From: an uncultured Candidatus Saccharibacteria bacterium
Lineage (GTDB): Bacteria > Patescibacteriota > CALEFQ01 > G965231055
NCBI GenBank assembly: GCA_965231055.1
Contig: OZ246411.1
Span: 48,334 to 112,333, forward strand
Reading direction: 5' to 3'
DNA: 64,000 nt
Part shown: one piece after another, positions 1 through 64,000 of the stretch
How positions within the stretch are numbered: the first letter of the stretch is position 1
Layout of the letters: every line of letters starts with the position of its first letter
Position numbers and translations under genes: made by a program
The notes under the pieces: generated by a model
What the model was told of the DNA's origin: nothing
The model's database searches: none
Seen by the model: only the letters and a program-made list of their open reading frames with translations

Positions 1-145
1 GTCTTTTGATTTCATATAATTGCTCATATGGACAATTTGAATCGTTTTCTCAAGGGGTCTGCTTCTCTGCCTCTAAAAATATTTTAGCAAGCAGAGGTTC
101 CCTGGCAACTGAAATTTTGTCCAGATGGACAATTTTCCGAATCAA

Positions 146-190
146 ATATAAAAAGAGCCGCCATGTGTTTTAAGGACACAATGGCGGCAT
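146..190 (-). terminator. rho-independent terminator of CDS 198..839
   Basis: GC-rich hairpin gccgccatgtg...cacaatggcggc followed by T-run on minus strand. Confidence 0.55.
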
Positions 191-197
191 TTTGTTG

Positions 198-839
198 TCA
201 CTCTCCAACTTGGATAGTTTCAATTCGGATCTGGGTGCGTCTTTTGCTTCGATGATCAACAAGGATTGAGGATATAAACGGCCCGGGAGAAAACGGGATT
301 CCACTCCTGACGGTAATAACTGATGAATCCGCGTTTAGGCTGAGCTCGATTGGGACATTGATTATATCGAGATCGTCTTCCTCTTTTGGATACAACCATT
401 GTCCTGTCAGGTGATCAAGAACCAAATAAAGCACGAACATGTCAATCTTAACTTTTTGATTCCGATTTCCGTGAAATCTGACGGGGATTTTCGTAAATTC
501 ACCCCGGAGAATTCCTATTCTCAACCACTCTCTACATGTTGATTCCAGATCACCCCATGTTGTTGCAAGTTCTGATTCATACGAACGAATTTTGGAGAAT
601 TCTATGACCGCGCGCACATAACTGCAGATCAAATGCGAAGAAGCTTTGGCTAACTCAACAGGGGCATTGGGAATTCCGCAAAGCACTGATATAACCGATT
701 GCATTTTATTCATTACGATATGGTTCAACACACGACCAAGAAGATTGATCTTCTGCTCCGTCGTTGGCTCGACAACTTGTGGCTCGACGATCCTCCGATT
801 ACTACCGCTAAACCTCTTGATATTTGCTTTCTTATTCAT
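198..839 (-). CDS. hypothetical protein (GC-rich island gene, strong SD gaggagg)
   Basis: 213-aa ORF; about 50% GC versus about 33% background; strong SD 7 nt before ATG; conserved 80-nt leader upstream. Confidence 0.5.
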   Translation of the reverse strand: MNKKANIKRFSGSNRRIVEPQVVEPTTEQKINLLGRVLNHIVMNKMQSVISVLCGIPNAPVELAKASSHLICSYVRAVIEFSKIRSYESELATTWGDLESTCREWLRIGILRGEFTKIPVRFHGNRNQKVKIDMFVLYLVLDHLTGQWLYPKEEDDLDIINVPIELSLNADSSVITVRSGIPFSPGPFISSILVDHRSKRRTQIRIETIQVGE

Positions 840-924
840 AGTTTCCTCCTCGAAAGCAATTCCAAAACTACCGCCCTGTATTCAGGAGCCGTAATCGGGA
901 ATTTTGTTAACGAACAATCCATTC

Positions 925-1010
925 CTACCTCGTGCCTGAAATGCCAGAGGGTATTTCAAAAACGAAAGAAGAATGAGGGGCGAGAACAAAGATTTTGCTG
1001 CCGCCCCCTT
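925..1010 (-). promoter_or_regulatory. conserved about 80-nt leader/operator element, copy A (dyad TGAAATGCC-N5-GTATTTCA)
   Basis: about 75% identical to 1478..1555; both sit 30-90 nt upstream of adjacent minus-strand GC-island genes. Confidence 0.45.
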
Positions 1011-1023
1011 CATAGCTTGATAG

Positions 1024-1437
1024 CTACTTTTGTTGTGGCTTGAACGGACACGTTTGGATTGGACAATGAGGACAGATGAACCAGGCGAAATAGGTTTCTC
1101 TGGACATCGGATTTTTCGTCCGTGCATATGCTGTCACCGTGGAACAAACATCCCATGCATTCACAATTCTGTAAGCAAGCCGTGACGGGATCGCGCCATT
1201 TCGCTTAAGCTCAAACCACTGTTTACCCAGTAGACACCACTCGGTAACCAGTAATACCCCATAGGCCCCCATAGATAGTAGACGGTGTTCAGGTTTATCC
1301 TCCTTGAGTGGACGTTCCCAGCTCGTAACGCAAGTGAAATTTCCATAGTAACCATCTGGCCAGACCATATGATGTTCTAGTGCTTCCTTCCATTTTTTCA
1401 GATCTTCACTGTCGGGCACACGATATTCGGTGGTCAT
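1024..1437 (-). CDS. hypothetical protein (start at internal ATG 1437, SD aaggggga)
   Basis: ORF 1024..1563 trimmed to the ATG with a good SD; GC-rich; C-terminal CPHCPxxxC motif. Confidence 0.45.
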   Translation of the reverse strand: MTTEYRVPDSEDLKKWKEALEHHMVWPDGYYGNFTCVTSWERPLKEDKPEHRLLSMGAYGVLLVTEWCLLGKQWFELKRNGAIPSRLAYRIVNAWDVCSTVTAYARTKNPMSRETYFAWFICPHCPIQTCPFKPQQK

Positions 1438-1477
1438 GATTTTCCCCCTTTCATTGTTTCGACTTTCTTTCTTCGTG

Positions 1478-1555
1478 CCTGACATGCCCGGAAGCATTTC
1501 AAACACGAAGGAAGAATGAGGGACGGCGGCAGAAAGATCTGGGGCCGTCCCGAGT
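1478..1555 (-). promoter_or_regulatory. conserved about 80-nt leader/operator element, copy B (dyad TGACATGCC-N5-GCATTTCA)
   Basis: paralogous to 925..1010; shared core ccctcattcttcYttcgt. Confidence 0.45.
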
Positions 1556-1556
1556 C

Positions 1557-1814
1557 TCAACAAACGTTTCTTCGCATTTTTCGTTCCTGTTCACGCGCTC
1601 GCGCGAAGATTTCAACCAGACATTCGGGATCAAACGCCTCTTTAAGAACGGCAAAGAAATCATCACTTTTCTTGCTAGACAAAAAGTCTTGAAGATCATC
1701 CGGAATCTCACAGATCCAAGCAGCTGCAGAAATGGCTATTAAAACGCCGTCTTCTCCATGCAAGGCTTCCTCCATTTCTTTCTTAGATTTTTCAAGTATC
1801 TCGGGCCTTTTCAT
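1557..1814 (-). CDS. small acidic hypothetical protein
   Basis: 85-aa ORF with strong SD (caaggaggg); GC-rich. Confidence 0.4.
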   Translation of the reverse strand: MKRPEILEKSKKEMEEALHGEDGVLIAISAAAWICEIPDDLQDFLSSKKSDDFFAVLKEAFDPECLVEIFARAREQERKMRRNVC

Positions 1815-1946
1815 TGATTTACCCTCCTTGTTACAGCTCCGCCACTCCCTGCCTTCAAACAGAGAATCAGTGAGCTTTGTTAATGTTCATCCGTATTTAC
1901 CGTAACGCTGCATTCAACCATTAAGTCTATATAAAGTCAACACTAT

Positions 1947-1975
1947 TTGACGACTTTTGTTATTAGTGATATAAT
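1947..1975 (+). promoter_or_regulatory. sigma70-type promoter (TTGACG-17-TATAAT)
   Basis: perfect -35/-10 spacing upstream of the TrmB-like gene. Confidence 0.5.
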
Positions 1976-2027
1976 GGCTAATATAAGAGTTTTAGGTGAT
2001 TTCTATCCATTTATTTTGACATCTACT

Positions 2028-2774
2028 ATGCGCGATGAACTAATACAATTAGGTCTCTCCTCTCACCAGGCCGATATCTACCTGGCTCTTTTGGAGTCCG
2101 GACCAAGCTCAATTGGCCCCCTGGCCAAAAAAGTGCATCTGCACCGGCAGATCATCTACAATACCCTGGCTGAATTGGAACGGCAGGGTTTGGTGACTGT
2201 CTCCCCCAAAGGATATCGTCGTTATTTCCGCGCCGAGAGTCCGGAAAATATCACCCGCAATATCAAGCGCCAGGTCGCACTCGCCCAAGAAATCGTGCCG
2301 CAACTGAATCAGCACCAGGCAACCAGTAAGCACGCCAATGAAATCACTGTCTATGAAGGCATTCTGGAGATCCAGCGATTCTTTCGCCAGGCACTGGAAA
2401 ATCAACCGGCCCATAGCACGGTTTCTATCATCGGCGGTGGAGCCAGTAAGTTCTTTGATTTGGTGGATCAGGACAACTTCTTCCGGCAATATGAGAAGAT
2501 TCGTCTGCGCAAGCAGATCAAACACGCCATTCTGCTTTACGAGAATCAAAAAAAAGACCCCAAAGTGGATCTCTATACCAATCGACGCGACCTGGTGACA
2601 TCTAAATTTTTATCGGATGATTTTGATCAGCCTCTGGCCACGACTATCTGGCATGATCGCCTTTCCATGTTATTCTTCGGCCCTACTCCACTGATCATCT
2701 CCCTCAAAGGCGGAGCCCTGGTCAAAACCTACCAGAATTATTTCAAACTGCTCTGGAAAAGCGCCGGAAATTAA
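2028..2774 (+). CDS. TrmB-family transcriptional regulator
   Basis: N-terminal wHTH LGLSSHQADIYLALLESGPSSIGPLAKK...LERQGLV typical of TrmB; start moved to ATG 2028 because the ORF's first ATG lies inside the promoter. Confidence 0.65.
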   Translation: MRDELIQLGLSSHQADIYLALLESGPSSIGPLAKKVHLHRQIIYNTLAELERQGLVTVSPKGYRRYFRAESPENITRNIKRQVALAQEIVPQLNQHQATSKHANEITVYEGILEIQRFFRQALENQPAHSTVSIIGGGASKFFDLVDQDNFFRQYEKIRLRKQIKHAILLYENQKKDPKVDLYTNRRDLVTSKFLSDDFDQPLATTIWHDRLSMLFFGPTPLIISLKGGALVKTYQNYFKLLWKSAGN

Positions 2775-2818
2775 GAGGGCAGGCAGGACTCGAACTCGAT
2801 TATTTGGCTTATGAAAGC

Positions 2819-2845
2819 GAAAACCCCGTTTTGCGGGGTTTTTCG
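2819..2845 (+). terminator. rho-independent terminator
   Basis: aaccccgttttgcggggtt hairpin followed by T-run. Confidence 0.7.
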
Positions 2846-2919
2846 ATGCTGTTCACTCGAACTGTTTTTTTAGGCTGTGCTTAGCGGAAATTTGTATTCA
2901 AAGACAAATAAAAATTCGT

Positions 2920-2994
2920 TGGCTCCCCGAGCTGGACTCGAACCAGCAACCCTCTCGTTAACAGCGAGATGCTCTACCATTGAGCTATCGGGGA
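2920..2994 (-). tRNA. tRNA-Asn (anticodon GTT)
   Basis: cloverleaf: acceptor TCCCCGA/TCGGGGA, anticodon loop CTGTTAA, T-arm GGTTCGAGTCC, encoded CCA. Confidence 0.9.
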
Positions 2995-3017
2995 ATAATT
3001 GAATATGCAAATTTTTA

Positions 3018-3091
3018 TCAGCGAGATGCTCCCTGCCTCTACCTGTCGGTAGACAGGTGCCGGCAGGCAGATACCATTGAGCTATCGGGGA
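3018..3091 (-). pseudogene. truncated tRNA-Asn 5'-half pseudo-copy with 39-nt GC-rich palindromic insert in the D-loop
   Basis: TCCCCGATAGCTCAATGGTA + insert + GAGCATCTCGCTG, then diverges at the anticodon; no 3' half. Confidence 0.6.
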
Positions 3092-3100
3092 ATACGATAA

Positions 3101-3445
3101 CTAGTTTGAGCTAGAAATCATCCTTATCCTAATTTCTAGCATTTTTACTATATGCTCGCATTCGTAAGCGAGTTTTCTGTAAAATGACTTGTCTATAATA
3201 GCGGATTCGTAGAGATTGTCCAGCCATGCGAGAGTTTCATTGGCCTTTCCGAGCGCTCGCTCAAGAAATCTCTGAATATCGTTTTTATTCTGGCTTTTTC
3301 TTGCGGCAAGTAGATAATTGTCCACTGCCTCTGAAGACTCTATCATTTTCTCCCCTATCTCAGACATCACAAATCCTCTTGGCAACTTGTCAGCCAATAA
3401 AACAATCTGGGTGGAAAAACGTCCTGATGTTTCTATGATATCCAT
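3101..3445 (-). CDS. four-helix-bundle protein (23S rRNA-intervening-sequence protein family-like)
   Basis: 114-aa helical protein; start set to MDIIETS to avoid overlap with rpoD. Confidence 0.45.
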   Translation of the reverse strand: MDIIETSGRFSTQIVLLADKLPRGFVMSEIGEKMIESSEAVDNYLLAARKSQNKNDIQRFLERALGKANETLAWLDNLYESAIIDKSFYRKLAYECEHIVKMLEIRIRMISSSN

Positions 3446-3452
3446 GGAAAAT

Positions 3453-4796
3453 TTAATAGTCTCTAAGTTTTTTAAGATCTTCGTCTGCACGTATTTTTTC
3501 AAGTGCCTTCGCCTCTATCTGTCTTATACGCTCTCTCGTCACTCCAAATTCTTGTCCCACTTCCTCAAGAGTGTGTCCTATTCCATCAGTAAGTCCAAAT
3601 CGCATCTCTAGAATTTTTTGTTCTCTTGGGAGCAATCTTCTGAGTACTTTTTCAACATGCTCTTTGAGAAGCTTTCTGGCTGCACTTTGACTTGGAGAAA
3701 GAGTTTTGTCGTCTTCAATAAAATCTCCGAGCGTGCTCTCGCTGTCATCATCATCTCCCACTGAAGTCTGAAGTGAAACTGTTTCTTGATTTATTTTTAT
3801 AATATGTCTAACCTTGTCCACGTCCATTCCCATTTCTGCTGCAATTTCTTCTGGCAAAGGCTCTCTTCCGAGATCCTGAACTAGTCTTCGCGAAATTTGT
3901 GTAAATTTATTTATAGTTTCAACCATGTGCACAGGAATACGAATAGTTCTTGATTGATCAGCTAGCGCTCTTGTGATTGCTTGCCTGATCCACCATGTCG
4001 CATAAGTTGAAAATTTGTATCCCTTGCGATAATCAAATTTATCTACAGCTCTAAACAATCCTATATTTCCCTCTTGAATAAGATCAAGCAGTGTCAGGTC
4101 TCCTTGTCCTACATATTTTTTGGCAATACTTACGACAAGTCTCAAGTTGGCTTCAATCAATCTTTTGCGAGCCGCCTTGTCCCCTCGTTTCATTCTTTTT
4201 GCGAGCATCACTTCTTCTTCTCCTGTCAAAAGATTTACTCTACCTATTTCTCGTAGATACATCTGCACAGAATCTCCAGCAAGTCCGCCTGAAAAATCTT
4301 GACTGCTAAAAGTTTCACTTCCTTCATCTGATTCTTCTTCAATTTTCAATATCTCTGTCTCGTGTTTTTTTGATTCCAAAACTTCCTTCTTGGCTTCGAT
4401 AACAGAAGCATCCATGGATAGCGCTTCTTTACCTTCTACTACGTCTATGCCTTCATTATCAAAATACTCCAAAACTTCTTCAAGTTTTTGGATATTGGTT
4501 TCGGCTTCAGGTATTGCTTGCAAAATTTCGCCCTCAGAAACAAATCCTTGATCCTTGCCCTTGACTATAAGTTCATCAATTGATTTCTTCTGTTCTTCTG
4601 GAGTGATGCTCTGAATTTCTTTTTCTGATTTGGCTGGTGTTTTTACCCGAGAAAGAAATCCTTTTCTTTTCTTCGCATACTTTGCTTTTCTTTTGGCGTT
4701 CTGTTTTCTGGTTTTCTTTCGGGGCTTGCGAACCATTTTTACTCGCCTAGATTTTGCTGGTTTAGCCTTTTTCTTTTTGGAAGTTTTTTTCTTCAC
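3453..4796 (-). CDS. rpoD: RNA polymerase sigma factor RpoD (sigma-70) with lysine-rich N-terminus
   Basis: regions 2-4 motifs [50 protein letters not shown]. Confidence 0.95.
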
Positions 4797-4826
4797 GTAT
4801 TTTAAGTATTAATCGTCAAATTAAAA

Positions 4827-6647
4827 CTAACGAAAATCGGCCATTTGCTTTTGAAGTAGCTCCATGAGCTTTGATATTTCCACACTGATTTCTTCAGCTC
4901 TTTGATTATTGCCTTTGGCTTCTACTACTCTGAGTTCGCCCTCTTTATCCTTTAACCATCTTCTTAAATGGTAAATATAAAGCTCACCAAGGCATCTCTT
5001 GATTTCTGGTTCAAACTGATCTTCAGGTATGTTTTCGTTTTCTATGACCAAAACAAGCTCACTGAGCATGTCTGCAAGTTTTTTGTCCTGAATAGCAACC
5101 ACATCCTTGAAGGCACCGAGATCAAATTGTCCTGTCCTATTATAAAATTCTTTTAGGTTTTCGTAAAGCCCTATATAACTCTCCGGCAAAAGCTTGATTT
5201 TCTCTTCTTCTACCGAATTCACGAGTTCAGGAAAAGACAATAAAAGCGCCAAAATTCTATTTTCAAGTTTATTTTTTCTTCCTAGCATTTTATCCCCGCG
5301 TGGAATAGCTATTACAGATTTTTTGGATTCCAATCTTGTGTATTTTGATGAATTTTTGTCTTTGCTAATTGCACCCAAAAGATCTCTCACAATAGATTCT
5401 TCTGTATCTATTTTTTCTGAAAGCGATTTGATGTAATGATCCTGTTCTATCTTGTCAGACATAAAACTCAAAAATTTCAATATTTCAGCAGCAGCTTTTT
5501 TCTTTTGAACGACGTCTTTGAGATTGGTTTTGGCGAGCACGCTGTCTATAATAAAATCTCCTACTGATTTTTTGGCTTTGAGAATTGCGAGCCATCTTTT
5601 TGGACTCTCTTTTATGATATCGGCTGGATCTTTTCCCATATCACTTATGCTTACCACTTTTACATTCATTCCCGCGACAAGAGCGATTTCTATTCCTCTT
5701 CTTGTTGCCTTGTCTCCTGCGATATCCATATCGAAAGCTAGAACCAAATTATTTGTATATCTTTTTACGAGATCTATTTGCTCGGTGGTAAATGCTGTGC
5801 CAGAAACTGATACCGTATTTTTTACGTCAGCCTGATGAGACATGATAACATCCGTATATCCTTCGACGATAATAGCAAAATCATATTTGCGTATATAATT
5901 TTTGGCTTTATCAAGTCCATAAAGCACTGCACTTTTGTTGTATATCGGAGTTGTGGGAGTGTTTACATATTTGGGACCTTCGAATTTGGGATCAGATTTT
6001 ATAAACTCCCTGCCCCCAAACCCCACAGTATCTCCATGAGAATCAAAAATCGGAAACATAATTCTTCCCCTAAACCTATCGTATATTCCTTTTTTATTTT
6101 TTCTGGGTAGCCCTAGCCCCACTTCTATGCAATCGCTTTCGTTGAAACCAGATGCGTTCATTTTTCTTGATAGTTCATCCCATCCGATAGGAGAAAAACC
6201 TATGTGAAACTCTGAAATTGATTTTTCGGTAATGCCCCTTTTGACAAGATAATCAAAAGCTTTTTTTCCTTCCTCTGTTTTGGTTATATTTTCTTCAAAA
6301 AAAGCCATAGCTCTTTGATTCATCACAAAAAGTCTTCTTCTGTGCTCATCTATTTTGAAACTTGTTTTCTTGATTTCTACTCCCGCCTTTGTCGCCAATA
6401 CTCTCATGGCTTCAGGAAAATCTATATTGTCCATTTTCATTACGAAAGTAAAAATATCTCCACCCTCTCCGCAACCAAAACAATGCCAGATTTGTTTTTC
6501 TGGACTCACAACAAGAGAAGGTGTTTTTTCATTATGAAAAGGACACCTAGCTTTGTAATTCACGCCGGCTTTTGAGAGCTGAATATAATCTCTAATAACA
6601 TCTACTATATCCAGTTTTGATTTGATTTCTTCTTTTTGATCTAGCAT
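4827..6647 (-). CDS. dnaG: DNA primase DnaG
   Basis: CHC2 zinc finger CPFHNEKTPSL..CFGCGEGGD; TOPRIM EGYTDV; classical dnaG-rpoD arrangement. Confidence 0.95.
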   Translation of the reverse strand: MLDQKEEIKSKLDIVDVIRDYIQLSKAGVNYKARCPFHNEKTPSLVVSPEKQIWHCFGCGEGGDIFTFVMKMDNIDFPEAMRVLATKAGVEIKKTSFKIDEHRRRLFVMNQRAMAFFEENITKTEEGKKAFDYLVKRGITEKSISEFHIGFSPIGWDELSRKMNASGFNESDCIEVGLGLPRKNKKGIYDRFRGRIMFPIFDSHGDTVGFGGREFIKSDPKFEGPKYVNTPTTPIYNKSAVLYGLDKAKNYIRKYDFAIIVEGYTDVIMSHQADVKNTVSVSGTAFTTEQIDLVKRYTNNLVLAFDMDIAGDKATRRGIEIALVAGMNVKVVSISDMGKDPADIIKESPKRWLAILKAKKSVGDFIIDSVLAKTNLKDVVQKKKAAAEILKFLSFMSDKIEQDHYIKSLSEKIDTEESIVRDLLGAISKDKNSSKYTRLESKKSVIAIPRGDKMLGRKNKLENRILALLLSFPELVNSVEEEKIKLLPESYIGLYENLKEFYNRTGQFDLGAFKDVVAIQDKKLADMLSELVLVIENENIPEDQFEPEIKRCLGELYIYHLRRWLKDKEGELRVVEAKGNNQRAEEISVEISKLMELLQKQMADFR

Positions 6648-6712
6648 GAGTATTCAGTATTAAGCATTCAGCGTTCAGTTGTGTTTGAATACTGATTACT
6701 GAAAACTGACTA
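6648..6712. repeat. AGTATTCAGT-type palindromic intergenic repeat R1
   Basis: words agtattcagtatt / tgaatactga / tactgaaaactga immediately 5' of dnaG start. Confidence 0.6.
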
Positions 6713-7261
6713 CTTTCTAATAACTACTATTTTTCCGTTCTCAATTTTTATAACTTTTGAGGGTTTTTTGGAAGATACGCGGCCAGAAATATAAAGGCCT
6801 ACTTTATCTCCAAAATACTCTTTTGCCTGCTTGATATTCATAGCTGGAGGCTCGCCAGATGAATTAACACTCGTAGAAACAAGCGGGCCAGTCTTCATTA
6901 GAAGTCTAGTGAGTGTTGGCTTTTTTGGCAAGCGAAATGCAATAGCATCATTACCTCTATGCAAATATTTGAACTTATTATTTTTACACGGCAAAATCAC
7001 ACTTATAGGCCCCGGCCATACTTTTTGAAGTAGTTTATTTTCAAACTCATCGAGCTTGATACCAAACAAATCAAGCTGATCAATGGAGCCAATTAAAACT
7101 ATAAACGGCTTTTTGAAATCCCTAGATTTTAGATTATAAATATCTTGAACTGCTTTTTTGTTCAATGCATCGGCAAAAATACCGTATATAGTATCAGACG
7201 GCATAACCACAAGTTTTCCTGTTTTAAGTTTTTCAATCACTTTAACCATAATCTGACTCAC
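6710..7261 (-). CDS. tsaC: L-threonylcarbamoyladenylate synthase TsaC/YrdC family
   Basis: YrdC/Sua5 fold motifs (PSDTIYG, KxR, LSTSVN..SG). Confidence 0.8.
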   Translation of the reverse strand: MSQIMVKVIEKLKTGKLVVMPSDTIYGIFADALNKKAVQDIYNLKSRDFKKPFIVLIGSIDQLDLFGIKLDEFENKLLQKVWPGPISVILPCKNNKFKYLHRGNDAIAFRLPKKPTLTRLLMKTGPLVSTSVNSSGEPPAMNIKQAKEYFGDKVGLYISGRVSSKKPSKVIKIENGKIVVIRK

Positions 7262-7283
7262 TCAAATATACCATATCCGGCTA

Positions 7284-7316
7284 AAAAAATGGGATTCGAA
7301 CCTAAGCTCGAATCCC
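7284..7316 (-). terminator. rho-independent terminator built on a tRNA T-arm-like hairpin
   Basis: gggattcgaacctaagctcgaatccc hairpin + T7 on minus strand; contains GGTTCGAATCCCAT. Confidence 0.6.
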
Positions 7317-7339
7317 AACAAAGAACACGCATCGCGATA

Positions 7340-7768
7340 TCACCACTTGATAGTTGCAAGTAATCTCCTGGTATCAATAGCGCTCTTTAAACTCTCTGTA
7401 GACATAGTTTCGTGCCTGTACAGAATCTTGGATTGAGTCTCATAATCGCTCCAAATGGTAAATTCGCAATCTTGATTCAATTCAAACTGTTCCTCGGAAC
7501 GAGCAACACCAAGACGAAGAATGATAGTTTTGTTCTCGCATTTGTAGTCAGCACGGATACGGTACTGACCAATCAAATCCCCCAAGGACACTTCAACCGA
7601 AACAAAACCCCTGATGTCGAAACCCACGCGTTTCAGAAGAGAAAAAAGTAAATCACGCGCAGGATCATCGCTATCAATAGAGATAAACGTGAGTTTTGAA
7701 TTCTTAAAGGTCCGTGGTTCTTGCTTTTGAGATTTGTTTTTCTTGGAATTTCTTAAAAAAACACCCAT
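7340..7768 (-). CDS. hypothetical protein
   Basis: 142-aa ORF, no recognisable motif. Confidence 0.4.
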   Translation of the reverse strand: MGVFLRNSKKNKSQKQEPRTFKNSKLTFISIDSDDPARDLLFSLLKRVGFDIRGFVSVEVSLGDLIGQYRIRADYKCENKTIILRLGVARSEEQFELNQDCEFTIWSDYETQSKILYRHETMSTESLKSAIDTRRLLATIKW

Positions 7769-7862
7769 AACACCTCCTTGTCTGTTAATTGGGCAATTTG
7801 CATACTAGCAGAAAATTAAAGCTAGTCAATATTGGATAAAAAGGACTCTCAAATTCAAACAT

Positions 7863-7890
7863 TGACTTTTAACAATAAAAATAAGATAAT
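7863..7890 (+). promoter_or_regulatory. sigma70-type promoter TTGACT-16-GATAAT
   Basis: 8 nt upstream of the ABC ATPase start. Confidence 0.45.
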
Positions 7891-7897
7891 TGTCTAC

Positions 7898-8815
7898 ATG
7901 AAAACTCAAATCAAAGTAAAAAATCTCGTAAAAAAGTACAAAGGACTCACTGCCGTTAATGATGTTTCATTTGACGTGCATGAAGGTGAGATTTTTGGAT
8001 TGCTGGGAGAAAATGGTGCTGGAAAAACCACCACAATGGAAATTATGGAAGGACTTAGGAAACCAACATCAGGAAGAGTTGAGATTCTTGGTAAAGAAAT
8101 TGCCAAACAATCAAAATCAATCAAGCAAAAAATAGGCGTACAGCTTCAGTCCTCTGCCTATTTTAGCCTTCTTACTCTCAAAGAAATTCTTGAACTTTTC
8201 GGTAGTTTTTACGAAACACAAAAGGATCCTGATGAACTTTTGAAAATGGTCGCACTCTCAGAAAAAGCCAATTCATATGTAAACAAATTGTCTGGTGGAC
8301 AAAAGCAAAGATTTTCTATAGTAGCAAGTTTAGTAAACGACCCTGAAATAATATTTTTGGATGAACCAACTACCGGACTAGATCCATTAGCTCGAAGAAA
8401 TCTTTGGAAACTTATATCGCAAATTAAATCTCTAGGAAAAACAATAATCCTCACCACTCACTACATGGAAGAAGCTGAGACACTCTGCGACAGAGTTGCT
8501 ATTATGGAAAAGGGTAAGCTTTTGCGAATAGGCAAAACTCATGAGCTCGTAAATGAAATGCCCTATCCTTACAAAGCCAGCATAGTACTAAACGAACAAA
8601 ATAAAGACAAAATAAATTTGTTTTCAAAGTTCGGTGAAGTACAGGAAAAACAAGGCAAGAAAAACTATTTCAGCATCAGAATAAAAAGTCAGAAAGATTT
8701 GGACGACGTAATGGTGCTTATTCAAAAAATAAAACCAGAGGACTTCAAGGTAAGTAAGGCGAGTTTGGAGGATTTATTTATTCTCCTCACGGGAAAAACT
8801 ATTTTGGATGATTAA
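7898..8815 (+). CDS. ABC transporter ATP-binding protein (ABC-2 type)
   Basis: Walker A GENGAGKTT, signature LSGGQKQR, Walker [14 protein letters not shown]-loop; start at MKTQIKVKNL. Confidence 0.9.
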   Translation: MKTQIKVKNLVKKYKGLTAVNDVSFDVHEGEIFGLLGENGAGKTTTMEIMEGLRKPTSGRVEILGKEIAKQSKSIKQKIGVQLQSSAYFSLLTLKEILELFGSFYETQKDPDELLKMVALSEKANSYVNKLSGGQKQRFSIVASLVNDPEIIFLDEPTTGLDPLARRNLWKLISQIKSLGKTIILTTHYMEEAETLCDRVAIMEKGKLLRIGKTHELVNEMPYPYKASIVLNEQNKDKINLFSKFGEVQEKQGKKNYFSIRIKSQKDLDDVMVLIQKIKPEDFKVSKASLEDLFILLTGKTILDD

Positions 8816-8831
8816 TTAATATTCACTGTCA

Positions 8832-8853
8832 CCTCTGCCTGTCGGTAGGCAAG
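8832..8853. repeat. 22-nt motif CCTCTGCCTGTCGGTAGGCAAG (18/22 identical to the insert in the tRNA-Asn pseudo-copy)
   Basis: direct comparison with 3036..3057. Confidence 0.4.
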
Positions 8854-8915
8854 CTGAACTTGTTTCAAGGTCTATGGAAAGGAGAGAAAATGAAAGTTAG
8901 AAACAAGGATCTTAA

Positions 8916-9325
8916 GTCGTCGTCTTCCCCGCGAATGCGGGGATCCAGACACCACGTATGACTAATTTTAGGAGGGATAAATGAATAAAAGCTATTATGT
9001 ATATATTTTAGCAAGTAAGCGTAATGGTACGCTCTATATTGGTATAACCAATGATTTAGCAAGAAGAGTGCTTGAGCATAAGGAAGGAAAAGGCTCTATA
9101 TTCACAAAAAAGCATAAAGTTAATATACTCGTATACTGTGAAACCCTATCAACTGCACATGATGCCATCTGTAGAGAAAAACAACTCAAGAAATGGAACT
9201 GAAGATGGAAACTAGAACTTATTGAGACACAAAATCCTTTCTGGAAAGATCTATCAAAAGAATACTTTGGATACTAAACCACGACGACTTCTGGGTCCCC
9301 AATCAAGTTGGGGATGACGACGGGA
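8916..9325 (+). mobile_element. GIY-YIG mini-element with hairpin-containing terminal inverted repeats
   Basis: left gtcgtcgtcttccccgcgaatgcgggga; right tccccaatcaagttggggatgacgacggg (inverted); inserted between ABC ATPase and permease. Confidence 0.6.
8981..9202 (+). pseudogene. GIY-YIG nuclease family protein, interrupted by in-frame TGA (family-typical C-terminus continues to 9277)
   Basis: YYVYILASKRNGTLYIGITNDLARRVLEH; after TGA the frame reads RWKLELIETQNPFWKDLSKEYFGY. Confidence 0.7.
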
Positions 9326-9426
9326 GCATAGGCCTTATCGTAATTAGATGGAATGACGACTGTTTCAAGAACTGTTCGCAAAAGAAAGACTCCTAGTTAA
9401 AAACAATAACAACATATTATAAATAT

Positions 9427-10512
9427 ATGCTAAAACTTTTACTATCAGACATAAAAATGGTCATAAGAAACAAACAGGCTCTTTTCTGGAGCTTGATGTT
9501 TCCATTGGTTTTTACTGTTATTTTTGGATTCTTTTTTGCCAAATCAGATAGTTTTAGCGGAGGCAAAATTGGACTTATCAATAATTCAGATTCAGAAATA
9601 GCTATAAACCTAGAAAAAACACTGGATGAATCTGATACTTTTGAAGTTCAAAAACTTTCAAATGAAGACGAGATCAAAAACTTGATTTCAAAATCAAGCA
9701 TTGGAGCTGGAGTGGTGATCCCAGAAAGCTTTGGAGACATGAACCCAGAAAGTCCAAAACAGATTAAAATAGTATTTGATCCAGCCAACGCACAGTCCGT
9801 ACTCTCAATACAAGGATTTCTAAATAGCTATCTCACCCAAGTTAACTATCAAATTCAACAAGCTACTCCAATATTCTCCATAATCGAAGAAAAAACAGCA
9901 GGAGGAGAACTAAACTATTTCGATTTCGTGCTCGCAGGACTTCTTGGAATGGCCCTGATGAATAGCTCCATCCAAGGAATCGCTATCTCCATGGCAAAAT
10001 ACAGAGAAGACCAAATACTAAAACGCATAGGCACTACACCACTTAGAGCTTGGAAATTTGTAGCTTCGGAAGTTCTATCAAGATTGGTTTTAAATTTTAT
10101 ACAAATAGCGGTGGTTCTAATGGTGGGCTACTACGGATTTGGAGCACACATATACGGCAATCTCGGAATTATATTTTTGGTTGCACTAATAGGTGCAGCG
10201 CTTTTCCAGTCGATAGGATTTGCAATAGCCAGCGTATCAAAAACTACCCAAGCCGCAGAGGGTATGTCGGTTAGCGTCACTATCCCAATGATGTTTTTAT
10301 CAGGAGTATTTTTCCCAATAGACCAACTCCCTACCTGGCTAGGACTTTTTGTAAAATATCTCCCCCTCACTCCTCTACTCAAACTCACAAGGCAAGTAAT
10401 GCTCGACGGAGAATCTATGTTTACGAATCCTATAAATATAACCATCATCGGATGCTGGATAGCTTTTGCACTCACCGTTTCAATAATGCGATTTAAACTT
10501 TCGGAAGAATAA
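9427..10512 (+). CDS. ABC-2 family transporter permease
   Basis: 6 TM helices, ABC-2 architecture, downstream of the ATPase. Confidence 0.8.
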   Translation: MLKLLLSDIKMVIRNKQALFWSLMFPLVFTVIFGFFFAKSDSFSGGKIGLINNSDSEIAINLEKTLDESDTFEVQKLSNEDEIKNLISKSSIGAGVVIPESFGDMNPESPKQIKIVFDPANAQSVLSIQGFLNSYLTQVNYQIQQATPIFSIIEEKTAGGELNYFDFVLAGLLGMALMNSSIQGIAISMAKYREDQILKRIGTTPLRAWKFVASEVLSRLVLNFIQIAVVLMVGYYGFGAHIYGNLGIIFLVALIGAALFQSIGFAIASVSKTTQAAEGMSVSVTIPMMFLSGVFFPIDQLPTWLGLFVKYLPLTPLLKLTRQVMLDGESMFTNPINITIIGCWIAFALTVSIMRFKLSEE

Positions 10513-10542
10513 AAAATTATCAAGATTTTCAAATTAAAAAAT

Positions 10543-10568
10543 CCAGACAAAGCTGTCTGGTTTTTTTC
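10543..10568 (+). terminator. rho-independent terminator of ABC operon
   Basis: ccagacaaagctgtctgg + T8. Confidence 0.75.
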
Positions 10569-10578
10569 AAAAATAAAA

Positions 10579-10605
10579 GGCCGTGGTATAAAACACCAGC
10601 GGCCC
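10579..10605 (-). terminator. rho-independent terminator of 10633..11139
   Basis: ggccgtggt...accagcggcc hairpin + T-run on minus. Confidence 0.5.
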
Positions 10606-10632
10606 GATATAGAACATTTTGAACGGTAAGGA

Positions 10633-11139
10633 TCAAGTTTCTGTTTTTTTTCTTTCTGGGGAGCCATTGCAAACCAGTTGCCGTAAACAGTATTCTTTAC
10701 AACTATCACAATGACTCATGTGCACAACTGCATTTATTAGTCTCAGAATTATACCAGCATCGTAATCTGCGCCCTGAATAACAAACTGGCCAAATGCATG
10801 TTTGTGATTATCACATACATGATTCATGATTTCTTCTCTTTTGAGTGTTTCAGCCCACTGCCTTTCTCTCCAATACTCTGTACGAGAAAATACAAATGTA
10901 AGAATTGCGGAAAAACAGCACAACGCAATTAAAACAAGAGAGGCTATTGGCCCAAAGAGACCCCATTCATGCAATGCTATAGACACCACACATGCCACCA
11001 AACAACCGACGCAAGCTGATAACCAATCCGAAGATTTCATCTTAAACCCCTTTTTTGAAAGAGCCCCAATGGCTGTTAATGAAACAAAATGCATCATATT
11101 TCCTGACAATAAACTAATACAAGGATTCCAAAAAGTCAA
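10633..11139 (-). CDS. membrane protein with C-terminal Cys/His cluster
   Basis: TM segments plus HxCDNHKH...HCDSCKEYC. Confidence 0.4.
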   Translation of the reverse strand: MTFWNPCISLLSGNMMHFVSLTAIGALSKKGFKMKSSDWLSACVGCLVACVVSIALHEWGLFGPIASLVLIALCCFSAILTFVFSRTEYWRERQWAETLKREEIMNHVCDNHKHAFGQFVIQGADYDAGIILRLINAVVHMSHCDSCKEYCLRQLVCNGSPERKKTET

Positions 11140-11517
11140 AAAAATGGATACACATCACAAATGATTATATGAGAATTGAGGCAGTATTATATTTTACAAT
11201 TAAAAACAACCTCGCGGTCAATGACCACGAGGTATAAAAATGTGCTAACAAAAGCGACACCTATTGGCTCTCGATCTTCGTTTGCGGGATGCCTTTCTAT
11301 AGTTTCCCTGAAAATCCTCACCAATGGATTTCTCGGTTCCAGATTTTTGTCCCTTCATAAAAAGTACCACCGTAATTATCGAAAGGCCGATAACCACAAG
11401 CTCATAACCATCACCAAACACAGGATGAAAAATCAAAATAAGAAAAATAAGAGACATGATAAAGAAAATTCTAATCATCGCAATCTCCTCCTTATTAGTA
11501 AAGAACAATTAAGAAAA

Positions 11518-12513
11518 TTATCTACCGACAACCAATCTACCACAAGCCCCTGATACATCACGTCCAAATCTAAACCTTTCCACGGTATTTATATCTGCGC
11601 GCTCCAAAATTTCTTTAAAAGTCTCGGCTCGATTCTCTGATGAAGGTTTGAAGTTTTCTACCTGATTACACAAAATCAAATTTACTACGTACGGATACTT
11701 CAATTGCTTTAGCAAAACCACGAGTTCTTTGGCGTTTTCTATGCGATCATTTATACCATCAATCAAAACATATTCAATCATAACTTTTCTATGAGTTGCT
11801 TCCATGTAATCCGAAATGGCTTTGAGTATTTCTTTGAGCGAATTCTTTTTGGCAAAAGGAATGAGACTAGATCTAAGTTCATCATTTGGAGCATGCATAG
11901 AAAATGCCAGATTGTATTGGTCTTTTTCCTCGGTAAGCTTCTTTATTCCATCTACAACTCCCACAGTAGAAAAAGAAATCTTGCGCGCACTTATTTCAAA
12001 ATATTTCTGTATAAATTTAGCCGCCAATATCACTTCGTCATAATTTAAAAACGGTTCCCCCATTCCCATGAAAGTAACGTTTGTGACTCTTGCATTGTCT
12101 TTTTTAAGCATCCTTTCAAAAATCAAAACCTGATCCACAATCTCCATATAAGTCAAACTGCGCTTCAAGCCCATGGAACCAGTAGCGCAAAACTTGCATC
12201 CGAGTGCGCACCCCACCTGAGAAGAAACGCACACTGTATTTCTATTATCCTTGTGCCTCATCAAAACCGCTTCAATTTTTAATCCATCATCAAGAGTAAT
12301 CAATACTTTTTTGGTATTTTTATCTGCCGAGTTACTGACTTTGTAATTTATTTCCAATGAAAAATCTTTTTTGAGTTTTTCTCTGAGTTCTTTGGAGAGA
12401 TTTGTCGCCATGTCCCAATTTTCTATCGCCTTGGCATAAATCCACTCAAAAACCTGCCTCTCTCGAAACGCAGGTTCGCCTTTCAATAAATTTTTGAGTT
12501 TTTCTATTTGCAT
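11518..12513 (-). CDS. rlmN: 23S rRNA (adenine2503-C2)-methyltransferase RlmN (radical SAM)
   Basis: CVSSQVGCALGCKFCATG radical-SAM motif; RlmN N-terminal QIEKLK..ERQVFEW. Confidence 0.85.
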   Translation of the reverse strand: MQIEKLKNLLKGEPAFRERQVFEWIYAKAIENWDMATNLSKELREKLKKDFSLEINYKVSNSADKNTKKVLITLDDGLKIEAVLMRHKDNRNTVCVSSQVGCALGCKFCATGSMGLKRSLTYMEIVDQVLIFERMLKKDNARVTNVTFMGMGEPFLNYDEVILAAKFIQKYFEISARKISFSTVGVVDGIKKLTEEKDQYNLAFSMHAPNDELRSSLIPFAKKNSLKEILKAISDYMEATHRKVMIEYVLIDGINDRIENAKELVVLLKQLKYPYVVNLILCNQVENFKPSSENRAETFKEILERADINTVERFRFGRDVSGACGRLVVGR

Positions 12514-12548
12514 ATATGAAATTCCAATCAAGCATACCAAAACCACAT

Positions 12549-12580
12549 AAAATTAAAAGCTATCCCACGAAGATAGCTTT
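12549..12580 (-). terminator. rho-independent terminator
   Basis: aaagctatcccacgaagatagcttt 9-bp stem + T-run on minus. Confidence 0.6.
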
Positions 12581-12610
12581 TGAAGAGCAATTTTGATTGT
12601 ACAAAATGAA

Positions 12611-12901
12611 TTAGTCACAATTAATCCAATTATTGCAACTGGAACAAATGTCAGAATGAGTTTCGTCAATAGTTTTGCCTTCTTCCCGTGCAATGCGTGC
12701 ATTTCTGCGAAATTCCCTGCATTCGCTTCTTATCCAAAATTGGAAAAGCGCTGCAAGGATCAATCCCGGTAAAACCGCAAAACCCATCCAAATTCCTCCC
12801 AAAAAAAACAAATCGATCAACCACGAAACAATACCAGCTACGAAAGCGAGAAAGAAACCACCCCAAAAAGTCGAGATCTTGTTTCTTATTGCATCCAGCA
12901 T
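12611..12901 (-). CDS. small membrane protein with C-terminal Cys-rich tail
   Basis: 2 TM + CREF..CSSCNNWINC. Confidence 0.4.
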   Translation of the reverse strand: MLDAIRNKISTFWGGFFLAFVAGIVSWLIDLFFLGGIWMGFAVLPGLILAALFQFWIRSECREFRRNARIAREEGKTIDETHSDICSSCNNWINCD

Positions 12902-12931
12902 ACAATTTCCTTCTTTCCGCAGATACTCTGC

Positions 12932-13234
12932 TCAGTATATTGTTTGATGAGAAAACCACTTTCTACACCTATTGCATCTTGCCAGGTGATTTGGATCGAT
13001 TGATTTTCCGAGACCACAATAGGCCTTCCTATAACTCTTGCATTTCGAAAAATTAACTATCAGCCAAGCAACATAAACTAGCGCAAAGATGGGAGCGAGA
13101 AGAAGAGATTCTCTTGGCAAAAAAGTAACTTCAGAAAAAAATGCAAAAGGAGTAAGCACTATGCAAATTACGAACAAGGTGAAAAAGATTTTTCTCATAA
13201 AAACCTCCTGTGAAAGAACTATTACCGCAAACAC
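12932..13234 (-). CDS. small membrane protein with C-terminal Cys-rich tail (paralogue-like of 12611..12901)
   Basis: 2 TM + CKSYRKAYCG..CNRCRKW. Confidence 0.4.
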   Translation of the reverse strand: MFAVIVLSQEVFMRKIFFTLFVICIVLTPFAFFSEVTFLPRESLLLAPIFALVYVAWLIVNFSKCKSYRKAYCGLGKSIDPNHLARCNRCRKWFSHQTIY

Positions 13235-13326
13235 ACCATACGATCACACTAGCCCAACGCCATAAAAATTGCAAGTTTTGGCATAAAAAAAACAGTAAAT
13301 TATTACTGCCCTTTCTAATAATAACA

Positions 13327-13899
13327 TTATTGTTTTGCTGTTCCCCTAGCTAGCACTTTATCAAAAATAGCACATTCTTTGCTTGGCACATCAGCAAGTG
13401 CGATAGTGATATTTGAATTACTAAAATCAATTTCTTTTTTCTGTATTTTGGCCAAAGTTATCGCGGTAGCCCTGTGATGACCTTCAATGCAGGCTATCTG
13501 ATTCGTATCATTTCGCCTCAATCCTATAAACTCCGTATCAAATGGCATAGCATTCATAATTTTTAACACCCCATCGTTTTTTGCATACTTTTCATATTTT
13601 TTAAGAATAGTGAGAAGCTCAGCAAATGTGGTTTGGTTTTTCACGGCCAATCCCTCTTGCCAACCATTAAATGGCCCAATTAGCATTTCCGGAACTTCTT
13701 TTGAGGGATCAGTAAATTTAAAAATCTGCCATTTTCTATTGGGACATCCCAATTGATCTGCAGTAAAACCTCGCCAAGATTTCCAATCAGGCCAACCTTT
13801 GATCTCGGTCGCACATTTAATCCAGCCAGGATTACTGGCTTCTCTTTCTTCCCAGCCCTTAAAAATCTGATCCCAGGTTGTTGATTTGATCAATTTCAT
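13327..13899 (-). CDS. hypothetical protein with ParB/sulfiredoxin-like GHHR motif
   Basis: CIEGHHRATAITLAK resembles the ParB/Srx G-x-H-R-x-x-A motif; tentative. Confidence 0.35.
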   Translation of the reverse strand: MKLIKSTTWDQIFKGWEEREASNPGWIKCATEIKGWPDWKSWRGFTADQLGCPNRKWQIFKFTDPSKEVPEMLIGPFNGWQEGLAVKNQTTFAELLTILKKYEKYAKNDGVLKIMNAMPFDTEFIGLRRNDTNQIACIEGHHRATAITLAKIQKKEIDFSNSNITIALADVPSKECAIFDKVLARGTAKQ

Positions 13900-13950
13900 T
13901 AGTTGAAAACTAAGTTTACAGGCCGAAGCATCATGAAGTGATGCGAAGGC

Positions 13951-13964
13951 CTGGTCGGGGCGAG
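13951..13964 (-). repeat. 14-nt direct repeat of the tRNA-Pro 3' end (ctggtcggggcgag), att-like
   Basis: identical to 14753..14766; adjacent 35-nt hairpin 13919..13953. Confidence 0.45.
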
Positions 13965-14218
13965 TGAACGAAATCCGAACTTTTTTGTGGGAACATCTGG
14001 ATGATTTCCATGCGCCGGATTTCTCTTAAACAAGCTGATTTCATGTAAGTAATAATAGCAGAACAGACAAAATCGACAAGTCTTGACTTGCTTCTCATGA
14101 GAATAAATTTTGTGGAAAAGAAAAAGAGGTTCACCATCTCAGTGGCAAGCCTCTCTTCAACTATCATACTCGAAGATTGCTCAAACAGAAGATTATTCTT
14201 TTTTGTCAGCAACTTTTT

Positions 14219-14464
14219 TTAAGTTGTTCCCATCTTTCTTCTACTGAGAGGATTCCGAATTCCTCCAATTGAGAAGAAATTATTGAAAAATGCTTCTCCT
14301 TCTCCGAGGGTTTCGAAATCTGATGTCAGTATGCGTGTTTCTAACTCCAGTGTTATTGCCTGACAATGAGCGCAACTGTGAGCATGCTCAGACATAATAT
14401 CCATTTGCTCAGGAGTAGGTTCTGTTTCTTGTTCCAATAGCTTTTTATACTCTTCACAAGTCAT
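14219..14464 (-). CDS. zf-HC2-like putative anti-sigma factor zinc-finger protein
   Basis: MTCEEYKKLLEQ...HAHSCAHCQ matches C-x(n)-H-x3-C-x2-C. Confidence 0.4.
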   Translation of the reverse strand: MTCEEYKKLLEQETEPTPEQMDIMSEHAHSCAHCQAITLELETRILTSDFETLGEGEAFFNNFFSIGGIRNPLSRRKMGTT

Positions 14465-14586
14465 AATTAGTCCTCCCAGCTGATATGTTCAGCTTTTTGA
14501 ATTATTAAATGAACCATATCTTTACTATGCTTAGACAATTACATTTTTTACTAATTTTGTCAATATCTTAAAGGACAAGAACCCTG

Positions 14587-14602
14587 ATGGGATTCGAACC
14601 CC
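14587..14602 (-). other. tRNA 3'-end-like fragment (GGGGTTCGAATCCCAT)
   Basis: T-arm-like 16-mer without 5' half; same 14-mer as at 7289..7302. Confidence 0.4.
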
Positions 14603-14753
14603 ACAATTTACCTAACCCAAGCGAAAAACCGGCTTTTGACTGGTTTTTTTCATTTTCGTTCGAACTTTTCCTTCTGGATTTTCGGATCTTTATTGAGCTT
14701 AGGTTAGCCAAAAATGGAAAGTTGTAGGTATTAAAACAACAACCTGTTGCATC

Positions 14754-14831
14754 TGGTCGGGGCGAGAGGATTTGAACCTCCGGTCTCATGCACCCCATGC
14801 ATGCACTTTAGGCCAGCTAAGCTACGCCCCG
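14754..14831 (-). tRNA. tRNA-Pro (anticodon GGG)
   Basis: acceptor CGGGGCG/CGCCCCG, anticodon stem CATGC/GCATG loop ATGGGGT, T-arm GGAGGTTCAAATCCTCT, CCA. Confidence 0.9.
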
Positions 14832-14884
14832 ATAATAATATTCGCTTGTTATAAAAATTTTCACACAAAACCTAATCAACTACA

Positions 14885-14933
14885 CCTTAGGCCAGACCCG
14901 AGGGGTCCCCCTTGGGGCTAAGCTACCCCCCGA
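14885..14933 (-). pseudogene. truncated tRNA-Pro 5' pseudo-copy with 22-nt GC-rich palindromic insert in the D-loop
   Basis: CGGGGGGTAGCTTAG + ccccaagggggacccctcgggt + CTGGCCTAAGG, then diverges. Confidence 0.55.
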
Positions 14934-14999
14934 AAAGCTAAAGACATAAGTCACTAGCTAAATAGAATATACCTCAAATAAAACAAAAATCAACCCATA

Positions 15000-16682
15000 T
15001 TACTTTGATTTTTTGTTTTTAGTACCTTGTTTGATCGCATTTTCTACAAGTCCCAAAAATAATGGATGAGGATTTAGGAATTGAGATTTGAGTTCTGGGT
15101 GATACTGAGTTGCTATGAAATAAGGATGCTTTGATGGATCAAGCTCGATAGCTTCCACCAAGAGCCCGTCGGGACTTACTCCCGCGATATTAAGCCCTGC
15201 TTTCGCAAGAGAATCTCTGTAAGCCAAATTGAACTCGTAGCGATGCCTGTGTCTCTCCGCAACCAGTGCGGATTTTTTAAATATCGGGTTTTTGTATTTA
15301 TTGTAAACCGAATACATGAGACTGCTTTTGTCTATTTTGCATGGCCAAGCTCCGAGCCTAATAGTTCCACCATAATGCTTTTTTGCAATGAGTTCTTTTT
15401 GACTATTCATCAAATGAATCACCGGATGAGGAGTTTTTGGATCAACTTCTTCTGAATTCGCCTTTTTGAGTCCTACCACATTTCTAGCATATTCTATAAC
15501 CGCCATCTGCATACCAAAACAAAGTCCGAGATACGGAATTTTGTTTTCTCTGGCAATTCTCACTGCTTCAAGTTTTCCTTCAACTCCGCGTGATCCCCAA
15601 CCTTGTGGAATAATAATAGCATCAGAATTCAAAAGTTCTTTTTGTTTGGATTTATCTTTTTCAAATCCATCAGCGATAAACCATTTGATCTCAGGAATTA
15701 CTCCAAGCTGCCAAGAGGCGTGCTTTATGGCCTCAATCACGGAGACATAAGAATCTTTTACACTAAAATCTCCGCTTTTGTAATACTTACCTACTATGGA
15801 AATATTTACTTTTTTTGTAAGCTCTTTAATTTTATTAGTCCTACTTTTCCATTCGTCAAAAAGCCTGCCTCTTTTGGCTTTTTTAATTCCCAAACTTTCC
15901 AATATTAGTTTGCCAACCTTTTCTTTTTCAAAATTTACGGGCACATCATAAATACTTTTTACATCGGGCGCCGAAATAACTCTCTTGCTATTCAAGTTAC
16001 AAAAGTACGCGAGCTTTTTTCTTCTTATCTCATCGAGAAGATGAGTTCCCCTAGCTACGATAAAATCAGGAAAGATTCCGTAGTTATTTACCATTCTTAC
16101 TGAAATCTGAGTGGGCTTGGTTTTCATTTCCCCAAGAGTAGAGGGAATAGGAAGATATGACACATGAACATGCACTACATCATCTGGATTTGCTTGTTTC
16201 AAAATCCTGTTCGCCTCAAGGAAAAGTGCATTTTGATATTCACCCACAGTTCCACCAATTTCAAAAATAACCACTTCTGCCCTGTGACGCTTTAGTGCAG
16301 AACCAATTCTATTTATAATCTCCCCTGGAACATGTGGCACCACTTCCACGCATTTGCCATCATACCCCAAAGCTCTTTCTCTGTTTATAACTGATTGATA
16401 GACAGAGCCAGTGGTCATGTAGTTTTCCTTGGTCAAAAGATCACCGATAAAGCGCTCATAATGCCCCAAATCCATATCAGTTTCAAGTCCATCCTCAAGC
16501 ACAAAAGTCTCTCCATGTTCCATGGGATTCATGGTACCTGCATCCACATTTACATATGGATCTGCCTTGATAGAAGTAACTTTGACTCCATAGCTTTTCA
16601 GTATGAAGCCGAGTGAGGCTGCGGTAACACCCTTGCCTACCCCAGAAATCACTCCCCCTGATACGAAAATGTATTTTTTCAT
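15000..16682 (-). CDS. pyrG: CTP synthase PyrG
   Basis: N-terminal synthetase GGVISGVGKG, C-terminal GATase GLCFGMQ, H/E triad region. Confidence 0.95.
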   Translation of the reverse strand: MKKYIFVSGGVISGVGKGVTAASLGFILKSYGVKVTSIKADPYVNVDAGTMNPMEHGETFVLEDGLETDMDLGHYERFIGDLLTKENYMTTGSVYQSVINRERALGYDGKCVEVVPHVPGEIINRIGSALKRHRAEVVIFEIGGTVGEYQNALFLEANRILKQANPDDVVHVHVSYLPIPSTLGEMKTKPTQISVRMVNNYGIFPDFIVARGTHLLDEIRRKKLAYFCNLNSKRVISAPDVKSIYDVPVNFEKEKVGKLILESLGIKKAKRGRLFDEWKSRTNKIKELTKKVNISIVGKYYKSGDFSVKDSYVSVIEAIKHASWQLGVIPEIKWFIADGFEKDKSKQKELLNSDAIIIPQGWGSRGVEGKLEAVRIARENKIPYLGLCFGMQMAVIEYARNVVGLKKANSEEVDPKTPHPVIHLMNSQKELIAKKHYGGTIRLGAWPCKIDKSSLMYSVYNKYKNPIFKKSALVAERHRHRYEFNLAYRDSLAKAGLNIAGVSPDGLLVEAIELDPSKHPYFIATQYHPELKSQFLNPHPLFLGLVENAIKQGTKNKKSK

Positions 16683-16705
16683 TTTGGTTTTGATTAAAAA
16701 ATATT

Positions 16706-16743
16706 AAATAAAAAAAGAGTTTCAAGAAAAAAATCACTCTTTT
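16706..16743 (-). terminator. rho-independent terminator
   Basis: aagagt..actctt hairpin + T-run on minus. Confidence 0.55.
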
Positions 16744-16749
16744 AAAATG

Positions 16750-17085
16750 CTATTTCAAAGATAAATATATAGCAACTACTCCAAATTTATTTTCCTCTTC
16801 TTTACTGTAATACTTTGCATAACAAGAAAGCACATCTTCAACACTGTCTGATTCACTAAATCCAACCTTAACCAGATCAACTTGCTTATTTAATTCCTTA
16901 AAAGATTTAAAAACCCTCAGTCTAGTTATGGTGGCTTCAATAGACGAATCGTCTTTAAGATTCTTAAATTGAACAACATCCCCGATTTTCAATGCCCGTC
17001 TCTTTTCATCGTTAACTCTAACTTCAATGGTTTTTATGCCATCTTTTACCATTTTGAAGTCAACTGGGCCCAAGTGCATCTTCAT
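16750..17085 (-). CDS. ASCH domain protein
   Basis: MKMHL..VKDGIKTIEVRVNDEKRR pattern of ASCH/PUA-like fold. Confidence 0.55.
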   Translation of the reverse strand: MKMHLGPVDFKMVKDGIKTIEVRVNDEKRRALKIGDVVQFKNLKDDSSIEATITRLRVFKSFKELNKQVDLVKVGFSESDSVEDVLSCYAKYYSKEEENKFGVVAIYLSLK

Positions 17086-17121
17086 TATATGTATTATCTA
17101 TAAAACTACAATAATAAAAAT

Positions 17122-18720
17122 TTATTCTAGTGTGATAGAAATCTGATTTGAATAAACACCGCATGCTCCACCGAGATATTCGCATACTCTAACATAATAT
17201 TTTCCTGCGCCATCAAAAGCATTTACAGATGAACCCGTCACCGTAGCGCTGTTGTAGTAAAGGTATTTGTCATCGGCTCTAGTGGGGTAAGTAGGATTTT
17301 TGTTTTTTGACCAAACTACTTTAAATCCACTTTCCGAATATCCATTTACTGACCAGCTTATTTTACCACTTCCCAAGTAGCTAAGTGCGATTGAATCCAC
17401 TCCACTTGCCTGCTGTTCTTTTTTAGGAGCCGTTACTGTTATATTGTTACTATAAACTCCGCAACTTCCTCCGAGATACTGACACACCCTAAAATGATAA
17501 GTTTTTCCATCTTGGATAGACCATTTATAGCTTCTAGTAGCATTATCTGATAGGTACTGATAATCATTTCCAGGATATACAGGACTTGCTGATTCGCTTT
17601 TTACAAGCTTAAATCCCTGAGAAATATCAACCCCCGTAACCGTCCAGCTAAAATTTATTCCGTCATCAGTGGCGCTACCTGAAAGCGAGATAGATGCGCC
17701 CTGCTGTTGTTGCTGATTGGATTCTTGATTTTGTTCCTGAGCCCTTTCGCGTCTCGTAACTTTAAGACTTTTTTCATTTTTATGACCAAGGGAATTTTCG
17801 GCTCTCACGTTTATTTTGTTCTCACCCATCTCTAGTGCTATTTTTTGAGAAAATTTTCCGTCTGTATTTGTCACTTCCGTATCGTTTATATAAACTTTGG
17901 CATCGGTATCTGTCTTTCCTTCAACTAAAATCTCTGAATCCTCGGTGGTAGCTTCGTTTTTGGGGGTTGAAATTTCTAGCATCACACCATCAATGTTTTG
18001 CAAAAATCCCATTTTGTTTTTGAAATCTTCAAGCTTGAGGTCTTCACTCCTATTCCAAACTACAAATTCGTCTTCCTTCAAATCATCTAGGTTTAATTCG
18101 CCAATTTCATTGTTTTCCTTACCGTCTTTTACGAAATAGTATTCCTTACCTTGTTCTATTGTTTTTGATTCATCAGCTTTCTTAAATTCTACAGAGCTTT
18201 CAAAAACCTCAACTCCCTTTTCCGAATCCATATTCTTTGTGAGATATGCCGTGCCCAATGATTTCATGGAGTATTCATCAATTTTGACTTCAAATGATCT
18301 CTCGAGATCTGCGATTCTAGAATAAACTTCTCCTTTTTTATTTGTAATAACTATGGAATTTGGGTGCAAACTAGTAAGTTCCACTTCAGTGTTATTGTTT
18401 AATCTCAAAACACTTCCATCATCCAAACTTAATATCGCCTTGCCATTGTCACCAGTTTTTATCATGTCTCCCTCCTGCAAATCAAAATTTTGAGGAAGGT
18501 TTCCCGTAGATCCTAATCTTACATATTCTATAGTCCCCTCTACATATGCGGAGACAGCTTTCAATGAAGCTACGCCATGATCATCGTCCCTACTCGCATT
18601 CCATATAAAAAAGAGGGATACGATAATAGCAACTGCTAAAACTGTCATACAAATCCAAAAAAATCTTGGAACCCTACCTTTTTGCATAAAATCTCCAATT
18701 TTTTGTAGAAATTGCTTCAT
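17122..18720 (-). CDS. membrane-anchored protein with FecR-like domain and two C-terminal about 85-aa tandem repeats
   Basis: N-terminal TM; FecR-like GDMIKTGDNGKAILSLDDGSVLRL; repeats ending RVCQYLGGSCGVYSN / RVCEYLGGACGVYSN. Confidence 0.5.
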   Translation of the reverse strand: MKQFLQKIGDFMQKGRVPRFFWICMTVLAVAIIVSLFFIWNASRDDDHGVASLKAVSAYVEGTIEYVRLGSTGNLPQNFDLQEGDMIKTGDNGKAILSLDDGSVLRLNNNTEVELTSLHPNSIVITNKKGEVYSRIADLERSFEVKIDEYSMKSLGTAYLTKNMDSEKGVEVFESSVEFKKADESKTIEQGKEYYFVKDGKENNEIGELNLDDLKEDEFVVWNRSEDLKLEDFKNKMGFLQNIDGVMLEISTPKNEATTEDSEILVEGKTDTDAKVYINDTEVTNTDGKFSQKIALEMGENKINVRAENSLGHKNEKSLKVTRRERAQEQNQESNQQQQQGASISLSGSATDDGINFSWTVTGVDISQGFKLVKSESASPVYPGNDYQYLSDNATRSYKWSIQDGKTYHFRVCQYLGGSCGVYSNNITVTAPKKEQQASGVDSIALSYLGSGKISWSVNGYSESGFKVVWSKNKNPTYPTRADDKYLYYNSATVTGSSVNAFDGAGKYYVRVCEYLGGACGVYSNQISITLE

Positions 18721-18764
18721 GTTTTTTGATTAAATATAATATCTAATATTATCATATTTTGGGT

Positions 18765-18793
18765 TTTTTAAAAAACCGCTTCTTGGGGCGGTT
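18765..18793 (-). terminator. rho-independent terminator
   Basis: aaccgc..gcggtt hairpin + T-run on minus. Confidence 0.5.
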
Positions 18794-19125
18794 TAAACTA
18801 GAATGTTTTCTAGTATTTTGTCGTAAATTGTGCCGGCAAACTGCTTTGTAAAATGCTTTTTTTGATCTTCATTCTCAAATTTTTCTTCTGGAAAAATATT
18901 ATTTATGCTTTGCAAAAGCATGCTGAAGCTTTCTGAATCATCTTTGGACTCGTTTTTGTCTATTTTGTCTTTATTTTTCTTCCACCACAAAAATATAGTT
19001 TCAACTATTTTTTCATTGGTATCTGAAAAATCAAATTTAAATACGCCTGATTCCAAAACTGATTTAATCAGAGATTTCATCTGTTCTTTTTGAATTTCTT
19101 CTTGTGCTCGCAAAGTCTCATCCAT
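18793..19125 (-). CDS. hypothetical protein (K/E-rich)
   Basis: 110-aa ORF. Confidence 0.4.
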   Translation of the reverse strand: MDETLRAQEEIQKEQMKSLIKSVLESGVFKFDFSDTNEKIVETIFLWWKKNKDKIDKNESKDDSESFSMLLQSINNIFPEEKFENEDQKKHFTKQFAGTIYDKILENILV

Positions 19126-19126
19126 A

Positions 19127-19627
19127 TTATTGCGTCAATGAATCAGAAATTTTCATAGCCCACTCGGAAGCTTTATTTGAATTTACTTCTTTTGCTTTCA
19201 CATCATCTCTAGCATTTCTAAATCCCACCACATCCACAATCTCTGTATTGGGAATAGCTTTCGTAACTTTTTCTCGCAAATTTCCTAGCTCACTTTCATG
19301 AGAAGCAAAAACAGCCAGCTTTTTACCAGAGAAATCATATTTAGAAAAAAGAGTTTTAAATACTGGATTAAATCCACCTGCCCAAATCGGAGTACCCATT
19401 AAAATCATATCGTATTTTGAAATATCCAATTCAAAAGGCTTGAGCTCTGGCTTTTCATTGAAAAGCACTTGCTTGCCTCCCCAAAAATATTTGGCAAAAC
19501 CTTTTTTGCTTTTTGCATCATTTATTGCCTCTAATTCAATTTTATCCGCGCTAACTTTTCTAGCAATAGAGTCGGCTAATGCTCTAGTGTGTCCAGATAA
19601 TGAATAATAGATTACGAGTGTTTTCAT
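19127..19627 (-). CDS. flavodoxin-like fold protein (NAD(P)H-dependent oxidoreductase family)
   Basis: MKTLVIYYSLSGHTRALA flavodoxin FMN-binding loop. Confidence 0.7.
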   Translation of the reverse strand: MKTLVIYYSLSGHTRALADSIARKVSADKIELEAINDAKSKKGFAKYFWGGKQVLFNEKPELKPFELDISKYDMILMGTPIWAGGFNPVFKTLFSKYDFSGKKLAVFASHESELGNLREKVTKAIPNTEIVDVVGFRNARDDVKAKEVNSNKASEWAMKISDSLTQ

Positions 19628-19630
19628 ATG

Positions 19631-19692
19631 TGTTATTAGTATTCAATAATCAGTATTCATTATTCATGAAAACTGAACACTGATTACTAACT
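19631..19692. repeat. AGTATTCAGT-type palindromic intergenic repeat R2
   Basis: agtattcaataatcagtattca...gaaaactgaacactgattac 5' of the flavodoxin start. Confidence 0.55.
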
Positions 19693-20374
19693 ATTTAGTA
19701 CTTATCAAGAATCTCCAAAGTTTTTGGTTTTTCACCTCATCCAACCTTAGCACGATATATAGCCAATACAAAATGGGCCCCAATGAAAAATACATTATTT
19801 GCATCCAAGTAGGTGCGTGCATACAGTCACACAAAGGAAGTCCATCATAAGTTGCTGATGTTATATTATGAATATTCAAAGAATGATAACCATAAGTCTC
19901 AAAAAATATAAGTACTACAAAATAAATAAAATAGAAAAAAATGAACTTAGCCCAAAGTTTTTTAATTTTTAGTTTGTGCTTAAGATAAGCATAAAGGGTA
20001 TGAACTCCAAAAAGCCCGAGCGCCCAAGCAAAAGCTGGAAACAGATTTATACCCACTAGTGTTAAAAAGCTGTGGTTGTATCCATACTGATCTCTAGCAA
20101 AAATCATCCACAAAAAAGCGATCAATGACGCTACCAAAAAACGATAAGTTAAAACCTTATTTTTTAAAGCCAGCAAAAAACCCAAAACAAAAAAGTAGAT
20201 TATCACAAGCGAATAAGAAATAGTCAGCACATAATCAGGACTATTGATAAGTCCAAAAACAATCGTGATTAATAGAGCCACGAGACCACAATACAAAATC
20301 ACCTGCTTTTTGTGTTTCAGTAATGTTTGCTCAAGCTCTGCAATACTTTTTTCTACTTTTTTTATATTTATCAT
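19691..20374 (-). CDS. multi-pass membrane protein, hypothetical
   Basis: 6-7 predicted TM helices. Confidence 0.4.
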   Translation of the reverse strand: MINIKKVEKSIAELEQTLLKHKKQVILYCGLVALLITIVFGLINSPDYVLTISYSLVIIYFFVLGFLLALKNKVLTYRFLVASLIAFLWMIFARDQYGYNHSFLTLVGINLFPAFAWALGLFGVHTLYAYLKHKLKIKKLWAKFIFFYFIYFVVLIFFETYGYHSLNIHNITSATYDGLPLCDCMHAPTWMQIMYFSLGPILYWLYIVLRLDEVKNQKLWRFLISTK

Positions 20375-20377
20375 ATT

Positions 20378-21757
20378 TTACCAACCAAATTGTTTACCCA
20401 CTTCCTCCGAAGTTTCACGTTTTCTGATAACTTTTACTTCTCCGTTTGTCGCTACTAGTTTTGCAGGACTAGAAAGCAGACAATGATGAGAAGCTAAAGA
20501 ATCTTGATAAGCTCCCGTGTCAAAAAAAGCTATGTAAAGTTCTTCGCATTCATTGATATCGGGAAGCAAAATGTAATTTCCTCCGGCTGTGTATTTGTCA
20601 TCGCTGTCACAACTAGATCCAGCTATCCAAACTTTTTTAAGTTTTTTGGAATTAAGATGAGTAACTGGAGCCACATGCCATTTTTGATGAATAGACCAAG
20701 TATCTATAAGATCATTCATAAAACTTCCGTCTATTACATACCAGAGTTTGCTACCCACATCCTCAACTATTTTTTCCGCCAAAACTTTATAAATTGTAAT
20801 CTGGGAAGGAGCTACTATATATCTACTCCATTCTACTATAATATCAGGTGGCTTGGTACCCACTTTATCACAATATTTTTTGGCAGTACGAACTATGAGA
20901 TTTATAAGATTTCTACCTGTATAAAATCTTTTGTTTTTCATATAGGGAATCCCTGCTCCTCCTCCAATATCCATAGTATCTAGTCCTGGATTATGTTTTC
21001 GCATTTTCTCATACAGCTCCAATGCTTTTTTAAATGGAGCAATTATGCCTTCCATGGTCTCAACCTGACTAGATATATGATAATGCAAAATACTAAGATT
21101 TTTTATCTTGCCCATGCTCAAAAGCTCTGCTTCAGTAAAACCATATCTGTTGAATTTTTTATCCCAGTGGCTTTGCACTCTAATATCAAGATTCACCCTA
21201 ATTCCTATATTGCCTTTGAATTTTTTAAATCTTTCAAGCTCCCGATAATCTTCAATGATAGGAATTATAACAAGCCCCCTGCTCCTGAGCTCTTCTATTA
21301 GATTTATATATTTATCTGTCTTGGGACCATTGCAGATTACTCTGATTCTGGCATTGAACTTTTCCTGTTCTATCATGCGTTTCACCAAATAAAGTTCGTT
21401 TGCACTAGATACTTCCAAGTGAGCTCCCTCAGCTACGGCTGGCAAAACAAACTCTTTATTCTGGTTTACCTTCATCGCATAGTGATAAAAAAACTTTCCT
21501 TTATAATTTAGTATTTTTATATAAGCATTGAAAGTATCTATCAAATCTCTCACTCTATTTTCAATAATCGTAGGGAAAACTATCTCCGTGCTAGTTCCGT
21601 ATTTTTTTATGATATCGTGAATGTTGTATTGAAAATGTCCTTCTTTTACTACCATCTCTCCATCCGGACTAATATCAAAATTAGCTGTATTAAATTCTTC
21701 CATGCCGAGCTTCCAAAATTTTAACAGCTTCGCCTTATTACTCTTCGCCTTACCCAA
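20378..21757 (-). CDS. speA: PLP-dependent fold-III decarboxylase, arginine decarboxylase (SpeA)-like
   Basis: VFPTIIENRV...FFYHYAMKVNQNKEFV (SpeA-type FPDIL..YPIKVNQ pattern); IGGGAGIPY. Confidence 0.6.
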   Translation of the reverse strand: MGKAKSNKAKLLKFWKLGMEEFNTANFDISPDGEMVVKEGHFQYNIHDIIKKYGTSTEIVFPTIIENRVRDLIDTFNAYIKILNYKGKFFYHYAMKVNQNKEFVLPAVAEGAHLEVSSANELYLVKRMIEQEKFNARIRVICNGPKTDKYINLIEELRSRGLVIIPIIEDYRELERFKKFKGNIGIRVNLDIRVQSHWDKKFNRYGFTEAELLSMGKIKNLSILHYHISSQVETMEGIIAPFKKALELYEKMRKHNPGLDTMDIGGGAGIPYMKNKRFYTGRNLINLIVRTAKKYCDKVGTKPPDIIVEWSRYIVAPSQITIYKVLAEKIVEDVGSKLWYVIDGSFMNDLIDTWSIHQKWHVAPVTHLNSKKLKKVWIAGSSCDSDDKYTAGGNYILLPDINECEELYIAFFDTGAYQDSLASHHCLLSSPAKLVATNGEVKVIRKRETSEEVGKQFGW

Positions 21758-21843
21758 TTTGTTTGATTAATAAATAATTTGCGATTTATTATACTACAAT
21801 CTCAAAAATAGTATAGGAAGTTTTGATTTTATGTATACCTGAG

Positions 21844-22707
21844 TTATTCCGAAATAAAACACAACGCAATCACCGCAATCAAAGAGATGGCAAGTCCCCA
21901 CCACTGGTGTTTTTTTAGCTTTTCTTTATTGAAAACAAATCCCAAAACAGCAGCTATTCCGATATAACCCTGACTTATTCCAGTTGCCATTGGGATGGAC
22001 AAAAAAACCATTCCAAAAGAATACGCCAGCCAAGCAAAATTATCCAAAAAGCCTAACGAAAATATTAATTTTTTGTTATCTTGCCAGCTCTTCGAAATAA
22101 GTTTTGTTTGCGATTTAAAAATAAGGTAAAAAAGCACGACTACAAAAATAAAAAAGCTCGTAAACCAGTTTACGAGAATAGGATCGGTAAGTCTAGACCC
22201 CACACCAAAAAGAAAATTAACCAAACCCATCAAAAATGTACCCAGTATAGCCATCCATATTCCTTTTTCAAACCTAGCTTTTTTAAATTCACCAAAAGAC
22301 TTAGTAGAAAGTAAAAATAAACCAACCACAACGAAAATAACAAAAAATCCTTGAATGAAATTCATCTTTTCTCTGATAATCAAAGTAGTTATCAGAATAG
22401 TTATCGGGATTTCTATGGCAAAGACAGGATCTATGACTGAAATTTTTCCTATTTTCAACGCTTGGGTGTATAACAATCCAGCAAGAAGTACCAATATACT
22501 AGTAATTATGAGAACCAAAAGTTCCTTTGGGCTATTTAGAAGTGAATATATTGACCTCCAAGCAAATGGTAGGAACATTAGTGCCCCAAAAACTCCTATG
22601 TAAAACAGGGTAAGTAAATTTCCAAGTTTACGAGCGCTCTTTTGTAATAAAAAATCACCCACTCCCCAAAACAACAAAGCAATAATAGCGAACAAAACTC
22701 CCCACAT
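21844..22707 (-). CDS. EamA/DMT-family transporter
   Basis: 10 TM helices, two EamA-like halves. Confidence 0.7.
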   Translation of the reverse strand: MWGVLFAIIALLFWGVGDFLLQKSARKLGNLLTLFYIGVFGALMFLPFAWRSIYSLLNSPKELLVLIITSILVLLAGLLYTQALKIGKISVIDPVFAIEIPITILITTLIIREKMNFIQGFFVIFVVVGLFLLSTKSFGEFKKARFEKGIWMAILGTFLMGLVNFLFGVGSRLTDPILVNWFTSFFIFVVVLFYLIFKSQTKLISKSWQDNKKLIFSLGFLDNFAWLAYSFGMVFLSIPMATGISQGYIGIAAVLGFVFNKEKLKKHQWWGLAISLIAVIALCFISE

Positions 22708-22719
22708 AAAAAATTTACA

Positions 22720-23838
22720 TTATTTAGTTTTTGTTTTTACAAATTTCACAGCGAGAAATGTGGCAATAGGTATAGCAAGACAAAGCCCAATACTTCCTGC
22801 TAGAGTTCTCACTATTTCTGTAACTATAACTTCGTTGTTTATAGCTTGAGTAAAACTTAGAGCTGAGGAATTGTCTCCACTAAATAAAACGAGTAATGGC
22901 AATGAGCATCCAGCATAAGCTAAAAACAAAGTGTTTACCATGGAACTTAGATGAGACACGCCCACCTTCATAGCTTTTTTATAAAGCTCTTTACCATGAA
23001 TTGAAACGCCTGAAGACTTGAGCTCTTTAACAAGTACCACCTGAGAAATCACTACATCATCCAAAACTCCAAGTGTCCCTATAATTATTCCGGCAAGCAA
23101 AAGTCCCTTGAGATTTATACTGACTCCACTAAGTCCCGTCAAAAACATTGCTTCTTCAGTTGCAAACCCTGAAAGCTTGGTCATTTCAGTAAAAAGAAGG
23201 GAGAGAATTCCCGTCACAAGTAGAGCTATAACTATAGAAACGATAGATATTGTAGATTCTCTATTGAATCCTTCCGTAATATATATCGCAAGTAGCAATA
23301 TAAATATGGATCCAATAATACTTATAAAAAGTGGATTGTGACCAGCAAGAATCAGGGGCACCACAAATTTGATAATTATTAAAAAGGTTATACCAAGTAC
23401 GATCAATGCCCTAAGTCCTTTGAGTTTTCCGGTGAGCACCACAACCAAAGCAAAAACCAAAGCCATCCACCAAAGAGCACTAGTTCTCACATATCCATTT
23501 ATATAAAAAGTTTCCTCTCCACTTTCACTGAGCGTTCTGTTGATCAAAACTCTATCACCTACTTTGTATTTTGTGCCTGGCATTTTGGTTTCTTCGGTTT
23601 CATACACAAAAAACTCTTTGTTTTTATAATCTCCATCTAGCCCCCTTAGCTTCACCGGAGTTTGTGGTGAATCCAACCCCATGTCATCTGACACAATTTT
23701 TTCATCCTGGATTTCTAAAATTCTCGCCTTGAAAAAATCTGATTCCATCGTGTCTGTGTCTGCTTTCACAGAAAAAGCCACTGCGAAAACCACAGCTATC
23801 ATCACGAATAAAAATAATTTATTTTTAATTTTTTTCAT
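22720..23838 (-). CDS. YibE/F-family membrane protein
   Basis: signal/TM + extracytoplasmic domain + 6 TM with YibE/F pattern. Confidence 0.6.
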   Translation of the reverse strand: MKKIKNKLFLFVMIAVVFAVAFSVKADTDTMESDFFKARILEIQDEKIVSDDMGLDSPQTPVKLRGLDGDYKNKEFFVYETEETKMPGTKYKVGDRVLINRTLSESGEETFYINGYVRTSALWWMALVFALVVVLTGKLKGLRALIVLGITFLIIIKFVVPLILAGHNPLFISIIGSIFILLLAIYITEGFNRESTISIVSIVIALLVTGILSLLFTEMTKLSGFATEEAMFLTGLSGVSINLKGLLLAGIIIGTLGVLDDVVISQVVLVKELKSSGVSIHGKELYKKAMKVGVSHLSSMVNTLFLAYAGCSLPLLVLFSGDNSSALSFTQAINNEVIVTEIVRTLAGSIGLCLAIPIATFLAVKFVKTKTK

Positions 23839-23855
23839 TGTTTGAATAAATTATA

Positions 23856-24494
23856 CTATTCACAACTACCCTCGCACTCAAAAAGTTTTTCCGTGTTATC
23901 TGAATATTTTGAATTGCATGTTTCCACGCAAGATTTACAAAAAGTAAAATCTGGATTTTCTACTTGCTTGCAAGTACCGTTTTCTACTCCGCATGTCGCA
24001 TATTGTCTGCATTTATCTCCCAACACATACATCTCATCACAAACATCTGCACGATTTGAACCGCAAGAAATATCAAGTCCGTGACAATTCTCCACTTCAC
24101 AAGTGCCAACCACGTCGCCAGGATCATTTGCGACACTACAGTTTTTGGGAGAAAACTCCAGACCATCATCGGAAATATCTGCAATATACTCTTTTTGCGA
24201 AATGGTTTTATCAGGATCTACGGTAAAACATTTTGCTGAAATAATTGGTCTTCCCGATCCCTCTTGGATAAAAGCTACGTACCAAGTATCACCCTCTTTT
24301 TTTGACTTGATAGATTTGGGAGCAAGATTATCAGAAGGATATTCATCTAGCTCTGAATATTTTTGTTTCAAAAAAGACACTACCTGATCCTCTGTTTTTA
24401 GCTCAACTTTTCGCTCATAAAACATCCAGAACGCCACAGCAGACGATACGATTGCCAAAAGTACCACTAGGATCATTATGATTTTTGTTTGCAT
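23856..24494 (-). CDS. signal-anchored Cys-rich secreted protein, hypothetical
   Basis: N-terminal TM; about 20 Cys in the C-terminal half. Confidence 0.4.
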   Translation of the reverse strand: MQTKIIMILVVLLAIVSSAVAFWMFYERKVELKTEDQVVSFLKQKYSELDEYPSDNLAPKSIKSKKEGDTWYVAFIQEGSGRPIISAKCFTVDPDKTISQKEYIADISDDGLEFSPKNCSVANDPGDVVGTCEVENCHGLDISCGSNRADVCDEMYVLGDKCRQYATCGVENGTCKQVENPDFTFCKSCVETCNSKYSDNTEKLFECEGSCE

Positions 24495-24610
24495 TTTATT
24501 TAGATTAGATTATATTTTGGCTCTCATAACAGTATATCAAAATGAGAGGCAATGCAAAGCAATAAAAAAACGCTCATAAATAATACATGCTGAGCGCTAC
24601 TTACAAATTA

Positions 24611-24964
24611 TCAGGTAGTTTTTTTGGTTTTATTTTTTCTAAGTAACGTGGCTCTGGATTTATTTTGACACTTTGGGCATTTGAGATACTTCCAGCCACC
24701 ATTTTTACTAGGCCCATGAGGACTCAAAAAGTCTTTCCAAAACGAGATTTCAAATTCATTTCCACACCTTGGACAGCGGTAAGCAAAATTACTCGCGTGC
24801 CACTTTACAATAATCGCTACTCCAAAAATAACCAGCACCAACCAAACATAAATATATTCAGGAACCAGCAAAATTGCACCAATAACAATAACCGCAACAA
24901 AAATAGAAATAAAAAGAATTGTTTTCGTCCAATCCTTTTTCGTGGTTTCTACATATTTACTCAT
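24611..24964 (-). CDS. membrane protein with zinc-ribbon (CPRC...CPKC)
   Basis: 2 TM + YRCPRCGNEF..LKCPKCQNK. Confidence 0.4.
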   Translation of the reverse strand: MSKYVETTKKDWTKTILFISIFVAVIVIGAILLVPEYIYVWLVLVIFGVAIIVKWHASNFAYRCPRCGNEFEISFWKDFLSPHGPSKNGGWKYLKCPKCQNKSRATLLRKNKTKKTT

Positions 24965-25069
24965 AGGGTTTACTATGTTACACGGCGTTGCGATATGCGC
25001 TTACTAGCTCAAAATATATTTCTTGTTTTGATTATCACTATAAACTATTTTGAATTCCTATTGATTTAA

Positions 25070-25702
25070 CTACTTCTTCTTCAAAATTTTTATAAACCTC
25101 AGGGCGCCGTAAGAAATCAAGACAAAGCCGACAATCAAATTCAATATTTGAATTACATACATCGGGATTGTTTCTCTTAATAACGAAAACAAAATTACAG
25201 AAACCCCCATGAATATCATTGTCGCTAGGCCTACTGAAAAACCGAAAATGTATAAATTCTTTTTCGTATAATTTCGCTCAATAGCTTTTGAGGCAAAAAT
25301 GCCTGTGAAAAAAATTATTGTCATCGGATTGGAAATGGTTAGAACAAATGCAGATATAAAACTTGATACTAAATTTCCAGATTCGATCTCGGTATTAGTG
25401 GAAAGACCACTACCCAATATCCCATTTATTATAACCACTCCGAATGCAATTAGCACAATTGAGCTAATTGCTCCAAATAATCTCTTGGTTTTCTTATTTT
25501 CCAAAATTTTTCCAATCCCAGTAACTGACAGGGTAATGTAAATATAGTCAACTAAAGTAACGGCTAAAACAGCTACAAGCCCATCGTAAATTGTTTTTTG
25601 GAATGCTAGATTTATGATAAAGAAAAAAACTGGACCAATTGCGAGCTGAAGAAATAATCCAGTTAATAAACCGTTTGAGAATATTTTGAAACTGTTTTTC
25701 AT
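25070..25702 (-). CDS. LysE/RhtB-family amino-acid exporter
   Basis: 6 TM, N-terminal LQLAIGPVFFFIIN LysE signature. Confidence 0.65.
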   Translation of the reverse strand: MKNSFKIFSNGLLTGLFLQLAIGPVFFFIINLAFQKTIYDGLVAVLAVTLVDYIYITLSVTGIGKILENKKTKRLFGAISSIVLIAFGVVIINGILGSGLSTNTEIESGNLVSSFISAFVLTISNPMTIIFFTGIFASKAIERNYTKKNLYIFGFSVGLATMIFMGVSVILFSLLRETIPMYVIQILNLIVGFVLISYGALRFIKILKKK

Positions 25703-25789
25703 ATCGAAAGTTTTTACAAAGACGCCGTGCGATCAAGGACGCAACAAATCTTAACCGTAGCACTTTAAAAACATCGCACCTAGCTAAGA

Positions 25790-26140
25790 CTACTTTTTTG
25801 TTAAATTATTTTCTGGATTTTTGTGATTGTACTTTGCAAAAATCTCGGTTTTTACTAGATTAAAAGCTTCTTCGATATCTACTCCGAGCTGATTGGCAAG
25901 ACGACAAGTTCCAAAAAACAAATCACCTATTCCATCTATAAAAATTTCCTTGTTTTCTTCAACAAATTTCTTACGCTCTTTTTCTGATTTGTATCTCAGG
26001 TGCTGAGACATCTCTATAAGCTCTTCATGTAAATGATCAAACTTATCAACATTGGGAACATCTTTCCAATTATTCCGCTCAGCAAAAAACTTGAGCAGCT
26101 CCTGAGCGTCTTTCATTTTTGAGATTTGCTTTTCTTTCAT
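25790..26140 (-). CDS. MazG-like all-alpha NTP pyrophosphohydrolase
   Basis: HLHEELIEM...IGDLFF EExxE/D metal-binding pattern. Confidence 0.5.
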   Translation of the reverse strand: MKEKQISKMKDAQELLKFFAERNNWKDVPNVDKFDHLHEELIEMSQHLRYKSEKERKKFVEENKEIFIDGIGDLFFGTCRLANQLGVDIEEAFNLVKTEIFAKYNHKNPENNLTKK

Positions 26141-26358
26141 AATATTAAATAAAAATTCTAGATTTTATTATAAATTAATTATACCATAAAAACACCAAAA
26201 GTAGTTGAAATTTGGATATACGTCAAATCGAAAAGTGAATTGAAAAACGCACCTCCAAAATAGCTTTTTGAAATTTTTAGCTATTGACATCATTAAAACT
26301 ATTTGTTTGACTATAGTGTCTGATTAACAATAAAATCTGAAAGACGAGAGGAGGATCG

Positions 26359-26913
26359 ATGAAAAAGCATGTTTACTTATTAGTTGGTCAGCGTGGAGCA
26401 GGCAAAAGTTATTACGCCAAGCGATTGCTCACTGCACAACCCGAACTTTTACTCATAAGTCGTGACGAGATTCTTGTGCGTAATTTCGGCTCTACCGATA
26501 CGAACCCCTACGGCGGAACACAATGGTATGCCCTCAAGGCTATGCATCGTCTTCTTCGCTTTGTACTTCGGACTCGACCAACAGCCAAAATCATACTGGA
26601 CTGCTGGACAGGAGACAGCAAGGAACGAGCGTCACTTGTGCAAAAGCTCATAGAATACGGTGCGACCAAGGTTGTAGCTCTTTATTTTATAACACCACGC
26701 GAGATCGTAAACGATTGGTTTTGGCTCAAACCGGGAATAGCAAAAATGGAAGAGATGAGGTCACGTAAAGGGGAAAATCTTGTGTATTTTTCTGCCGAAG
26801 CACCCTTGCGAGATCATGAAGTATTCCATCAATTTGCACAGCAAATCGATTCAGACGGCTTCGATGAAGTTATCAGAATCAATCCACTCAACGAGCTCGT
26901 ATTCCTAGACTAA
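26359..26913 (+). CDS. P-loop kinase/ATPase (AAA_33/zeta-toxin-like); GC-rich, strong SD
   Basis: Walker A GQRGAGKS; about 50% GC; SD gaggagga; directly 3' of tRNA-Ser. Confidence 0.6.
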   Translation: MKKHVYLLVGQRGAGKSYYAKRLLTAQPELLLISRDEILVRNFGSTDTNPYGGTQWYALKAMHRLLRFVLRTRPTAKIILDCWTGDSKERASLVQKLIEYGATKVVALYFITPREIVNDWFWLKPGIAKMEEMRSRKGENLVYFSAEAPLRDHEVFHQFAQQIDSDGFDEVIRINPLNELVFLD

Positions 26914-26926
26914 AAAAGTCATAAAC

Positions 26927-26958
26927 GGAGTCGCCATCTCAAGATGACGACTTTTTTC
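26927..26958 (+). terminator. rho-independent terminator
   Basis: gtcgccatctcaagatgacgac hairpin + T6; a second hairpin at 26971..26986. Confidence 0.6.
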
Positions 26959-27042
26959 TTATCTCAAAAAAGCGCCGCTTGGCGCTTTCAAAAATACTAT
27001 AAACATAACTTACTTAATCATTTCACAGTGAGCTTATTGAAC

Positions 27043-27134
<92 letters not shown>

Positions 27135-27180
27135 ATGCTTAGGCATTAGAAGAACTAGAAGTTTCAGATGAGTTAGTATT
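27135..27180 (-). promoter_or_regulatory. conserved tRNA-Ser leader/promoter element (ATTAGAAGAACTAGAAGTTTCAGATGAG)
   Basis: about 85% identical 30-mer also 5' of tRNA-Ser-CGA (45575..45605). Confidence 0.5.
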
Positions 27181-27193
27181 AAATCGAAGTTAA

Positions 27194-27775
27194 TTACTTC
27201 ATCCTAATCACTGCATATTTCTGATTCATCGCGACAACTTTGTATTCCTTAAACATTTCTTTTGCTTGTCTTTTGATCAACTCCTTAATCCTACGCTGAA
27301 AAACCATCCACACTACCCCGCCTTCATTTAAATGTTCAGCGATAGATTTCATAAGTCTCTCCTCCCCTTCCTTGGTAAGGTGAGATGGTATATTGCACAA
27401 AACTACATCAAATTTTTCACTTTCGCAAGCGCTAAACACATCAGAACCTATTGCTTCTGCATTACCAATATTTAGTTTTTCTATATTCTGTTTCGCAAGC
27501 GCTATCGCTCTTGGATCTATATCAAAAAGCTTCACTTTGTTTTTGGTAAGAGTGGAGGCGCAAATTCCTAGTATTCCATTTCCGCATCCTAGATCCGCAA
27601 CCGTAGCGTTTTCAGTAATTTCAATTTTGGATAAAAGTAATTCAGATCCTTCATCTATTTTTTCATACGCAAAAACATCTGGGTAGGTCAGAAATTTCAT
27701 CTTGTTTCCACGAAAATCAAAATCAACTTCTTTGAGAAGCTTGGGATCTAATTTGATTTCAAAATTAATGTTCAT
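27194..27775 (-). CDS. class I SAM-dependent methyltransferase (RsmC/small-MTase domain)
   Basis: motif I DLGCGNGILG; NIP(S) motif CNIPSH. Confidence 0.7.
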   Translation of the reverse strand: MNINFEIKLDPKLLKEVDFDFRGNKMKFLTYPDVFAYEKIDEGSELLLSKIEITENATVADLGCGNGILGICASTLTKNKVKLFDIDPRAIALAKQNIEKLNIGNAEAIGSDVFSACESEKFDVVLCNIPSHLTKEGEERLMKSIAEHLNEGGVVWMVFQRRIKELIKRQAKEMFKEYKVVAMNQKYAVIRMK

Positions 27776-27796
27776 ATATTAAGAAATAGGGAACTA

Positions 27797-28990
27797 TTAA
27801 CCTTTTTTAACATACTCGCCAATCGCAATGCCTAGAACCTGCATCGCTTTCTTGAGTCTACCCGAATCCAGTACAAATGCAACCCTTATCTCATCTTTTC
27901 CAAGCCCCTTTGTAGAATAAAATCCGGAAGCAGGTGCTACCATAACTGTTTGATTTTTGTATCTAAATTTCTCAAGTAACCACTTAGCAAAATCATCAGA
28001 ATCTTTTATTGGTAGCTTTATAGTCATATAAAAAGCTCCGCGCGGCTTTACACAAAATGCGTTTTTGATTTTAGCTAATTCAACAAACGCAACATCTCTT
28101 CTTTTTTTATATTCCATAGCAATCTTGCGAGTATATTTTTTTGAATTTTCAAGCATTTTTACAGAAGCAAGCTGCTCAATCAACGGCACAGAAAGTCTAG
28201 CCTGAGCAAATTTCAAGATCGCCTGCATTATTTCTTTGTTTTTTGAAGCCACGCATCCTATCCTTACTCCACACGCATTAAACCTCTTTGAAATACTATC
28301 CATGATAACTATTCTTTCTCTAGCTCCCGCAAAATCAAATGGAGAAACAAATCTAGCGTCATCATAGACAAATTCCCTATAAACTTCGTCAGAGAGAATA
28401 AACAAATCGTGTTCTTTGGCAATGGCGACGATCATCTCAATTTCTTTTTTGGTATAAACCGTGCCCGTGGGATTATTTGGATTACAAATCAAGATAGCTT
28501 TGGTTTTCTTGGAGATACACTTCTCTATTTCTTTTTTTGAAGGCAAATGAAATCCATTTTCAGCTTTCAGCGTAATTGGTTTTAGTTTTATATTGGCTAT
28601 AGATGCATAGCCATTGTAATTGGCATAAAAAGGTTCAAAAACCAAAATTTCATCACCATAGTCAGCAACCGCCGCCATGGCAAACAAAATCGCCTCACTT
28701 CCTCCGGCAGTCACAATAATCTCTGAGGCATCAAAATTCATCTTGTAACCCTTGAAATATTTTTGCCATGCGGTAATAGTCTCAGGAATTCCGCTTGAAG
28801 GAGTATAGGGAATTATTTTTTTATTAAACTTTTTTATCGCACTCAAAATTTCTTTTGGAGTTTCTATGTCTGGCTGACCTATATGCAATTCAAAAACCTC
28901 CACTCCCTCTTTTTTGGTTTTTTCAAGAAGTGGAACAAATTTGCGTATTGGAGATGATTGAGCCTCGCTGGCTCTTTTGGAAATATACAT
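27797..28990 (-). CDS. pyridoxal-phosphate-dependent aminotransferase (class I/II, AspAT-like)
   Basis: fold-type I architecture, SxSKxF lysine motif DSISKRFNACGVRIG. Confidence 0.85.
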   Translation of the reverse strand: MYISKRASEAQSSPIRKFVPLLEKTKKEGVEVFELHIGQPDIETPKEILSAIKKFNKKIIPYTPSSGIPETITAWQKYFKGYKMNFDASEIIVTAGGSEAILFAMAAVADYGDEILVFEPFYANYNGYASIANIKLKPITLKAENGFHLPSKKEIEKCISKKTKAILICNPNNPTGTVYTKKEIEMIVAIAKEHDLFILSDEVYREFVYDDARFVSPFDFAGARERIVIMDSISKRFNACGVRIGCVASKNKEIMQAILKFAQARLSVPLIEQLASVKMLENSKKYTRKIAMEYKKRRDVAFVELAKIKNAFCVKPRGAFYMTIKLPIKDSDDFAKWLLEKFRYKNQTVMVAPASGFYSTKGLGKDEIRVAFVLDSGRLKKAMQVLGIAIGEYVKKG

Positions 28991-28992
28991 AA

Positions 28993-29068
28993 TAAGTATT
29001 CAGTTTTCAGTATTAAGTGATCAGTGTTCATGAATATTAATCACTGACAACTGAATACTTAATACTTC
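28993..29068. repeat. AGTATTCAGT-type palindromic intergenic repeat R3 (centre catg)
   Basis: aagtattcagttttcagtattaagtgatcagtgttcatg / mirror image. Confidence 0.6.
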
Positions 29069-29154
29069 GTATTATACCAGAAAATCAACAAAGTATCTGC
29101 AATGGCTTGAAATCTTATCAGCTCCTTATTAAAAATTTAATCCGGTTTTTTATC

Positions 29155-29187
29155 TATGAAAACAGCTACACCCCTGGGGCGTAGCTG
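29155..29187 (-). terminator. terminator hairpin
   Basis: cagctacacccctggggcgtagctg. Confidence 0.45.
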
Positions 29188-29205
29188 TAGCAAAAAAACG
29201 AAAAC

Positions 29206-29553
29206 TTAAAATCTCTTCAGTCCTCCTGGCTCTTTGTTGGCATTGCCCGCTGCAACCATCCTGCTCCACTGCCAAAAAGATATCGGGCGAGGAACTTTGG
29301 TCGGATTTTCAGCGGACACCGTTTCAATCGGAAAAACTTGAGCATTCATATCCTTGAATTCCTCGAGTTTTTGAGCCGAATACAAAGAACATTTCGAAGG
29401 ATCAGCCCCTACGACTGTGCACGGGCAGAACTCTTCTCCACCCGTAGAAATTATACCACAGCACTTCTCTGTTTCACCCTGCAGAGTCGTATCGACAAAA
29501 ATCCCTGGAGCAACCTGGCGAAAACCATAAAAAGAACAGCTTCTCTTACCCAT
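29206..29553 (-). CDS. hypothetical protein (GC-rich, strong SD aaggagg)
   Basis: 115 aa; about 50% GC; own SD and terminator. Confidence 0.4.
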   Translation of the reverse strand: MGKRSCSFYGFRQVAPGIFVDTTLQGETEKCCGIISTGGEEFCPCTVVGADPSKCSLYSAQKLEEFKDMNAQVFPIETVSAENPTKVPRPISFWQWSRMVAAGNANKEPGGLKRF

Positions 29554-29607
29554 ATAATTATTCCTCCTTTTGATGATGGGTTAACTAAACACAAACTATC
29601 ACAAAAA

Positions 29608-29643
29608 TTCAAAAAGTCAAAAAGACGAGGCTATGCCTCGTCT
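29608..29643 (-). terminator. rho-independent terminator
   Basis: aagacgaggctatgcctcgtctt + T-run. Confidence 0.55.
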
Positions 29644-29672
29644 TGATAATTTTTTTATCCTTAGCATTTCAA

Positions 29673-30164
29673 TTACACTTCCGCAAATCCTACTACATAA
29701 TTTTTTCCGTATGCTTTGGCACATTTGGGACAAGTGGTGTAGTAAAAATAAATTTTCTTTACTTGCCTACCTTTTGACTCCACATAACTAATCATTTCTT
29801 TGTGCCACTTCTTTGCATCTTGGTATGGACCCTCAAAAACTTTGGTCATAAAGGTACCGGAAAGCTTTGTATTATTCATCCCCTCAACTGGCTTCGTAAC
29901 GCTTAGATAGTGATCACTGTACCACGGCGAGGATTCGAGCGAGAGCATTACAAAATCCTTGTCAGCAGGAGCAGCGCCAGCGGTTCTGATCTGTTCCATT
30001 GTTTTTGTCATCATCTGCCCCATGTTTAGAGGTATATGCATAAAACTTTTTACTCTCCCTATCACAAAAGGCTTATTATTCCACGTAAATTCTTTACCAT
30101 CCCACATCGAGGGATCAAAAATCGGACAGCATCCTGTTGGCTTAATTGTTTCTTTGTTTTCCAT
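29673..30164 (-). CDS. hypothetical protein
   Basis: 163-aa ORF. Confidence 0.4.
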   Translation of the reverse strand: MENKETIKPTGCCPIFDPSMWDGKEFTWNNKPFVIGRVKSFMHIPLNMGQMMTKTMEQIRTAGAAPADKDFVMLSLESSPWYSDHYLSVTKPVEGMNNTKLSGTFMTKVFEGPYQDAKKWHKEMISYVESKGRQVKKIYFYYTTCPKCAKAYGKNYVVGFAEV

Positions 30165-30183
30165 TTTATTAGTTTAATATTTT

Positions 30184-30660
30184 TTATTTAATAAGCTTAT
30201 TTCCAAAATCTTTTACCAAGATTCTCTTTCCTTTTTTCTCAAATTTATGTCCTTCTTTTGAAAGCAACTTTTTCTGGCCAGCTACTCCGCCAGGATATTT
30301 GGGATTTACCTCTCCATCGGTTTTAATAGTGCGCCAATACGGGGTAATATTTTTCTTTCCGGCGGTTCTTTCTTCATCAGCAGCCCATGCAGAAACCCAT
30401 GAGAATATTCCACTCGTAATTGGACATCCCATTGTGGCTTTATGCTTTTTTGCAATTTTCTTTTGGATTTGACCAATCGTAAGTAATCTACCCTTAGGAA
30501 CTCGTTGCATTATAGAGTTTACTTCTATCGGAGAAGGTATGGCCAATGTACCACCCCCCCATCTTTTTGAAAGCTTCTTATCTATTTTAACAACTTTGGG
30601 TAAATTCTTACTGTCATGCAATTTTTTTACCCAAGATTTTTGTGGTTTTTTTGATTGCAT
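30184..30660 (-). CDS. lysine-rich protein with possible MGMT/ATL-like DNA-binding C-terminal domain (tentative)
   Basis: TPYWRTIKTDGEVNPKYPGG resembles PCHRVV..G..GY.GG of the O6-alkylguanine transferase-like fold; no active-site Cys. Confidence 0.3.
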   Translation of the reverse strand: MQSKKPQKSWVKKLHDSKNLPKVVKIDKKLSKRWGGGTLAIPSPIEVNSIMQRVPKGRLLTIGQIQKKIAKKHKATMGCPITSGIFSWVSAWAADEERTAGKKNITPYWRTIKTDGEVNPKYPGGVAGQKKLLSKEGHKFEKKGKRILVKDFGNKLIK

Positions 30661-30702
30661 ATTTTGAAATTATGTTACCAGTTAATTATATCATTGCTGC
30701 GA

Positions 30703-30736
30703 AATAAAAAAAGAGAGCGATTGTTCTCACTCTCTT
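30703..30736 (-). terminator. rho-independent terminator
   Basis: aagagagcgattgttctcactctctt + T-run on minus. Confidence 0.55.
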
Positions 30737-30755
30737 AAAAGTTATAGACTAACTT

Positions 30756-30860
30756 TTATTTTCTCTTCTTAGTTTTCTTAGCCTTCTTCTTTGTTTTTCT
30801 TTTTGCAACTTTCTTAGCTGGCTTTCTTTTCTTTGCAACCTTCTTTTTCTTTTTTGCCAT
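30756..30860 (-). CDS. 34-aa lysine-rich small basic protein (MAKKKKKVAKKRKPAKKVAKRKTKKKAKKTKKRK)
   Basis: ATG-initiated small ORF with its own downstream terminator; not in the 60-aa-cutoff ORF track. Confidence 0.3.
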   Translation of the reverse strand: MAKKKKKVAKKRKPAKKVAKRKTKKKAKKTKKRK

Positions 30861-30953
30861 TTTGTTTTTTTTAATTAATCGGCTGTTACTTTCATTATAT
30901 GGCTATGAGATTACATGTAAACCTCTATCACAAAGTTATCCACAGAGGAAATT

Positions 30954-31496
30954 TTATTTTTTGTTTTGAGAAAAATATTTTTCATACTCTTGATCAACGA
31001 AAGTTGAAATTTCAAAATCTGGAGTATCAAATATTTCGACTGCTTCTCCTTTCGGAAAACCCGTAGCTATGTTCAACGCTTCCATTTGATTTGTCTCACC
31101 AGATTGCTCCAAAAGTTTTTTTGAAAAACCAGAAAGATCAGCGAAATATTTTTCTACAAACTCTGAATTTAAAAGCTCCTTAGATTTTTTTTCCAAAACA
31201 TTTTTATAAAGAAATCTCTCTATCGAATCTTCACCTTCAAAATCCCAGCAAGTAATATCTTTTGGCGGAGTACTCATTCCCGCATGATAACTCATTGTAT
31301 ATTTTAGCTCTGTGCTACTGTATTTTTCTTTCAAAAGATTAATAAAATTGTAATGACGCTCACTCATACTCTTATCAAACATTACTTCATGTTTTTTGGA
31401 AGCAAGCGCACTAAACCTAGGAAACAAAACTCTCTCCTCTTTTTGCTTACTAAAAACCCCTTCTTGCTCCCTATTTTTTATATCTGGATTTGACAT
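30954..31496 (-). CDS. hypothetical protein
   Basis: 180-aa ORF. Confidence 0.4.
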   Translation of the reverse strand: MSNPDIKNREQEGVFSKQKEERVLFPRFSALASKKHEVMFDKSMSERHYNFINLLKEKYSSTELKYTMSYHAGMSTPPKDITCWDFEGEDSIERFLYKNVLEKKSKELLNSEFVEKYFADLSGFSKKLLEQSGETNQMEALNIATGFPKGEAVEIFDTPDFEISTFVDQEYEKYFSQNKK

Positions 31497-31501
31497 ACAG
31501 C

Positions 31502-32092
31502 TTACTTGAAATTTTTTATAGTCTCCGCAACGCCCTTTGCAAATTTCAAATCTTCTTCATTTGTAAGAGCCTTTATGGAACTTCTTTGAATACTTATAAA
31601 TTTGTTATCGCTCAAGACAAGATAAATGGAATTTATATTCCCATCTTCTTGATACACAACCATGTTTTTCATGGGAATATTTGCATCCTCTTCAACTCGT
31701 CTATCTAGAGCTTCTTGTCCTTCTTTTTGATTCGTCGCACTTAAATAATTCAGATTGAGCATCACATAGTCTTTATCAGAAGTATAATACGAACAACTAT
31801 AAACACTGCTTATCGTGGAAGACTTAGCTTTTACAACATCCTTGCCAAGTTTGTTTTCTATAAATTCTTTTGTGAATTGAGCACAAAGATCTTCTACAAT
31901 ATAATAATCACTAGTTTCCCTACTTGGCTCACCCGGAAGCCTGACAAATCCATCATCATTTGAAGTGTCCTCAACTACAGTGTTTTCAGATACCTTACCC
32001 TGACTAGAATCATTTGGGGTTTCATTTTTTGTACATCCTGAGAAGACCAAAACAGCAACCAGCAAAATACCAATCGTTATTAGTTTTTTCAT
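31502..32092 (-). CDS. putative lipoprotein
   Basis: signal peptide + lipobox LVFSGC. Confidence 0.5.
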   Translation of the reverse strand: MKKLITIGILLVAVLVFSGCTKNETPNDSSQGKVSENTVVEDTSNDDGFVRLPGEPSRETSDYYIVEDLCAQFTKEFIENKLGKDVVKAKSSTISSVYSCSYYTSDKDYVMLNLNYLSATNQKEGQEALDRRVEEDANIPMKNMVVYQEDGNINSIYLVLSDNKFISIQRSSIKALTNEEDLKFAKGVAETIKNFK

Positions 32093-32194
32093 GTTTTTTT
32101 ATTAATTATTTATTGTATATTTTCATTGAAATTAGTGCAAATCCTATATTTGACTCTAATTGACATAAAAATCATATTTGATAAAATATAGTTA

Positions 32195-32362
32195 CAGGTG
32201 AGGTCTCTCCACTTTTTCTCCCAACACACGGGTTCATTCGGGACTAAAAGATGTTTCTCTTACCTCCACCTTTCTTACACGCTCTCTTTTCTTACAACTC
32301 GTTCTCCATTCCATTTACCTTCTCTCATGAGAGGTACCCATTGGTGGTACCTCATTTTTTTT
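32195..32362 (+). ncRNA. candidate small RNA, unknown class (promoter TTGACA-16-TAAAAT, CU-rich body, double hairpin + T8 terminator)
   Basis: promoter 32160..32187; terminator gaggtacccattggtggtacctc + T8 at 32331..32362; no plausible CDS. Confidence 0.3.
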
Positions 32363-32397
32363 GGACTTAAGGCGTTTCTTGATTTCAAAATCATATA

Positions 32398-33879
32398 TCA
32401 ATTCCCCTTTAAAGATTTTCGAAAGTGAAATCCATAGATCGCATAAGTTATCGCCCTAGGAAAAAGCTTTGGCCTAGTGAAAAGCGTCCAGAAAAATAAT
32501 TTCCAATAATAAATTCTTCCATTATTTTTTATTCCGAGTACCCATATAGATTTTACAAAAGCTCCTAAATAAAATAAATGAAATTGGGATTTATCCTTCT
32601 TTGTTAGGGGCTTAAAGTTTTTGAGAAAAGTTTTTACCCTTTCATAATAATTTTTGTGAGAATAAATAGTCTTCATCACCTTTTTATATCCTTCGACTAG
32701 TTTTTGAGGATTCATCTTTGGAACAAAATTCAGAGAATTGTCAGTATTATCTCCTGACATATTTTTTATCAACCTATTTTCTTTTTTGAGTCTTTCATAA
32801 AGCCGAGTGTTTTTTGGCGCATTAAGAATGCCGACCATGGCGGTAGCTATGCCGCTTTTTTGAATGAAACTAATCATACGCTCAAAAACTGAATCGTTGT
32901 CACTATCAAATCCCAAAATAAATCCTCCTTGTACTTGTAGCCCCAGTCCTTGAATCTTTTGCACACAAGCGATCAGATCTCTTCCTTTGTTTTGTAGTTT
33001 TCCACACTCTATTAGACTTTTGTCGTCTGGAGTTTCTATGCCCACGAAAACTTGATCAAAACCCGCTTCCACCATTAAGTTTATTAGCTCCTCATCATCA
33101 GCCAAATTCACAGAAGCCTGGGTGCTGAAACTAAAAGGATATCTTCTGAGTTTAAGCCACTCAATCATAGCGGGAAGTATTTCATTTTTTAGCTCTTTTT
33201 TATTTCCTATAAAATTATCATCTACCACAAAAACTCTGCCCTTCCAACCACTCATATATAAAGATTCTAGTTCACCTATAAATTGATTTTTGGTTTTGGT
33301 TCTGAATTTTTGACCAAAAAGCAATGTTACATCACAAAAATCACAATTAAATGGGCACCCCCTAGAATACTGAACACATGCTATGGCATAATCCTTTTGA
33401 TTGAATAAATTCCACTGTGGCGTGGGGGTTTTCCTAATATCTGCGAAATCCGAAGTTGTATAAATATGCTTGGCACAACCATTTTCCAGGTCCTTTAAAA
33501 ACATTGGCAAAGTGATTTCCGCTTCATTTAGAATCAAATGATCAACGTCGTCAAATTCATTGCATCGCGCAGTAAACAGGGTTCCTCCTGCAACCATTTT
33601 GACCCCAAGTTTCTTACATCTATCAATCAATGTTCTCGCTGAATCAAACTGGACAGACATCGCACTTATAAATACATAATCAGCTCCGAGCAAATCCTTG
33701 TCTCTCACCTCAGAAGCATTCATATCTATTAGCTGTTTTTGCCAATGTTTAGGCAAAAGAGATGCGACAGTCAGAAGTCCTAGTGGTGGTAGATTTGCTT
33801 TACGTGAAATAAATTTCAAAGCATATCTAAAACTCCAAAAAGTACTAGGGTATCTCGGATATACTAAAAGTATTTTCAT
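32398..33879 (-). CDS. B12-binding-domain radical SAM protein
   Basis: N-terminal B12-binding fold MKILLVYPRYP; CPFNCDFC radical-SAM cluster motif. Confidence 0.8.
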   Translation of the reverse strand: MKILLVYPRYPSTFWSFRYALKFISRKANLPPLGLLTVASLLPKHWQKQLIDMNASEVRDKDLLGADYVFISAMSVQFDSARTLIDRCKKLGVKMVAGGTLFTARCNEFDDVDHLILNEAEITLPMFLKDLENGCAKHIYTTSDFADIRKTPTPQWNLFNQKDYAIACVQYSRGCPFNCDFCDVTLLFGQKFRTKTKNQFIGELESLYMSGWKGRVFVVDDNFIGNKKELKNEILPAMIEWLKLRRYPFSFSTQASVNLADDEELINLMVEAGFDQVFVGIETPDDKSLIECGKLQNKGRDLIACVQKIQGLGLQVQGGFILGFDSDNDSVFERMISFIQKSGIATAMVGILNAPKNTRLYERLKKENRLIKNMSGDNTDNSLNFVPKMNPQKLVEGYKKVMKTIYSHKNYYERVKTFLKNFKPLTKKDKSQFHLFYLGAFVKSIWVLGIKNNGRIYYWKLFFWTLFTRPKLFPRAITYAIYGFHFRKSLKGN

Positions 33880-34011
33880 ATTTATTTTTTATGAGCTAAA
33901 TGATAATTGAAATTTAAAAACACCTGAGTACAGGTGCTTGGTGTATATTAACCGCGATGGTGTTGAAATTATCTCGCTATTTACATACACAGTTTATTTA
34001 GGTTAATCGGC

Positions 34012-34428
34012 TTATTTTGAATTAGTCTTGGCATGACAATCAGAGCATTCTCCTCTGTGCACGCATATTGTATCACCGCATGAGGCACAGCGCCACCTCT
34101 TTTTTTCTAATTTCACAAATTCGTTGATTGCTACCCTTTTTATTTTGTCCAGATTTTCAATCATACTCATCCCATATCTGGTTCTATATCTCTTATCAAG
34201 ATGTTTTATTTTCGCGCAAGGATAATCCTCACACGCAAAACAAAATTTGAAATCTCCTTTTTTAAGTTTGTTGCAATTTTTTATTTTGCATTTTGACCAG
34301 ATCTTCTCGGTATAGCTATCGGTTCCCCCGCATCCAGAGCAATGATTTTTCTCGCGCAAAAACGCCATACATATTCCACAATTCATACCACAACTAGCTA
34401 TGAGTTTTCTTGTGATATTATTTTTCAT
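34012..34428 (-). CDS. Cys-rich protein (DUF3795-like)
   Basis: about 22 Cys arranged CGMNCGIC, CSGCGG, CFACEDYPC, CASCGDTIC. Confidence 0.4.
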   Translation of the reverse strand: MKNNITRKLIASCGMNCGICMAFLREKNHCSGCGGTDSYTEKIWSKCKIKNCNKLKKGDFKFCFACEDYPCAKIKHLDKRYRTRYGMSMIENLDKIKRVAINEFVKLEKKRWRCASCGDTICVHRGECSDCHAKTNSK

Positions 34429-35134
34429 CAGCGTGATTTAAAAAATTTTCAACTATTTTTATATCCTCGGGACGTCCAAAATCGAGCCAAGGATCAACGC
34501 ATTTTTGAAGCTTAATTTTTTTATCTTCCGCAAGTTTAAGCAGTGCATCTGTAATTTTATACTCACCTTTCGGAGAAATAGGCACTTGATTCGCCAATTC
34601 AAAAACCTCTTTTTTGAATGTATAAAGCGCACTATTTACGATTCCAGTTTCAGATTTTTCAGTCTTACCTTTTATATCAATCAAATTATGATCCGTATCT
34701 TCTACCAATACCCCATATCTACTGGTATCCCCAAGCACTCCATAAACCGCATTTCCAGAAAATTTCATTGCTCGTTTTAAATCGTTTTTTCCATAAAGAT
34801 TATCTCCCATTGCATAAACAAACTGCTCGTCTTTTATTATTTTCTCAACTGCGATTATCGGGATAGCTGTGCCGTATTTTTGACCCACTAAATCCTGATC
34901 GACTATTTCAAGTTCAAATTCATTTGAATATTTTTTTTGAAAATCGAAAAACTTTTCTTTTTTATATCCCACAACCAGAATTATTCTTTCATATCCAGCT
35001 TGTTTAATATTTTTTAGCAAAAAATAAATAAAAGGTTTGCCACAAACTTCAATCAAAGGTTTTGGAGTATCCTTGGTAAGCTCACCCATGCGAGTTCCCC
35101 TACCCGCACAAGCTACGGCAATCGACGTGATCAT
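34418..35134 (-). CDS. sugar-phosphate nucleotidyltransferase (NTP_transferase family)
   Basis: AGRGTRMGELTKDTPKPL G-x-G-T-R motif. Confidence 0.75.
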   Translation of the reverse strand: MITSIAVACAGRGTRMGELTKDTPKPLIEVCGKPFIYFLLKNIKQAGYERIILVVGYKKEKFFDFQKKYSNEFELEIVDQDLVGQKYGTAIPIIAVEKIIKDEQFVYAMGDNLYGKNDLKRAMKFSGNAVYGVLGDTSRYGVLVEDTDHNLIDIKGKTEKSETGIVNSALYTFKKEVFELANQVPISPKGEYKITDALLKLAEDKKIKLQKCVDPWLDFGRPEDIKIVENFLNHADEK

Positions 35135-35143
35135 TTTTTCAAA

Positions 35144-35800
35144 TCAATTACTAATTAATTTAATTCGCCTAATGGCTTTTGGTAAATTACGCATACCCTG
35201 TCCGATAGGATAAAAAGTTGGGTAAACATTGAACTTTTTATTTCTAACTTTCAATATTTCTTTATCGCTTTTTTTATATTCAGAAACTTTGATGCTTTTA
35301 CCGAGCAAAATACTGCTCACTTGATTTCCAAAAGAAATAATATGCTTAGGATTAACCATGGCAATTTCCTTTTTTGCAAGCTCCAAATACTCCAAAAATA
35401 TTTTATTATGCAGGGGCCTCGCATCAATTTGCGTACATTTGGCTAGATTTGTGATATAAACTTTATTTTTTGCTAGTTCCAGATAGAGAGAGCTGGCGAA
35501 ATCAGGAGTCCATTCAGAAGGTTTTAGTTTTTGAGTTTGCAGAAACAGTTTTCTGGATATCAAGCTTAGAGAATAAAGCATCTTCCAAATATTTTTAGTT
35601 CCTAACCACTGAGCCCTTATTCCTTTCCAGTTTTTACTTGAAGCTACGTTTCTTGCAGTAGGATTCATGAAAAGTAAAAATAGCTTGGGATTTTTTATAC
35701 ATCCGGCACCATAAATAGAACATAAGTCTTTATGTCCATGGAAGCTTTGAAGATCGTCAAATTCCTGAAAAAGCTTGGTTAATTGCATAACGTTATACAT
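35144..35800 (-). CDS. uracil-DNA glycosylase superfamily protein (Mug/TDG-like FMNP motif)
   Basis: LFLLFMNPTA resembles GINPG; ITNLAKC resembles TNxVKC. Confidence 0.4.
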   Translation of the reverse strand: MYNVMQLTKLFQEFDDLQSFHGHKDLCSIYGAGCIKNPKLFLLFMNPTARNVASSKNWKGIRAQWLGTKNIWKMLYSLSLISRKLFLQTQKLKPSEWTPDFASSLYLELAKNKVYITNLAKCTQIDARPLHNKIFLEYLELAKKEIAMVNPKHIISFGNQVSSILLGKSIKVSEYKKSDKEILKVRNKKFNVYPTFYPIGQGMRNLPKAIRRIKLISN

Positions 35801-35812
35801 AAAATCAATTTT

Positions 35813-36247
35813 TTATACCCTCTCCCACGCCTCTATTTTACCATTTTTTAATTTAAAAATCTTATTAATCTCGATGTTTGAAATCTTTATACTTTCAAGT
35901 TCTCGAAACTTTTCATTGTTTCTTTTTTTAAGTTTTTTTAAAAGATGAGTATATTCATATTTCACTTGTCCTCTAGTCACAAAAAGCTTTTGTTTTGTGA
36001 TACGAATTTGCATCTTTGATTTATTGAATCTATATTTTCTTTTTACGCCCTCTTTCCATATTTCGCAAAGAAAAGCATTTATAAATTTAGTTGAATTTTT
36101 TGACTCCTTAAAACGCAAAAGCTGGGGATGATTTTTATATCCCCTTGTTTTTCCTTCTAAAACTTTTTTAGCTAAAAGCGCCTCTCTCCAAAGTGCCAAA
36201 AGTCCTGCCCTATCTAAATATTTAGGATGTAAACTCCAAAGCCTCAT
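35813..36247 (-). CDS. pyrimidine-dimer DNA glycosylase / endonuclease V-like protein
   Basis: N-terminus MRLWSLHPKYLDRAGLLALWREALLAKKVL matches the DenV-like family pattern as recalled; unverified. Confidence 0.45.
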   Translation of the reverse strand: MRLWSLHPKYLDRAGLLALWREALLAKKVLEGKTRGYKNHPQLLRFKESKNSTKFINAFLCEIWKEGVKRKYRFNKSKMQIRITKQKLFVTRGQVKYEYTHLLKKLKKRNNEKFRELESIKISNIEINKIFKLKNGKIEAWERV

Positions 36248-36249
36248 AT

Positions 36250-37059
36250 TTATTTCTTACCGTGGTGAAAATAAATTCTATATTTCAAATTATTTTTTTC
36301 ACAGTAATTATTTATTTCTGCTTCCTCTCGTGACCAGTAACCATCGCCTTTACTATAAATTTTTTCATATTTTTGAACCAAATCACTATTTATTGTTTTT
36401 AGAAATGAAAATATTCCGGGCTTCACGGATGAATAAAGATTGAGATTTTCAAACCAATACTCATCTACGAAATCTTTTGTTTTTTGTATCATGGCCTTCC
36501 AATCCGTAAGATATGGAAATATCGGAGAAATAAATAGCACAGTTCTAATTCCAACATCGTGTAGTGATTTCAACGCATCAAATCTGTTTTTAGCCGATAC
36601 ACTATTTTCAATCTTATTTCTTTTTGAGTCGTCTAAAATTGAAAGTGAAATCGCGACAGTGCATTTTTTTAGGTGCTTAAGAATATCTATATCTCTTTTT
36701 ACTAAATCAGACTTGGTCAATACGTCCAATTCGGGTTGAAATTTTACCAATTTTTCGAGAACACCTCTTGTAATTTTTAATTCTTTTTCCAATGTCTGAT
36801 ATGGATCTGTCACCGAACCAAGCACAACCTTTTTACCAACTATCTTTTTCCCCTCCTTTTCTACTAGCTCCGGGGCATTTATTTTTACATCCACAAAATC
36901 ACCCCAAGATTCGCTATGTCCCGTAAATCTTTTCATAAATCTGGCGTAACAATACGCGCATCCATGTCCACAACCAGTATATGGATTTATTACAAAATCA
37001 GCATCAGGAAGTCCTGACTTGGTGATTATAGATTTGGCTTTTATAGTTTTAATTTTCAT
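36250..37059 (-). CDS. radical SAM DNA repair photolyase (SplB/COG1533-like)
   Basis: NPYTGCGHGCAYCYA CX3CX2C motif typical of the SPL family. Confidence 0.7.
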   Translation of the reverse strand: MKIKTIKAKSIITKSGLPDADFVINPYTGCGHGCAYCYARFMKRFTGHSESWGDFVDVKINAPELVEKEGKKIVGKKVVLGSVTDPYQTLEKELKITRGVLEKLVKFQPELDVLTKSDLVKRDIDILKHLKKCTVAISLSILDDSKRNKIENSVSAKNRFDALKSLHDVGIRTVLFISPIFPYLTDWKAMIQKTKDFVDEYWFENLNLYSSVKPGIFSFLKTINSDLVQKYEKIYSKGDGYWSREEAEINNYCEKNNLKYRIYFHHGKK

Positions 37060-37069
37060 TTTAATTCTA

Positions 37070-38893
37070 CTATTCCACCGTTACGGATTTTGCGAGGTTT
37101 CTTGGTTTATCTACATTGCACCCGCGCTTTATTCCAATATAATACGCGAAAAGCTGAAGTGGTACAACAGTTAGAAGTGGCTCAAGTGCCTCGTAAGTTT
37201 TGGGGATATAGAAAATATCATCAGCAAATGATTCAAACCTTTTGTCTCCCTCAGTCGCAATTACAAATATAGGACCACTTCTCGCTTTTATTTCTTCAAG
37301 ATTTGAAAGCATTTTTTCTGATACGCTATTTTTGGGAGCTATCGCAAGAGTTGGAAAATTTGGACTAATAAGCGCTATGGGACCATGCTTCATTTCACCT
37401 GCGCCAAATCCCTCAGCATGAATATACGAAATTTCTTTTAATTTAAGCGCACCTTCTAAAGCTGTTGGATAATTGTATCTTCTACCAAGAAACAAAAAAT
37501 CATCATAGTTTTTGCATTTTTCTGCCAGTTTTTCTATTTCTTTATGTCTTTTAAGTATTTCTTCTATTTTTGAAGGAATTTTTTCAAGCTCTTTTAGTAT
37601 TTTTTTGAATTCACCATTTTTGGTTTTGCAAAAAAGCGAAGCTATGAGGGTCAAAATAGTCACTTGGGAAAGAAATGCCTTGGTAGATGCTACTGCGATT
37701 TCGGGTCCCGCGTGATTATATACTCCTGCATCCGTGGCTCTTGAGATAGAGGATCCCACAGTATTCACGATACCCAAAGTTATCAGTTTTTCTTTTTTTG
37801 CTTTTGTGAGAGCTGCAAGCGTGTCAGCTGTTTCACCAGATTGAGAGATAGCGAGGGCGACTGTATTTTTATTAAATGGCTCTTTGCGATAACGAAATTC
37901 TGAAGCAAACTGCACTTCCGTAGGAATCTTTGCAATTTCTTCAAACAAATATTCTCCGATTAGCCCTGCATAATAAGAAGTACCACATGCGGTGATAATA
38001 AGTCGCTTCATATTTTTTATTTTGGGCATTATTTCTTCGAGCCCTCCGAGCTTCACCGTATTTTTCTTTGCATTCAATCTCCCCCTAAGAGCAGAGCGCA
38101 CCACCTCGGGTCCTTCAAAAATTTCTTTGAGCATGAAATGAGAAAAATCCCCTTTTTTCGCTTGCTCCAAATTCCATTCAAGTCTCACCACCTCTATCGG
38201 CTTTGGTTTTTTATCCAAATCAATAATTTTTATTTTGGTTTTGGTGATCTCCGCCACTTCTCCATCTTTTAGATAAATCACATCTTTTGTAGCTCCGATA
38301 ATTGCCGAGGGATCAGACGCTATGTAGTTTTCATTTTTTCCTATTCCTATAACCAAGGGGCTAGATATTCTTGTCGCATAAACCGTATCCGGATCCTCTG
38401 AATCAACTATCACCAAAGCGTAAGCACCCCTTATCATTTTTAGAGCCCTAAACATGGCGTCCTTGAAAGATTTTCCAGAATTCATGAAGTCTTCAATGAG
38501 ATGTGCGACAGCCTCGGTGTCAGTGTCTGAAACGAAATCATGTTCTCTATCCTCCAGATATTTTCTAAGCTCTTTGTAATTTTCTATAATTCCATTGTGG
38601 ACTAGGAATATTCTTTCGTGACAATCAAAATGAGGATGAGCATTGGCTTCGCTGGGTACTCCATGTGTCGCCCATCTCGTATGCGCTATTCCCATACATC
38701 CATCAAAATCTTGAATAGTTGTAGATTCTTCAAGCACATGAACTTGTCCCAATGTTTTTTTGCAATTCTTTTTATTCTTCAAAAAAACTGCCACACCGGC
38801 AGAATCATAACCTCTGTATTCTAGAGCTTTTAGCCCCTGAATCAATATGGGAAGAGCTGTTTTTGTACCTATATACCCAACTATTCCACACAT
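37070..38893 (-). CDS. glmS: glutamine--fructose-6-phosphate aminotransferase GlmS
   Basis: MCGIVGY Ntn start; two SIS domains. Confidence 0.95.
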   Translation of the reverse strand: MCGIVGYIGTKTALPILIQGLKALEYRGYDSAGVAVFLKNKKNCKKTLGQVHVLEESTTIQDFDGCMGIAHTRWATHGVPSEANAHPHFDCHERIFLVHNGIIENYKELRKYLEDREHDFVSDTDTEAVAHLIEDFMNSGKSFKDAMFRALKMIRGAYALVIVDSEDPDTVYATRISSPLVIGIGKNENYIASDPSAIIGATKDVIYLKDGEVAEITKTKIKIIDLDKKPKPIEVVRLEWNLEQAKKGDFSHFMLKEIFEGPEVVRSALRGRLNAKKNTVKLGGLEEIMPKIKNMKRLIITACGTSYYAGLIGEYLFEEIAKIPTEVQFASEFRYRKEPFNKNTVALAISQSGETADTLAALTKAKKEKLITLGIVNTVGSSISRATDAGVYNHAGPEIAVASTKAFLSQVTILTLIASLFCKTKNGEFKKILKELEKIPSKIEEILKRHKEIEKLAEKCKNYDDFLFLGRRYNYPTALEGALKLKEISYIHAEGFGAGEMKHGPIALISPNFPTLAIAPKNSVSEKMLSNLEEIKARSGPIFVIATEGDKRFESFADDIFYIPKTYEALEPLLTVVPLQLFAYYIGIKRGCNVDKPRNLAKSVTVE

Positions 38894-38975
38894 ATATTTA
38901 TAATTTATTGTATTAGAGATTTATACAAAGCTCACTAACTTTATAATTAGTTTAGCACCTAAAAAGATATTTGTT

Positions 38976-39015
38976 AAATAAAAAGCCTGTCGAATACAAA
39001 CACAATTCGACAGGC
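38976..39015 (-). terminator. rho-independent terminator
   Basis: gcctgtcgaat..attcgacaggc 11-bp stem + T-run on minus. Confidence 0.65.
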
Positions 39016-39027
39016 AAAAATAAACGA

Positions 39028-39636
39028 CTAAACCCCGAATGACCTGATCACGTATGAATTAACAAACTCGAGAACTGTAGGCATCACGGATATGACCTTC
39101 TCAATCTCAACAACAATCTCGGGTGGAATTCTTCTAAATTCTTCCTTCACCTCTTGAAGAAAAGATTTTGTTAATTTCGCCCGAGACTTATTCTCGTAAT
39201 CAAGAATGTCCCCGTTACCATAGTGTGCGAAATCACTTTCATAATACGGACGGTCATGTGGTTGATCAATGGATTTTGGGAGTAAAATTTTGAGCATCGG
39301 CAACCAGAAAATCTTGGAAACAGATTTTTCGTTTTCGATGTACACACGCCACAGCATCAACCACGAATAAATTTCAACATTTGGCCGCCAATCAAGGGGC
39401 TCTGGATCAGGCGGAACAATGAGTTTGTCAGTCACGGTGGCTATCATGGTAGCTGAAAGGCAATACGAAATCCACCGAAAATTAACTGGGCAAAAACTAC
39501 TGCCCACACCTTTTCCGAGAATAATATAATCATAACTCACATCTCCAGCACCCATAAGAGATAACCACTTCATCACATCGTTCATCTGAAGAAGATCTGC
39601 AGTCAAAAATTCACTAGGTAATACAAGCTTATTCAT
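39028..39636 (-). CDS. hypothetical protein (GC-elevated, strong SD aaggag)
   Basis: 202 aa; about 41% GC. Confidence 0.4.
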   Translation of the reverse strand: MNKLVLPSEFLTADLLQMNDVMKWLSLMGAGDVSYDYIILGKGVGSSFCPVNFRWISYCLSATMIATVTDKLIVPPDPEPLDWRPNVEIYSWLMLWRVYIENEKSVSKIFWLPMLKILLPKSIDQPHDRPYYESDFAHYGNGDILDYENKSRAKLTKSFLQEVKEEFRRIPPEIVVEIEKVISVMPTVLEFVNSYVIRSFGV

Positions 39637-39789
39637 ACGAATCTCCTTTTTGAAAGAGCACTGTTGTTAATAAAAAAACACTAGCACAATACCATTAAAC
39701 AAATCAACCCCTCAGAAAAAATTAGTATTTCTTGGAACCATATCTATCCAATCTCGTTCAGTAAACTCATTGAAATATTTTCAAAATAC

Positions 39790-40719
39790 CTATTTACTAA
39801 TAATAAATTCTACGATCACATAAGAAATCCAGAAAAACAGAAGCGCGTATCCTTCTTTTTTTGTTATCACTCTTTCTGATTTCATAAAATTTAGTAGCAC
39901 AAGAGCCGCCACAATCATAAAAAATCCAGTCACATAAATTATTTTTGCTGGAAAATGAAAGGGAGAAATAAAAGCCAAAACTCCCACAACTATAGTAGCA
40001 TCAGCAAGCACCGATCCAAGAATGTCTCCAGCAGCTAAGCTATCCTCGTTGGAATGCATTGATTTAAGCGAAAAGAAAAATTCGGGCATCGTAGTTCCCA
40101 GACTTACAACCAAAATCCCCATAAGCACAGGATTGATAGCCCATAAACTAGAAAGTTTAACCGCAGAATCAACTGCAAAATATGAACCAACGAGAAGTAA
40201 AGCCATAGCAAGAGCTAGCATTGCAAAAGTTTTGAAACTTTTTTTAGTGGGTTTTATTTCCACCGAAACATTTACGCTCTTCTTAAAAACCATGTAGTAA
40301 AAAAGGACACCGGCAATAATGAGAAAAATCCCCTCCAATTTGGAATAGTATCCATCCAAACCAAGAATCAAAGGAAGCAAAAGAAAAAACGGATAGATGC
40401 TAATATTTTTCAAAATTTTGCTCTGAATCTTCATTCCCCGCTTATTGATGATTATGAGAAGGGCAAAAATCAAAGTGAGATCTGCAACATTTGATCCAAA
40501 CAAAGTGCCCAAACCAAATTCAGGAACACCAGCAATTGCGGAGTTTACTGAAATCAGTGTTTCAGGAAGTATAGAAATAAAAGCTATAATGATAAATCCC
40601 ACAATATATTTGGACAATCTAAAACTTCTCGCAAGTTTTGCAGAGTATTTAGTCGCCAGAGTAGATCCCTGCACCACCAGAAATAGCGAAAGCAATAATA
40701 TGATAATGTTTTTTATCAT
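39790..40719 (-). CDS. Ca2+/Na+ antiporter (CaCA/YrbG family)
   Basis: 10 TM, two alpha-repeat regions (GSNVADL, GDILGS). Confidence 0.6.
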   Translation of the reverse strand: MIKNIIILLLSLFLVVQGSTLATKYSAKLARSFRLSKYIVGFIIIAFISILPETLISVNSAIAGVPEFGLGTLFGSNVADLTLIFALLIIINKRGMKIQSKILKNISIYPFFLLLPLILGLDGYYSKLEGIFLIIAGVLFYYMVFKKSVNVSVEIKPTKKSFKTFAMLALAMALLLVGSYFAVDSAVKLSSLWAINPVLMGILVVSLGTTMPEFFFSLKSMHSNEDSLAAGDILGSVLADATIVVGVLAFISPFHFPAKIIYVTGFFMIVAALVLLNFMKSERVITKKEGYALLFFWISYVIVEFIISK

Positions 40720-40808
40720 TTTGTGTTGATTTTTTACCTCGACATCAATTTAATAACACCTAATAAGCAAACTCGTTCAGGGTTTTTAAAAATCCTTTTT
40801 TTATTTTA

Positions 40809-42074
40809 CTAATATCTATTTCCTCTACCGAGTGGTCGTATCTTTTTATGACCATAAGTATATGATTTTTTAGCTATTACGTTTCTCGCAAATGGCTTTT
40901 TGGTTGGCACAAATTTGGAAATAGCTTTTGCCTTGCGACCCGCTGGAAGCTCAGGAACCTCGGAGATTGGCAAATGTTTTTTTATCAATCTCTCAATCTC
41001 GCGCAATTCTCTGCGCTGATCTGGAGTGGCAAAAGAGATAGCATGACCAGTACCCCCTGCTCTCGCTGTACGACCAATTCTGTGAACATAATCCTTTGAG
41101 TCTGTTGGCAAATCATAGTTCAAAACAAGTTCAATTCCAGCAACATCAATTCCGCGAGATGCTATATCTGTCGCGACCAAGATTCTAAATTTACCAGACT
41201 TGAATCCAGCTAACGCTGCTCTTCTTTGAGAAAGAGATCTGTTTGAGTGCATCTCAACTGCACTGTGTCCCATATCTCTAATGGCAGTGGTGAGTTTTTT
41301 TGCACCATGCTTTGTTCTTGTGAATACAAGCACGACTCCGAGATATTGTTTCAGAATCTTTTCAACTAGTCTATCTTTATTGGCCTTGGGAATGATAAAA
41401 ATTTCCTGAGTGAGATTTTCTGCAATAGAACCAGTAGGCGCAACTTCAATTCTAATAGGAAGTTTCAAGAAGCTTGTCGCCATTTTCATTATTTCAGGAG
41501 CAAGTGTTGCAGAAAAAAGCATTGTCTGGCGTTCTTTTGGAAGTTCTTTGAAAATCTTGTCTATCTGAGGAGCAAAACCCATATCCAACATTCTATCAGC
41601 TTCATCCAATACAACTATTTTTACATTTTTTATATTGGCTGTTCTCTGATGCAAATGATCATTAAGTCTTCCTGGAGTAGCAACAATCACATGAGGTCGC
41701 CTTCGCAAAGCTTGGATCTGAGGACGTATAGGAGTACCTCCGATAAGCACAGCTGTTCTAAGACCAAGCTTGGCTCCTATCTTATTCAATGCTTCGTTTA
41801 CCTGAATAGCTAGCTCCCTAGTTGGTAGCACTATTAGTCCACCACCCTTGACCTGATTCAATCTCTGAAGCAAAGGAATACCAAAAGCAAGGGTTTTTCC
41901 TGTACCCGTCTGAGCCACTCCAACCAAATCTTTTCCCTGAAGTGCGACAGGAATTGCCTGACGCTGGATAGATGTAGGTTCTTTGTAATCTAATCTAGCT
42001 AGAGCTTCCATAAGACTAGGAGCGATACCCAATCCAGAAAAACCAGAGCTAACACTCTTTACATTCTGATTCAT
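40809..42074 (-). CDS. DEAD-box ATP-dependent RNA helicase
   Basis: Q motif, AQTGTGKT, DEAD, SAT, HRIGRTARAG. Confidence 0.9.
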   Translation of the reverse strand: MNQNVKSVSSGFSGLGIAPSLMEALARLDYKEPTSIQRQAIPVALQGKDLVGVAQTGTGKTLAFGIPLLQRLNQVKGGGLIVLPTRELAIQVNEALNKIGAKLGLRTAVLIGGTPIRPQIQALRRRPHVIVATPGRLNDHLHQRTANIKNVKIVVLDEADRMLDMGFAPQIDKIFKELPKERQTMLFSATLAPEIMKMATSFLKLPIRIEVAPTGSIAENLTQEIFIIPKANKDRLVEKILKQYLGVVLVFTRTKHGAKKLTTAIRDMGHSAVEMHSNRSLSQRRAALAGFKSGKFRILVATDIASRGIDVAGIELVLNYDLPTDSKDYVHRIGRTARAGGTGHAISFATPDQRRELREIERLIKKHLPISEVPELPAGRKAKAISKFVPTKKPFARNVIAKKSYTYGHKKIRPLGRGNRY

Positions 42075-42165
42075 AAGTTTTTTTAATAAAGTTTTGGCAA
42101 CAGAAAGTGTGAGGAAGTTGCCGTTAATAAAATACGTTAAGCAAAAATCACCTATTTGGTGTTAT

Positions 42166-43878
42166 TTACTCAGTCTTGCGTGAATTCTCAATAATGTCAA
42201 TGTTTGATTTGGGTTTTTGGGAAAATTCTGTATGAAGCACTTTTTGGCTGATGGCTTCGTCCACAAAAAATTCATCATAAACTTTTTTCACAATTGGATT
42301 TTCGTGAGCTTTTCTCACTTTTTTACCACTATCTATGGTATAAAGCGAGGCACCCCTCTTACTCACTATCTCTTTTGTAGTCGGCAATGACTGACCGCCT
42401 CCCCCAACGCATCCCCCTGGACACGCCATCACTTCGACAGCGTCATAAAGCTTGGGATTTTCCTTGAGCTCTTTCAATATTTTTTCTGCATTTTTGATGC
42501 CTGACACCACGCATAGTCTAACCTTCCTGCCTTTTAGAGAAAATTCCTTTATCTTGATTCCTTTTGATCCGCGTATTTCTTTCACTGACTCTTCCGGTAG
42601 ATCCTTGCCAGTTGTTTTAAAATACACTGTACGAAATGCAGACTCAAACACACCTCCGCTAGAACCATAGATCACTCCAGCACCAGAAGGCATACACAAA
42701 GGATTGTCTATCTCCTGCTCTTCGATATTTTTTAGATCTATGTTTTTACTTTTGAAAAATCTTACAAGCTCTCTAGTGGTCAGAACCATATCTACCGGAT
42801 ATATTCCATCTATTTTTAGCTCCTCTCTCTTTATTTCATATTTCTTGGCGACGCAGGGCATAATAGAAACAACAAATATATCTTTTGGATCTATTTTATT
42901 TTCCTTGGCCCAATAGTTTTTTATGATGCCTCCGAGCATTGTCTGAGGTGAACGCGCAGTGCAGAGATTTGGAACAAATTCAGGATGATAAAATTCCACA
43001 TATTTCACCCAAGCAGGACAGCACGAAGTGAAACCTGGAAGTTTTGTATTTGTTTGCAATCGCTCCATCAGCTCACCCGCCTCTTCTGTCGTAGTAAAAT
43101 CAGCACCAGCTGCAGTATCAAAAACATGATCAAATCCAAGTTGCTTTAGTCCTGCTATGAGTTTACCTGTATTTATTTCTCCGTACTTCATTCCAAATTC
43201 CTCGCCTATGCTTGTGCGAATTGACGGAGCAAACTGGACTACAACGACTTTGTTCTTGTCCATAAAATGTTTTTGGAGTTCTTCAAACTCACCCACTCCC
43301 TCTATAGCTCCCACAGGGCAATGTAAAATACACTGACCACAGTTTATGCATTCTTTACTTTCATCTTTGGAGGGTGTCAGATTTCCATTTTTATCAAGCT
43401 CCAAAAATCCCGTAGGACAAACATCGATACAATTTTCACATCCGATACATTTGGTCTGATCAAAAACTATGGTGCCAGATTTGAAAACTTTTTCATCATC
43501 CTTTTTTGTCGCAATAGGCTTAGCATCAAATTTCTTTGTGAGTTCAAGCAGTTTACAGTGTTGGAACCAAACACAATCATCGCATTCCAAAAGATGCTTT
43601 GATAAAATTTTGTCCAAATTATTTTTTCGTTCTTTGTTTATCTCTTCTGATTCTGTAATTATTTCCATGCCTTCCTTAACTTCAGTAGCGCACGCTCTTA
43701 CTAGCTCATTTTCTTTATCAATTTTAACCAAACACATCCCACAATGATGCTTGATTTCTATATCAGGATGAAAACAAAGTGATGGAATCTTAATACCATT
43801 TTCATGAGCAACGCGAAGAATGGTTTTTCCTGCGTCTGCCAAAACCGCTTTACCGTTTATTTTTATAGAGATTTTCAT
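42166..43878 (-). CDS. [FeFe]-hydrogenase large subunit (2Fe-2S + 4Fe-4S + H-cluster domains)
   Basis: TSCCPAWV, MPCVAKKYE, EVMACPGGCVGGGG H-cluster motifs. Confidence 0.85.
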   Translation of the reverse strand: MKISIKINGKAVLADAGKTILRVAHENGIKIPSLCFHPDIEIKHHCGMCLVKIDKENELVRACATEVKEGMEIITESEEINKERKNNLDKILSKHLLECDDCVWFQHCKLLELTKKFDAKPIATKKDDEKVFKSGTIVFDQTKCIGCENCIDVCPTGFLELDKNGNLTPSKDESKECINCGQCILHCPVGAIEGVGEFEELQKHFMDKNKVVVVQFAPSIRTSIGEEFGMKYGEINTGKLIAGLKQLGFDHVFDTAAGADFTTTEEAGELMERLQTNTKLPGFTSCCPAWVKYVEFYHPEFVPNLCTARSPQTMLGGIIKNYWAKENKIDPKDIFVVSIMPCVAKKYEIKREELKIDGIYPVDMVLTTRELVRFFKSKNIDLKNIEEQEIDNPLCMPSGAGVIYGSSGGVFESAFRTVYFKTTGKDLPEESVKEIRGSKGIKIKEFSLKGRKVRLCVVSGIKNAEKILKELKENPKLYDAVEVMACPGGCVGGGGQSLPTTKEIVSKRGASLYTIDSGKKVRKAHENPIVKKVYDEFFVDEAISQKVLHTEFSQKPKSNIDIIENSRKTE

Positions 43879-43912
43879 TTTTTAAATATTTTATTTTGGT
43901 TAATTCTTTTTA

Positions 43913-45397
43913 TTATTTGTTTTCATCAACTCTCTCCCACTTCACACCAGACTCAAAAGCATTTACATCTTCCTCGTGCTGCTCGTGAGTAGCTCTGATA
44001 GTTATTGAATCAATATTCAATCTTAATGAGTATTGGTCCAAAAGTGCTTTTGCAGCACGCGTTTTTTGAACGTTAACCCAATCAGCAATAATATCAAAAC
44101 GAGACAATGGATTGGATTTTATTTTCTGACGCAAATCTGAAACAAAAGTGCTAAAATCCTCATTATTAAATTTTGCGCCAAGCTCCTCTGGATCAGATTC
44201 GTTTTTATCCGCTGACTCACCCCCTATTTGCTCCATCTTTGCCAAATCAATAATACCTTTTGGATTTACTACCCTAAGCCCCTTTTCATTTTTCACAGCA
44301 CTCTCATTTATAATTTCGGCTATTCTTTCTCTTCCTATATTCGGATTTACCTGTAAAATCAGCGCAAACAATCCAGCGAGATACGGAACAGACCAACTAA
44401 TTCCGCCTTTCCCGTTGTACGCATACTGATCCTTCTTGCTCCAAGAAGAAGCCATTGTTCTGTAATCAGAAGGAATAACTATCTCTTTTTTTCTCGCACC
44501 TAGATATTCTTCGATTTTTTTAGTTAAATCTGCGTCAGAAATATTTGAAAGAACTTCTTTCTTTTGTTCTCTTAGTTTTTTTGCTATTTCACCCACATCG
44601 CCTTTATCTATAATTTTATTTAGTTCTTTATTTCCTTCAGCTTCATGCAACCACGGTGAATAATTTTCAAAACTATCTTTAGTTTCTGGACTTCCACCTC
44701 CAACAAATGAAACATCTATTTGACTACCGTCAGAATCTATTACAAAAATTCCTTCTTTTTTGGCTTTTTCAAGAGCATCAATCCACCGATCAAGTCCTGG
44801 TTTTGGATTTTCTATCGCATAACCAAAAGAGCAACTAACAACTCTCACCTTTTCATTTTGTGAAACGTCTTTGTTTTTATTAATAATCTCTATTAGCGCT
44901 TTGGTTTTTGAATGAAAACCTTCATCACTAGATGGAATAGCCTTGTAAACCAATTTTGCTTCGGGAGCTACGCCACAATCTTTTCCAACAAGTAAGCTAG
45001 CCACAGCCGGACCGTGCATACTGATTTTCTCATCTCCAGCTCCATCGTATTCCGTGTAATCAACTATAGAATTTTTATATTCCGGATGCTTTGTGTCTAG
45101 TTTTTGATCAATAATAGCTACCACTACCCCTTCTCCCGTTATACCCTGTTCATGCAGTTCTCTAATGCCTAAACCTGGGTTTTTGCTTTCTTCCAAAAGT
45201 TTTTCTGGACTGAAGTCATTTGGTAATCTATCTTTTTCTGGCCATACGGTTTCCGTATCAAAATCCGCTGTTTGCAAAACATCCATAGAAACATTTGCAA
45301 AATTTTCGCGAAACAAATCTTTTCCACGAAAATCTGCAAATCGAGAAGCTACCACTCCTTGCTCTCCTTTATGCTCATTTTTTTCAAACTCATTCAT
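43913..45397 (-). CDS. subtilisin-like serine peptidase (S8 family)
   Basis: D (VAIIDQ), H (MHGPAVAS) and S (GGISWSVPYLAG) triad context. Confidence 0.55.
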   Translation of the reverse strand: MNEFEKNEHKGEQGVVASRFADFRGKDLFRENFANVSMDVLQTADFDTETVWPEKDRLPNDFSPEKLLEESKNPGLGIRELHEQGITGEGVVVAIIDQKLDTKHPEYKNSIVDYTEYDGAGDEKISMHGPAVASLLVGKDCGVAPEAKLVYKAIPSSDEGFHSKTKALIEIINKNKDVSQNEKVRVVSCSFGYAIENPKPGLDRWIDALEKAKKEGIFVIDSDGSQIDVSFVGGGSPETKDSFENYSPWLHEAEGNKELNKIIDKGDVGEIAKKLREQKKEVLSNISDADLTKKIEEYLGARKKEIVIPSDYRTMASSWSKKDQYAYNGKGGISWSVPYLAGLFALILQVNPNIGRERIAEIINESAVKNEKGLRVVNPKGIIDLAKMEQIGGESADKNESDPEELGAKFNNEDFSTFVSDLRQKIKSNPLSRFDIIADWVNVQKTRAAKALLDQYSLRLNIDSITIRATHEQHEEDVNAFESGVKWERVDENK

Positions 45398-45477
45398 AGT
45401 TCTTTATAAGATACTAACTCTACTTATAATTTTATAAAAAATATTATTTGTATAGTCCATATAGGTTTATCACAAAA

Positions 45478-45567
45478 TGGCGGAGAGGGTGGGATTTGAA
45501 CCCACGAAGCCCTTTCGAACTTACCGGTTTTCGAAACCGGCGCCTTCGACCACTCAGCCACCTCTCC
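45478..45567 (-). tRNA. tRNA-Ser (anticodon CGA), long variable arm
   Basis: GGAGAGG acceptor, anticodon stem CCGGT/ACCGG loop TTCGAAA, T-arm GGGTTCAAATCCC, CCA. Confidence 0.9.
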
Positions 45568-45649
45568 ATATTTTAGATATTAGAAGGAACAGAAGTTTTA
45601 GATGAATCAGGGCGTGAAATACAAGGCTTAATACTGCAACTTCTGTAAA

Positions 45650-46204
45650 CTAATTTTGAATTTTTTTAAACTGCCAATTCTCCCAGCTCCACACACTATC
45701 ATTATGTGAAAATATAGCAAATCTATCAAGCATATTTCTTGCCTCCCTTATTTTAAAAAGCTTTTCTTGAGGTTCATCCAAAATTTCTATTTTTACAAAT
45801 GGCTCTGGCATAACATCAGAAACCCATAGTAAATTAAATTCTGGTTCAAGATTGTATATGGCCACATGCGAACCAAATTTAATTTTGTATTCAGGATTTT
45901 TATCTGCCTTTTTTTGTAATGGATCTGAAACGTCCACAATTTCGAGTTTCCAAATAATCATAGCAATATCCGTACTTCCATTCTTGTCAGCATCCCCCAA
46001 ACTATAAGAAGCAACATGCCACAAAGGATGCGTAGAAAAGATCTTTTTATCGTTTTTCTCAATCGAAACGGTATTCAAAATACGTTTGACTGTAAACTTT
46101 TGATATTCTGTTTTTGAAAAACCGAAGTAATACAAAAAAACGCCCAAAAGGGCAAAGCAAATAACGATTCCAAATATATTTATCAAAGTGTTTCTTGAAA
46201 TCAT
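45650..46204 (-). CDS. membrane-anchored hypothetical protein
   Basis: N-terminal TM, 184 aa. Confidence 0.4.
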   Translation of the reverse strand: MISRNTLINIFGIVICFALLGVFLYYFGFSKTEYQKFTVKRILNTVSIEKNDKKIFSTHPLWHVASYSLGDADKNGSTDIAMIIWKLEIVDVSDPLQKKADKNPEYKIKFGSHVAIYNLEPEFNLLWVSDVMPEPFVKIEILDEPQEKLFKIREARNMLDRFAIFSHNDSVWSWENWQFKKIQN

Positions 46205-46217
46205 TGTTTTGCCAAAC

Positions 46218-47666
46218 TTAGTTAATCACATGAAGCAATGAAGAGTGGTGATGTATATCTGTCGCAAAATCATTTATAAAAACTATTCCGCCTTCTCCGC
46301 GAGGAAGAGTATGAGCATCAAGCTCTTCTATAAATTTCTCAACATTTTTATCTTCAAGAGATTTTAGTATAGCTTCCGGCACTACATGAGGATCCATCGC
46401 CCATCCGCACACTGCTTGATTTTGGATTCTTTTGTGTGGAGTAAGAAGCACTATAGGAATTTCATATCTATGAGCTGAAATCGCATGAGCTATTTCTTCT
46501 GACGAGCTAGCTATCACTATACCCCTCGCTCTTATAGTCTTTGCGAGCTTTACGGCACTTGCAGCAAAAATATAAAAAGCTGGATTGTATGGCAAAAGTT
46601 TTAGTGCTTTTTCTGGGACATGAAGATCTTCGAGCACATCATCATAAGGAGAGATTTCAGATTCTTTGATTATTTCCGCCATTGTCTTCACACTTTCTAC
46701 GGGATACTTACCAGTCGTAGTTTCGGCAGAAAGAGTGGTGCAATCAGTATGATCAAAAACAGCATGAGCTACATCAGATAGCTCAGCCCTAGTTGGTCTA
46801 GGATTTTCCTTCATGGATTCAAGCATTTGAGTAGCCACAACCACAGGTTTTCCTGCAATCCTGCATTTTTCTATGAGCATTTTTTGGATACGAGGAACTT
46901 TGGCCTGATCTATTTCCACAGCCAAATCCCCCCTCGCTATCACTATTCCATCAGCTACTTTTATAATCTCATCGATATCTTCTAGTGCCGCTTGCTTTTC
47001 TATTTTTGCCATTATCTTCGGAGGAATATCTCCATCAAAATATTTTTTGATAAGTGCTTTGAGCTGCTTTACATCTTCGTTTGATTTTACAAAAGACTGC
47101 CAAATCCAATCCACACCAAGTTTCAAACCAAATTTCAAATCATCTTCATCTTTTTCGGAAATAGAAGGTGCTGAAAGTTTTACTCCGGGAACATTGAAAG
47201 CTTTGTGTGAACCGAGCACTCCACCTTTTATCACAAAAGTTTTGATGCTGTTTCCACTCACCCCCTCAACCATCACTTCCATCAAACCATCATCAAGCAA
47301 AACTCTATCCCCTTTTTTGACTTCTTTATGTAGCTCTCTATAAGTCATAGGAATTTCTTTGCCATCAAATTTATCTATGGCCGTAGAAAAAACCACCTGC
47401 TCATTTTCCTTGAGTTCAATTCCCTCTTTGGGAAGCTCACCAACTCTAATCTTTGGACCCTGTAAGTCCTGATGAATACTTATGGGGACATTCAGCTCTC
47501 TTGAAACAGCCCTGATGTTTTCATAAATCATCTGGTGATTTTCATATGTTCCATGCGAAAAATTGAGGCGAGCAATATTCATGCCCGCCCCAACCATTTT
47601 TCGAAGAGTTTCCTTATCTTCCGATGCTGGACCGATTGTAGCTATTATTTTTGTTCTTTTTTTCAT
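46218..47666 (-). CDS. pyk: pyruvate kinase
   Basis: KIIATIGPAS, NFSHG, MVARGDLAVE-like IARGDLAVE motifs. Confidence 0.9.
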   Translation of the reverse strand: MKKRTKIIATIGPASEDKETLRKMVGAGMNIARLNFSHGTYENHQMIYENIRAVSRELNVPISIHQDLQGPKIRVGELPKEGIELKENEQVVFSTAIDKFDGKEIPMTYRELHKEVKKGDRVLLDDGLMEVMVEGVSGNSIKTFVIKGGVLGSHKAFNVPGVKLSAPSISEKDEDDLKFGLKLGVDWIWQSFVKSNEDVKQLKALIKKYFDGDIPPKIMAKIEKQAALEDIDEIIKVADGIVIARGDLAVEIDQAKVPRIQKMLIEKCRIAGKPVVVATQMLESMKENPRPTRAELSDVAHAVFDHTDCTTLSAETTTGKYPVESVKTMAEIIKESEISPYDDVLEDLHVPEKALKLLPYNPAFYIFAASAVKLAKTIRARGIVIASSSEEIAHAISAHRYEIPIVLLTPHKRIQNQAVCGWAMDPHVVPEAILKSLEDKNVEKFIEELDAHTLPRGEGGIVFINDFATDIHHHSSLLHVIN

Positions 47667-47701
47667 TTGAAGCAATGCTTCTAATTCCGAGATATCTTAA
47701 A

Positions 47702-48061
47702 CTAGAATTTTATTTTCTCTGCCAAATCTCCTATTAGAGGAAGTTTGTACCACTGTCTATCAAGAGCCTTGGTAAGACCAACTATGATTGCTACTAGTAT
47801 AAGGATGTTTAGAATCCAAGCAACAACTGGAATCCAAGAAATTATCAAAGCTGCGATGAATAGAATTAGACCTTGTTTGGCGTGAAATGATGCGAATTTG
47901 CTGTCCTTCTTTACCACCAAAACAATAATGCTAACTATCCAAAGATAGCTTATAGCAGCCAATACTCTGTTTTCCTCAATGTCATTTTTTGGAGGCTGAT
48001 TTGCGTTGGCACCACCTTGCTGTGGCTGTCCTTGTGGGTTTTGCTGATTCTGATTTTCCAT
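47702..48061 (-). CDS. DUF4870-like small membrane protein with Q/P-rich N-terminus
   Basis: MENQNQQNPQGQPQQ + 3 TM; LAAISYLWIVS..HAKQGL pattern. Confidence 0.45.
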   Translation of the reverse strand: MENQNQQNPQGQPQQGGANANQPPKNDIEENRVLAAISYLWIVSIIVLVVKKDSKFASFHAKQGLILFIAALIISWIPVVAWILNILILVAIIVGLTKALDRQWYKLPLIGDLAEKIKF

Positions 48062-48143
48062 TTGTAGTTTGTTATTAACTAATATTAAAACATGCTCTTT
48101 TTAAGCTTTGTTATTATACCACAATACAATGCACAGATGCAAT

Positions 48144-48689
48144 TTATCGCATCCGCATTTTCAATTCCCATTTCACAAGATTATCCAAAATATATTGCTG
48201 AAATCGTGCATATTTATTTTGATTTCTGATAATGCGATCGTAATATGATTTTTGCCAGGCAAAATCTACGCCATTTAATTGTCGATGAATTTCGCGGGTT
48301 GTGGATGATTTGAATCCGTGAATGATTTTAGGCAAATGCATTTTGGTGCGATATTGATTATATGAATATTGCGATTGTAGGGAATGCAGATCTGCATTCC
48401 CTACAATCATTGCGGATATCATATCCGCATTTTCAATAATCAATATTCCATGAATATGATCGGGCATGATGATAAAATAACCCAAAACCACATTTTTGAA
48501 ATGAAATGGAATTGATCGCCAACATTCATTCGCAATTTTTCCGATTTGGAATAAAATTATTTTGCCATTTTTTATTTTACCCAAAACACGCTTGCGATCT
48601 TTGACACAAATCGTAATAAAATAATAACCTGGACTACTATAATCATATCTTTTTAATCTGATTGATTTACGATTGCGATATTTTTGCAT
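48144..48689 (-). CDS. RAYT/IS200-like HuH tyrosine transposase carrying an in-frame REP-like palindrome
   Basis: GYYFITICVKDR; HuH PDHIHGIL; catalytic WQKSYYDRII; about 25-aa insert encoded by GTAG-flanked palindrome 48373..48440. Confidence 0.7.
   Translation of the reverse strand: MQKYRNRKSIRLKRYDYSSPGYYFITICVKDRKRVLGKIKNGKIILFQIGKIANECWRSIPFHFKNVVLGYFIIMPDHIHGILIIENADMISAMIVGNADLHSLQSQYSYNQYRTKMHLPKIIHGFKSSTTREIHRQLNGVDFAWQKSYYDRIIRNQNKYARFQQYILDNLVKWELKMRMR
48373..48440. repeat. REP-like element: 34-bp perfect palindrome attGTAGggaatgcagatctgcattccCTACaat plus 19-bp palindrome tgcggatatcatatccgca
   Basis: read directly; lies inside the transposase CDS; 15-nt atccgcattttcaat repeated at 48151 and 48423. 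Confidence 0.7.
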
Positions 48690-48718
48690 AAAAAATCCCC
48701 CCTTTCATAGGAGGGATT
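48686..48718 (-). terminator. groEL terminator
   Basis: atcccccctttcataggagggat hairpin + T-run on minus. Confidence 0.65.
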
Positions 48719-48736
48719 TTGAATTTTGGATAAAAA

Positions 48737-50386
<1,650 letters not shown>

Positions 50387-50402
50387 TTAATATTTAACCA
50401 AT

Positions 50403-50696
50403 TTATTTTTCTACGATTCCTATAATATCTTCTTCCGAAAGAACTAGAAATTCTTTTTCACCTACTTTGAATTCGTCTGCTGAATATTTTTTGAACAAAA
50501 CCATATCTCCTTTTTTTATCAATGGCTTAACCACATTTCCTTCTGGGGTAATTCTGCCGTCACCTATTGCGATAACTTTTCCTTGCTCTGGTTTTTCTTT
50601 GTCTACAGTGTCAGGGAGTACTATTCCTGATTTGGTTTTTTCCTCAACCTTCATTGGTTCGAGGATAACTTTGTCTCGTAGTGGTTTGATTTTCAT
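50403..50696 (-). CDS. groES: co-chaperonin GroES
   Basis: 97 aa, canonical GroES. Confidence 0.95.
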   Translation of the reverse strand: MKIKPLRDKVILEPMKVEEKTKSGIVLPDTVDKEKPEQGKVIAIGDGRITPEGNVVKPLIKKGDMVLFKKYSADEFKVGEKEFLVLSEEDIIGIVEK

Positions 50697-50797
50697 ATAT
50701 TTGAATTTAATTTATACGTAAATTTTTATTGATCAATTCTAGTTTTTAGCTGAGAACTAAAAACTGATCGCTGACTTGCCCTAACATTTTATATCCA

Positions 50798-50824
50798 TTA
50801 GCACTCCCCTGTCAAGAGTGCCAA
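50798..50824. promoter_or_regulatory. CIRCE operator (TTAGCACTC-N9-GAGTGCCAA)
   Basis: matches HrcA-binding CIRCE consensus about 100 nt upstream of groES. Confidence 0.75.
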
Positions 50825-50850
50825 AAATATTGTTTTTTGCTTCATTCTAT

Positions 50851-51843
50851 TTAGTTTTCTACTACTTTTTCATATTCCTTCAAAAACTTTTCTCTAAATT
50901 CTTCTCTTCTATCGTTTTCGTGAAATTTCAAAATCTTGTCGCATACGATCACATCAGTGTTGGGCTTGTCGCTTTTAGTTTTGTGCTCCCTGCTCATATA
51001 CTTTAGCTGCATTTTTTTCACCATTTTTTCGATTAGCCGACCAAAGCGCCCACCCAAAATATTTTCCCATATACTAGCTACCATTTTAGAAAAATTGGTG
51101 TCATCTACTCTTCTCCTGAAAGAAGGACTAAATCCATGAAATCTATAAAACCATCTCCCTATCCACAAATTTGCTTTTTGAAATTTTTTGTAAACCTTGC
51201 CACCTCTTTCATAAATCGGAGCCATAATAGCAATCCAGTTTATAAAATATGGATCATATGGTTTTTTTTGCAGATGTCTAAGATCCAAATATTTATCAGT
51301 CACAAAAAAACTCAAACATAGTTTATTTGATATTTTGAATCTTCTCCACTGTCCCTGAATAGCAAAAAGAAATGTGATAAAAAGTCTAGCCGTCCACATC
51401 CTACCATCCTTTACGATAATAAAAATATCTATATCACTTCTTTCGCTGATTGCATTGATGGGATTTGTATTACATAGCCCAACTAGCTTCACAAAAGGAA
51501 CAAATCTCAATTGTTTAGTCATTTTTACTGCTTTATCCCATCTTTTTATCGCGAGCAAATGCCTATCCCTTCTTGTTTGAATATTGCCTTCTCGATCTTT
51601 GAGAAAATAAAATCCATCCCTAGTTCTAAGTCTCTCTTTGAGCCAATCACTTTCATCAAGTGCCTTGTAAACATCCTCAAGGCTAACTTCAGATTTTCTA
51701 AACTCATCTTTAATCACCAATTCATTTGTGCCCGAGTCTATGCTCTGCAAAAATTTGTATATCTCAAGAACTGTCAGTGGGTATCTGAAAATATCGTAGA
51801 ACACGATGGTTGCCAATATGTCTTTTTCTATGTACGTAGACAT
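50851..51843 (-). CDS. hypothetical protein with minimal nucleotidyltransferase-fold motif
   Basis: VGLCNTNPINAISERSDIDIFII (G-x13-DxD) and later VTDKY acidic residue. Confidence 0.35.
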   Translation of the reverse strand: MSTYIEKDILATIVFYDIFRYPLTVLEIYKFLQSIDSGTNELVIKDEFRKSEVSLEDVYKALDESDWLKERLRTRDGFYFLKDREGNIQTRRDRHLLAIKRWDKAVKMTKQLRFVPFVKLVGLCNTNPINAISERSDIDIFIIVKDGRMWTARLFITFLFAIQGQWRRFKISNKLCLSFFVTDKYLDLRHLQKKPYDPYFINWIAIMAPIYERGGKVYKKFQKANLWIGRWFYRFHGFSPSFRRRVDDTNFSKMVASIWENILGGRFGRLIEKMVKKMQLKYMSREHKTKSDKPNTDVIVCDKILKFHENDRREEFREKFLKEYEKVVEN

Positions 51844-51844
51844 T

Positions 51845-52003
51845 TGATTAGAAGCATTAAAAGGACTAGGGATTAGATATTGGGTGTTAGGTTATGGGTT
51901 TTAGAAGTATTAAAGGATCTAGATGAACTAGAAATTAATCGGTTCTTATAATATCTTTGATGCTTCTAGGTTCACTAAAAACTTTAATCTATAACCTAAC
52001 ACC
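51845..52003. repeat. TTAGAAG/CTAGGG/TTAGAT word-repeat region containing a perfect 13-bp inverted repeat (51883..51895 / 51991..52003)
   Basis: ggtgttaggttat ... ataacctaacacc 95 bp apart; divergent intergenic spacer. Confidence 0.5.
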
Positions 52004-52090
52004 TCGCTCGTAGTGTAACAAGTAATACTACTAATTTTTTTGAACTTTATCAATAAAAATGCTATTATTCCTTATTAATCACAAAAAATT

Positions 52091-52738
52091 ATGTCCATAA
52101 AAAATAGTGAGTCAATGCCGAATAAGCAAGAACAAGAGCCACAAATAGACATCACGCAAAAAACTAAGGAGCTCGAAAAAGCATTAAAATCAAAAAAAAG
52201 CTTCACCCTGATAGAATTAGCATCGATAGCGTCGATACTTCTATGTCTCGGGGGCGTTGTTAAAGAAAGGTTTCCCAAAGTCAGAGGAGAAAACACAAAA
52301 CCAGAAATGTCCACCCCAAGTCAAGAAAAACCTAAACAAAAAATGTGGGAGGAAGATTTTCACACAAACGAACAAAAAAAATCTACTCGTGAAATTAAAT
52401 CAGAGCCGGAACAAAAAAGCGAAGAAGACAAACTTCAAGACGCGATCAAAATGTGCGTAGATGATTTTGAAAAAGGAGCATTCCGCCACAAAACAGAAAG
52501 TCCGGTAAGATGGATGATATTTGATGCAAGACAACCCAAAGAGGGCGAAACTCAAAGCAATTTTGAAATCAATTCGGCAAAAGAACAAATAACTGAAAAA
52601 ATAGACGGAATGATTGATGCAATGCGCACAGAAAAAAATGACGAAGAAGCTGACTACATGGAAGAACTGCGAGACAAGATCTCTGCATGCAATAGCGAGG
52701 AAGAATTAGCAAAACTACAATCCGAGCTTAAACGATAA
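52091..52738 (+). CDS. K/E-rich single-TM protein, hypothetical (possible retron-associated effector)
   Basis: TM FTLIELASIASILLCLGGVV then charged low-complexity tail; ends 70 nt before the retron-like ncRNA. Confidence 0.45.
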   Translation: MSIKNSESMPNKQEQEPQIDITQKTKELEKALKSKKSFTLIELASIASILLCLGGVVKERFPKVRGENTKPEMSTPSQEKPKQKMWEEDFHTNEQKKSTREIKSEPEQKSEEDKLQDAIKMCVDDFEKGAFRHKTESPVRWMIFDARQPKEGETQSNFEINSAKEQITEKIDGMIDAMRTEKNDEEADYMEELRDKISACNSEEELAKLQSELKR

Positions 52739-52807
52739 TCAAACAAATGAAGCAAAGCATTGACAATGCACCAAACAGTGCTATGTTTTTTGTATAAGTC
52801 GGTACAT

Positions 52808-52957
52808 CGGGGACTGGTATTGAAACCGAAAAGGATATCAAAAGATATCTCCGTTTACACAAGTAAGCGGAAGGGAAATCTACAAAGTGGATTTTCCACC
52901 AAAATCAAACTTTTCTATGTCCGACTATGCCAAGTGGGAAAACAAGTCCAGTCCCCG
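52808..52957 (+). ncRNA. retron-like msr/msd non-coding RNA candidate
   Basis: a1 cggggactgg (52808..52817) and a2 ccagtccccg (52948..52957) 10-bp inverted repeat; internal hairpins; 33 nt before the RT start. Confidence 0.45.
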
Positions 52958-52990
52958 CCCCCTTGGTATTAGGACAAAATAGGAGGAATT

Positions 52991-53860
52991 ATGGGTTCTT
53001 TAAAAAATAAATTTGGAAGTGATATCGAAAACCCTATGTTTTATCGCGAGACCATGTTACCCTTTTGCAAAAAGAATCGCACCATCAGTATCCAAAATCA
53101 AGAAATGAGGAAGCTTCAAAAAAGATTTGCAAAATATATTAGGCAAATCAAAAGTTGGAATGAAGAAAAGTCTGTTGTCGTAAATTTGATACTCCATTCA
53201 TATCAAGGAAGATTTTTCTATCTCACAGATATTTGCGATGCCTTTTCATCTGTAAAGCTAGATCGATTTTTGGGAGCTTTTTCAAGGGCGAGCCATAATC
53301 ATTGGAGTGATGCCAAAGAATTTCTGCAAATCTTTTTTTCCGAAAACGGAGAACTAATTACCGGAGGATCAGCATCTCCCGCAATCTTTAGCCTGTACTG
53401 TCACTTATTGCTAGATGTCGAAATCAGAAACGTAATTGAAAATCAACCAATACTGTACACGAGATATGTTGACAACCTAACATTTTCATCACCCAAAAGA
53501 ATTGGAGCTAAGACAAGAAAAGAAATAAGAAGAGCTATGGCAAAAGTTGGGTTTAGACCAAATCATGGTAAATCCAAAGTCCTCGACATAAAAAAGGGAC
53601 CAATAAATATCATGGGACTAAATATGGATGACTCGAGACAGGTATTTTTCCGCAGAGAAATGCTGGCAAAAATTCACGGACTCCTACATTCATACAAGTC
53701 TAGAAAAGATGTCCCAATCGAGGTGTTACTTGGTTATTACGGCATATTCAAAGATCTTTATATAAACCACAGCCACCGCGCAAAAACAACATCACTTTCA
53801 GAAAAAATCAAAGCTCAATTTCAAGAACTATTTTTACAAACACGAGGGGATTATTTTTGA
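52991..53860 (+). CDS. retron-type reverse transcriptase (YXDD box = YVDN)
   Basis: RT motifs KKNRTISIQNQEMRKLQ (1), NLILH (NAxxH), FYLTDICDAF (A), GGSASPAIFSLY (B'), YTRYVDNLTFSS (C), IMGLNM (VTG-like); SD aggagg. Confidence 0.75.
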   Translation: MGSLKNKFGSDIENPMFYRETMLPFCKKNRTISIQNQEMRKLQKRFAKYIRQIKSWNEEKSVVVNLILHSYQGRFFYLTDICDAFSSVKLDRFLGAFSRASHNHWSDAKEFLQIFFSENGELITGGSASPAIFSLYCHLLLDVEIRNVIENQPILYTRYVDNLTFSSPKRIGAKTRKEIRRAMAKVGFRPNHGKSKVLDIKKGPINIMGLNMDDSRQVFFRREMLAKIHGLLHSYKSRKDVPIEVLLGYYGIFKDLYINHSHRAKTTSLSEKIKAQFQELFLQTRGDYF

Positions 53861-53878
53861 TCCCCTTTTTTATTTTTT
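53846..53878 (+). terminator. rho-independent terminator of RT gene
   Basis: ggggattatttttgatcccc + T-run; a second minus-strand terminator follows at 53879..53911. Confidence 0.6.
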
Positions 53879-53925
53879 AAATAAAAAGACCCTCCAACTT
53901 TTGGAGGGTCTATATGGACTACTAT

Positions 53926-54228
53926 TTATTTAGCTGTGAACCACTTGATGCTGGTGATCAATGCCCATACCCAAGCGATCATCATTAGAGGGATTCCGAT
54001 AATCATTCCAATTATGGTCCAGATCAATACCCATCCTACCAAAGCTAGAACCAACTGGATAACTCCTGGCTTCATTTGCTTGGCAATAATTGTTCCAAGT
54101 CCAGGAAGAACTGCTATGTTGACGATCAAACCGACGATTTTCAAAGTCTGGTTTGGATCTGATGGCTGTGTGGCAGGTCCTGTTGGAGGAGTCTGCTGTG
54201 GAGCCGACTGCTGTGCTTGATTTTCCAT
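53926..54228 (-). CDS. small 2-TM membrane protein with Q/P-rich N-terminus
   Basis: MENQAQQSAPQQTPP + 2-3 TM; resembles the N-terminus of 47702..48061. Confidence 0.45.
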   Translation of the reverse strand: MENQAQQSAPQQTPPTGPATQPSDPNQTLKIVGLIVNIAVLPGLGTIIAKQMKPGVIQLVLALVGWVLIWTIIGMIIGIPLMMIAWVWALITSIKWFTAK

Positions 54229-54303
54229 TTATTTGGTTAATTAGTTTTTTAAATACTAAACTTATTTCGAATACGCCTTCGAAATATCAAAAAGATTATA
54301 TCA

Positions 54304-57171
54304 CTATCTTTTGGCGTCTGCAATTGCTTTTGCAAGATACTTAGAAGTGTACCCTTTTTTACTACTTACAATCTTTTCTGGGGTTCCTTCTGCGATAATG
54401 CTGCCTCCCCCTTCTCCACCCTCCATACCAAGATCGATAATATGATCTGCTGACTTTATTATATCCAATTGATGCTCGATCACCAATACAGAATTACCTT
54501 TATCAACTAATCTCTGAAGAACTTCCAACAGTCTTTTTATATCATCAAAATGAAGGCCAGTAGTCGGTTCATCTAGAATATAAAGAGTTTTTCCTGTATC
54601 TCTCCTAGAAAGCTCCGTGGCAAGCTTGATTCTCTGTGCTTCTCCCCCAGAAAGAGTGGTAGCTGGCTGTCCTATTTTTATATACCCAAGTCCCACGTCA
54701 AAAAGGGTTCTCAGCTTGCGTTTGATAAGCGGCACATTTCCAAAAAATCCCATCGCTTCTTCTACATTCATATCTAGCACATCTGATATTGTTTTTTCTT
54801 TGTAGTGAATATCTAGCGCCTCCTTGTTATACCTTTTTCCTTTGCACTCATCGCATTCTACATATATATCAGGTAAAAACTGCATTTCTATTTTTACAAA
54901 ACCATCTCCCTGACACGCTTCACATCTCCCGCCTTTTACATTGAAACTAAATCTGCCAGCTTTGTATCCACGCATTCTAGCTTCGGGAGTTTGTGCAAAT
55001 AAATCTCGTATAAAAGTAAATACACCTGTATATGTAGCTGGGTTTGATCTGGGACTTCTGCCTATGGGAGATTGATCTATGGTAACTACTTTGTCTATGT
55101 TTTCAATTCCAGAAATAGTTTTATGTTCTCCTGGAGCATCCTTTGCTCCGTAAAATTCTTTGGCCAAAACTTTTGACAAAATATCATGAATCAATGTTGA
55201 TTTGCCAGAACCCGAAACTCCGGTTACAGCAACTAGTTTACCCAAAGGAATTTTTGCATCTATATTTTTAAGATTGTTTTCTTTGGCTCCTTTGATAACA
55301 ATAAATTTACCATTGCCTTTTCTGCGTTTTTTGGGAACCTCGATAACTTCTTTTCCGGAAAGGTATTGACCGGTAAGTGATGTTTTTGATTTTTTGATTT
55401 GTTCAGGGGTACCCTCAAAAATAACTTCTCCTCCGTATTCTCCAGCGCCAGGACCAATATCTATAATATAATCAGCCTCCCTCATCATCTCTTCATCATG
55501 TTCAACTACAATAACAGTATTGCCCAAATCCTTTAGCCTTTTTAATGTATCTATTAATTTTTGGTTGTCCCTTTGGTGAAGTCCTATAGATGGCTCGTCC
55601 AAAATATAAAGCACTCCCGTGAGCCCTGATCCTATCTGAGTAGCAAGTCGGATTCTCTGCGCTTCTCCCCCAGCAAGAGTTGCCGATGCACGATTCAAAG
55701 TGAGATAAGCCACCCCCACATCTATCAAAAATTCGAGTCGGCTTTTTATTTCCTTCATCACCTGCTTTGCGATTTGCTTTTCTCTTTTTGAAAAAGTTGT
55801 TTCTGTTTGATTGAAAAATTCTATCGCTTCACCTATGTTCATAGCAGAAACCTCTGCGATATTTTTTTTGTTTAAAATAATACTGAGAGCTTCTTTTTTA
55901 AGTCTTGTTCCATTACATGAAGGACAGACGTAAGTCCTCATATATCTTTCTGTTTCTGTACGCACATAGTCCGAATCAGTTTCTTTGTATCTTCTTTCCA
56001 TTTGAGGAATAACTCCTTCAAAGTGAGTATTGAAGGTGCCAGAAAATCTATCAGTATCTGCTTCTATCACTATTTCTTTGTCCTTTGCGCCATACAAAAT
56101 CAAATCCATTGTTTTTTTGGAAAGCTTTGAGACTGGCGCATCCATAGAAAAATCAAACTCCTTGGCAAGAGCTTCCAAATGACGCATATACCAAGTAGGT
56201 TTGCCTTGGGTTCTGCTCCACGGTCTTATCGCTCCCTCGCGCAAACTCAATTTTTTATTGGGAATAACTAGGTCAGGATCTACTTCTAGTTTCAAACCCA
56301 AACCAGAGCATTCTGTGCAAGCGCCATGAGGGGAATTGAAAGAAAAAAGTCGTGGCTGTATTTCTGGAATAGAAATTCCGCACTTGGCGCAAGCGAAGTG
56401 CTCACTAATGGTTTTCTCTTCTTTGGTTTCAGGATCAAGCAAAATAATGATTCCATTACCAAAATCAAGAGCAGTTTCCACGGAATCAGCGATCCGCGAA
56501 CGATCAGGGTGTTCAGATATATCGCCCTCAAATTTTGAAATAATAATTCTATCAACCACAACATCTATAGAATGCTTTTTGTTTTTGTCCTTTTTCTTTT
56601 CTATGGCTTCATCTATTTCCATAACAGTTCCGTCCAATCTTATTCTGACAAAACCAGATTTTCTAATACCTTCCAAGGTGTCTTTATGTTCACCTTTTCT
56701 GTCTGTTACAACGGGAGCCATGACGATAAGTTTTTTTCCATCTTGCATTCCCAAAATACTATCCGTGATTTGAGTTGGGCTTTGGGATTTGATTTCTATT
56801 CCGCACTTGGGGCAATGAGGCTTCCCCACTCTAGCAAAAAGCAATCTTACATAATCATAAATTTCAGTAACAGTTCCTACGGTAGATCTTGGATTTTTTG
56901 AAGTGCTTTTTTGATCTATGGAAATCGCTGGAGAAAGTCCTTCGATCTGATCCACATCAGGTTTATCCATCAAACCCAAAAACTGCCTAGCATAAGCAGA
57001 CAATGATTCTACATATCTTCTTTGACCCTCGGCATAAATAGTATCAAAGGCGAGAGAGGATTTTCCCGAACCAGAAAGACCCGTGATCACCACGAGTTTA
57101 TCTCTAGGAATGTCTATATCAATATTTTTTAGGTTGTGCACCCTGGCACCTCTGATTTTTATTGATTTCAT
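54304..57171 (-). CDS. uvrA: excinuclease ABC subunit UvrA
   Basis: two ABC modules with zinc fingers, 955 aa. Confidence 0.95.
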
Positions 57172-57174
57172 TGA

Positions 57175-57285
57175 TTAGATGTATTAGTAGAACTAGAAGG
57201 ATTAGGAGAATTAGAACTACGTCATTACTGATACTTCTAATCCTACTAGTACTTCTAGCTCATCTAATAAGCAAGCTAATATTGT
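57175..57285. repeat. about 110-bp imperfect palindrome built from TTAGATG / TAGAACTAGAAGG / ATTAGGAG words
   Basis: left arm and reverse complement of right arm alignable; immediately 5' of uvrA start. Confidence 0.55.
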
Positions 57286-57326
57286 ACACTCGCAAAAGGA
57301 GCATGTCAACGATACGATCAGCAACC

Positions 57327-57466
57327 AGTTTTCAGTATTCAATAGCTCTCGGCAGCTGATTGCTAATTGCCAATAGCCGAATGAAAACTGAGTACTAAAT
57401 ACTGAACACTTAATACAAAAAAGACCCCCTAGATTAGGAGGTCTTGATGAAAACTGAATACTCAAT
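57327..57466. repeat. AGTATTCAGT-type intergenic repeat R4
   Basis: cagttttcagtattcaat ... gaaaactgagtactaaatactgaacacttaatac ... gaaaactgaatactc. Confidence 0.55.
57414..57444 (-). terminator. rho-independent terminator
   Basis: agaccccctagattaggaggtct + T6 on minus. Confidence 0.6.
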
Positions 57467-59460
57467 CTATCTCTTATAATATATCCCGTCATATTTTATA
57501 CCCGAAACATTTCCCATAGCATCTCGATACTGAGCGTAAACATATTTAGTGCCATTATTGGAATTGCCACCGTATGATGTTGAGGTAAGCTGCCACTTGG
57601 GATAGAGAGTTCTGTAAACCTTCCACCCAGTCCAACTCACACCATTGTTTGAAAATCTCATGAGCACTACTCCAGATAGCGAATCAGTTGAAGATGGCAA
57701 TAGATTTACATAGCTTGAATGGTTTGTTTGATCAGCATTCTCTATGGTGAGTGAACCCTTGGGTGGCGCTCTATCATAAATAATACTGTCGTATTTCTTA
57801 TTTGAAATATTACCTGCAGAATCTTTAAGTTGAGCATATACATATTTCTTTCCACTCTTGGCATTGCCACCGTATGCTGAAGTAACTAGATTCCAAGAAG
57901 CTTTTGATTGATAAGGAATCCAGGCTGACCAGTGTTTGCTGTCGCTTGAAAAACGCATGAGATGTGTACCTGAACTATATACACTAACTTTGATCCTCTT
58001 TGTTCCCGTGTACTGATCCCCCTTGTTTATTCTGATGAAGCCAGAGGGAGGTGTGTGATCGTAAATTATAGTATCTGATTTTGAAGAAGTGGTTCCTGCG
58101 ACATCTTTGTATTGCGCATAAACTCTCTTGGTTCCACTGTTGGAATTGCCACCATAACTAGAATTGGCCAAATTCCAATTATATGTAGAAGAATAGACTT
58201 TCCATCCGGTCCAATGAGAACCGTCATTTGAAAAGCGCATACGATATATTCCGCTTCCTGAGTTTCTCAAAGCCACGCTTGTGGAAGTGGTATATGTATT
58301 ACCCCCCTTTATAGTAATACCTGTACCTGAGAGAGCTGTATATCCAAAAGCATATTTTAGATCGCCATCGCCTTCATCATAATAGGAAATATGTGCGTTA
58401 CCATTTTCATCTATTGCGAGAGAGTTTGCACTTCCTACTTCAGTATTGCCATCAGCTACTTCATGGTACCAAGTTGAGCCTGATTTATACGAATAAAGAA
58501 GCAAACCACTATTAAATTCATAATAGGCTATTCTAGGATTACCATTTCCATCTAGGGCAATAGAATTATTCATACCATAACTTCCAGTATCATCACGCAC
58601 TGTCTCGAGAGACCAGTTCGTACCTGTCTTTTTAGCATATTTCAATTTTTCACTATCGTTATCGTGATATGAAACATGTACATTGCTATCGCAATCAATT
58701 GCAATTGAAGTTCCGAGCTGTATTGTTCCTGAATCGTCTATGGCTTCAAGAGTCCAAACTCCCCCAGTTAAATCTCCTGAGTGGGAAGCCAGTTTTACAT
58801 AGCCACTACTTACATCTATATAACTCATACGTGGCTGATTTGTATTATCATCTACTGCGATATCAATATAGTATCCGGTAGTAAAAATTGCATCTTCCAC
58901 AACCACTTTCAACCAACCACCCCCATATGGTCGATACATATATTTGAGACTATCATCGGTAGCGTCAAAGTAGCCAATATGCACTCCCCTATTTTCATCT
59001 ATCGCAATGGATGAAAAGCCTCCCACTTCAGCGTCATTGTCTATAGTTGTCACCTGCCAGTCTCCATCTTCATTGGAAGCGTATTTCAGGGAGCTATTGG
59101 TAGCATCAAAATAACTAATGGCGTAAATATCATTGTCTTCATCGTAAGCAATTCCAATATCCGTACCCACATCTCCTCCACTGTCCAAAATCTGAGTACT
59201 CCAAGTATCATCACCATTCTGGTAAGCATATTTCAAATCGCCACTAGTTTCATCTCTATATGCAATATGAGCAAGTCCGTTATTATCTAGCACGATAGAA
59301 GTATATCCCCCCTTGTCCCCAGCTGATTCTATGATTTCTCTTGACCAAGTTTTGGCCCACGTAGTTGCTCCAAAAGTCAATAAACCAAAGACAATTACTA
59401 TTACAAAAACTACGCCTTTTACAACGGGCGTTGGCTCTGCGAATAATGAATGGTTTTTCA
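57467..59460 (-). CDS. cell-surface repeat protein (beta-propeller-like LKYA repeats + three about 70-aa MRFSxxGxxWTGWKVY repeats)
   Basis: signal/TM; internal tandem repeats; start set to MKNHSLF. Confidence 0.55.
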
Positions 59461-59625
59461 TTTTTTGTTTTTTAGTTTTATATTTTAATATTATACAACA
59501 CATTCAATATGGTGCAAAATGCATCATTTTTTGCGAGATAAACCTTGAATATCTATCGTGGCAAATTACCCAAAGAAAAAGGAGTTCTAGCAAAAGCCAG
59601 AACTCCCCCAAATTACAATTTTGAT

Positions 59626-60609
59626 CTACTTTCTATAATTACGCCAGTTAGCGATAAACATTGGCCACATTCTGGCATGAATAAAAGCTCTTTGAGCTAC
59701 GCTAACATGACATCCCCTAGGAACGACTTTTCTGAGATCGACGTTATTATTTCTAGAAGTCATAACCAAAACTTTTTCGGAATAATCGTTTCGAAAAATT
59801 ATTCCGGCTACAACCACATTGGGATATTTTTTTTCAATCTCTTTCCAGAAAACACTAAAATTTATATTTCTTCCATCTGTGGGCTGATTGCGAAGATCAC
59901 ATTGCACAACATCCCTTCCTCCTGGCACCAGATTGGCATATTCATTGGCGATATATGCAGCCTTGGCGCTAGCGCGACTTTTGAGTTGAGCTGAAAATTC
60001 AACCAATCTGTCAAAATGTTGTCGACTCATTTCTCCAGAAAACCAATCAATCAGTTTTTTGTAGCAATCCCTCCTCTCTTGTGAGTAAACTTTTTGTGAA
60101 GCATTCAGGCTTGGATAATTGAAATTCAAAAAGTTGGCAACCATTATCCCCGTTTCCGAAATCGGCTCTGTTCCAAATCTGCCATCTATCCTCCTAATAT
60201 CAGGGATCATTCGTTCATAAGTAATCCCACATCCTCTTAAAAAAGAGAAGAAACCATCCATGTCGTCGTGAAAAAAAACTTTCTTTACCTTTTTCGCGAG
60301 CCACAATCTGGGTTGCACAAGTTCACAACAAGATGGAGCCAAATCCCTGCTTTTTAAAATGGTAGAAATACATTTCTTGTAGGGAAAAGGAATTGATGGA
60401 TTGTACGGAAGATGATGATCAATATACATTCGTAATAGTTGCTCGGCCCCGGAAAGTAATCTATGAATGTGAAAGCTAAGCGCAACATCAACAAAGGCAA
60501 TCTCACATTTATCTTTGTTTACTTCTTCAATTAGCCTTTTCACCATACCCTTGCCCATCTTAGGCTTCACAGCGAAACCAGTAACTCCACGACACTCAAC
60601 TTTTATCAT
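59626..60609 (-). CDS. hypothetical protein with weak DHH/DHHA1-like motifs
   Basis: FFHDDMDGFFS and PRGCHVSVAQRAF; start at MIKVECRG with SD aaaggag. Confidence 0.35.
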   Translation of the reverse strand: MIKVECRGVTGFAVKPKMGKGMVKRLIEEVNKDKCEIAFVDVALSFHIHRLLSGAEQLLRMYIDHHLPYNPSIPFPYKKCISTILKSRDLAPSCCELVQPRLWLAKKVKKVFFHDDMDGFFSFLRGCGITYERMIPDIRRIDGRFGTEPISETGIMVANFLNFNYPSLNASQKVYSQERRDCYKKLIDWFSGEMSRQHFDRLVEFSAQLKSRASAKAAYIANEYANLVPGGRDVVQCDLRNQPTDGRNINFSVFWKEIEKKYPNVVVAGIIFRNDYSEKVLVMTSRNNNVDLRKVVPRGCHVSVAQRAFIHARMWPMFIANWRNYRK

Positions 60610-60763
60610 CTCGATCTCCTTTCTGAATGCGCTAAACTTAGCGGAAAAAGTTAGATCAAACCTAGTTTTAAATGAACACTCAAAACTACAATTTATCCCA
60701 AAATATGTCAACCAAGCCAAAGACATCATACCCAAGTTCTTTTGTGGTATAATCTTAGACGAA

Positions 60764-62050
60764 ATGAATAGACTCAAAACAAATAAGTCCTCATATATTA
60801 TTTTACCCATCTTGATGTTGGTGTTTTGTATTTTATTGATTCCAACCTCAAAGATAAATGCGGATAAGCTTGAAGATAAAAAAGCCGAACTTAGAGAACT
60901 TGAAAACAAAATCTCAGAAGCTCAAAAAGATGTGAGCTCAAAGCAATCTCAAAATTTTACACTCCAAAACTATATTAGTCAGCTGGAATCTGAAATAGAA
61001 AAGCTGAGACTTGAAATGGAAAAATCCCAAAAAGAATTGAGCATCACTGAAACCGAAATAGAGCAAAAACAAAAAAGTTTGGACGAACTTAATTCAGAAA
61101 TGAGTAGAAAAAAAATCGCACTCAAATCTTACATCCAACACATATCTAGACAAAGTAGCCATTCGGCCTTTGAGCTCATGCTTTCTACTTCAAAACTCTC
61201 AAAGTTTTTCAGACTTTTCAATTATGCTAGATCTATAGAAAGAAAAGTTTACGAGTCCACAATGGAACTCAAGGAAGTAAGAGATAAAATGAATCAAGAA
61301 AAAGAGGGACTTGAAAACAAAATGAATCAGCAAAAAATAACTTCCTCGACTTTGTTTGAACAGCAAAAACAAGCTGATCTAAAAAAACAGGAAAGTGAAA
61401 TTTTACATGGTAGAAATGAAAGCGAAATAAAAAACCTAGAAGATGTTATGTCGAGCACAACCGACCTCACCACGCAACTTCGCAACCAAATATTTCAGCT
61501 TGAAAGCAATGGCAAATCGGTAAAATTTACAGACGCGGTAGATGCAGCGAGATTTGCAGAAAAAGCCACGGGAGTTGAAGCGCCACTACTTCTCGGAATC
61601 ATGTCCCAAGAATCAGGACTAGGAAGAAATGTGGGCCAATGCGTTTATGAAGGCAACATGAATCCAGAACAATATGGAGTGTTTTTTGACATCATGGATG
61701 ATCTAAAAAAAGATCCCAAAAGCGTCAGGGTATCATGCAAACCTCAAACTTACAGTGGCTGGGGAGGTGCTATGGGACCTGGTCAGTTTATTCCTTCCAC
61801 ATGGGCAGCGTATAAACCACAAGTAGAATCCATAACACATCGAAGTGCGGATCCTTGGGAAATTACTGATGCAATGATTGCCATAGGACTTTATGTAAAA
61901 GCGCATGGTGGCTCAACCATGGAAAATGCATCCACCAGAGGAGCTGTCGGACAATTTTTCGCTGGCTCAAATTGGCAAAATTATCCATGGTATGTCGATC
62001 AAGTTTATAGCAAGGCGCAAATCTTTAAAGAGCAAATGGGACGACTATAA
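60764..62050 (+). CDS. coiled-coil protein with C-terminal lytic transglycosylase (MltB-like) domain
   Basis: TM, long coiled coil, then SQESGLG and GAMGPGQFIPSTW motifs. Confidence 0.6.
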   Translation: MNRLKTNKSSYIILPILMLVFCILLIPTSKINADKLEDKKAELRELENKISEAQKDVSSKQSQNFTLQNYISQLESEIEKLRLEMEKSQKELSITETEIEQKQKSLDELNSEMSRKKIALKSYIQHISRQSSHSAFELMLSTSKLSKFFRLFNYARSIERKVYESTMELKEVRDKMNQEKEGLENKMNQQKITSSTLFEQQKQADLKKQESEILHGRNESEIKNLEDVMSSTTDLTTQLRNQIFQLESNGKSVKFTDAVDAARFAEKATGVEAPLLLGIMSQESGLGRNVGQCVYEGNMNPEQYGVFFDIMDDLKKDPKSVRVSCKPQTYSGWGGAMGPGQFIPSTWAAYKPQVESITHRSADPWEITDAMIAIGLYVKAHGGSTMENASTRGAVGQFFAGSNWQNYPWYVDQVYSKAQIFKEQMGRL

Positions 62051-62069
62051 ATCAGTTTAATCTTTTGTT

Positions 62070-63713
62070 TTGAATCTTAAATACAAAACCTCATCACTCC
62101 CCCGCAAATCAGGGGTTTATCTTTTCAAAGACGAGAAAGGAAAAATTTTGTATGTGGGAAAGGCTGTAGATCTCAAGTCTAGAGTAAATCAATATTTTCA
62201 AAAAGGTGCCACGCTAGAATACGGAAAAGAACAAATGGTCGCTCTAGCAAAAGACCTGGATCACATTATTACAGATAATGAGCTTGAGGCGCTGGTGCTT
62301 GAAGCGTCTTTAATAAAACAGCATAAACCCAAATACAATATTCGCCTCAAGGATGATAAATATTACAAATTTATTGTCATAGATTACACGACATCATTTC
62401 CCAAGATTTTTTCAACAAGACAAATAGAAAAAAAATCAAAAAACAAAAAATATTTTGGTCCATTCACCGATGGACTTGCCGTAAACGAAACACTAGAAAT
62501 ACTTCGCACCACTTTTAGATACAGAAATTGCTCGAGAGAAATACCAGAAAATCAGGCAGAAGCCAAAAGGAAAAACAAAAGACCATGCCTAGATTTTTAT
62601 ATAAAAAGATGCACGGCTCCCTGCGTTGGCTTGATTGATAAAAAACAATACCAAGAACAAATCAAAAACGCTGAAGAATTTTTGAAGGGAAAATCCGAAG
62701 ATCTAGAAAAAAAACTAAAAATCGAAATGCAAACGGCGGCACAGCTGATGGATTTTGAAAGAGCAACACTTCTAAGAGACCAAGTAAAAAGTCTCGCTAA
62801 AACAAGAGAAAAACAAAAAGTACTGTCTGTAAAAGGCGAAAACCAAGATATCATAGCGATAAACCAAGGAATAGTACTCATGCTGATTATACGAGATGGG
62901 AAGCTTTTGAATAAAGAAAAATTTGAGCTAGAAAATATTGACAAAGACCAATCCAAAACCCTCACATCCTTTCTTGAGCAATACTATATAAGGGAAAATA
63001 GTTTTCCCAAAGAAATAATAATACCTTTTAAAATCGATTCCACTCTCATTCAGAAGTTTTTTCAAGACAAAAATAATTCTGATCTACAAATAACCATTCC
63101 CGAAAAAGGCAAAAAACTAAGTTTACTAAAACTAGCACAAACAAACTTGGAAGAATTTCAAAAACAGGAAGTAAAAACCAAAAAACTTGCACGAGAAAAC
63201 CAATTGCAACAGCTTTTAAAAACTAAATCACCGATAAATCGCATAGAGGCTTATGATATTTCAAATATTCAAGGAAAATTTGCGACGGGATCCATGGTAG
63301 TTTTGAAAAACAATCAACCCCAAAAATCCGAATACAGAAAATTTAAAATCATCAGAGAGGGAGAACCAGATGATGTGGCGATGATGAGCGAAATGGTGCT
63401 ACGAAGACTAAACCATTCACAGTTCGCAAGAATCAAAAAAGACAAATGGGAGGATCCAGACCTCGTACTTTTGGATGGAGGCAAGGGGCAACTAAATGCT
63501 GTGAACAAAATCTTTGAATCACAAAAAGTCACTTGGCCCATTGCCGCAATTGCAAAAAAAGAAGAAGAACTATATCTACCAAATAGAAAAAATCCTATCG
63601 CACTAAAAAAATATCCAGAAATAATGAAATGCTTTCAGCTAATCAGAGATGAGGCGCATCGTTTTGCTATTACTTATCATAGAAAGCTCAGAAATAAAAA
63701 CAGTCTTAGATAA
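62070..63713 (+). CDS. uvrC: excinuclease ABC subunit UvrC
   Basis: N-terminal GIY-YIG GVYLFKDEKGKILYVGKA, UvrBC-binding and RNase-H-like endonuclease domains. Confidence 0.9.
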   Translation: MNLKYKTSSLPRKSGVYLFKDEKGKILYVGKAVDLKSRVNQYFQKGATLEYGKEQMVALAKDLDHIITDNELEALVLEASLIKQHKPKYNIRLKDDKYYKFIVIDYTTSFPKIFSTRQIEKKSKNKKYFGPFTDGLAVNETLEILRTTFRYRNCSREIPENQAEAKRKNKRPCLDFYIKRCTAPCVGLIDKKQYQEQIKNAEEFLKGKSEDLEKKLKIEMQTAAQLMDFERATLLRDQVKSLAKTREKQKVLSVKGENQDIIAINQGIVLMLIIRDGKLLNKEKFELENIDKDQSKTLTSFLEQYYIRENSFPKEIIIPFKIDSTLIQKFFQDKNNSDLQITIPEKGKKLSLLKLAQTNLEEFQKQEVKTKKLARENQLQQLLKTKSPINRIEAYDISNIQGKFATGSMVVLKNNQPQKSEYRKFKIIREGEPDDVAMMSEMVLRRLNHSQFARIKKDKWEDPDLVLLDGGKGQLNAVNKIFESQKVTWPIAAIAKKEEELYLPNRKNPIALKKYPEIMKCFQLIRDEAHRFAITYHRKLRNKNSLR

Positions 63714-64000
63714 TCAGCTTTGACGAAAAATAAAAATTTAAATTTTCACCATGCTACCAAAATCAAAACAAAACAAATACAAAAGAAGGGACAAAAAGCG
63801 AAGACCCAAAATGAAAGTTTCAGGCAAGTCAGTCATAAAACTTGCAGATTTGTCTAAAAGAAAATGACCGGCACACAAAGTGACGGTCACTATTTTCAAA
63901 GAGCGAGTTAATTAAATTTTGGGAGTGAGATCTGAAATGGCGAGTAATAGCTGGTCGTCTTCAAGACGGAAGAATTTTAGAGGAATTTCTCTGGAACACA

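Follow-up and report, generated by a model that had tools for sequence, protein, structure and literature searches.

The GIY-YIG gene lies in a segment inserted between two ABC transporter genes

The stretch of DNA analysed here, hereafter the window, is 64 kb long and carries an ABC transporter operon in which the ATPase and permease genes are separated by a reading frame for a GIY-YIG nuclease, with a hairpin on either side (Table 1). Both transporter genes are intact, and their borders facing the gap were confirmed as initially annotated, with the ATPase ending at 8815 and the permease starting at 9427. The ATPase product has an exact match on record in NCBI and in Logan. Its start most likely lies at 7898 rather than at the TTG at 7832, judging from the resulting length, which is like that of its orthologs (305–315 aa). 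The permease aligns to its orthologs over 100% of its length; these are named Berkelbacteria or Patescibacteria, and the nearest is 61% identical.

Among the four nearest orthologs of this gene pair, ATPase stop and permease start overlap by 8 nt in five loci (L082, L083, L087, L088 and L089). Because orthologous pairs overlap in this way where the window has 611 bp, the comparison, which is made at the level of orthologs (permease at most 61% identical) rather than of strains, supports the reading of the block as an insertion into the ABC operon. The initial annotation had proposed such an insertion and a comparison with empty sites, and the ortholog junctions bear it out. It had also given the element a length of about 410 bp, which holds for the core from hairpin through gene to hairpin, while the inserted DNA amounts to some 611 bp and is thus about 200 bp longer than that core. 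Independent Logan assemblies reproduce both sides of the insert, hairpins included, at 100% identity. For the insert's outer 100-bp flanks there is no match in the other loci studied or elsewhere in the window, and a metagenome scan for close relatives returned one distant locus at 29% identity.

The octamer that forms the overlap in orthologs is found twice in the window, once at the end of the ATPase gene and once, imperfectly, at the present start of the permease gene. A 9-nt direct repeat, TGTTTCAAG at 8861 and 9362, was considered as a target duplication and rejected: a repeat of this length is expected by chance in 600 nt of AT-rich DNA, and the two copies are placed asymmetrically relative to the hairpins. 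A scan for promoters and terminators gave no excess over shuffled sequence.

Table 1. Features of the interrupted ABC transporter operon, in window coordinates.
Feature	Position	Strand	Description
ABC transporter ATPase	7898..8815	+	305 aa, intact; upstream gene of the interrupted pair; Pfam ABC_tran, E=8e-33
Octamer ATGATTAA, left copy	8805..8812	+	In orthologs, the 8-nt overlap with permease start and ATPase stop (junction comparison)
Inserted segment	8816..9426		611 bp; missing from orthologous ATPase/permease junctions
Tentative degenerate SRM-like hairpin	8827..8851	+	Head TGTCAC, then TGCCTG-TCGG-TAGGCA; weak call, read by eye
Left SRM / CGTC-type REP	8921..8948	+	Head away from gene; CGTC-T-TCCCCGC-GAAT-GCGGGGA-TCCAG
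ssn-like GIY-YIG reading frame	8981..9277	+	98 codons, broken at codon 74; annotated product 73 aa (8981-9202); PF01541
In-frame TGA	9200..9202	+	Codon 74, at the position of an invariant Arg
Right SRM-like hairpin	9291..9322	-	Head away from gene; CGTCGTCA-TCCCCAA-CTTGA-TTGGGGA-CCCAG
Further SRM remnant	9343..9361	-	Bottom strand GTCGTCATTCC, head and 5' stem; 3' stem missing
Octamer ATGCTAAA	9427..9434	+	Present permease start; imperfect (6 of 8) second copy of ATGATTAA
ABC-2 permease	9427..10512	+	361 aa, intact; downstream gene of the interrupted pair; Pfam ABC2_membrane_3, E=1e-40

The nuclease gene is bracketed by two head-out hairpins

Ssn proteins are nucleases of about 94 aa made up of a single GIY-YIG domain; they bind to single-stranded DNA at a hairpin, the SRM, and cleavage takes place immediately 5' of that hairpin (Chenal et al. 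2025, Nat Commun 16:2388, PMC11893778). Using the SRM pattern published by these authors (HGTCWY N0-2 YYVSBRH N0-5 WNVSBRG N0-2 RNCYNB), we found a single match in the 64 kb, namely the left hairpin, compared with a mean of 0.07 in shuffled sequence. Its stem-loop (TCCCCGC-GAAT-GCGGGGA) occupies 8926-8943. The right hairpin, with its stem-loop at 9296-9314 (TCCCCAA-TCAAG-TTGGGGA on the top strand), has the head, a 7-bp stem, the loop and the CCAG tail, and its A/T-closed stem misses the strict pattern. It belongs to a class with the pentaloop CTTGA that also occurs beside homologs of the gene at four other loci (L003, L009, L014 and L026). Folding predictions for single-stranded DNA give a structure for both hairpins, with -11 kcal/mol (z=-2.6) for the left one. 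The general form TCCCC-N(4-14)-GGGGA has only two matches in 64 kb, where 0.17 are expected, and these are the two hairpins.

The inverted repeats with small GC hairpins that had been reported around the gene are thus both present, with arms (CGTCGTCTTCCCC and GGGGATGACGACG) that are 92% complementary. Further from the gene, two weaker structures were seen. The tentative hairpin at 8827 has a predicted single-stranded fold of -6.8 kcal/mol (z=-2.0) and does not match the SRM pattern; the remnant at 9343 has direct and inverted repeat matches and no predicted fold. A search of the window for further copies found none, whether by the inverted-repeat arm (up to 3 mismatches), the hairpin pattern or a six-frame search for the GIY-YIG motif.

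The reading frame belongs to a widespread family of small nucleases

The call of a GIY-YIG nuclease gene in the ABC gap proved sound, with a match to Pfam PF01541 over residues 5-77 (E=2e-16) and no further domain in the 98-codon frame. The assignment holds by sequence and by fold. Thousands of proteins about 95 aa long (92–100 aa) share 60–71% identity with the frame, and the 73-aa product of the deposited assembly is on record in NCBI. Y8, Y19 and E66 are separated by 11 and 47 residues, as are the catalytic residues Y6, Y17 and E64 of Neisseria meningitidis SsnA, a correspondence based on spacing (PMC11893778). Across 67 homologs both tyrosines are invariant, and conservation of the glutamate reaches at least 90%. 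Among solved structures, those of UPF0213 proteins come nearest, with an identity of only about 30%. NCBIfam has no model specific to the ssn-like family and returned group I intron endonucleases as a weak match (E=3e-4, well short of the cut-off).

Taken together, the PF01541 match, the identity to proteins of about 95 aa, the Tyr/Tyr/Glu spacing and the SRM match of the left hairpin indicate that the GIY-YIG unit is most likely a member of the published Ssn/SRM system and no new kind of element.

Hairpins accompany homologous genes in many phyla

Having described the unit in the window, we turned to its homologs at 80 loci in many phyla. Hairpins with their heads pointing out were found upstream of the gene in 52/80, downstream in 64/80 and on both sides in 49/80, compared with 1.4 and 2.4 in shuffled flanks. 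That such hairpins flank most of these loci supports the view that the inverted repeats belong to the nuclease gene. Stem sequences vary among loci with pairing kept at 7/8 positions; what is informative here is solely the variety of pair types, as hairpins were chosen for paired stems and the percentage paired is therefore circular.

In two within-genome paralog pairs from other genomes (L013 and L032/L033), similarity ends 1-12 nt outside the hairpin heads, a border that fits a discrete duplicative unit. No clear target duplication was found in either case. Homologs of 60–70% identity are spread over unrelated phyla, and units occupy orthologous positions in different species of Bradyrhizobium and of Sphingomonadales. 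Carriage by viruses is rare, with only 19 loci in 2.9 million viral contigs.

Is the unit mobile?

It is possible, though we consider it doubtful, that the unit is an autonomous IS-like transposon, with the GIY-YIG protein as its transposase and the hairpins as its single-stranded DNA ends. This reading is drawn by analogy with IS200/IS605 and RAYT/REP and overlaps with the explanation that we prefer. In its favor, the unit interrupts a junction at which an 8-nt overlap is otherwise conserved, the octamer is imperfectly duplicated, and hairpin heads delimit the within-genome paralogs; however, some 100 nt separate the duplicated octamer from these heads, and the paralog pairs come without target duplication. 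The occurrence of homologs as similar as 60–70% in unrelated phyla would also suit a mobile unit, whereas the orthologous positions in Bradyrhizobium and Sphingomonadales species point to vertical inheritance, and the 19 viral loci make viral carriage an infrequent event. The Logan contigs are interrupted at either end of the reading frame, as happens with repeated sequence, yet 64 kb contain no second copy or extra hairpin. In addition, GIY-YIG enzymes are hydrolytic nucleases for which we know of no strand-transfer step, and this counts against a transposase role. Chenal et al. described the NTS-ssnA-NTS architecture and remarked that an IS is built in this way, and no movement of an Ssn unit has been demonstrated (PMC11893778). 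Naming the hairpins transposon TIRs, as was done initially, therefore goes beyond the evidence, given that no such unit has been shown to move and the window has no second copy. The loci speak for insertion and discrete duplicative behavior, and transposition is a hypothesis.

A broader form of this idea can be put forward only tentatively. SRM-ssn-SRM units might be self-mobilizing and constitute a new mechanistic class, in which hairpin-guided mobility of single-stranded DNA is driven by a GIY-YIG nuclease and not by an HUH transposase, and the window would then contain one decaying insertion into an 8-nt overlap. If this were true, the CGTC-type REPs of many phyla would be non-autonomous derivatives of SRM-ssn-SRM units.

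An in-frame TGA interrupts the nuclease reading frame

As first noted from the sequence, the frame stops at a TGA and continues in the same frame for 24 more codons (RWKLELIETQNPFWKDLSKEYFGY), up to the TAA at 9275-9277. The TGA takes the place of R74, which is invariant in 67/67 homologs, and all family-invariant residues downstream of it are kept. In the AlphaFold model of a homolog that is 70% identical, the residue at this position opens the helix 73-83. A product truncated at the TGA lacks its two final helices along with nine invariant residues and is therefore most likely inactive.

The standard code that was initially reported for the rest of the window was borne out. Under code 11, 10/57 long open reading frames end in TGA, and good gene tiling was obtained only with this code. 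TGA is a true stop in the radical SAM, reverse transcriptase and UDG genes, all of which encode Pfam domains. Because an invariant Arg stands at the position of the TGA, the downstream invariants are kept and the code is standard, recoding is far less likely than a nonsense mutation of recent date or a base error left uncorrected. Of the two options that the initial annotation had offered, a very recent nonsense mutation or a recoding event, the former (or a base error) is thus favored and the latter is far less likely. A recent nonsense mutation is, on these sequence comparisons, the likeliest reading.

It seems unlikely to us that the TGA is an artifact of base calling or assembly, or a minority allele, and that the full 98-aa nuclease is made. 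The frame is intact for 24 codons beyond the stop with every family invariant conserved, and the independent Logan contigs, which end at 8992 and resume at 9278, leave the body of the frame and the TGA outside their coverage and so give the base no confirmation; allelic heterogeneity could also underlie these contig breaks. On the other hand, the 73-aa product is exactly what the deposited assembly encodes, and among 5.8 billion clusters there is no near-identical 98-aa protein, the next match being 71% identical. Moreover, a single substitution is not the usual type of error in polished assemblies.

Decoding of the TGA by read-through, as selenocysteine or under an alternative code, with a full-length protein as the result, is very improbable. 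The conserved downstream frame would agree with it, but the aligned residue is an invariant Arg, as opposed to the Trp, Gly or Cys/Sec supplied by known TGA reassignments, and no SECIS or other RNA family was detected in 8600-9650. The window likewise lacks the features of the TGA-reassigned codes (tables 4 and 25), gene tiling being good under code 11 only and three TGA-ending reading frames carrying Pfam domains.

Finally, a group I intron with a homing endonuclease gene inside it, to which the weak NCBIfam similarity might point, or inverted repeats arising by chance can be regarded as effectively refuted: the unit lies between genes and not inside one, a search of 8600-9650 found no Rfam intron or other RNA family, and the comparison with shuffled flanks places the recurrence of hairpins around homologs far above chance.

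A probable resident Ssn unit in decay

We therefore favor, with a probability of about 0.8, the explanation that the 611-bp gap carries an SRM-ssn-SRM unit, that is, a gene of the Ssn family between two inverted cognate hairpins (SRM, NTS-like, CGTC-type REP), which was inserted and is now decaying by way of the TGA. As the junction comparison shows, the block went into a place at which the two transporter genes ordinarily share 8 nt; both genes have remained intact, and the overlap octamer is now present in an imperfect second copy. As both hairpin heads point outward, the cuts predicted by analogy with the characterized enzymes fall immediately left of 8921 (top strand) and immediately right of 9322 (bottom strand). 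A later single-base change has probably converted the codon of the invariant Arg (most likely AGA) to TGA, and the locus is most plausibly a resident, host-adapted Ssn unit at an early stage of decay.

The modest value of the locus is that it bears on a question left by Chenal et al., namely whether NTS-ssnA-NTS units are or once were mobile. The insertion in the window, together with paralogs whose ends lie within 1-12 nt of the heads and near the Ssn cut, makes the mobility hypothesis testable on defined substrates. These observations further link the CGTC-type REPs, for which no dedicated enzyme was described in 2013, to a candidate enzyme, and the premature stop illustrates how such units may decay in a small-genome bacterium with no sign of hairpin expansion in the 64 kb.

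Comparison with known systems

The window protein has its fold and core motifs in common with UPF0213 or YhbQ-type proteins (PDB 1ywl EF2693, 1zg2 BH0048) and with the nuclease domain of Slx1. At only about 30% identity, however, the UPF0213 or YhbQ-type proteins are without the conserved C-terminal segment WKxxLIExxNPxWxDL of the window family and have no known association with SRM hairpins. The resemblance to REP/RAYT systems (REPtrons) and IS200/IS605 elements is one of organization: a small nuclease gene between inverted hairpins, hairpins recognized on single-stranded DNA with cleavage a short distance from the hairpin foot, and, in the paralog pairs of Ssn-type units, the absence of a clear target duplication. 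The nucleases themselves differ, having a GIY-YIG fold in the window and an HUH/Y1 fold in those systems, and for GIY-YIG nucleases we know of no covalent intermediate or strand transfer.

CGTC-tagged REPs, which include dRS3 of Neisseria and RPE-4 and RPE-6 of Rickettsia, have a CGTC or TGTC head, a stem of 8-9 bp, a loop of 4-5 nt and a CCA tail; their commonest arrangement is a head-to-head pair, and no dedicated enzyme was found for them (Di Nocera et al. 2013, BMC Genomics 14:522, PMC3733652). Both window hairpins fall under this definition, with the CGTC head, the stem, a loop of 4 or 5 nt and the CCA tail, and they form a head-to-head pair whose partners, differing in stem and loop, make it a 'heterodimer'. 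Their stems, in contrast, are of 7 bp plus a mismatched outer pair, as opposed to 8-9 bp beginning with A-T, and they bracket an Ssn gene. They are also non-repetitive, with two copies and one half-copy in 64 kb, whereas CGTC-tagged REPs occur in tens to thousands per genome.

The closest likeness is to Ssn itself. The characterized enzymes bind the hairpin on single-stranded DNA only and in one orientation only, and their cut falls a few nt to the 5' side of the GTC head (PMC11893778). With SsnA of N. meningitidis the window unit shares a single-domain GIY-YIG protein of about 95 aa with the same Tyr/Tyr/Glu spacing, and a gene bracketed by hairpin motifs in inverted orientation that have GTC as head and CCAG as tail; the left one fits the SRM search pattern. 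It differs in that the frame is broken by a TGA at an invariant Arg, that the right hairpin is a pentaloop variant outside the strict pattern, and that two hairpins in 64 kb give no sign of the repeat expansion seen where the role of Ssn was demonstrated. The host, furthermore, is a small-genome, Patescibacteria-like organism, and the unit is demonstrably inserted inside an operon. Overall, the locus is probably an apparently inactivated copy of the Ssn system published in 2025.

A hairpin-flanked GIY-YIG gene inserted in an ABC transporter operon

The initial annotation described a GIY-YIG ORF with an in-frame TGA, bounded by hairpins and lying between two ABC transporter genes, and all of these features are borne out by the sequence. 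Past the TGA, the ssn frame runs on for 24 further codons to a TAA (9275-9277), and residues 5-77 of the 98 codons hit the Pfam GIY-YIG domain (PF01541, E=2e-16). An Rfam scan of 8600-9650 gave no family match, group I and group II introns included, and promoter-like and terminator-like sites did not exceed their frequency in shuffled sequence.

Features of the ssn locus (window coordinates; SRM, the hairpin motif with GTC head and CCAG tail that flanks ssn genes)
Feature	Position	Strand	Remarks
ABC ATPase	end 8815	+	left neighbour of ssn frame
Weak SRM-like hairpin	8827-8851		outer part of insert
Left hairpin	8926-8943		TCCCCGC-GAAT-GCGGGGA; tetraloop form
ssn ORF	ATG 8981 to TGA 9200-9202	+	73 codons; AGGAGG precedes ATG
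Right hairpin	9296-9314		TCCCCAA-TCAAG-TTGGGGA; pentaloop CTTGA form
Half SRM	9343-9361		outer part of insert
ABC-2 permease	start 9427	+	right neighbour of ssn frame

We compared this junction with its counterparts at five loci whose permeases are the closest orthologs (57-61% identity; Patescibacteria/Berkelbacteria-like). At each of them the end of the ATPase gene and the beginning of the permease gene share 8 nt (ATGATTAA, ATGTTTAA or GTGATTAA). The window retains ATGATTAA at the ATPase end (8805-8812), but its permease starts 611 bp downstream with ATGCTAAA, where ACTTTT again comes next. Compared with the orthologs, then, all of 8816-9426 is inserted DNA, in line with the insertion that the annotation had proposed. 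The overlap octamer is imperfectly duplicated (6/8), and ATPase and permease are both full length. The longest ATPase ORF begins at TTG 7832; the recorded product and all orthologs correspond to a start at ATG 7898 (305 aa). The insert exceeds the hairpin-gene-hairpin core (8921-9322) by about 200 bp, and its outer parts had no match in the other loci or elsewhere in the window. At 0.35-0.40, the G+C content of the insert differs little from the 0.37 of the window, which suggests long residence.

The same hairpins accompany homologs across phyla

The pattern TCCCC-N(4-14)-GGGGA occurs only twice in the 64 kb window, at these two hairpins, against 0.17 expected, and the arms on their outer sides, CGTCGTCTTCCCC and GGGGATGACGACG, repeat each other in inverted orientation. 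Both hairpins fold as single-stranded DNA, at -11 kcal/mol on the left (z=-2.6) and -7.3 kcal/mol on the right. The degenerate SRM pattern of Chenal et al. has one match in the window, at 8921-8948 (+), which is the left hairpin (dinucleotide-shuffle mean 0.07). The right hairpin has the head, stem, loop and CCAG tail, but with an A/T-closed stem it does not fit the strict form of the pattern; its pentaloop form also occurs beside homologs at fetched loci L003, L009, L014 and L026.

Scanning one genome per species, we obtained more than 578 homologous loci and retained 80, drawn from Proteobacteria, Bacteroidota, Ignavibacteriota, Planctomycetota, Omnitrophota, Chloroflexota, Patescibacteria and other phyla. 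The recurring 5' flank is tGTCAT-TCCCGC-GAAA-GCGGGA-ATCCAG, a few to about 40 nt ahead of the start codon, and its reverse complement recurs just past the stop codon. With a detector requiring a GTC[AG][TC] head and 6 bp or more of perfect stem, hairpins with heads pointing away from the gene were found upstream at 52/80 loci, downstream at 64/80 and on both sides at 49/80 (shuffled flanks, 1.4 upstream and 2.4 downstream), so the association of the hairpins with the gene, as first annotated, is genuine. Stems vary between loci while pairing is kept at 7/8 stem positions, in an alignment preselected for paired stems, from which the variety of pair types is the one informative feature.

Several further observations concern these repeats. 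AAGTCGTCGT (8914-8923), spanning the left hairpin head and the presumed cleavage region, has a perfect inverted copy inside the unit at 9281-9290, in the stretch that separates the ssn stop codon from the right hairpin's tail. A 23-codon ORF (8891-8961, +; MKVRNKDLKSSSSPRMRGSRHHV) with a Shine-Dalgarno-like GGAGAG crosses the left hairpin and is probably an artefact; we liken it to the N-/C-terminal extensions of the database homologs P0013, P0047 and P0119, which translate the hairpins. A far more expanded repeat landscape than that of the window is seen in a Poriferihabitaceae MAG (L056 2587-4766, chromosome OZ253546.1), where a dense array of ~107-120-nt repeats surrounds two ssn copies.

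A recent nonsense mutation as the most probable source of the in-frame TGA

The TGA column is Arg in every homolog (alignments with 23, then 67 homologs), and the 24 codons past it keep all family invariants (W76, K77, E82, N85, P86, W88, D90). Because nearby Arg codons of the gene are AGA, a single A-to-T change (AGA to TGA) would be the simplest origin. In the structure that AlphaFold predicts for a 70%-identical homolog (mean pLDDT 90.7), whose closest solved folds are all GIY-YIG (1zg2 and 1ywl, both UPF0213 proteins, plus the nuclease domain of Slx1), this Arg opens helix 73-83; a 73-aa product, exactly the form recorded in the deposited assembly, would thus be predicted to lack the last two helices. 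We put the probability of a true mutation at roughly 0.65; the probability left over by all readings of the TGA is doubt about the family call itself.

An error or polymorphism is an unlikely source of the TGA. Logan assemblies of SRR10912415 and SRR10912416 match window 4898-8992 and 9278-16512 at 100% identity, confirming both hairpins and both junctions. The contigs (L084, L085, L081; two runs) end 12 nt into the ssn ORF (8992) and resume at the first base past its stop codon (9278), so the deposited assembly is the one source for the TGA. In assembly with 31-mers, such breaks imply that ~8963-9307 shares k-mers with other DNA of the sample, which could be a second near-identical copy or another allele. 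Among the protein clusters searched there was no near-identical full-length protein, the next match being at 71% identity.

Recoding, which the annotation had offered beside a nonsense mutation, is very improbable given the invariant Arg and the use of TGA elsewhere: read with code 11, the window is tiled by 57 ORFs of 150 aa or more, 10 of which end in TGA, in keeping with the standard code first noted, and these include genes with clear Pfam matches (a radical SAM/DUF4070 protein, a reverse transcriptase and a UDG-family protein), so TGA is a stop codon in the source organism. The reverse transcriptase is a stand-alone 295-aa ORF (52973-53860, +; RVT_1, E=3.5e-10).

Mobility of ssn units

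What modest value the locus has comes mainly from the evidence for insertion, given its relevance to possible mobility of Ssn units. At L013, similarity between two within-genome copies (403 nt, 85% identical) ends 8 and 11 nt beyond the heads of the hairpins; in one metagenome-assembled genome (L032 and L033), that between copies of 363 nt (81% identical) ends 3 and 1 nt beyond them. No target duplication is seen in either pair. These boundaries fit SRM-ssn-SRM being a discrete duplicative unit that would end near the Ssn cut position.

Against high mobility, units occupy orthologous positions in different Bradyrhizobium (L039 vs L050) and Sphingomonadales (L004 vs L022) species, with flanks 80-94% identical, and were thus vertically inherited there rather than freshly inserted. 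Homologs are also rare in viral contigs (19 loci), and a search of the window for further copies yielded this single unit, with no second GIY-YIG frame and no further TCCCC/GGGGA hairpin. GIY-YIG nucleases are hydrolytic and are not known to have joining activity, so any movement would need host functions. Of the mini-element with terminal inverted repeats first described, the insertion and the hairpin-gene association stand; the class is already published, and the TIR transposon is hypothetical.

Comparison with known systems

Hairpins of this type were defined as "CGTC-tagged REPs", with a CGTC/TGTC head, 8-9 bp stem, 4-5 nt loop and CCA tail; they include Neisseria dRS3 and Rickettsia RPE-4 and RPE-6, and "apparently lack a dedicated transposase" (Di Nocera et al. 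2013, PMC3733652). The link from such motifs to a protein was made by Chenal et al. 2025 (PMC11893778), and we found no later paper on the Ssn family in the library searched. Their SsnA of N. meningitidis, a 94-aa single-domain GIY-YIG protein (CDD cd10448), is encoded by the gene most consistently motif-flanked (at least one motif at 71% of homologs, both sides at 42%). It binds the motif as single-stranded DNA only and in one orientation only, cuts a few nucleotides upstream of it, loses cleavage upon Y6A, Y17A or E64A, and reduces transformation by motif-bearing DNA; Ssn homologs of other genera cut beside their own motif (PMC11893778). The authors likened the NTS-ssnA-NTS architecture (NTS being the flanking motif), which is that of an insertion sequence, to IS200/IS605 and RAYT/REP, mobility not being demonstrated (PMC11893778). 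Y8, Y19 and E66 of the window protein are spaced like the SsnA catalytic residues, a match of spacing rather than a direct alignment to the Neisseria protein. Since the left hairpin also matches the SRM pattern, we assign the locus to the Ssn/SRM units with high, if not complete, confidence on sequence grounds; it is a fresh case of this published class, probably in inactivated form.

Follow-up and report, generated by a model that had tools for sequence, protein, structure and literature searches.

A RAYT gene beside groEL with a GTAG-tagged palindrome in its own reading frame

The DNA analysed here, a stretch of 64,000 nucleotides that we call the window, appears to come from a small low-GC genome (843,892-bp contig, 37% GC). 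Beside groEL it holds a transposase-type gene whose open frame runs without a break through a long perfect palindrome flanked by GTAG and CTAC. This raises the question of what is being kept at this site: a piece of protein, a hairpin that regulates the gene, or a REP that happens to lie inside the gene of its own transposase. The explanation that we consider very probable is that this is a RAYT gene of subclass 2.4 bearing the 'double-foot' REP of its lineage in a disordered loop, where the REP is kept as DNA and the peptide that it encodes is incidental. The arrangement has already been published for subclass 2.4 (in 2018), and the window gene is a further example of it rather than a new phenomenon.

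The gene, its setting and its protein

The RAYT gene lies directly downstream of groES (50403-50696) and groEL (48737-50377), and all three are on the same strand. The features of the locus are as follows.

48144..48689, minus strand: RAYT / TnpA_REP-type Y1 HuH gene, 181 aa (ORF, Pfam, NCBIfam, alignment, AF2/Foldseek)
48450-48458, minus strand: HuH motif, H78-I-H80 (alignment invariants)
48225-48257, minus strand: WQKSYYDRIIR (alignment to 4ER8)
48177-48194, minus strand: catalytic-type Y166-ILD-N170 (alignment invariants and 4ER8 alignment)
48339..48434, minus strand: variable loop ENADMISAMIVGNADLHSLQSQYSYNQYRTKM, residues 86-117, between the HuH strand and the next helix, housing both palindromes
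48373-48408: perfect 36-bp palindrome (18+18) GATTGTAGGGAATGCAGATCTGCATTCCCTACAATC, in frame, 13 codons past the HuH motif
48377-48404: 28-nt 'double-foot' REP core GTAGGGAATGCAGATCTGCATTCCCTAC, GTAG-GGG...CCC-CTAC, read as VGNADLHSL (residues 96-104)
48411-48429: second palindrome, 19 bp, TGCGGATAT-C-ATATCCGCA, read as NADMISA
48417..48437: direct-repeat copy 1, TATCATATCCGCATTTTCAAT, overlapping the second palindrome, read as IENADMI
48145..48165: direct-repeat copy 2, TATCGCATCCGCATTTTCAAT, read in another frame as ELKMRMR* and supplying the C-terminus and stop codon
48132..48157, minus strand: imperfect hairpin across the RAYT stop codon
48697..48716, minus strand: groEL terminator hairpin with a T-run reaching the RAYT ATG (fold, terminator scan)

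The groEL terminator hairpin is context and stands outside the REP system. No promoter-like site was found upstream of the RAYT gene on the minus strand. The hairpin across the stop codon (-7.2 kcal/mol, z = -3.0) gives a terminator-like match and may be either the relic of a REP that overlapped the 3' end or a weak terminator; its similarity to the REP was not significant, the local alignment score falling within the null distribution.

An earlier note, made from the letters alone, had recognised a RAYT by its motifs, and the protein comparisons support this identification. Pfam Y1_Tnp (PF01797) matched at E = 2e-6 with 28.4 bits against a cut-off of 23, covering the C-terminal half alone; the insertion described below breaks the alignment. 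The best family was NCBIfam REP_Tyr_transpos, at 60.7 bits and thus under its cut-off of 80. A profile of 45 homologues found a single sequence match in the PDB, E. coli TnpA_REP (4ER8), with the HuH strand and the WQ...Y-x3-N-P segment aligned. The AF2 model (pLDDT 84, pTM 0.79) has a confident core, and its top 30 Foldseek matches in the PDB were all Y1 transposases, headed by ISDra2 TnpA, IS608 TnpA and 4ER8, the last having the best query TM-score among them (0.56). The Y1 HuH superfamily is characterised by a HuH motif on a beta-strand, a single catalytic Tyr on a C-terminal helix with N or Q four positions further on, and a ferredoxin-like fold, and the window protein qualifies by its invariant residues, its Pfam match and its model.

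Both the GYYFITICVKDR motif (48594-48629) and the HuH motif PDHIHGIL (48441-48464) are where the earlier note had placed them. It had also located SYYDRII correctly, at 48228-48248, but had taken it for the catalytic tyrosine site, whereas the catalytic tyrosine is Y166. In the 45-sequence alignment Y17, T26, H78, H80, Y166 and N170 are invariant, and Y166 and N170 (QQ-Y-ILDN) correspond to Y115 and N119 of E. coli TnpA_REP. Residues W145, Q146, D151, R152 and R155 align with E. coli W94, Q95, E100, H101 and R104, and by this alignment SYYDRII is part of a WQ...D-R...R motif. The corresponding W-Q...[ED]-[HR]...R motif of E. coli TnpA_REP contacts the GTAG foot (PMC6006769). Two features set the window protein apart from its homologues: the residue following N170 is Leu (L171), where Pro is nearly invariant, and the C-terminus is shortened, the homologues extending beyond KWEL in the alignment.

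The insertion of about 25 aa that had been proposed after the HuH motif is real, residues 86-117 being without counterpart in two homologues (P0045 and P0082) and in E. coli TnpA_REP. Across the homologues this loop is variable in length or missing. In the AF2 model residues from about 86 to 117 form a low-confidence coil, with block-mean pLDDT values of 46-62, and secondary structure is lacking between about residues 89 and 117.

The palindromes at the locus

The claim of a perfect palindrome flanked by GTAG and CTAC stood, except that its length is 36 bp rather than the 34 bp first given. Its placement in frame also held, the codons ATT GTA GGG AAT GCA GAT CTG CAT TCC CTA CAA being read as IVGNADLHSLQ. 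No other palindrome in the 64-kb window comes near it in length: the runner-up among perfect stems measures 11, and stems in ten shuffled versions of the window did not exceed 9. Its folding energy is -16.6 kcal/mol (z = -11.2) as DNA and -25.6 kcal/mol (z = -10) as RNA, while both hairpins together reach -25.7 kcal/mol (z = -9.2) as DNA and -37.9 kcal/mol as RNA. All nine third-codon positions of the window REP are paired, each with the second position of its mirror codon, so the peptide alone cannot account for the palindrome.

The second palindrome was found as described, 19 bp at 48411-48429. Its local alignment with the REP scored 23 (null distribution: 99th percentile 22, maximum 26), which gives a slight hint that it is possibly a decayed or variant REP. 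The 15-nt direct repeat ATCCGCATTTTCAAT at 48151 and 48423 was likewise recovered and, when widened, matches at 19 of 21 positions. Exact 15-nt repeats arose by chance in one of 500 shuffles and were present in three of 76 other 801-nt windows.

Elsewhere in the 64-kb window there is no further copy of the REP, whether searched as the exact REP, with up to three mismatches, or as any GTAGG...CCTAC palindrome; the only other perfect stem of at least 11 is an unrelated 11-bp hairpin at 53887. Local alignment detected no significant REP remnants in the flanks or at the 3' end of the RAYT gene, all scores lying within the null. At the gathering threshold Rfam reported four tRNAs in the window and nothing else, the palindrome receiving sub-threshold matches to generic hairpins only.

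The loop palindrome across the family

Homologues were collected from metagenomes by peptide patterns taken from other parts of the protein than the loop (the HuH motif, WQKSYYD and GYYFITIC), which leaves the collection of 80 unbiased toward palindromes; the sample analysed comprised 79 genes, namely 78 metagenome homologues and the window gene. In the loop the longest perfect stem had a median of 11; the remainder of the gene gave 6, and loops shuffled among synonymous codons gave 5.3. A loop stem of at least 9 was present in 60 of the 79 genes. Stems of at least 12 occurred in the loop of 39 genes and elsewhere in the gene in one, and 53 of the 79 loops exceeded at least 199 of 200 synonymous shuffles. 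The loop palindromes usually carry GTAG/CTAC tags, with both GTAG and CTAC inside the stem in 32 of the 60, and nearly all are 28 nt long, although their sequence differs by lineage (e.g., GTAGGGGCACGGCATGCCGTGCCCCTAC, GTAGAGACGCAAGATTTTGCGTCTCTAC and GTAGGGGCGAAAAATTTTTCGCCCCTAC). Thus, where the earlier note had allowed that homologues might contain this segment as ordinary protein sequence, they instead keep palindromic DNA there. Several intact-looking genes have no palindrome in the loop (P0045, P0082, P0112, L142 and L190), and the number of copies in the loop ranges from none to several across the homologues.

The way in which the palindromes are translated is equally informative. The palindrome GTAGGGGCACGGCATGCCGTGCCCCTAC is read as VGARHAVPL in two homologues (L155 and L171) and as RGTACRAPT in another (L141). 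Overall, loop palindromes were read in frame 0 in 32 cases and in frame 1 in ten, and never in the frame that contains TAG. Codon choice also covaries across the stem. Among seven relatives selected by protein, together with the window gene, Asn encoded by AAT accompanied His encoded by CAT in four of four cases, the window included; in three distinct genes with Arg, compared at the DNA level, Asn was AAC and Arg was CGT in all three.

Copies of the in-gene palindrome with at most three substitutions, several of them identical, also lie outside the gene at 16 of 59 loci, often flanking it or in arrays. Close relatives show the same: in L200 (relative P0026) the exact REP of the window is found in the gene and is followed just downstream by four more copies, three of them identical; in L203 a second REP overlaps the stop codon, and in L206 copies flank the gene. 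Judged by these sequence comparisons, the palindromes are maintained as DNA and not as peptide, and the encoded peptide is evidently incidental, because synonymous shuffling destroys the stems, two frames are used, codons covary and flanking REPs match.

These observations bear directly on the reading under which the segment is an ordinary protein motif, VGNADL[HR]SLQ, and the palindrome arose incidentally, through selection on the peptide or by chance. The recurrence of VGNADL[RH]SL in most of the closest homologues speaks for such a motif. However, synonymous shuffles give stems of about 5 where 11-18 are observed, the third-codon positions of the window REP are paired without exception, homologues translate one DNA palindrome in two different frames, and the same 28-mer is abundant outside genes; the segment is also a low-confidence coil in the AF2 model. 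The shuffle, two-frame, pairing and extragenic-copy tests refute this reading, which we regard as extremely improbable.

The hairpin could alternatively be a cis-regulatory element, either as an mRNA stem-loop that slows ribosomes or sets a processed 3' end, or as a site in the gene or transcript through which the protein limits its own synthesis. Such a role would suit the very stable RNA fold, of the REP alone and of both hairpins together, and the recurrence of the palindrome at the same position in 60 of 79 homologues; the lack of a promoter-like site of its own and a start right after the groEL terminator further suggest that expression is tightly limited. Yet the genes without a loop palindrome look intact, a copy number between none and several is unlike a tuned regulator, and the fixed position is explained equally well if the loop is the only permissive one. 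We consider cis-regulation unlikely, and note that it is compatible with, not exclusive of, a REP kept as DNA in the loop.

The REP family beyond the transposase gene

The palindrome had been proposed to be a REP, and this is supported by a 28-nt family dispersed in other genomes, by the identical in-gene and flanking copies in relatives, and by the palindromic DNA that homologues keep at the site. As for the further copies for which the earlier note suggested searching the genome, the 64-kb window has none and hence no REP array. A scan with the pattern GTAGGGAAYGC-N6-GCRTTCCCTAC, taking one genome per species, returned at least 119 loci with at least 123 sites. MAGs from at least 12 groups at phylum level contain the family, and the 11-bp stem (GTAGGGAACGC/GCGTTCCCTAC) is the same in all of these groups. 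The hosts listed are Poribacteria, Thermodesulfobacteriota and other 'delta' lineages, Aminicenantes, Elusimicrobiota and Chloroflexota; Patescibacteria (Moran-, Falkow-, Parcu-, Gracili-, Peri- and Saccharibacteria); and Gammaproteobacteria, Dadabacteria, Spirochaetes, Planctomycetota, Bacillota and Bacteroidales. Poribacteria have many loci per chromosome, OY764061.1 contributing 15 of the 119 loci among the matches listed.

Among the matches listed, the dispersed copies have nothing in common outside the 28-mer, which is thus the conserved unit. Of the copies listed, 16% are spanned by an open frame of 200 aa or longer, compared with 79% of random positions at the same loci. Six of the 123 sites listed belong to RAYT-like ORFs, where they directly follow the HuH motif and are read in the VGN frame without exception. 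The central six bases of the matches listed are almost always self-complementary (AGATCT 74, ATATAT 21, AAATTT 6, TCGCGA 3, CGGCCG 2). Copies in one genome largely agree in this centre variant, which the copy inside the gene shares with the dispersed copies of its genome.

A Saccharibacteria MAG (L118) also has a member of this REP family in frame within a RecJ-like gene.

Two other identities for the dispersed sequence were considered and rejected. It is not a CRISPR repeat, the copies being solitary or irregularly spaced with unrelated flanks. Carriage by a phage or plasmid is contradicted by the absence of any match to the REP pattern in 2.9 million viral contigs and by the rarity of the gene on plasmids, with five plasmid records of the protein, all of them large and non-mobilizable.

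REP class and transposase go together. The nearest neighbour by RAYT core protein has the same REP class in 43 of 46 cases, against 0.39 by chance, and the RAYTs with the REP class of the window share a mean core identity of 48%. Such a pattern invites the idea that the in-frame REP is a heritable master copy, inseparable from the transposase ORF, and that the pair seeds REPs in new hosts and might also feed back on its own expression. In its favour are the stem that stays identical across at least 12 phylum-level groups while RAYT cores average 48% identity, the tracking of RAYT phylogeny by REP class, the centre variant shared between the in-gene copy and the dispersed copies of its genome, and the patchy, HGT-like distribution reported for subclass 2.4 (PMC6006769). 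On the other hand, flanking REPs, which are common in relatives, would travel equally well with the gene; protein identity of about 50% speaks against recent transfer; and slow co-evolution under a binding constraint explains the conserved stem. The family is also missing from the viral contigs, the gene is rare on plasmids, and no seeded REP population lies within 64 kb of the window gene. A master copy seems quite improbable. If it did exist, the pair could colonise unrelated hosts, and this would explain how one 28-nt REP with an identical 11-bp stem comes to be found from Patescibacteria to Poribacteria and Thermodesulfobacteriota despite protein identities of about 50%.

Proposed mechanism and comparison with known systems

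The comparisons above show the Y1/RAYT fold and the subclass 2.4 signature, the match of the palindrome to a dispersed REP family, its upkeep as DNA and its place in a disordered loop. Returning to the REP kept as DNA in the loop of its own transposase gene, we infer its binding and cleavage, its route of entry and the activity state of the window copy by analogy with characterised enzymes. The substrate bound by the RAYT protein would be the hairpin that the REP forms in single-stranded DNA, with the GTAG foot read through the W-Q...D-R...R motif of the protein, and the metal bound by the HuH residues together with Y166 would cleave and rejoin the DNA, so that REPs spread. They would tend to pile up beside existing REPs, the gene of the enzyme included, and the in-gene copies that survive would be those that preserve the frame and sit in the permissive loop. 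An in-gene copy would then follow the REP class of its RAYT lineage. The homologues without a loop palindrome and the variation in copy number lead us to argue that the in-gene REP is probably a mostly passive passenger. The window copy itself may be weakly active or a relic, given Leu in place of Pro at position 171, a C-terminus rebuilt from the direct repeat, the lack of flanking REPs, and the lack of a promoter-like site combined with a groEL terminator that runs into the ATG.

The window gene provides an example, probably from a small-genome bacterium, of RAYT genes with their own REP in frame. To the largely qualitative description of 2018 the present analysis adds numbers: the loop palindrome is kept as DNA in about three-quarters of the sampled homologues. 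It also adds that either open frame can be used, that codons covary, that the in-gene copy belongs to the dispersed REP family of its genome, that REP class follows the phylogeny of the transposase core, and that one REP family extends across many phyla. Since each gene contains a copy of its associated REP, subclass 2.4 is a convenient natural system for the co-evolution of RAYT-REP specificity. For annotation, strings such as VGNADLRSLQ, VGARHAVPL and VETQDFASL in proteins labelled 'transposase' or 'hypothetical' are translated REPs and not protein motifs.

The closest described relatives are in TnpA_Y1 subclass 2.4, defined by Quentin, Siguier, Chandler and Fichant (2018; BMC Genomics 19:475, PMC6006769) and equivalent to RAYT group 4 in the numbering of Bertels et al. 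(2017; PMC5581495). Members have NH[IFV]H, WQ and YIxNNP motifs, a median length of 194 aa, no conserved C-terminal extension, and a beta3:alphaC insertion of variable length and sequence that was modelled as a peripheral extension; their REPs were described as in-frame insertions that separate the HuH motif of tnpA_REP from its Tyr motif, and are 'long' or 'double foot', with 5' GT[AG]G, three G:C pairs at the base of the stem and 3' C[TC]AC (PMC6006769). The subclass is patchily distributed in a manner that resembles HGT (PMC6006769). We assign the window protein to it by motif signature, not by a tree with reference sequences. The likeness lies in DHIH, WQ and YILDNL in a protein of 181 aa without a C-terminal extension (the alignment consensus being MPNHIHGI, WQKS and YIxxNP), in a variable beta3:alphaC insertion with an in-frame REP, and in a REP of the 'double-foot' form GTAG-GGG...CCC-CTAC. 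The window gene differs in having no flanking REPs, and so no REPtron of the kind usual in the family, and one REP in 64 kb, in a HuH motif of DHIH rather than NHIH, as in many homologues, and in Leu for the Pro of the NP motif (P171). Moreover, the subclass was described in Cyanobacteria and Bacteroidetes, unlike the apparently small-genome host of the window.

Our literature search found GTAGGGAACGC in no relevant context and no later work that develops the in-frame REPs of subclass 2.4, and REPs inside RAYT genes go unmentioned in Nunvar (2010) and Di Nocera (2013). Biochemistry with cognate single-stranded REPs, including perfect-palindrome REPs, is available for TnpA_REP of E. coli, S. 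maltophilia and Marinomonas, and co-evolution of TnpA_REP with REPs is described as well (PMC8266576); no such biochemistry is known for subclass 2.4.

Among these, E. coli TnpA_REP (YafM, 4ER8) shares the Y1 HuH fold, the alignable HuH, WQ...R and Y...N motifs, and a GTAG-tagged hairpin as substrate. It is 16% identical to the window protein in the Foldseek alignment of the model with 4ER8, belongs instead to subclass 2.2, and has a C-terminal tail. The E. coli REPs (REP/BIME REPtron) have a single foot and are imperfect and bulged; their place is in the flanks of the gene, not inside it.

The TnpA proteins of the IS200/IS605 group (IS608, ISDra2) offer the closest solved folds and are also Y1 HuH enzymes that recognise hairpins in ssDNA. 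In contrast to the window gene, their hairpins are subterminal and outside the gene, and their Tyr motif is Y...Q, the Tyr context of RAYT / TnpA_REP class 2 being Y---NP and not Y---Q (PMC6006769). These elements are multi-copy and often accompanied by tnpB, neither of which is seen here.

Finally, proteins are known to accept short GTAG palindromes in frame, and the genes concerned often serve DNA replication and repair (Di Nocera et al., 2013; PMC3733652). Those REPs and the Rickettsia palindromic elements (RPEs) resemble the present case in being short palindromes in frame inside genes. They are, however, scattered over unrelated genes, whereas here the palindrome occupies the gene of its cognate transposase, at the same site throughout the family.

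Ends of the transposase gene

The features below lie in the window.

48144-48194, Y...NP motif and C-terminus of the RAYT gene
48697-48716, minus strand, groEL terminator hairpin, within 48690-48736
53887-53911, perfect hairpin with an 11-bp stem (AGACCCTCCAA-CTT-TTGGAGGGTCT), shortly after the ORF at 52991-53860

At the 3' end, the Y...NP motif reads YILDNL, the proline being replaced by leucine, and the C-terminal residues KWELKMRMR* come from a copy of the loop sequence that is read in a shifted frame. Partial decay of the gene is possible. On the 5' side, the groEL terminator hairpin and its T-run reach right up to the RAYT ATG (48690-48736), a stretch in which no promoter-like site was found on the minus strand. 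The G-run in the 3' arm of this hairpin could serve as the RAYT ribosome-binding site. The hairpin at 53887-53911 is terminator-like and has no relation to the REP.

Palindrome length and repeat arrangement

Across all sequence classes, the double-foot palindromes at the metagenome loci of RAYT homologues (L120-L199), and among the matches listed from the genome scan (L001-L119), are almost always exactly 28 nt (GTAG + 20 + CTAC) and are perfect up to the centre, an exactness that a hairpin alone would not require. In Poribacteria (e.g., L011, L018, L021, L036, L039, L086), whose genomes of 6-7 Mb each carry many copies, the REP often abuts further conserved motifs (AGGAGTTACGCACTTCA / TGAAGTGCGTAACTCCT, and GCCCGATGAATCGGGCAACTACAG), which suggests a larger composite repeat, BIME- or MITE-like.

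REPs also recur beside the RAYT genes of relatives, including the following two.

L200:10283-11400, RAYT gene and REP array of relative P0026, on a 1.87-Mb contig
L203:883-910, second REP of relative P0002, overlapping the RAYT gene end

In the former, repeated half-sites (VGNADKKGN, twice) precede the in-gene REP, and four further copies are arrayed downstream at a spacing of ~220-230 nt; three are identical, and the remaining one differs at two positions of its GTAG foot. In the latter, the second REP begins 4 nt before the gene end, so that the TAG within its GTAG foot is the RAYT stop codon. Another RAYT relative, P0030 (L205:12787-17967), has a Cas12a-like / Cas4 / Cas1 / Cas2 cluster ~2 kb downstream of it, probably by coincidence.

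In-frame REP in a RecJ-like gene

The exact REP variant of the window also occurs within a gene of another kind.

L118:6206-6233, Saccharibacteria MAG CAZCSM010000029.1, GTAGGGAATGCAGATCTGCATTCCCTAC in a RecJ-like ORF

Here it is translated in frame as VGNADLHSL, close to residue 19 of the ORF, which is RecJ-like (DHH-type) and 564 aa long. In-frame REPs in DNA-repair genes are known from other species (Di Nocera et al., PMC3733652), and the RecJ-like ORF is a further DNA-repair gene of this kind.

What the first reader, a model, noticed from the sequence alone, without database searches (positions are those of the whole stretch)
50851..54228. Compact retron-like module (ncRNA + 289-aa RT) with membrane-protein neighbours
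A non-coding stretch with a sigma70-like promoter carries a 10-bp inverted repeat, cggggactgg (52808) and ccagtccccg (52948), about 140 nt apart. It also has internal stem-loops, and it ends 33 nt before a reverse transcriptase. This is the layout of retron msr-msd RNA, where the a1/a2 repeats bracket the RNA and the RT follows immediately.

The RT has the retron-family order of motifs: KKNRTISIQ..LQKRF (1), a shortened motif 2 ending NLILH (NAxxH), LTDICDAF (A), SPAIFSLY (B'), YTRYVDNLTFSS (C), and an IMGLNM VTG-like stretch.

Flanking genes are a K/E-rich single-TM protein directly upstream on the same strand, a minimal-NTase-fold protein divergent upstream, and a 2-TM Q/P-rich protein downstream. 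These are the kinds of partners retron effectors usually are.

The module has a strong SD (aggagg) in a genome where native genes lack SDs, so it is probably horizontally acquired. It sits between groES and uvrA.
Basis: partly seen in the sequence, partly recalled or inferred. Interest (0 to 1): 0.8.

Follow-up and report, generated by a model that had tools for sequence, protein, structure and literature searches.

The report
Minimal retron-like RT plus ncRNA
A 1.1-kb insert in a Patescibacteria (CPR) genome carries only a retron-family reverse transcriptase and the folded RNA it partners with, and no toxin or effector gene, so it belongs to an undescribed two-part branch of the retron family rather than a classical three-part defence retron.

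Summary
A 10-bp inverted repeat (52808/52948) closes a strongly structured RNA (z = -6.6) behind a TTGACA-N16-TATGTT promoter and 33 nt before a 289-aa RT. By sequence, profile and fold the RT sits in the retron clade, but it reaches no curated type cut-off.

The RNA carries two adjacent hairpins (52850-52897). These form a conserved, covarying motif found next to more than 30 homologous RTs, always on the RT strand. A model built without the window finds it only here. Rfam has no match.

The "effector neighbours" reading fails. In a close relative (L086), the NTase-like, K/E-rich and 2-TM genes lie between groES and uvrA in the same order, with no RT or RNA. The window has about 1,140 nt (52741-53877) where that genome has 13 nt. 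Across about 55 family loci no neighbouring gene recurs.

So this is a two-part retron-like element: promoter, ncRNA, RT, terminator. The window copy and its nearest relative are a derived pair. Their motif C reads YVDN/FVDN where 150 relatives have xDD, and their RNA is short and lacks the family's long msd-like hairpin and CCUCAGCG box.

Function is untested. My best guess is a short branched msDNA. I rate it a new variant of a known kind.

The parts
52760..52787 (+). Sigma-70-type promoter TTGACA-N16-(TG)TATGTT. The predicted transcription start is about 52794-52797.
   Evidence: Consensus scan, 10 of 12 matches. The -35 element and the TGnTA -10 element align with the promoter of the nearest homologous locus L084. 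The start site is inferred.
52808..52817 (+). a1 arm of the closing inverted repeat (CGGGGACUGG)
   Evidence: It pairs with 52948-52957. In L084 the arms are GGGGGAGCGAAG and CUUCGCUUCCC, a compensatory change. Long-range repeats in the same position but with different sequences occur in at least 16 family loci.
52834..52849 (+). hp1, a small hairpin (GAUAUC-AAAA-GAUAUC) specific to the window/L084 subclade
   Evidence: MFE and centroid folds. L084 has a 9-bp hairpin of different sequence at the same place.
52850..52871 (+). HP-A, a 9-bp hairpin. First half of the conserved msr-like motif and the likely RT recognition element.
   Evidence: Fold. Covariance model R2, built without the window, hits only 52841-52908 on the + strand in all 64 kb (24.8 bits, E = 2.6e-4). 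All 9 pairs show compensatory changes across 31 loci.
52873..52897 (+). HP-B, an 11-bp hairpin (GGGAAAUCUAC-AAA-GUGGAUUUUCC). Second half of the conserved motif.
   Evidence: 8 of its 9 modelled pairs show compensatory changes across the family.
52898..52947 (+). A 50-nt, weakly structured segment between HP-B and a2. It occupies the msd (template) position and is the putative template for a short cDNA.
   Evidence: Position relative to a2. In most homologues this position holds a long hairpin followed by C[CU]UCAGCG, both absent here. L084 has a comparable segment of about 45 nt. The template role is inferred.
52948..52957 (+). a2 arm of the closing inverted repeat (CCAGUCCCCG)
52981..52986 (+). 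Shine-Dalgarno AGGAGG, 4 nt before the ATG
   Evidence: Only 5 of 49 long ORFs in the window have an SD. SD-like sequences also precede the RT in L084 and L001.
52991..53860 (+). Retron-clade reverse transcriptase, 289 aa. Motif C reads YVDN, region X NLILH and region Y IMG.
   Evidence: Pfam RVT_1 3e-10. All top 25 PADLOC hits are retron RTs. NCBIfam retron_St85_RT 7e-20 against group II 9e-5. PDB profile search Ec86 1.6e-33 against group II 6e-9. AF2 model pLDDT 93.6, with the top 18 PDB folds all retron RTs.
53844..53867 (+). Intrinsic-terminator-like hairpin with a T-run at the end of the RT gene
52741..53877 (.). Extent of the module as an insertion/deletion relative to a close relative. 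About 1,140 nt here replace 13 nt (CTTATCGTATTAC) in L086.
   Evidence: The flanking genes are 85%, 37% and 87% identical in protein.

Best explanation
52741-53877 is a self-contained, two-part retron-like element in a Patescibacteria genome. It consists of its own promoter, a structured ncRNA of about 160 nt (roughly 52796-52960), a 289-aa retron-clade RT translated from the same transcript through a strong SD, and a terminator.

Shown:
- The RT belongs to the retron clade but to none of the typed groups.
- The ncRNA carries a conserved, covarying two-hairpin motif (HP-A/HP-B) closed by an a1/a2 stem. This motif accompanies homologous RTs in dozens of loci.
- The element is present here and absent from the same site in a close relative.
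- Neither this copy nor the family has a conserved effector gene or a fused effector domain.

Inferred, by analogy with characterised retrons:
- The RT binds HP-A/HP-B as its msr.
- It primes on the 2'-OH of a G at the inner end of the a1/a2 duplex.
- It copies the 50-nt segment 52898-52947 into a short (50 nt or less) branched msDNA that stays bound to the RT-RNA complex.

Whatever this complex does, whether phage sensing with a partner encoded elsewhere or acting alone, it does without a cis-encoded effector.

The window copy and its nearest relative (P0003, locus L084) form a derived subclade. It has xDN in place of xDD in motif C and a shortened template region.
For: RT clade:
- All top 25 PADLOC hits are retron RT models (5e-20 to 2e-12).
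- All 36 aligned family members match retron models, best 8e-35.
- NCBIfam retron_St85_RT scores 7e-20 against group II 9e-5 and Drt2 5e-4.
- PDB profile hits are Ec86 1.6e-33, Ec83, Ec78, Ec67, Kva2 and Eco8, against GsI-IIC 6e-9 and Drt2 2e-6.
- The AF2 model (pLDDT 93.6) has its top 18 fold matches all to retron RTs, TM 0.61-0.71.
- H of NAxxH, G of VTG, the motif A Asp and the first motif C Asp are invariant in the family.

ncRNA:
- Fold z = -6.6.
- The HP-A/HP-B covariance model hits over 30 loci at E < 1e-3, all on the RT strand.
- 89% of cells are paired against 46-50% when the partner is slid. 17 of 18 pairs have compensatory changes, and 0 of 500 shuffles reach the observed score.
- The window-free model finds only 52841-52908 in the window.
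- a1/a2 is compensatory against L084, and the promoter is conserved.
- At least 16 loci have a long-range repeat ending 1-53 nt before the RT start.

No effector:
- Neighbour clustering finds no family shared by more than 3 of about 55 loci.
- Pfam and PADLOC scans of 126 neighbours show housekeeping genes only.
- The empty site in L086 keeps all three neighbours.
- The neighbours lack an SD, like native genes.
Against: - No msDNA or RT activity has been measured.
- Motif C is YVDN. The second Asp of YxDD is present in 150 of 152 relatives, and its loss inactivates some RTs, so DNA synthesis may be weak or absent here.
- The window RNA lacks the long msd-type hairpin and the CCUCAGCG box that most family members keep. 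The template assignment is therefore by position only, and the branching G cannot be identified.
- The RT scores below every curated family cut-off (71 bits against 235 for retron_St85_RT).
- The neighbour analysis used crude ORF calls on mostly short metagenomic contigs. It cannot see an effector encoded elsewhere in the genome.
Confidence: 0.65

Rival explanations
1. Classical tripartite retron. The K/E-rich 1-TM protein, the 2-TM protein or the NTase-like protein is the toxin or effector held in check by RT-msDNA, as in type IV (2TM) retrons.
For: The neighbours are membrane or NTase-like proteins, classes known among retron effectors. The K/E-rich gene is on the same strand, and no terminator was detected between it and the ncRNA promoter.
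Against: - The close relative L086 has the same three genes, same order and orientation, between groES and uvrA, with no RT or ncRNA. The K/E-rich and 2-TM genes end 62 nt apart there.
- The NTase-like protein has 132 homologues across Patescibacteria, in loci without RTs.
- None of the three hits any PADLOC model.
- The nearest RT homologue has different neighbours: a 124-aa multi-TM protein and a PD-(D/E)XK protein.
- No neighbour family recurs.
Confidence: 0.04
2. RNP-only or altered-chemistry variant. In the YVDN/FVDN subclade the RT has lost or changed polymerase activity. The RT-ncRNA complex then works without classical msDNA, for example as a nucleic-acid-binding sensor or with a very short or untemplated product.
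For: - Only the window RT and P0003 have xDN among 152 relatives.
- The two are sisters on long branches: 62/100 bootstrap, 0.70 and 0.64 against a median of 0.50.
- Both have the shortened RNA without the long hairpin.
- The ORF, promoter, SD and RNA pairing are all maintained, which argues for continued selection.
Against: From general knowledge, not tested here: xDN is compatible with catalysis in other right-hand polymerases, such as the GDN motif of mononegavirus L proteins. The motif A Asp and the first motif C Asp are intact. A 45-50-nt template-position segment is retained, and msDNAs as short as about 48 nt are known (Ec48, from memory).
Confidence: 0.17
3. Selfish or relic retroelement. 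The RT-ncRNA cassette spreads or persists as a small mobile insert in intergenic terminator regions and gives the host no benefit.
For: - Presence/absence between close relatives at a precise intergenic site next to a terminator.
- Family members sit between unrelated housekeeping genes.
- The L001 copy is flanked by a direct repeat of about 60 nt that includes a terminator hairpin.
- The SD is foreign to the host's usual style.
Against: - No integrase, endonuclease or maturase domain. The RT is 289 aa and consists of fingers, palm and thumb only.
- No target-site duplication in the window.
- Only one copy in 64 kb.
- GC content equals that of the flanks.
- Retrons have never been shown to be autonomously mobile (PMC7736814).
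Confidence: 0.12
4. DRT2-like system. Rolling-circle reverse transcription of the ncRNA builds a concatemeric cDNA that encodes a toxic never-ending ORF, which would explain the lack of an effector gene.
For: The system has two parts, like DRT2. A 70-codon stop-free frame spans the window ncRNA (52760-52972; p of about 0.03 against shuffles). L084 has a 16-nt internal direct repeat near a1 and a2.
Against: - The stop-free frame is not conserved. L084 has at most 26-31 open codons, and 13 other family RNAs are no better than shuffles, with one marginal minus-strand case (L013, p = 0.02).
- The RT matches Drt2 only at 5e-4 to 2e-6, against 1e-20 to 1e-33 for retrons.
- Template lengths vary from 46 to 147 nt across the family.
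Confidence: 0.02

Closest known systems
Retrons (msr-msd ncRNA plus RT, e.g. Ec86, Ec83, Ec78, Ec67/Eco2; types I-XIII of Mestre et al. 2020, PMC7736814)
   Same: - The RT falls in the retron clade by sequence, profile and fold.
- Region X (NxxxH) and region Y (xxG) have their most conserved residues invariant.
- The ncRNA lies immediately upstream on the same transcript.
- Terminal a1/a2 repeats close the RNA, with short msr-type hairpins inside.
- Most family members also have a long msd-type hairpin.
   Different: - No associated effector gene or fused domain, although retrons are described as tripartite.
- No type-specific model is favoured and no curated cut-off is reached.
- The window copy has YVDN and a short, weakly structured template region.
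- In about 10 family loci the ncRNA lies downstream of the RT.
- The hosts are Patescibacteria/CPR, where DGRs are reported to make up about 80% of RTs (PMC8632793).
Type IV retrons (e.g. Ec48) with a 2-TM effector
   Same: A small 2-TM protein gene lies next to the RT.
   Different: The 2-TM gene is convergent, 87% identical in a relative that has no RT, and not conserved next to homologous RTs.
DRT2 (UG2) RT plus ncRNA
   Same: A two-component RT plus structured ncRNA with no effector gene.
   Different: A different RT clade. No conserved stop-free repeat unit. The RNA has retron-type terminal pairing.
Group II intron, G2L and DGR RTs
   Same: The shared RT fold.
   Different: Much weaker matches, 1e-5 to 1e-9. 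No intron RNA domains. No maturase or endonuclease domains, no Avd, and no template/variable repeat pair.

Membership tests
Retron | RT belongs to the retron/retron-like RT clade | tested here: met
   PADLOC, NCBIfam, PDB-profile and Foldseek results all rank retron RTs first by many orders of magnitude. No explicit phylogeny with reference RTs was built.
Retron | [quoted passage not shown] | tested here: met
   The window has N65-L-I-L-H69. H69 is invariant in 36 family members and the family consensus is NVxxH. The Ala is not conserved.
Retron | [quoted passage not shown] | tested here: inconclusive
   The window has I-M-G209 and the family I-[NT]-G. G209 is invariant, but V and T are not kept.
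Retron | Catalytic YxDD in motif C | tested here: not met
   The window has YVDN. 150 of 152 relatives have xDD, and only P0003 shares xDN.
Retron | Contiguous ncRNA whose ends pair (a1/a2) around 1-3 short msr hairpins | tested here: met
Retron | Long stable msd stem-loop that serves as template | tested here: not met
   The window has only a 50-nt weakly paired segment. Most family members do have a long hairpin followed by CCUCAGCG.
Retron | Production of msDNA branched from a 2'-OH of a conserved G | not testable with these tools
   This needs a small-DNA preparation, debranching assays or cDNA sequencing.
Retron (tripartite system, types I-XIII) | A specific associated effector protein, or an effector domain fused to the RT | tested here: not met
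   No recurrent neighbour. The RT is 289 aa with no extra domain. The neighbours are present without the RT in L086.
Rfam-described RNA families (including any retron msr family held there) | Match to a curated covariance model | tested here: not met
   No hit in 52739-52990 even at E <= 10. Only tRNAs reach gathering score in the window.
DRT2 (UG2) | Drt2-clade RT and an ncRNA whose repeat unit is a stop-free ORF | tested here: not met
   Drt2 model 5e-4, 19 bits against a cut-off of 390. The stop-free frame is not conserved.

The most novel reading that the evidence does not exclude
These Patescibacteria elements may be a distinct, effector-less lineage of retron-like systems in which the RT-ncRNA complex is the whole functional unit. 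Within that lineage, the YVDN/short-RNA subclade seen in this window may have moved to a different output: a very short or non-canonical cDNA, or none at all. That would be a retron-derived RNP whose biological action does not follow the msDNA-guards-a-toxin model.
Probability: 0.3. Interest if true: 0.8.

Novelty: new variant of a known kind. Interest (0 to 1): 0.6.

Why it matters
Retrons are currently understood, classified and detected (by PADLOC and DefenseFinder) as three-part toxin-antitoxin-like defence systems.

This is a sizeable set of retron-clade RTs with their own conserved RNA motif and no effector, sitting as roughly 1.1-1.3-kb inserts between housekeeping genes in ultra-small CPR genomes. 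It raises the question of what an RT-msDNA complex does alone, or which distant partner it uses.

It also adds a structured RNA family that Rfam does not hold.

The natural xDN/short-template subclade is a ready-made comparison for asking whether DNA synthesis is needed at all.

The small size (289-aa RT, RNA of about 160 nt) could interest people who engineer retrons for genome editing, if msDNA is made.

Tried and rejected
- Rfam search of the region at E <= 10 gave nothing in the ncRNA. The whole window at gathering score gave only four tRNAs.
- Neighbours as effectors: rejected by the L086 empty site and the lack of recurrence.
- DRT2-like never-ending ORF: the window's 70-codon open frame over the ncRNA is not conserved.
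- Recent horizontal transfer judged from composition: GC does not differ from the flanks.
- Target-site duplications or flanking direct repeats as a general feature: found only in L001, and absent from the window and six other loci.
- Model R2 with default filters did not detect the L084 RNA, although inspection and folding show the same hairpins. The model is not fully sensitive.
- A first Biopython bootstrap run timed out and was redone with a faster distance routine.
- Literature searches for retrons in Patescibacteria/CPR or for effector-less retrons found no description of this family. One review notes only that some retrons lack clear proximal effectors (PMC8867640).
- The branching G could not be assigned from sequence.
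Full report
OBSERVATION

CGGGGACTGG (52808-52817) and CCAGTCCCCG (52948-52957) are perfectly complementary, and the pairing extends to 15 nt with a 2x2 internal mismatch. As RNA, 52795-52975 folds at -65.6 kcal/mol against -40.1 +/- 3.9 for dinucleotide shuffles (z = -6.6, 0 of 200). The repeat closes a multi-branch structure holding three hairpins. A TTGACA-N16-TATGTT promoter with a TG extension lies at 52760-52787. AGGAGG lies at 52981-52986 and the 289-aa ORF runs 52991-53860. A terminator-like hairpin overlaps the stop codon at 53844-53867. The SD remark also holds: only 5 of 49 long ORFs in the window have an SD-like motif.

THE RT

Pfam gives RVT_1 at 3e-10. In PADLOC the 25 best matches are all retron RT models, from III-A at 5e-20 through II-A, VI, XII, XI, I-C and others. 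NCBIfam gives retron_St85_RT at 7e-20, against group II at 9e-5 and Drt2 at 5e-4, but the score of 71 bits is far below the curated 235.

An exhaustive HMMER search of 1.84 billion representatives found nine proteins below 1e-30. It also found a continuum of RTs of about 300 aa at 30-40% identity.

I aligned 36 of these (A2). The motif A Asp, the first motif C Asp, H69 of the NAxxH-type motif and G209 of the VTG-type motif are invariant. All 36 hit retron models (best 8e-35), and no single type is favoured. A profile of A2 against PDB sequences ranks the Ec86 RT first (1.6e-33), then Ec83, Ec78, Ec67, Kva2 and Eco8. GsI-IIC scores 6e-9 and Drt2 2e-6.

An AlphaFold2 model is confident (pLDDT 93.6, pTM 0.89). 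Its 18 best Foldseek matches in the PDB are all retron RTs over the full length (TM 0.61-0.71), followed by DRT2, G2L4, DRT9, group II and DGR RTs. The protein is therefore a retron-clade RT that no curated type model claims.

THE RNA

The closest word-search homologue, P0002 on locus L001, also has a structured region upstream of its RT. It is closed by a long inverted repeat of quite different sequence (z = -5.5). A metagenome scan returned 80 loci. In at least 16 of them the best long-range inverted repeat upstream ends 1-53 nt before the RT start and spans 150-330 nt, each with its own sequence.

Folding these regions showed two adjacent hairpins recurring. HP-A has 7-9 bp. One nucleotide later comes HP-B, of the form GGAA..stem..UUCC. 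In the window they occupy 52850-52871 and 52873-52897.

A covariance model of this core (R1) found over 30 hits at E < 1e-3 in the loci, every one on the RT strand. On the 31 hits outside the window:
- 89% of cells are paired, against 46-50% when the partner is slid by 1-3 columns.
- 17 of 18 pairs show changes on both sides.
- No shuffle of 500 reaches the observed values.

These counts come from an alignment fitted to the model, which favours the structure. The size of the effect and the slid controls still make the structure convincing.

A second model (R2), built only from those 31 sequences, was run over all 64 kb of the window on both strands. It gave a single hit, 52841-52908 on the + strand (24.8 bits, E = 2.6e-4). 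Rfam has nothing here.

Most family RNAs continue after HP-B with a pyrimidine-rich stretch and a long hairpin, then a conserved C[CU]UCAGCG box (22 of 35 RNAs). After the outer a2 arm comes a CGCUGA box. This is the classical msr-hairpins-then-long-msd-hairpin layout described for retrons (PMC7736814).

THE WINDOW COPY IS A DERIVED VARIANT

The window RNA is short. Only 50 weakly paired nucleotides (52898-52947) lie between HP-B and a2, and there is no CCUCAGCG box.

The RT has YVDN in motif C. Among 152 relatives in which motif C could be read, 150 have xDD. The single other exception is P0003 (FVDN), the best-scoring hit to the window RT in the exhaustive search.

The P0003 locus (L084/L085) has the same short RNA layout: a1 (GGGGGAGCGAAG), an extra hairpin hp1, HP-A (UCCGUUUAUUCAGAUAGACGGA), HP-B, about 45 nt, then a2 (CUUCGCUUCCC). 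Its fold gives z = -6.75. The -35 and -10 elements align with those of the window, and the inner part of a1/a2 differs through compensatory changes.

In a neighbour-joining tree the two RTs are sisters (62 of 100 bootstraps) on longer-than-median branches. The support is moderate and long-branch attraction cannot be excluded. The shared RNA architecture is independent evidence for the grouping. Intact ORFs, a conserved promoter, the SD and compensated pairing all argue that the variant is maintained rather than decaying.

THE NEIGHBOURS ARE NOT PART OF IT

None of the three flanking proteins matches any Pfam family above threshold or any PADLOC model.

The 330-aa NTase-like protein has 132 homologues, named by their sources as Patescibacteria, Magasanikbacteria, Falkowbacteria, Kerfeldbacteria, Komeilibacteria and Peregrinibacteria. 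Some sources call it a predicted nucleotidyltransferase. This also places the window's organism in the CPR.

Contig L086 carries the closest homologue (85% identity). It has groEL, groES, the NTase-like gene, a K/E-rich 220-aa gene (37% identical), a 100-aa 2-TM gene (87% identical) and the end of uvrA, in the same order and orientation as the window. It has no RT and no ncRNA. The K/E-rich and 2-TM genes end 62 nt apart around one bidirectional terminator. Aligning the junctions shows that 13 nt in L086 (CTTATCGTATTAC) correspond to about 1,140 nt in the window, 52741-53877. Other homologues of the NTase-like gene sit in unrelated contexts without RTs.

Across the family, I clustered the ORFs around about 55 non-redundant RT loci. 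Neither blastp nor phmmer found a neighbour family shared by more than three loci. Pfam and PADLOC scans of 126 neighbours returned translation factors, ribosomal proteins, YchF, SmpB, DnaB and the like, with no recurrent defence component. The RTs themselves are about 300 aa with no extra domain.

The unit is therefore promoter, ncRNA, RT and terminator, and nothing else in cis. Two caveats apply. The ORF calls were crude and many contigs are short. A partner encoded elsewhere in the genome cannot be excluded.

HOW IT MOST LIKELY WORKS

By analogy with characterised retrons (PMC7736814):
1. The promoter at 52760 gives one transcript.
2. Its 5' part folds with a1/a2 closed.
3. The RT, translated from the same RNA, recognises HP-A/HP-B as its msr.
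4. The 2'-OH of a G at the inner end of the a1/a2 helix primes reverse transcription of the segment just 5' of a2 (52898-52947). The product is a short branched msDNA.

Only the parts list and the RNA structure are shown. Binding, priming and DNA synthesis are inferred.

The Asp-to-Asn change could reduce or alter catalysis. From general knowledge, xDN active sites work in some right-hand polymerases (GDN in mononegavirus L proteins), while D-to-N at this position inactivates others. I therefore keep an RNP-only or altered-product variant as the main rival (0.17). For the last, the window's stop-free frame over the RNA (p of about 0.03) is not reproduced in L084 or in 13 other family RNAs.

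COMPARISON WITH WHAT IS KNOWN, AND NOVELTY

The element works like a retron and meets the RT-clade and ncRNA-architecture criteria. It fails the effector criterion that defines the 13 described types. In this copy it also fails the YxDD and long-msd-hairpin criteria.

Literature searches found no description of retrons in Patescibacteria or of this RNA motif. [quoted passage not shown]

I rate it a new variant of a known kind, with interest 0.6. It is solid and moderately surprising to a specialist, and it gives a tractable system for asking what a retron RT-RNA pair does without a toxin. No function has been demonstrated.

Noticed in passing
L038 2259-2325, L053 6022-6088, L041 6025-6091, L052 1385-1451, L037 5857-5923, L054 1146-1212, L044 2458-2524, L059 5806-5872, L040 1458-1540: In a subgroup of the family, with RT ORFs called at about 330-360 aa, the HP-A/HP-B ncRNA lies 47-95 nt downstream of the RT on the same strand, not upstream. 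It has its own a1/a2 stem (GGGUUUGRGA..UCYCAAACCC) and a CUUCAGCG box.
   Followed up: partly
L017 129-195 and 503-569; L031 1389-1455 and 1750-1816; L028 193-257 and 550-616: Some loci carry two tandem copies of the ncRNA motif upstream of a single RT. The L017 pair is complete, each with a CCUCAGCG and a CGCUGA box.
   Followed up: no
L001 701-762 and 2050-2131: The RT-ncRNA cassette of the P0002 locus is flanked by a direct repeat of about 60 nt that includes a terminator-like hairpin (AAATAAAAATTGCCCAGYGATGGGC...). This could be a footprint of insertion or recombination. It was not seen in the window or in six other loci.
   Followed up: partly
L084 2614-2629 and 2746-2761: A 16-nt direct repeat inside the ncRNA (GTAGARRCAGCTTATT, 14 of 16 identical). 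One copy ends just 5' of a1 and the other ends a few nucleotides 5' of a2. Its meaning is unknown, and the window has no clear counterpart.
   Followed up: no
family ncRNAs, e.g. L001 888-898, 1010-1017 and 1058-1063: There are three conserved short boxes: yUGAGG before HP-A, C[CU]UCAGCG after the long hairpin, and CGCUGA just 3' of a2. UGAGG and CGCUGA can each pair with overlapping parts of the middle box, which suggests alternative pairings.
   Followed up: partly
window, whole 64 kb: Only 5 of 49 ORFs of at least 150 codons have an SD-like sequence upstream. They are 198-839(-), 10633-11097(-) (weak), 26359-26913(+), 39028-39636(-) and the RT. This genome largely does without SD-led initiation.
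   Followed up: partly
window 52760-52972 (+): A 70-codon ORF with no stop runs across the whole ncRNA. It is unusual against shuffles (p of about 0.03) but not conserved in L084, so it is probably chance.
   Followed up: yes
L084 3969-4949; L085 5165-5947: A PD-(D/E)XK (PDDEXK_1) protein gene lies 259 nt downstream of the P0003 RT on the same strand in L084. L085 has a gene at the same offset, but it is cut by the contig end, has no Pfam call and was not compared with the L084 gene. No counterpart occurs next to the window RT or other family members.
   Followed up: partly
window 53887-53911: A bidirectional terminator hairpin (AGACCCTCC-AAAAGTT-GGAGGGTCT) lies between the RT and the 2-TM gene. 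It is homologous to the single terminator at the empty site in L086, so it predates the insertion.
   Followed up: yes

What the first reader, a model, noticed from the sequence alone, without database searches (positions are those of the whole stretch)
53437..53472. RT catalytic box reads YVDN instead of YADD
Direct translation of tac acg aga tat gtt gac aac cta gives YTRYVDNL. The second Asp of the YXDD box is an Asn. That Asp coordinates the catalytic metal in characterised RTs. This RT-like protein may therefore be catalytically impaired, or may use unusual chemistry. If so, it would be a degenerate or exapted retron-like system rather than a canonical msDNA producer. A sequencing error (G to A) is an alternative.
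Basis: seen in the sequence. Interest (0 to 1): 0.6.

Follow-up and report, generated by a model that had tools for sequence, protein, structure and literature searches.

The report
Retron-like reverse transcriptase with natural YVDN box
A small reverse transcriptase from a candidate-phyla-radiation bacterium really does carry Asn in place of the second catalytic Asp; the change is inherited rather than an error, sits in an otherwise well-kept enzyme paired with a conserved structured RNA, and so probably gives a slowed or repurposed enzyme rather than a dead gene.

Summary
ORF 52991-53860 (+, 289 aa) is a retron-type RT and its motif C reads Y159-V-D-N162.

It is not a sequencing error. An independent Logan assembly is identical over 6.9 kb. 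The best-scoring relative among 1.84 billion representatives (P0003, 39% identical, two JGI samples) has FVDN with the same GTT GAC AAC codons. The other 156 of 158 family members have DD.

The RT belongs to a Patescibacteria/CPR family that I could not find described. Each member is about 300 aa, is closest in sequence and fold to retron RTs (Ec86, Ec83, Ec78), and is paired on the same strand with a structured ncRNA. That RNA has a covarying two-hairpin core and a 10-16 bp a1/a2 closing duplex. No conserved effector gene is present.

Both DN loci keep the RNA intact and keep motif A Asp80 and motif C Asp161. They share several other departures near the active site and have the shortest candidate template segments.

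Precedents (Ty1 RT D211N; the YVDN RTs of nematode Bel/Pao elements) show that DN can still polymerise, slowly and with a preference for Mn2+.

Best reading: a fixed lineage trait giving a slow, short-product RT. A non-catalytic, exapted RT cannot be excluded.

The parts
52760..52787 (+). Promoter-like site: TTGACA, 16 nt, TG-extended TATGTT
   Evidence: 10 of 12 matches. L002 has TTGACA at the equivalent position, -223 versus -231 from the RT start. Consensus match only; transcription was not shown.
52808..52957 (+). Structured ncRNA (candidate msr-msd), from a1 to a2
   Evidence: RNA fold of 52790-52985 gives -68.1 kcal/mol, z = -6.0, with 0 of 200 shuffles as stable. The layout is the same in L002. 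No Rfam family matches.
52808..52822 (+). a1 arm of the closing inverted repeat (perfect core CGGGGACUGG at 52808-52817)
   Evidence: 10 perfect bp, shuffle p = 0.0. An equivalent a1/a2 duplex of 10-16 bp with a different sequence is present in all 11 loci tested.
52833..52850 (+). Hairpin H1 (GGAUAUC / GAUAUCU)
   Evidence: L002 has a 9-bp hairpin of different sequence at the same place.
52850..52871 (+). Hairpin H2 (UCCGUUUAC-ACAA-GUAAGCGGA), part of the conserved RNA core
   Evidence: Covariance model R1 scores the window at 61.3 bits, E = 9e-12. In H2, 8 of 9 pairs show changes on both sides across 16 loci.
52873..52897 (+). Hairpin H3 (GGGAAAUCUAC-AAA-GUGGAUUUUCC), part of the conserved RNA core
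   Evidence: The DN RNAs lack the bulged A that the DD RNAs have in this hairpin (by inspection).
52898..52942 (+). Variable segment between the core and a2; candidate template (msd-like) region
   Evidence: Inference from the retron layout. The distance from core to a2 is 47 nt here and 43 nt in L002, against 69-203 nt in nine DD loci.
52943..52957 (+). a2 arm of the closing inverted repeat (perfect core CCAGUCCCCG at 52948-52957)
52981..52986 (+). Shine-Dalgarno AGGAGG, 10 nt before the ATG
   Evidence: The same element lies at -11 in L002.
52991..53860 (+). Retron-type reverse transcriptase ORF, 289 aa (P0001)
53183..53197 (+). Region X motif N65-L-I-L-H69 (the NAxxH equivalent)
   Evidence: H69 is invariant in alignment A1. 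The motif is defined in PMC7736814.
53228..53230 (+). Motif A catalytic Asp80 (retained)
   Evidence: D in 149 of 151 sequences and kept in both DN proteins.
53465..53476 (+). Motif C box Y159-V-D161-N162; the Asn codon AAC is at 53474-53476
53570..53572 (+). Lys194, the probable motif D lysine (retained here, Glu in P0003)
   Evidence: K in 149 of 151 sequences. Assigning it to motif D is my inference from the alignment to Ec86 NSKKT.
53609..53617 (+). Region Y triplet I207-M208-G209 (the VTG equivalent)
   Evidence: G209 is invariant in A1. It aligns to VTG of Ec86.
53844..53867 (+). Terminator-like hairpin plus T-run overlapping the RT stop codon

Best explanation
The Asn is a genuine, inherited feature of a small sub-lineage within a CPR (Patescibacteria) family of retron-like elements. 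Each element is one transcription unit: promoter, then a ~150-nt structured RNA closed by an a1/a2 duplex, then a ~300-aa RT, then a terminator. No dedicated effector gene is present.

Inferred mechanism: the RT binds the conserved two-hairpin core of its own RNA. The a1/a2 duplex presents a priming site, and the RT copies the short segment between the core and a2 (about 45 nt here) into a small cDNA, as retron RTs do.

With YVDN the enzyme most likely still polymerises, but slowly and perhaps preferring Mn2+. That can be tolerated because only one short product per complex is needed.

Shown here: the residue is real, it is not an error, the RT core and the RNA are conserved, and the architecture is retron-like. 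Inferred: cDNA synthesis, its priming, residual activity and the biological role.
For: Real and inherited:
- The independent Logan assembly is identical over 6870 nt.
- P0003, the top hit of an exhaustive search (146.8 bits, 39% identity, two JGI samples), has FVDN with the identical GTT GAC AAC codons.
- The two proteins are sisters in an NJ tree.
- They share 5 deviating columns out of 37 conserved ones. Only 1.5% of sequence pairs share 3 or more.
- Their RNA cores are reciprocal nearest neighbours, and their element spacing is nearly identical.

Still under selection:
- The ORF is intact.
- D80, D161, R158, G125, S129, H69 and G209 are kept in both proteins.
- The model is confident, pLDDT 81.6.
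- All RNA helices are intact in both loci, with compensatory differences. This includes the a1/a2 duplex, which has a different sequence in each.
- The GC content equals that of the flanks.

Retron-like:
- The best sequence matches in the PDB are Ec86 (110 bits), Ec83, Ec78 and Ec67 RTs.
- The top 18 fold matches are all retron RTs.
- The RNA core is found next to the RT on the same strand in 16 loci. 94% of cells are paired against 76% in shuffles, and 11 of 13 pairs show double changes.
- An a1/a2 duplex is present in 11 of 11 loci tested.

DN can work:
- Ty1 RT D211N stays active, with kpol down 223-fold and a preference for Mn2+ (PMC2148107).
- Nematode Bel/Pao elements, including intact ones, carry YVDN as a lineage trait (PMC554778, PMC9094657).
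- The two DN loci have the shortest core-to-a2 segments, 47 and 43 nt against 69-203 nt. This fits a slow enzyme making a short product.
Against: - Retroviral RTs do not tolerate changes at this Asp, as stated in PMC2148107 and PMC554778.
- P0003 has also lost the near-invariant Lys194 (to Glu), so at least that lineage may be far less active.
- Both DN proteins are among the most divergent in the family (rank 7 and 12 of 140) and depart at G121 and N134 beside motif B. This could reflect relaxed constraint on catalysis.
- Bootstrap support for the sister pairing is only 94 of 200, and the RNA nearest-neighbour margin is small (0.67 against 0.64). A single old origin is therefore favoured but not proven.
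- No cDNA, priming G or activity has been observed.
- No function is known for the family.
Confidence: 0.5

Rival explanations
1. Exapted pseudo-polymerase. The DN sub-lineage has lost DNA synthesis. The RT is kept as a specific RNA-binding partner of its ncRNA, as a scaffold, sensor or regulator, so the fold and the RNA are conserved but catalysis is not.
For: - The second Asp is replaced in both members.
- P0003 also lost the motif D Lys194 and has Y136C and Y159F.
- Both depart at G121 and N134 next to motif B.
- Both are among the most divergent family members.
- Both have the shortest template-like segments, 43-47 nt.
- Retroviral RTs are inactivated by this change (PMC554778).
Against: - Motif A Asp80 and motif C Asp161, together with R158, G125, S129 and F133, are retained in both proteins after divergence to 39% identity. 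This is unexpected if the active site were free to drift.
- The a1/a2 duplex is maintained by wholesale compensatory change.
- Ty1 D211N and the Bel/Pao YVDN RTs show that the substitution alone does not abolish activity.
Confidence: 0.33
2. Decaying gene. A once-active retron-like RT acquired an inactivating D->N mutation and is on its way to becoming a pseudogene in this genome.
For: - 156 of 158 family members have DD.
- In an unrelated RT family, L085 is a lone DN among 120 relatives, which shows that sporadic changes do occur.
- The N-terminal 34 residues of P0001 are divergent and poorly modelled.
Against: - The ORF is intact and of family-typical length, with promoter, SD and terminator in place.
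- 31 of 37 conserved columns are kept.
- The same change occurs in a 39%-identical relative with a homologous, intact RNA.
- CPR genomes are small and streamlined (general knowledge), so dead genes would be expected to be lost.
Confidence: 0.1
3. Sequencing or assembly error (G to A at 53474).
For: A single transition separates AAC from GAC.
Against: - The Logan assembly of SRR10912417 is identical over 6870 nt, and the exact protein occurs on three contigs.
- The same codon is present in P0003 from two other samples.
- Caveat: the Logan run may be the same raw data that the NCBI genome was assembled from.
Confidence: 0.02

Closest known systems
Retron reverse transcriptases with msr-msd ncRNA (e.g. 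Retron-Eco1/Ec86; solved structures 7v9x, 7v9u)
   Same: - Best sequence and fold matches.
- Compact RT of about 300 aa with no RNase H domain.
- Equivalents of the NAxxH and VTG signature residues (H69, G209).
- The motif C context YTRYxD.LTFS is almost identical to Ec86.
- A same-strand adjacent structured RNA closed by a1/a2 inverted repeats.
   Different: - YVDN instead of YADD.
- The family lacks the Gln of motif B (LPQG becomes GL[IV][TV]G, column 124).
- It scores far below the curated cut-offs of the named retron families (71 against 235 bits).
- No Rfam msr match.
- No conserved effector gene.
- The hosts are CPR bacteria.
- msDNA has not been demonstrated.
Ty1 reverse transcriptase mutant D211N (PMC2148107)
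   Same: Exactly the same substitution, second D of YXDD to N. It retains polymerase activity in vitro.
   Different: It is a laboratory mutant of a eukaryotic LTR-retrotransposon RT. kpol falls 223-fold, the enzyme prefers Mn2+, and transposition is lost in vivo unless second-site suppressors arise. The case here is natural and maintained.
Nematode Bel/Pao (Belpaoviridae) elements Cer7-Cer13 and Atlas virus (PMC554778, PMC9094657)
   Same: A natural, lineage-wide YVDN box in otherwise intact RTs.
   Different: These are eukaryotic Gag-Pol-Env LTR elements. They share no homology with this RT beyond the general RT fold, they have no ncRNA partner, and their activity was also never tested biochemically.
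Two-component RT plus ncRNA defence systems (DRT2, DRT9, DRT10)
   Same: RT plus a structured ncRNA, with no separate effector gene.
   Different: A different RT clade. NCBIfam Drt2 scores 19 bits against a cut-off of 390. DRT2 ranks below all retron RTs in the fold search. Those systems have no a1/a2-type closing duplex that I know of.

Membership tests
Retron | The RT belongs to the retron RT lineage by sequence and fold | tested here: met
   PADLOC retron RT models score 60-70 bits. The family profile scores 110 bits, E = 1e-30, against Ec86 RT. The top 18 Foldseek PDB hits are all retron RTs.
Retron | [quoted passage not shown] | tested here: met
   N65-L-I-L-H69. H69 is invariant in A1, and the motif aligns to NATPH of Ec86. 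Ala is replaced by Leu.
Retron | [quoted passage not shown] | tested here: inconclusive
   P0001 reads I-M-G209 and the family reads (I/V)(N/T)G. G is invariant and aligns to VTG of Ec86, but V and T are not kept in the query.
Retron | Canonical YxDD catalytic box | tested here: not met
   YVDN.
Retron | Adjacent same-strand ncRNA flanked by a1/a2 inverted repeats | tested here: met
   a1 at 52808-52822 and a2 at 52943-52957. A perfect 10-16 bp duplex of differing sequence is present in 11 of 11 loci, shuffle p <= 0.035 each. The RNA core covaries.
Retron | msDNA made from a branching G through a 2'-5' link | not testable with these tools
   No conserved G could be singled out after a1. This needs an experiment.
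Retron | Associated effector gene (tripartite system) | tested here: not met
   No neighbour protein family is shared by more than 3 of 36 loci, and the shared ones are housekeeping genes. TM neighbours are not enriched. In L002 a terminator separates the upstream ORF from the unit.
Retron | Passes the curated cut-off of a named retron RT family or an Rfam msr model | tested here: not met
   NCBIfam retron_St85_RT scores 71.4 bits against a cut-off of 235. No Rfam hit in 52740-52990.
DRT2/DRT9-type two-component RT-ncRNA systems | The RT belongs to the UG/DRT class 2 lineage | tested here: not met
   Drt2 scores 19.4 bits against a cut-off of 390. The DRT2 structure ranks 19th, behind all retron RTs.
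CRISPR-associated RT | Adjacent cas1/cas2 genes or a fusion to Cas1 | tested here: not met
   The neighbours of the window RT are GroES/GroEL, two unknown ORFs and UvrA. Only the unrelated L085 RT sits next to Cas1/Cas2.

The most novel reading that the evidence does not exclude
The CPR elements are an undescribed, effector-less branch of the retron world. Its YVDN sub-lineage is a natural experiment in which the RT-ncRNA complex has been kept for a long time with a crippled or silent polymerase site. That would mean the complex has a function that does not depend on efficient DNA synthesis, for example RNA-based sensing or regulation, or a reaction limited to priming or a few nucleotides.
Probability: 0.3. 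Interest if true: 0.7.

Novelty: new variant of a known kind. Interest (0 to 1): 0.55.

Why it matters
Retron RTs are studied as phage-defence sensors and as genome-editing tools, and the YxDD box is usually treated as indispensable. A naturally maintained YVDN retron-type RT, with its cognate RNA intact, gives a ready-made test of how much polymerase activity such a complex needs. It also tests whether Asn shifts the metal preference, as it does in Ty1.

The wider result may matter more. CPR bacteria carry a compact RT-plus-ncRNA family with retron hallmarks but no effector gene and no motif B Gln. None of my literature searches turned up a description of it. Its role in organisms with minimal genomes is unknown.

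Tried and rejected
- **Exact RNA islands as a private signature.** I first read the islands CCGTTTA, CGGAAGG and ATTTTCC as an RNA type private to the two DN loci, because they were absent from 33 DD loci. That was too strong. DD relatives L001, L086 and L088 have a homologous core differing by 1-2 nt per island, and the covariance model finds the core in 16 loci. Only the exact islands and the nearest-neighbour relation are specific to the DN pair.\n- **Search for a conserved effector.** Clustering 252 neighbour ORFs found nothing. A test for enrichment of TM neighbours found nothing, and its ORF calling was noisy. The cluster look-up gave no accession or organism name.\n- **dN/dS.** Not attempted, because at 39% identity synonymous sites are saturated.

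Full report
**1. The observation.** The + strand at 53456-53479 reads tac acg aga tat gtt gac aac cta, which translates to YTRYVDNL. It lies in frame inside ORF 52991-53860, 289 aa. YVDN is 53465-53476 and the Asn codon AAC is 53474-53476, not 53452-53454.

The ORF is a reverse transcriptase. Pfam RVT_1 scores 40.5 bits over residues 26-211. The best PADLOC models are retron RTs of types III-A, II-A and VI at 66-70 bits. The best NCBIfam model is retron_St85_RT at 71 bits, far below its cut-off of 235. A profile of the family aligns its YTRYlDDLTFS with YTRYADDLTLS of the solved Ec86 RT. So N162 occupies the position of the second catalytic Asp.

**2. Error or real?** The exact protein occurs on three contigs, and the Logan assembly of run SRR10912417 is identical to the window over 6870 nt.

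An exhaustive HMMER search of 1.84 billion representatives returned 1500 relatives, none above 41% identity. In an alignment of the query with the best 150, the column is D in 149 sequences and N in 2: the query and P0003.

P0003 is the top-scoring relative at 146.8 bits and 39% identity. It comes from two JGI metagenomes and reads YTRFVDNLTFSS with the same GTT GAC AAC codons. Seven further relatives of P0003 are all DD. A sequencing error is therefore very unlikely.

**3. One origin or two?** Four lines of evidence point to a single old origin:
- A neighbour-joining tree of 64 full-length members makes P0001 and P0003 sisters, but with only 94 of 200 bootstraps.
- Of 37 columns conserved at 80% or more, P0001 departs at 6 and P0003 at 10, and 5 of these columns are shared: P35 to Q in both, L93, G121, N134, and D162 to N in both. 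Only 169 of 11,325 sequence pairs share 3 or more.
- Their RNA cores are reciprocal nearest neighbours, by a small margin of 0.67 against 0.64 and 0.62.
- The positions of promoter, a1, H1, H2, H3, a2 and SD relative to the start codon agree within about 10 nt.

I consider a single old origin more likely than not, but it is unproven. Under either scenario the change is not a recent accident in this genome.

**4. What the gene belongs to.** Relatives found in reference genomes are almost all Patescibacteria/CPR: Paceibacterota, Parcubacteria, Saccharibacteria, Zambryskibacteria, Kerfeldbacteria and others. The window itself has 33-40% GC and carries GroEL/GroES and UvrA next to the RT. That its source is also a CPR bacterium is an inference.

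The AlphaFold model is confident (pLDDT 81.6, pTM 0.77) except for residues 1-34. Its 18 best PDB matches are all retron RTs: Eco7/Ec78, Ec83, Ec86, Eco2 and Eco8. DRT2, G2L4 and group II intron RTs come after them.

The two signature residues that Mestre et al. use for retron RTs are H of NAxxH and G of VTG (PMC7736814). Both are present and invariant, as H69 and G209.

**5. The partner RNA.** The 250-nt gap upstream of the RT holds a promoter-like TTGACA-16-TATGTT at 52760-52787. It also holds a very stable fold, z = -6.0. A closing duplex, a1 at 52808-52822 and a2 at 52943-52957, encloses three abutting hairpins: H1 52833-52850, H2 52850-52871 and H3 52873-52897. A 45-nt variable segment lies between H3 and a2.

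Upstream regions are structured across the whole family. The median z is -3.0 against -0.8 for controls inside the gene, and 17 of 34 loci fall below -3 against 1 of 34 controls (Wilcoxon p = 4e-5).

A covariance model of the H2-H3 core, built from five loci, finds the core next to the RT and on its strand in 16 loci at E <= 0.01. On that alignment:
- 94% of cells are paired, against 76% in shuffles (0 of 500 shuffles reach it) and 60% or less when partners are slid.
- 11 of 13 pairs show changes on both sides.
- Caveat: the alignment was fitted to the model.

In all 11 loci where the core lies upstream, a perfect 10-16 bp long-range duplex of locus-specific sequence brackets the RNA. It ends 25-88 nt before the RT start. 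This is the a1/a2 arrangement of retron msr-msd RNAs. No Rfam family matches.

**6. No effector.** Clustering 252 ORFs from within 3 kb of the RT in 36 loci found no family shared by more than three loci. Membrane proteins are not enriched next to the RT. In L002 a terminator separates the upstream ORF from the RNA promoter. The unit therefore looks two-component: RNA plus RT. That matches retrons in architecture and enzyme, and matches DRT2/DRT9-type systems in lacking a separate effector.

**7. State of the DN enzymes.** Both keep motif A D80, motif C D161, R158, G125, S129, F133, H69 and G209. Both RNAs keep every helix, with compensatory differences. This includes the a1/a2 duplex, which has a different sequence in each. 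These points argue for continued selection on the complex and, less strongly, on the active site.

Other observations point the opposite way:
- Both proteins are among the most divergent in the family (rank 7 and 12 of 140).
- Both depart at G121 and N134 beside motif B.
- P0003 has also replaced the near-invariant Lys194 by Glu. I infer Lys194 to be the motif D lysine, because it aligns to the NSKKT segment of Ec86.
- The candidate template segment is shortest in the two DN loci, 47 and 43 nt against 69-203 nt in nine DD loci. These are the two lowest of 11 values, so the pattern is suggestive only.

**8. What Asn does, from the literature.** In Ty1 RT, changing the second D of YXDD to N leaves polymerase activity in vitro. 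kpol falls 223-fold, dNTP binding is unchanged, and Mn2+ is preferred. D211E, or changing either of the other two Asp, abolishes activity. Retroviral RTs are inactivated by changes at these Asp (PMC2148107).

Nematode Bel/Pao elements (Cer7-Cer13, Atlas virus) carry YVDN as a lineage trait, including intact elements (PMC554778, PMC9094657).

I found no report of YVDN in a retron-type or other bacterial RT. I also found no paper on retrons in Patescibacteria. These searches cover open-access literature only.

**9. Verdict.** It is a fixed lineage trait in an otherwise conserved, retron-like RT-ncRNA unit of CPR bacteria. It is neither an error nor a decaying gene.

| Reading | Confidence |
|---|---|
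| Slowed, possibly Mn2+-preferring polymerase making a short cDNA | about 0.5 |
| Non-catalytic, exapted RT | about 0.33 |
| Decaying gene | about 0.1 |
| Sequencing or assembly error | about 0.02 |

The finding is a new variant of a known kind. The surrounding CPR family, with no effector and no motif B Gln, is at least as interesting as the Asn itself.

Noticed in passing
L085:4595-5644 (-), with Cas6b at 5641-6402, Cas1 at 3621-4625 and Cas2 at 3316-3657: An unrelated 349-aa retron-like RT in a Cas6b-RT-Cas1-Cas2 adaptation module also reads YTRYVDNLTFSS. Among its 120 best relatives 115 are DD, it is the only DN, and one (P0266) reads FADK. So the second Asp is replaced sporadically in bacterial RT families, in roughly 1% of representatives.
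   Followed up: partly
window 53354-53380 (motif B, residues 122-130); alignments A1 and all.aln, column of residue 124: The whole CPR family lacks the Gln of the retron and retroviral LPQG motif B. The position is T in 73, V in 33, I in 13 and Q in only 13 of 151 sequences. Its motif A, D-x-x-x-A-Y/F-x-S-V, resembles retroviral DVGDAYFSV more than retron DLEDFFPS (by inspection; the HIV sequence is from memory).
   Followed up: partly
L087:4070-4123, L009:4990-5043, L026:3189-3242, L015:1164-1217: In four DD loci the conserved RNA core lies just downstream of the RT stop codon instead of upstream, still on the RT strand. The gene order of RNA and RT is therefore not fixed in this family.
   Followed up: no
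L002:4788-5693 (P0003), residue E at the position of window K194: The second DN protein has Glu in place of the near-invariant Lys (149 of 151), the probable motif D lysine. It also has Y136C and Y159F. Its active site is more altered than that of the window protein.
   Followed up: partly
window 52898-52942 and L002 about 4709-4751: The segment between the RNA core and a2 is 47 and 43 nt in the two DN loci and 69-203 nt in nine DD loci. These are the shortest candidate templates in the set.
   Followed up: partly
window 52091-52738 (+): The 215-aa ORF immediately upstream of the RNA promoter has a pilin-like hydrophobic segment, KKSFTLIELASIASILLCLGGVV, about 35 residues from its N-terminus and a long Glu/Lys-rich tail. 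It has no Pfam match and is unrelated to the ORF at the same place in L002. It is probably not part of the RT unit.
   Followed up: partly
window 53844-53867 (+) and 53911-53887 (-): Two convergent terminator-like hairpins separate the RT from a 100-aa three-TM ORF on the opposite strand at 53926-54228. They account for the weak Rfam RsaE and Phe-leader hits in this interval.
   Followed up: yes
window 52795-52803 and 52919-52926: AUAAGUCGG in the 5' leader can pair with CCGACUAU inside the variable segment, giving 8 bp with one bulge (by inspection). This would be an alternative to the minimum-free-energy fold. Its significance is unknown.
   Followed up: no
window 12356-12401 (-): A weak match to the RNA core model, 20.8 bits and E = 0.055, far from any RT. 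It is probably chance.
   Followed up: no
window 50851-51843 (-): A 330-aa ORF between GroES and the pilin-like ORF has no Pfam match at E <= 0.01.
   Followed up: no
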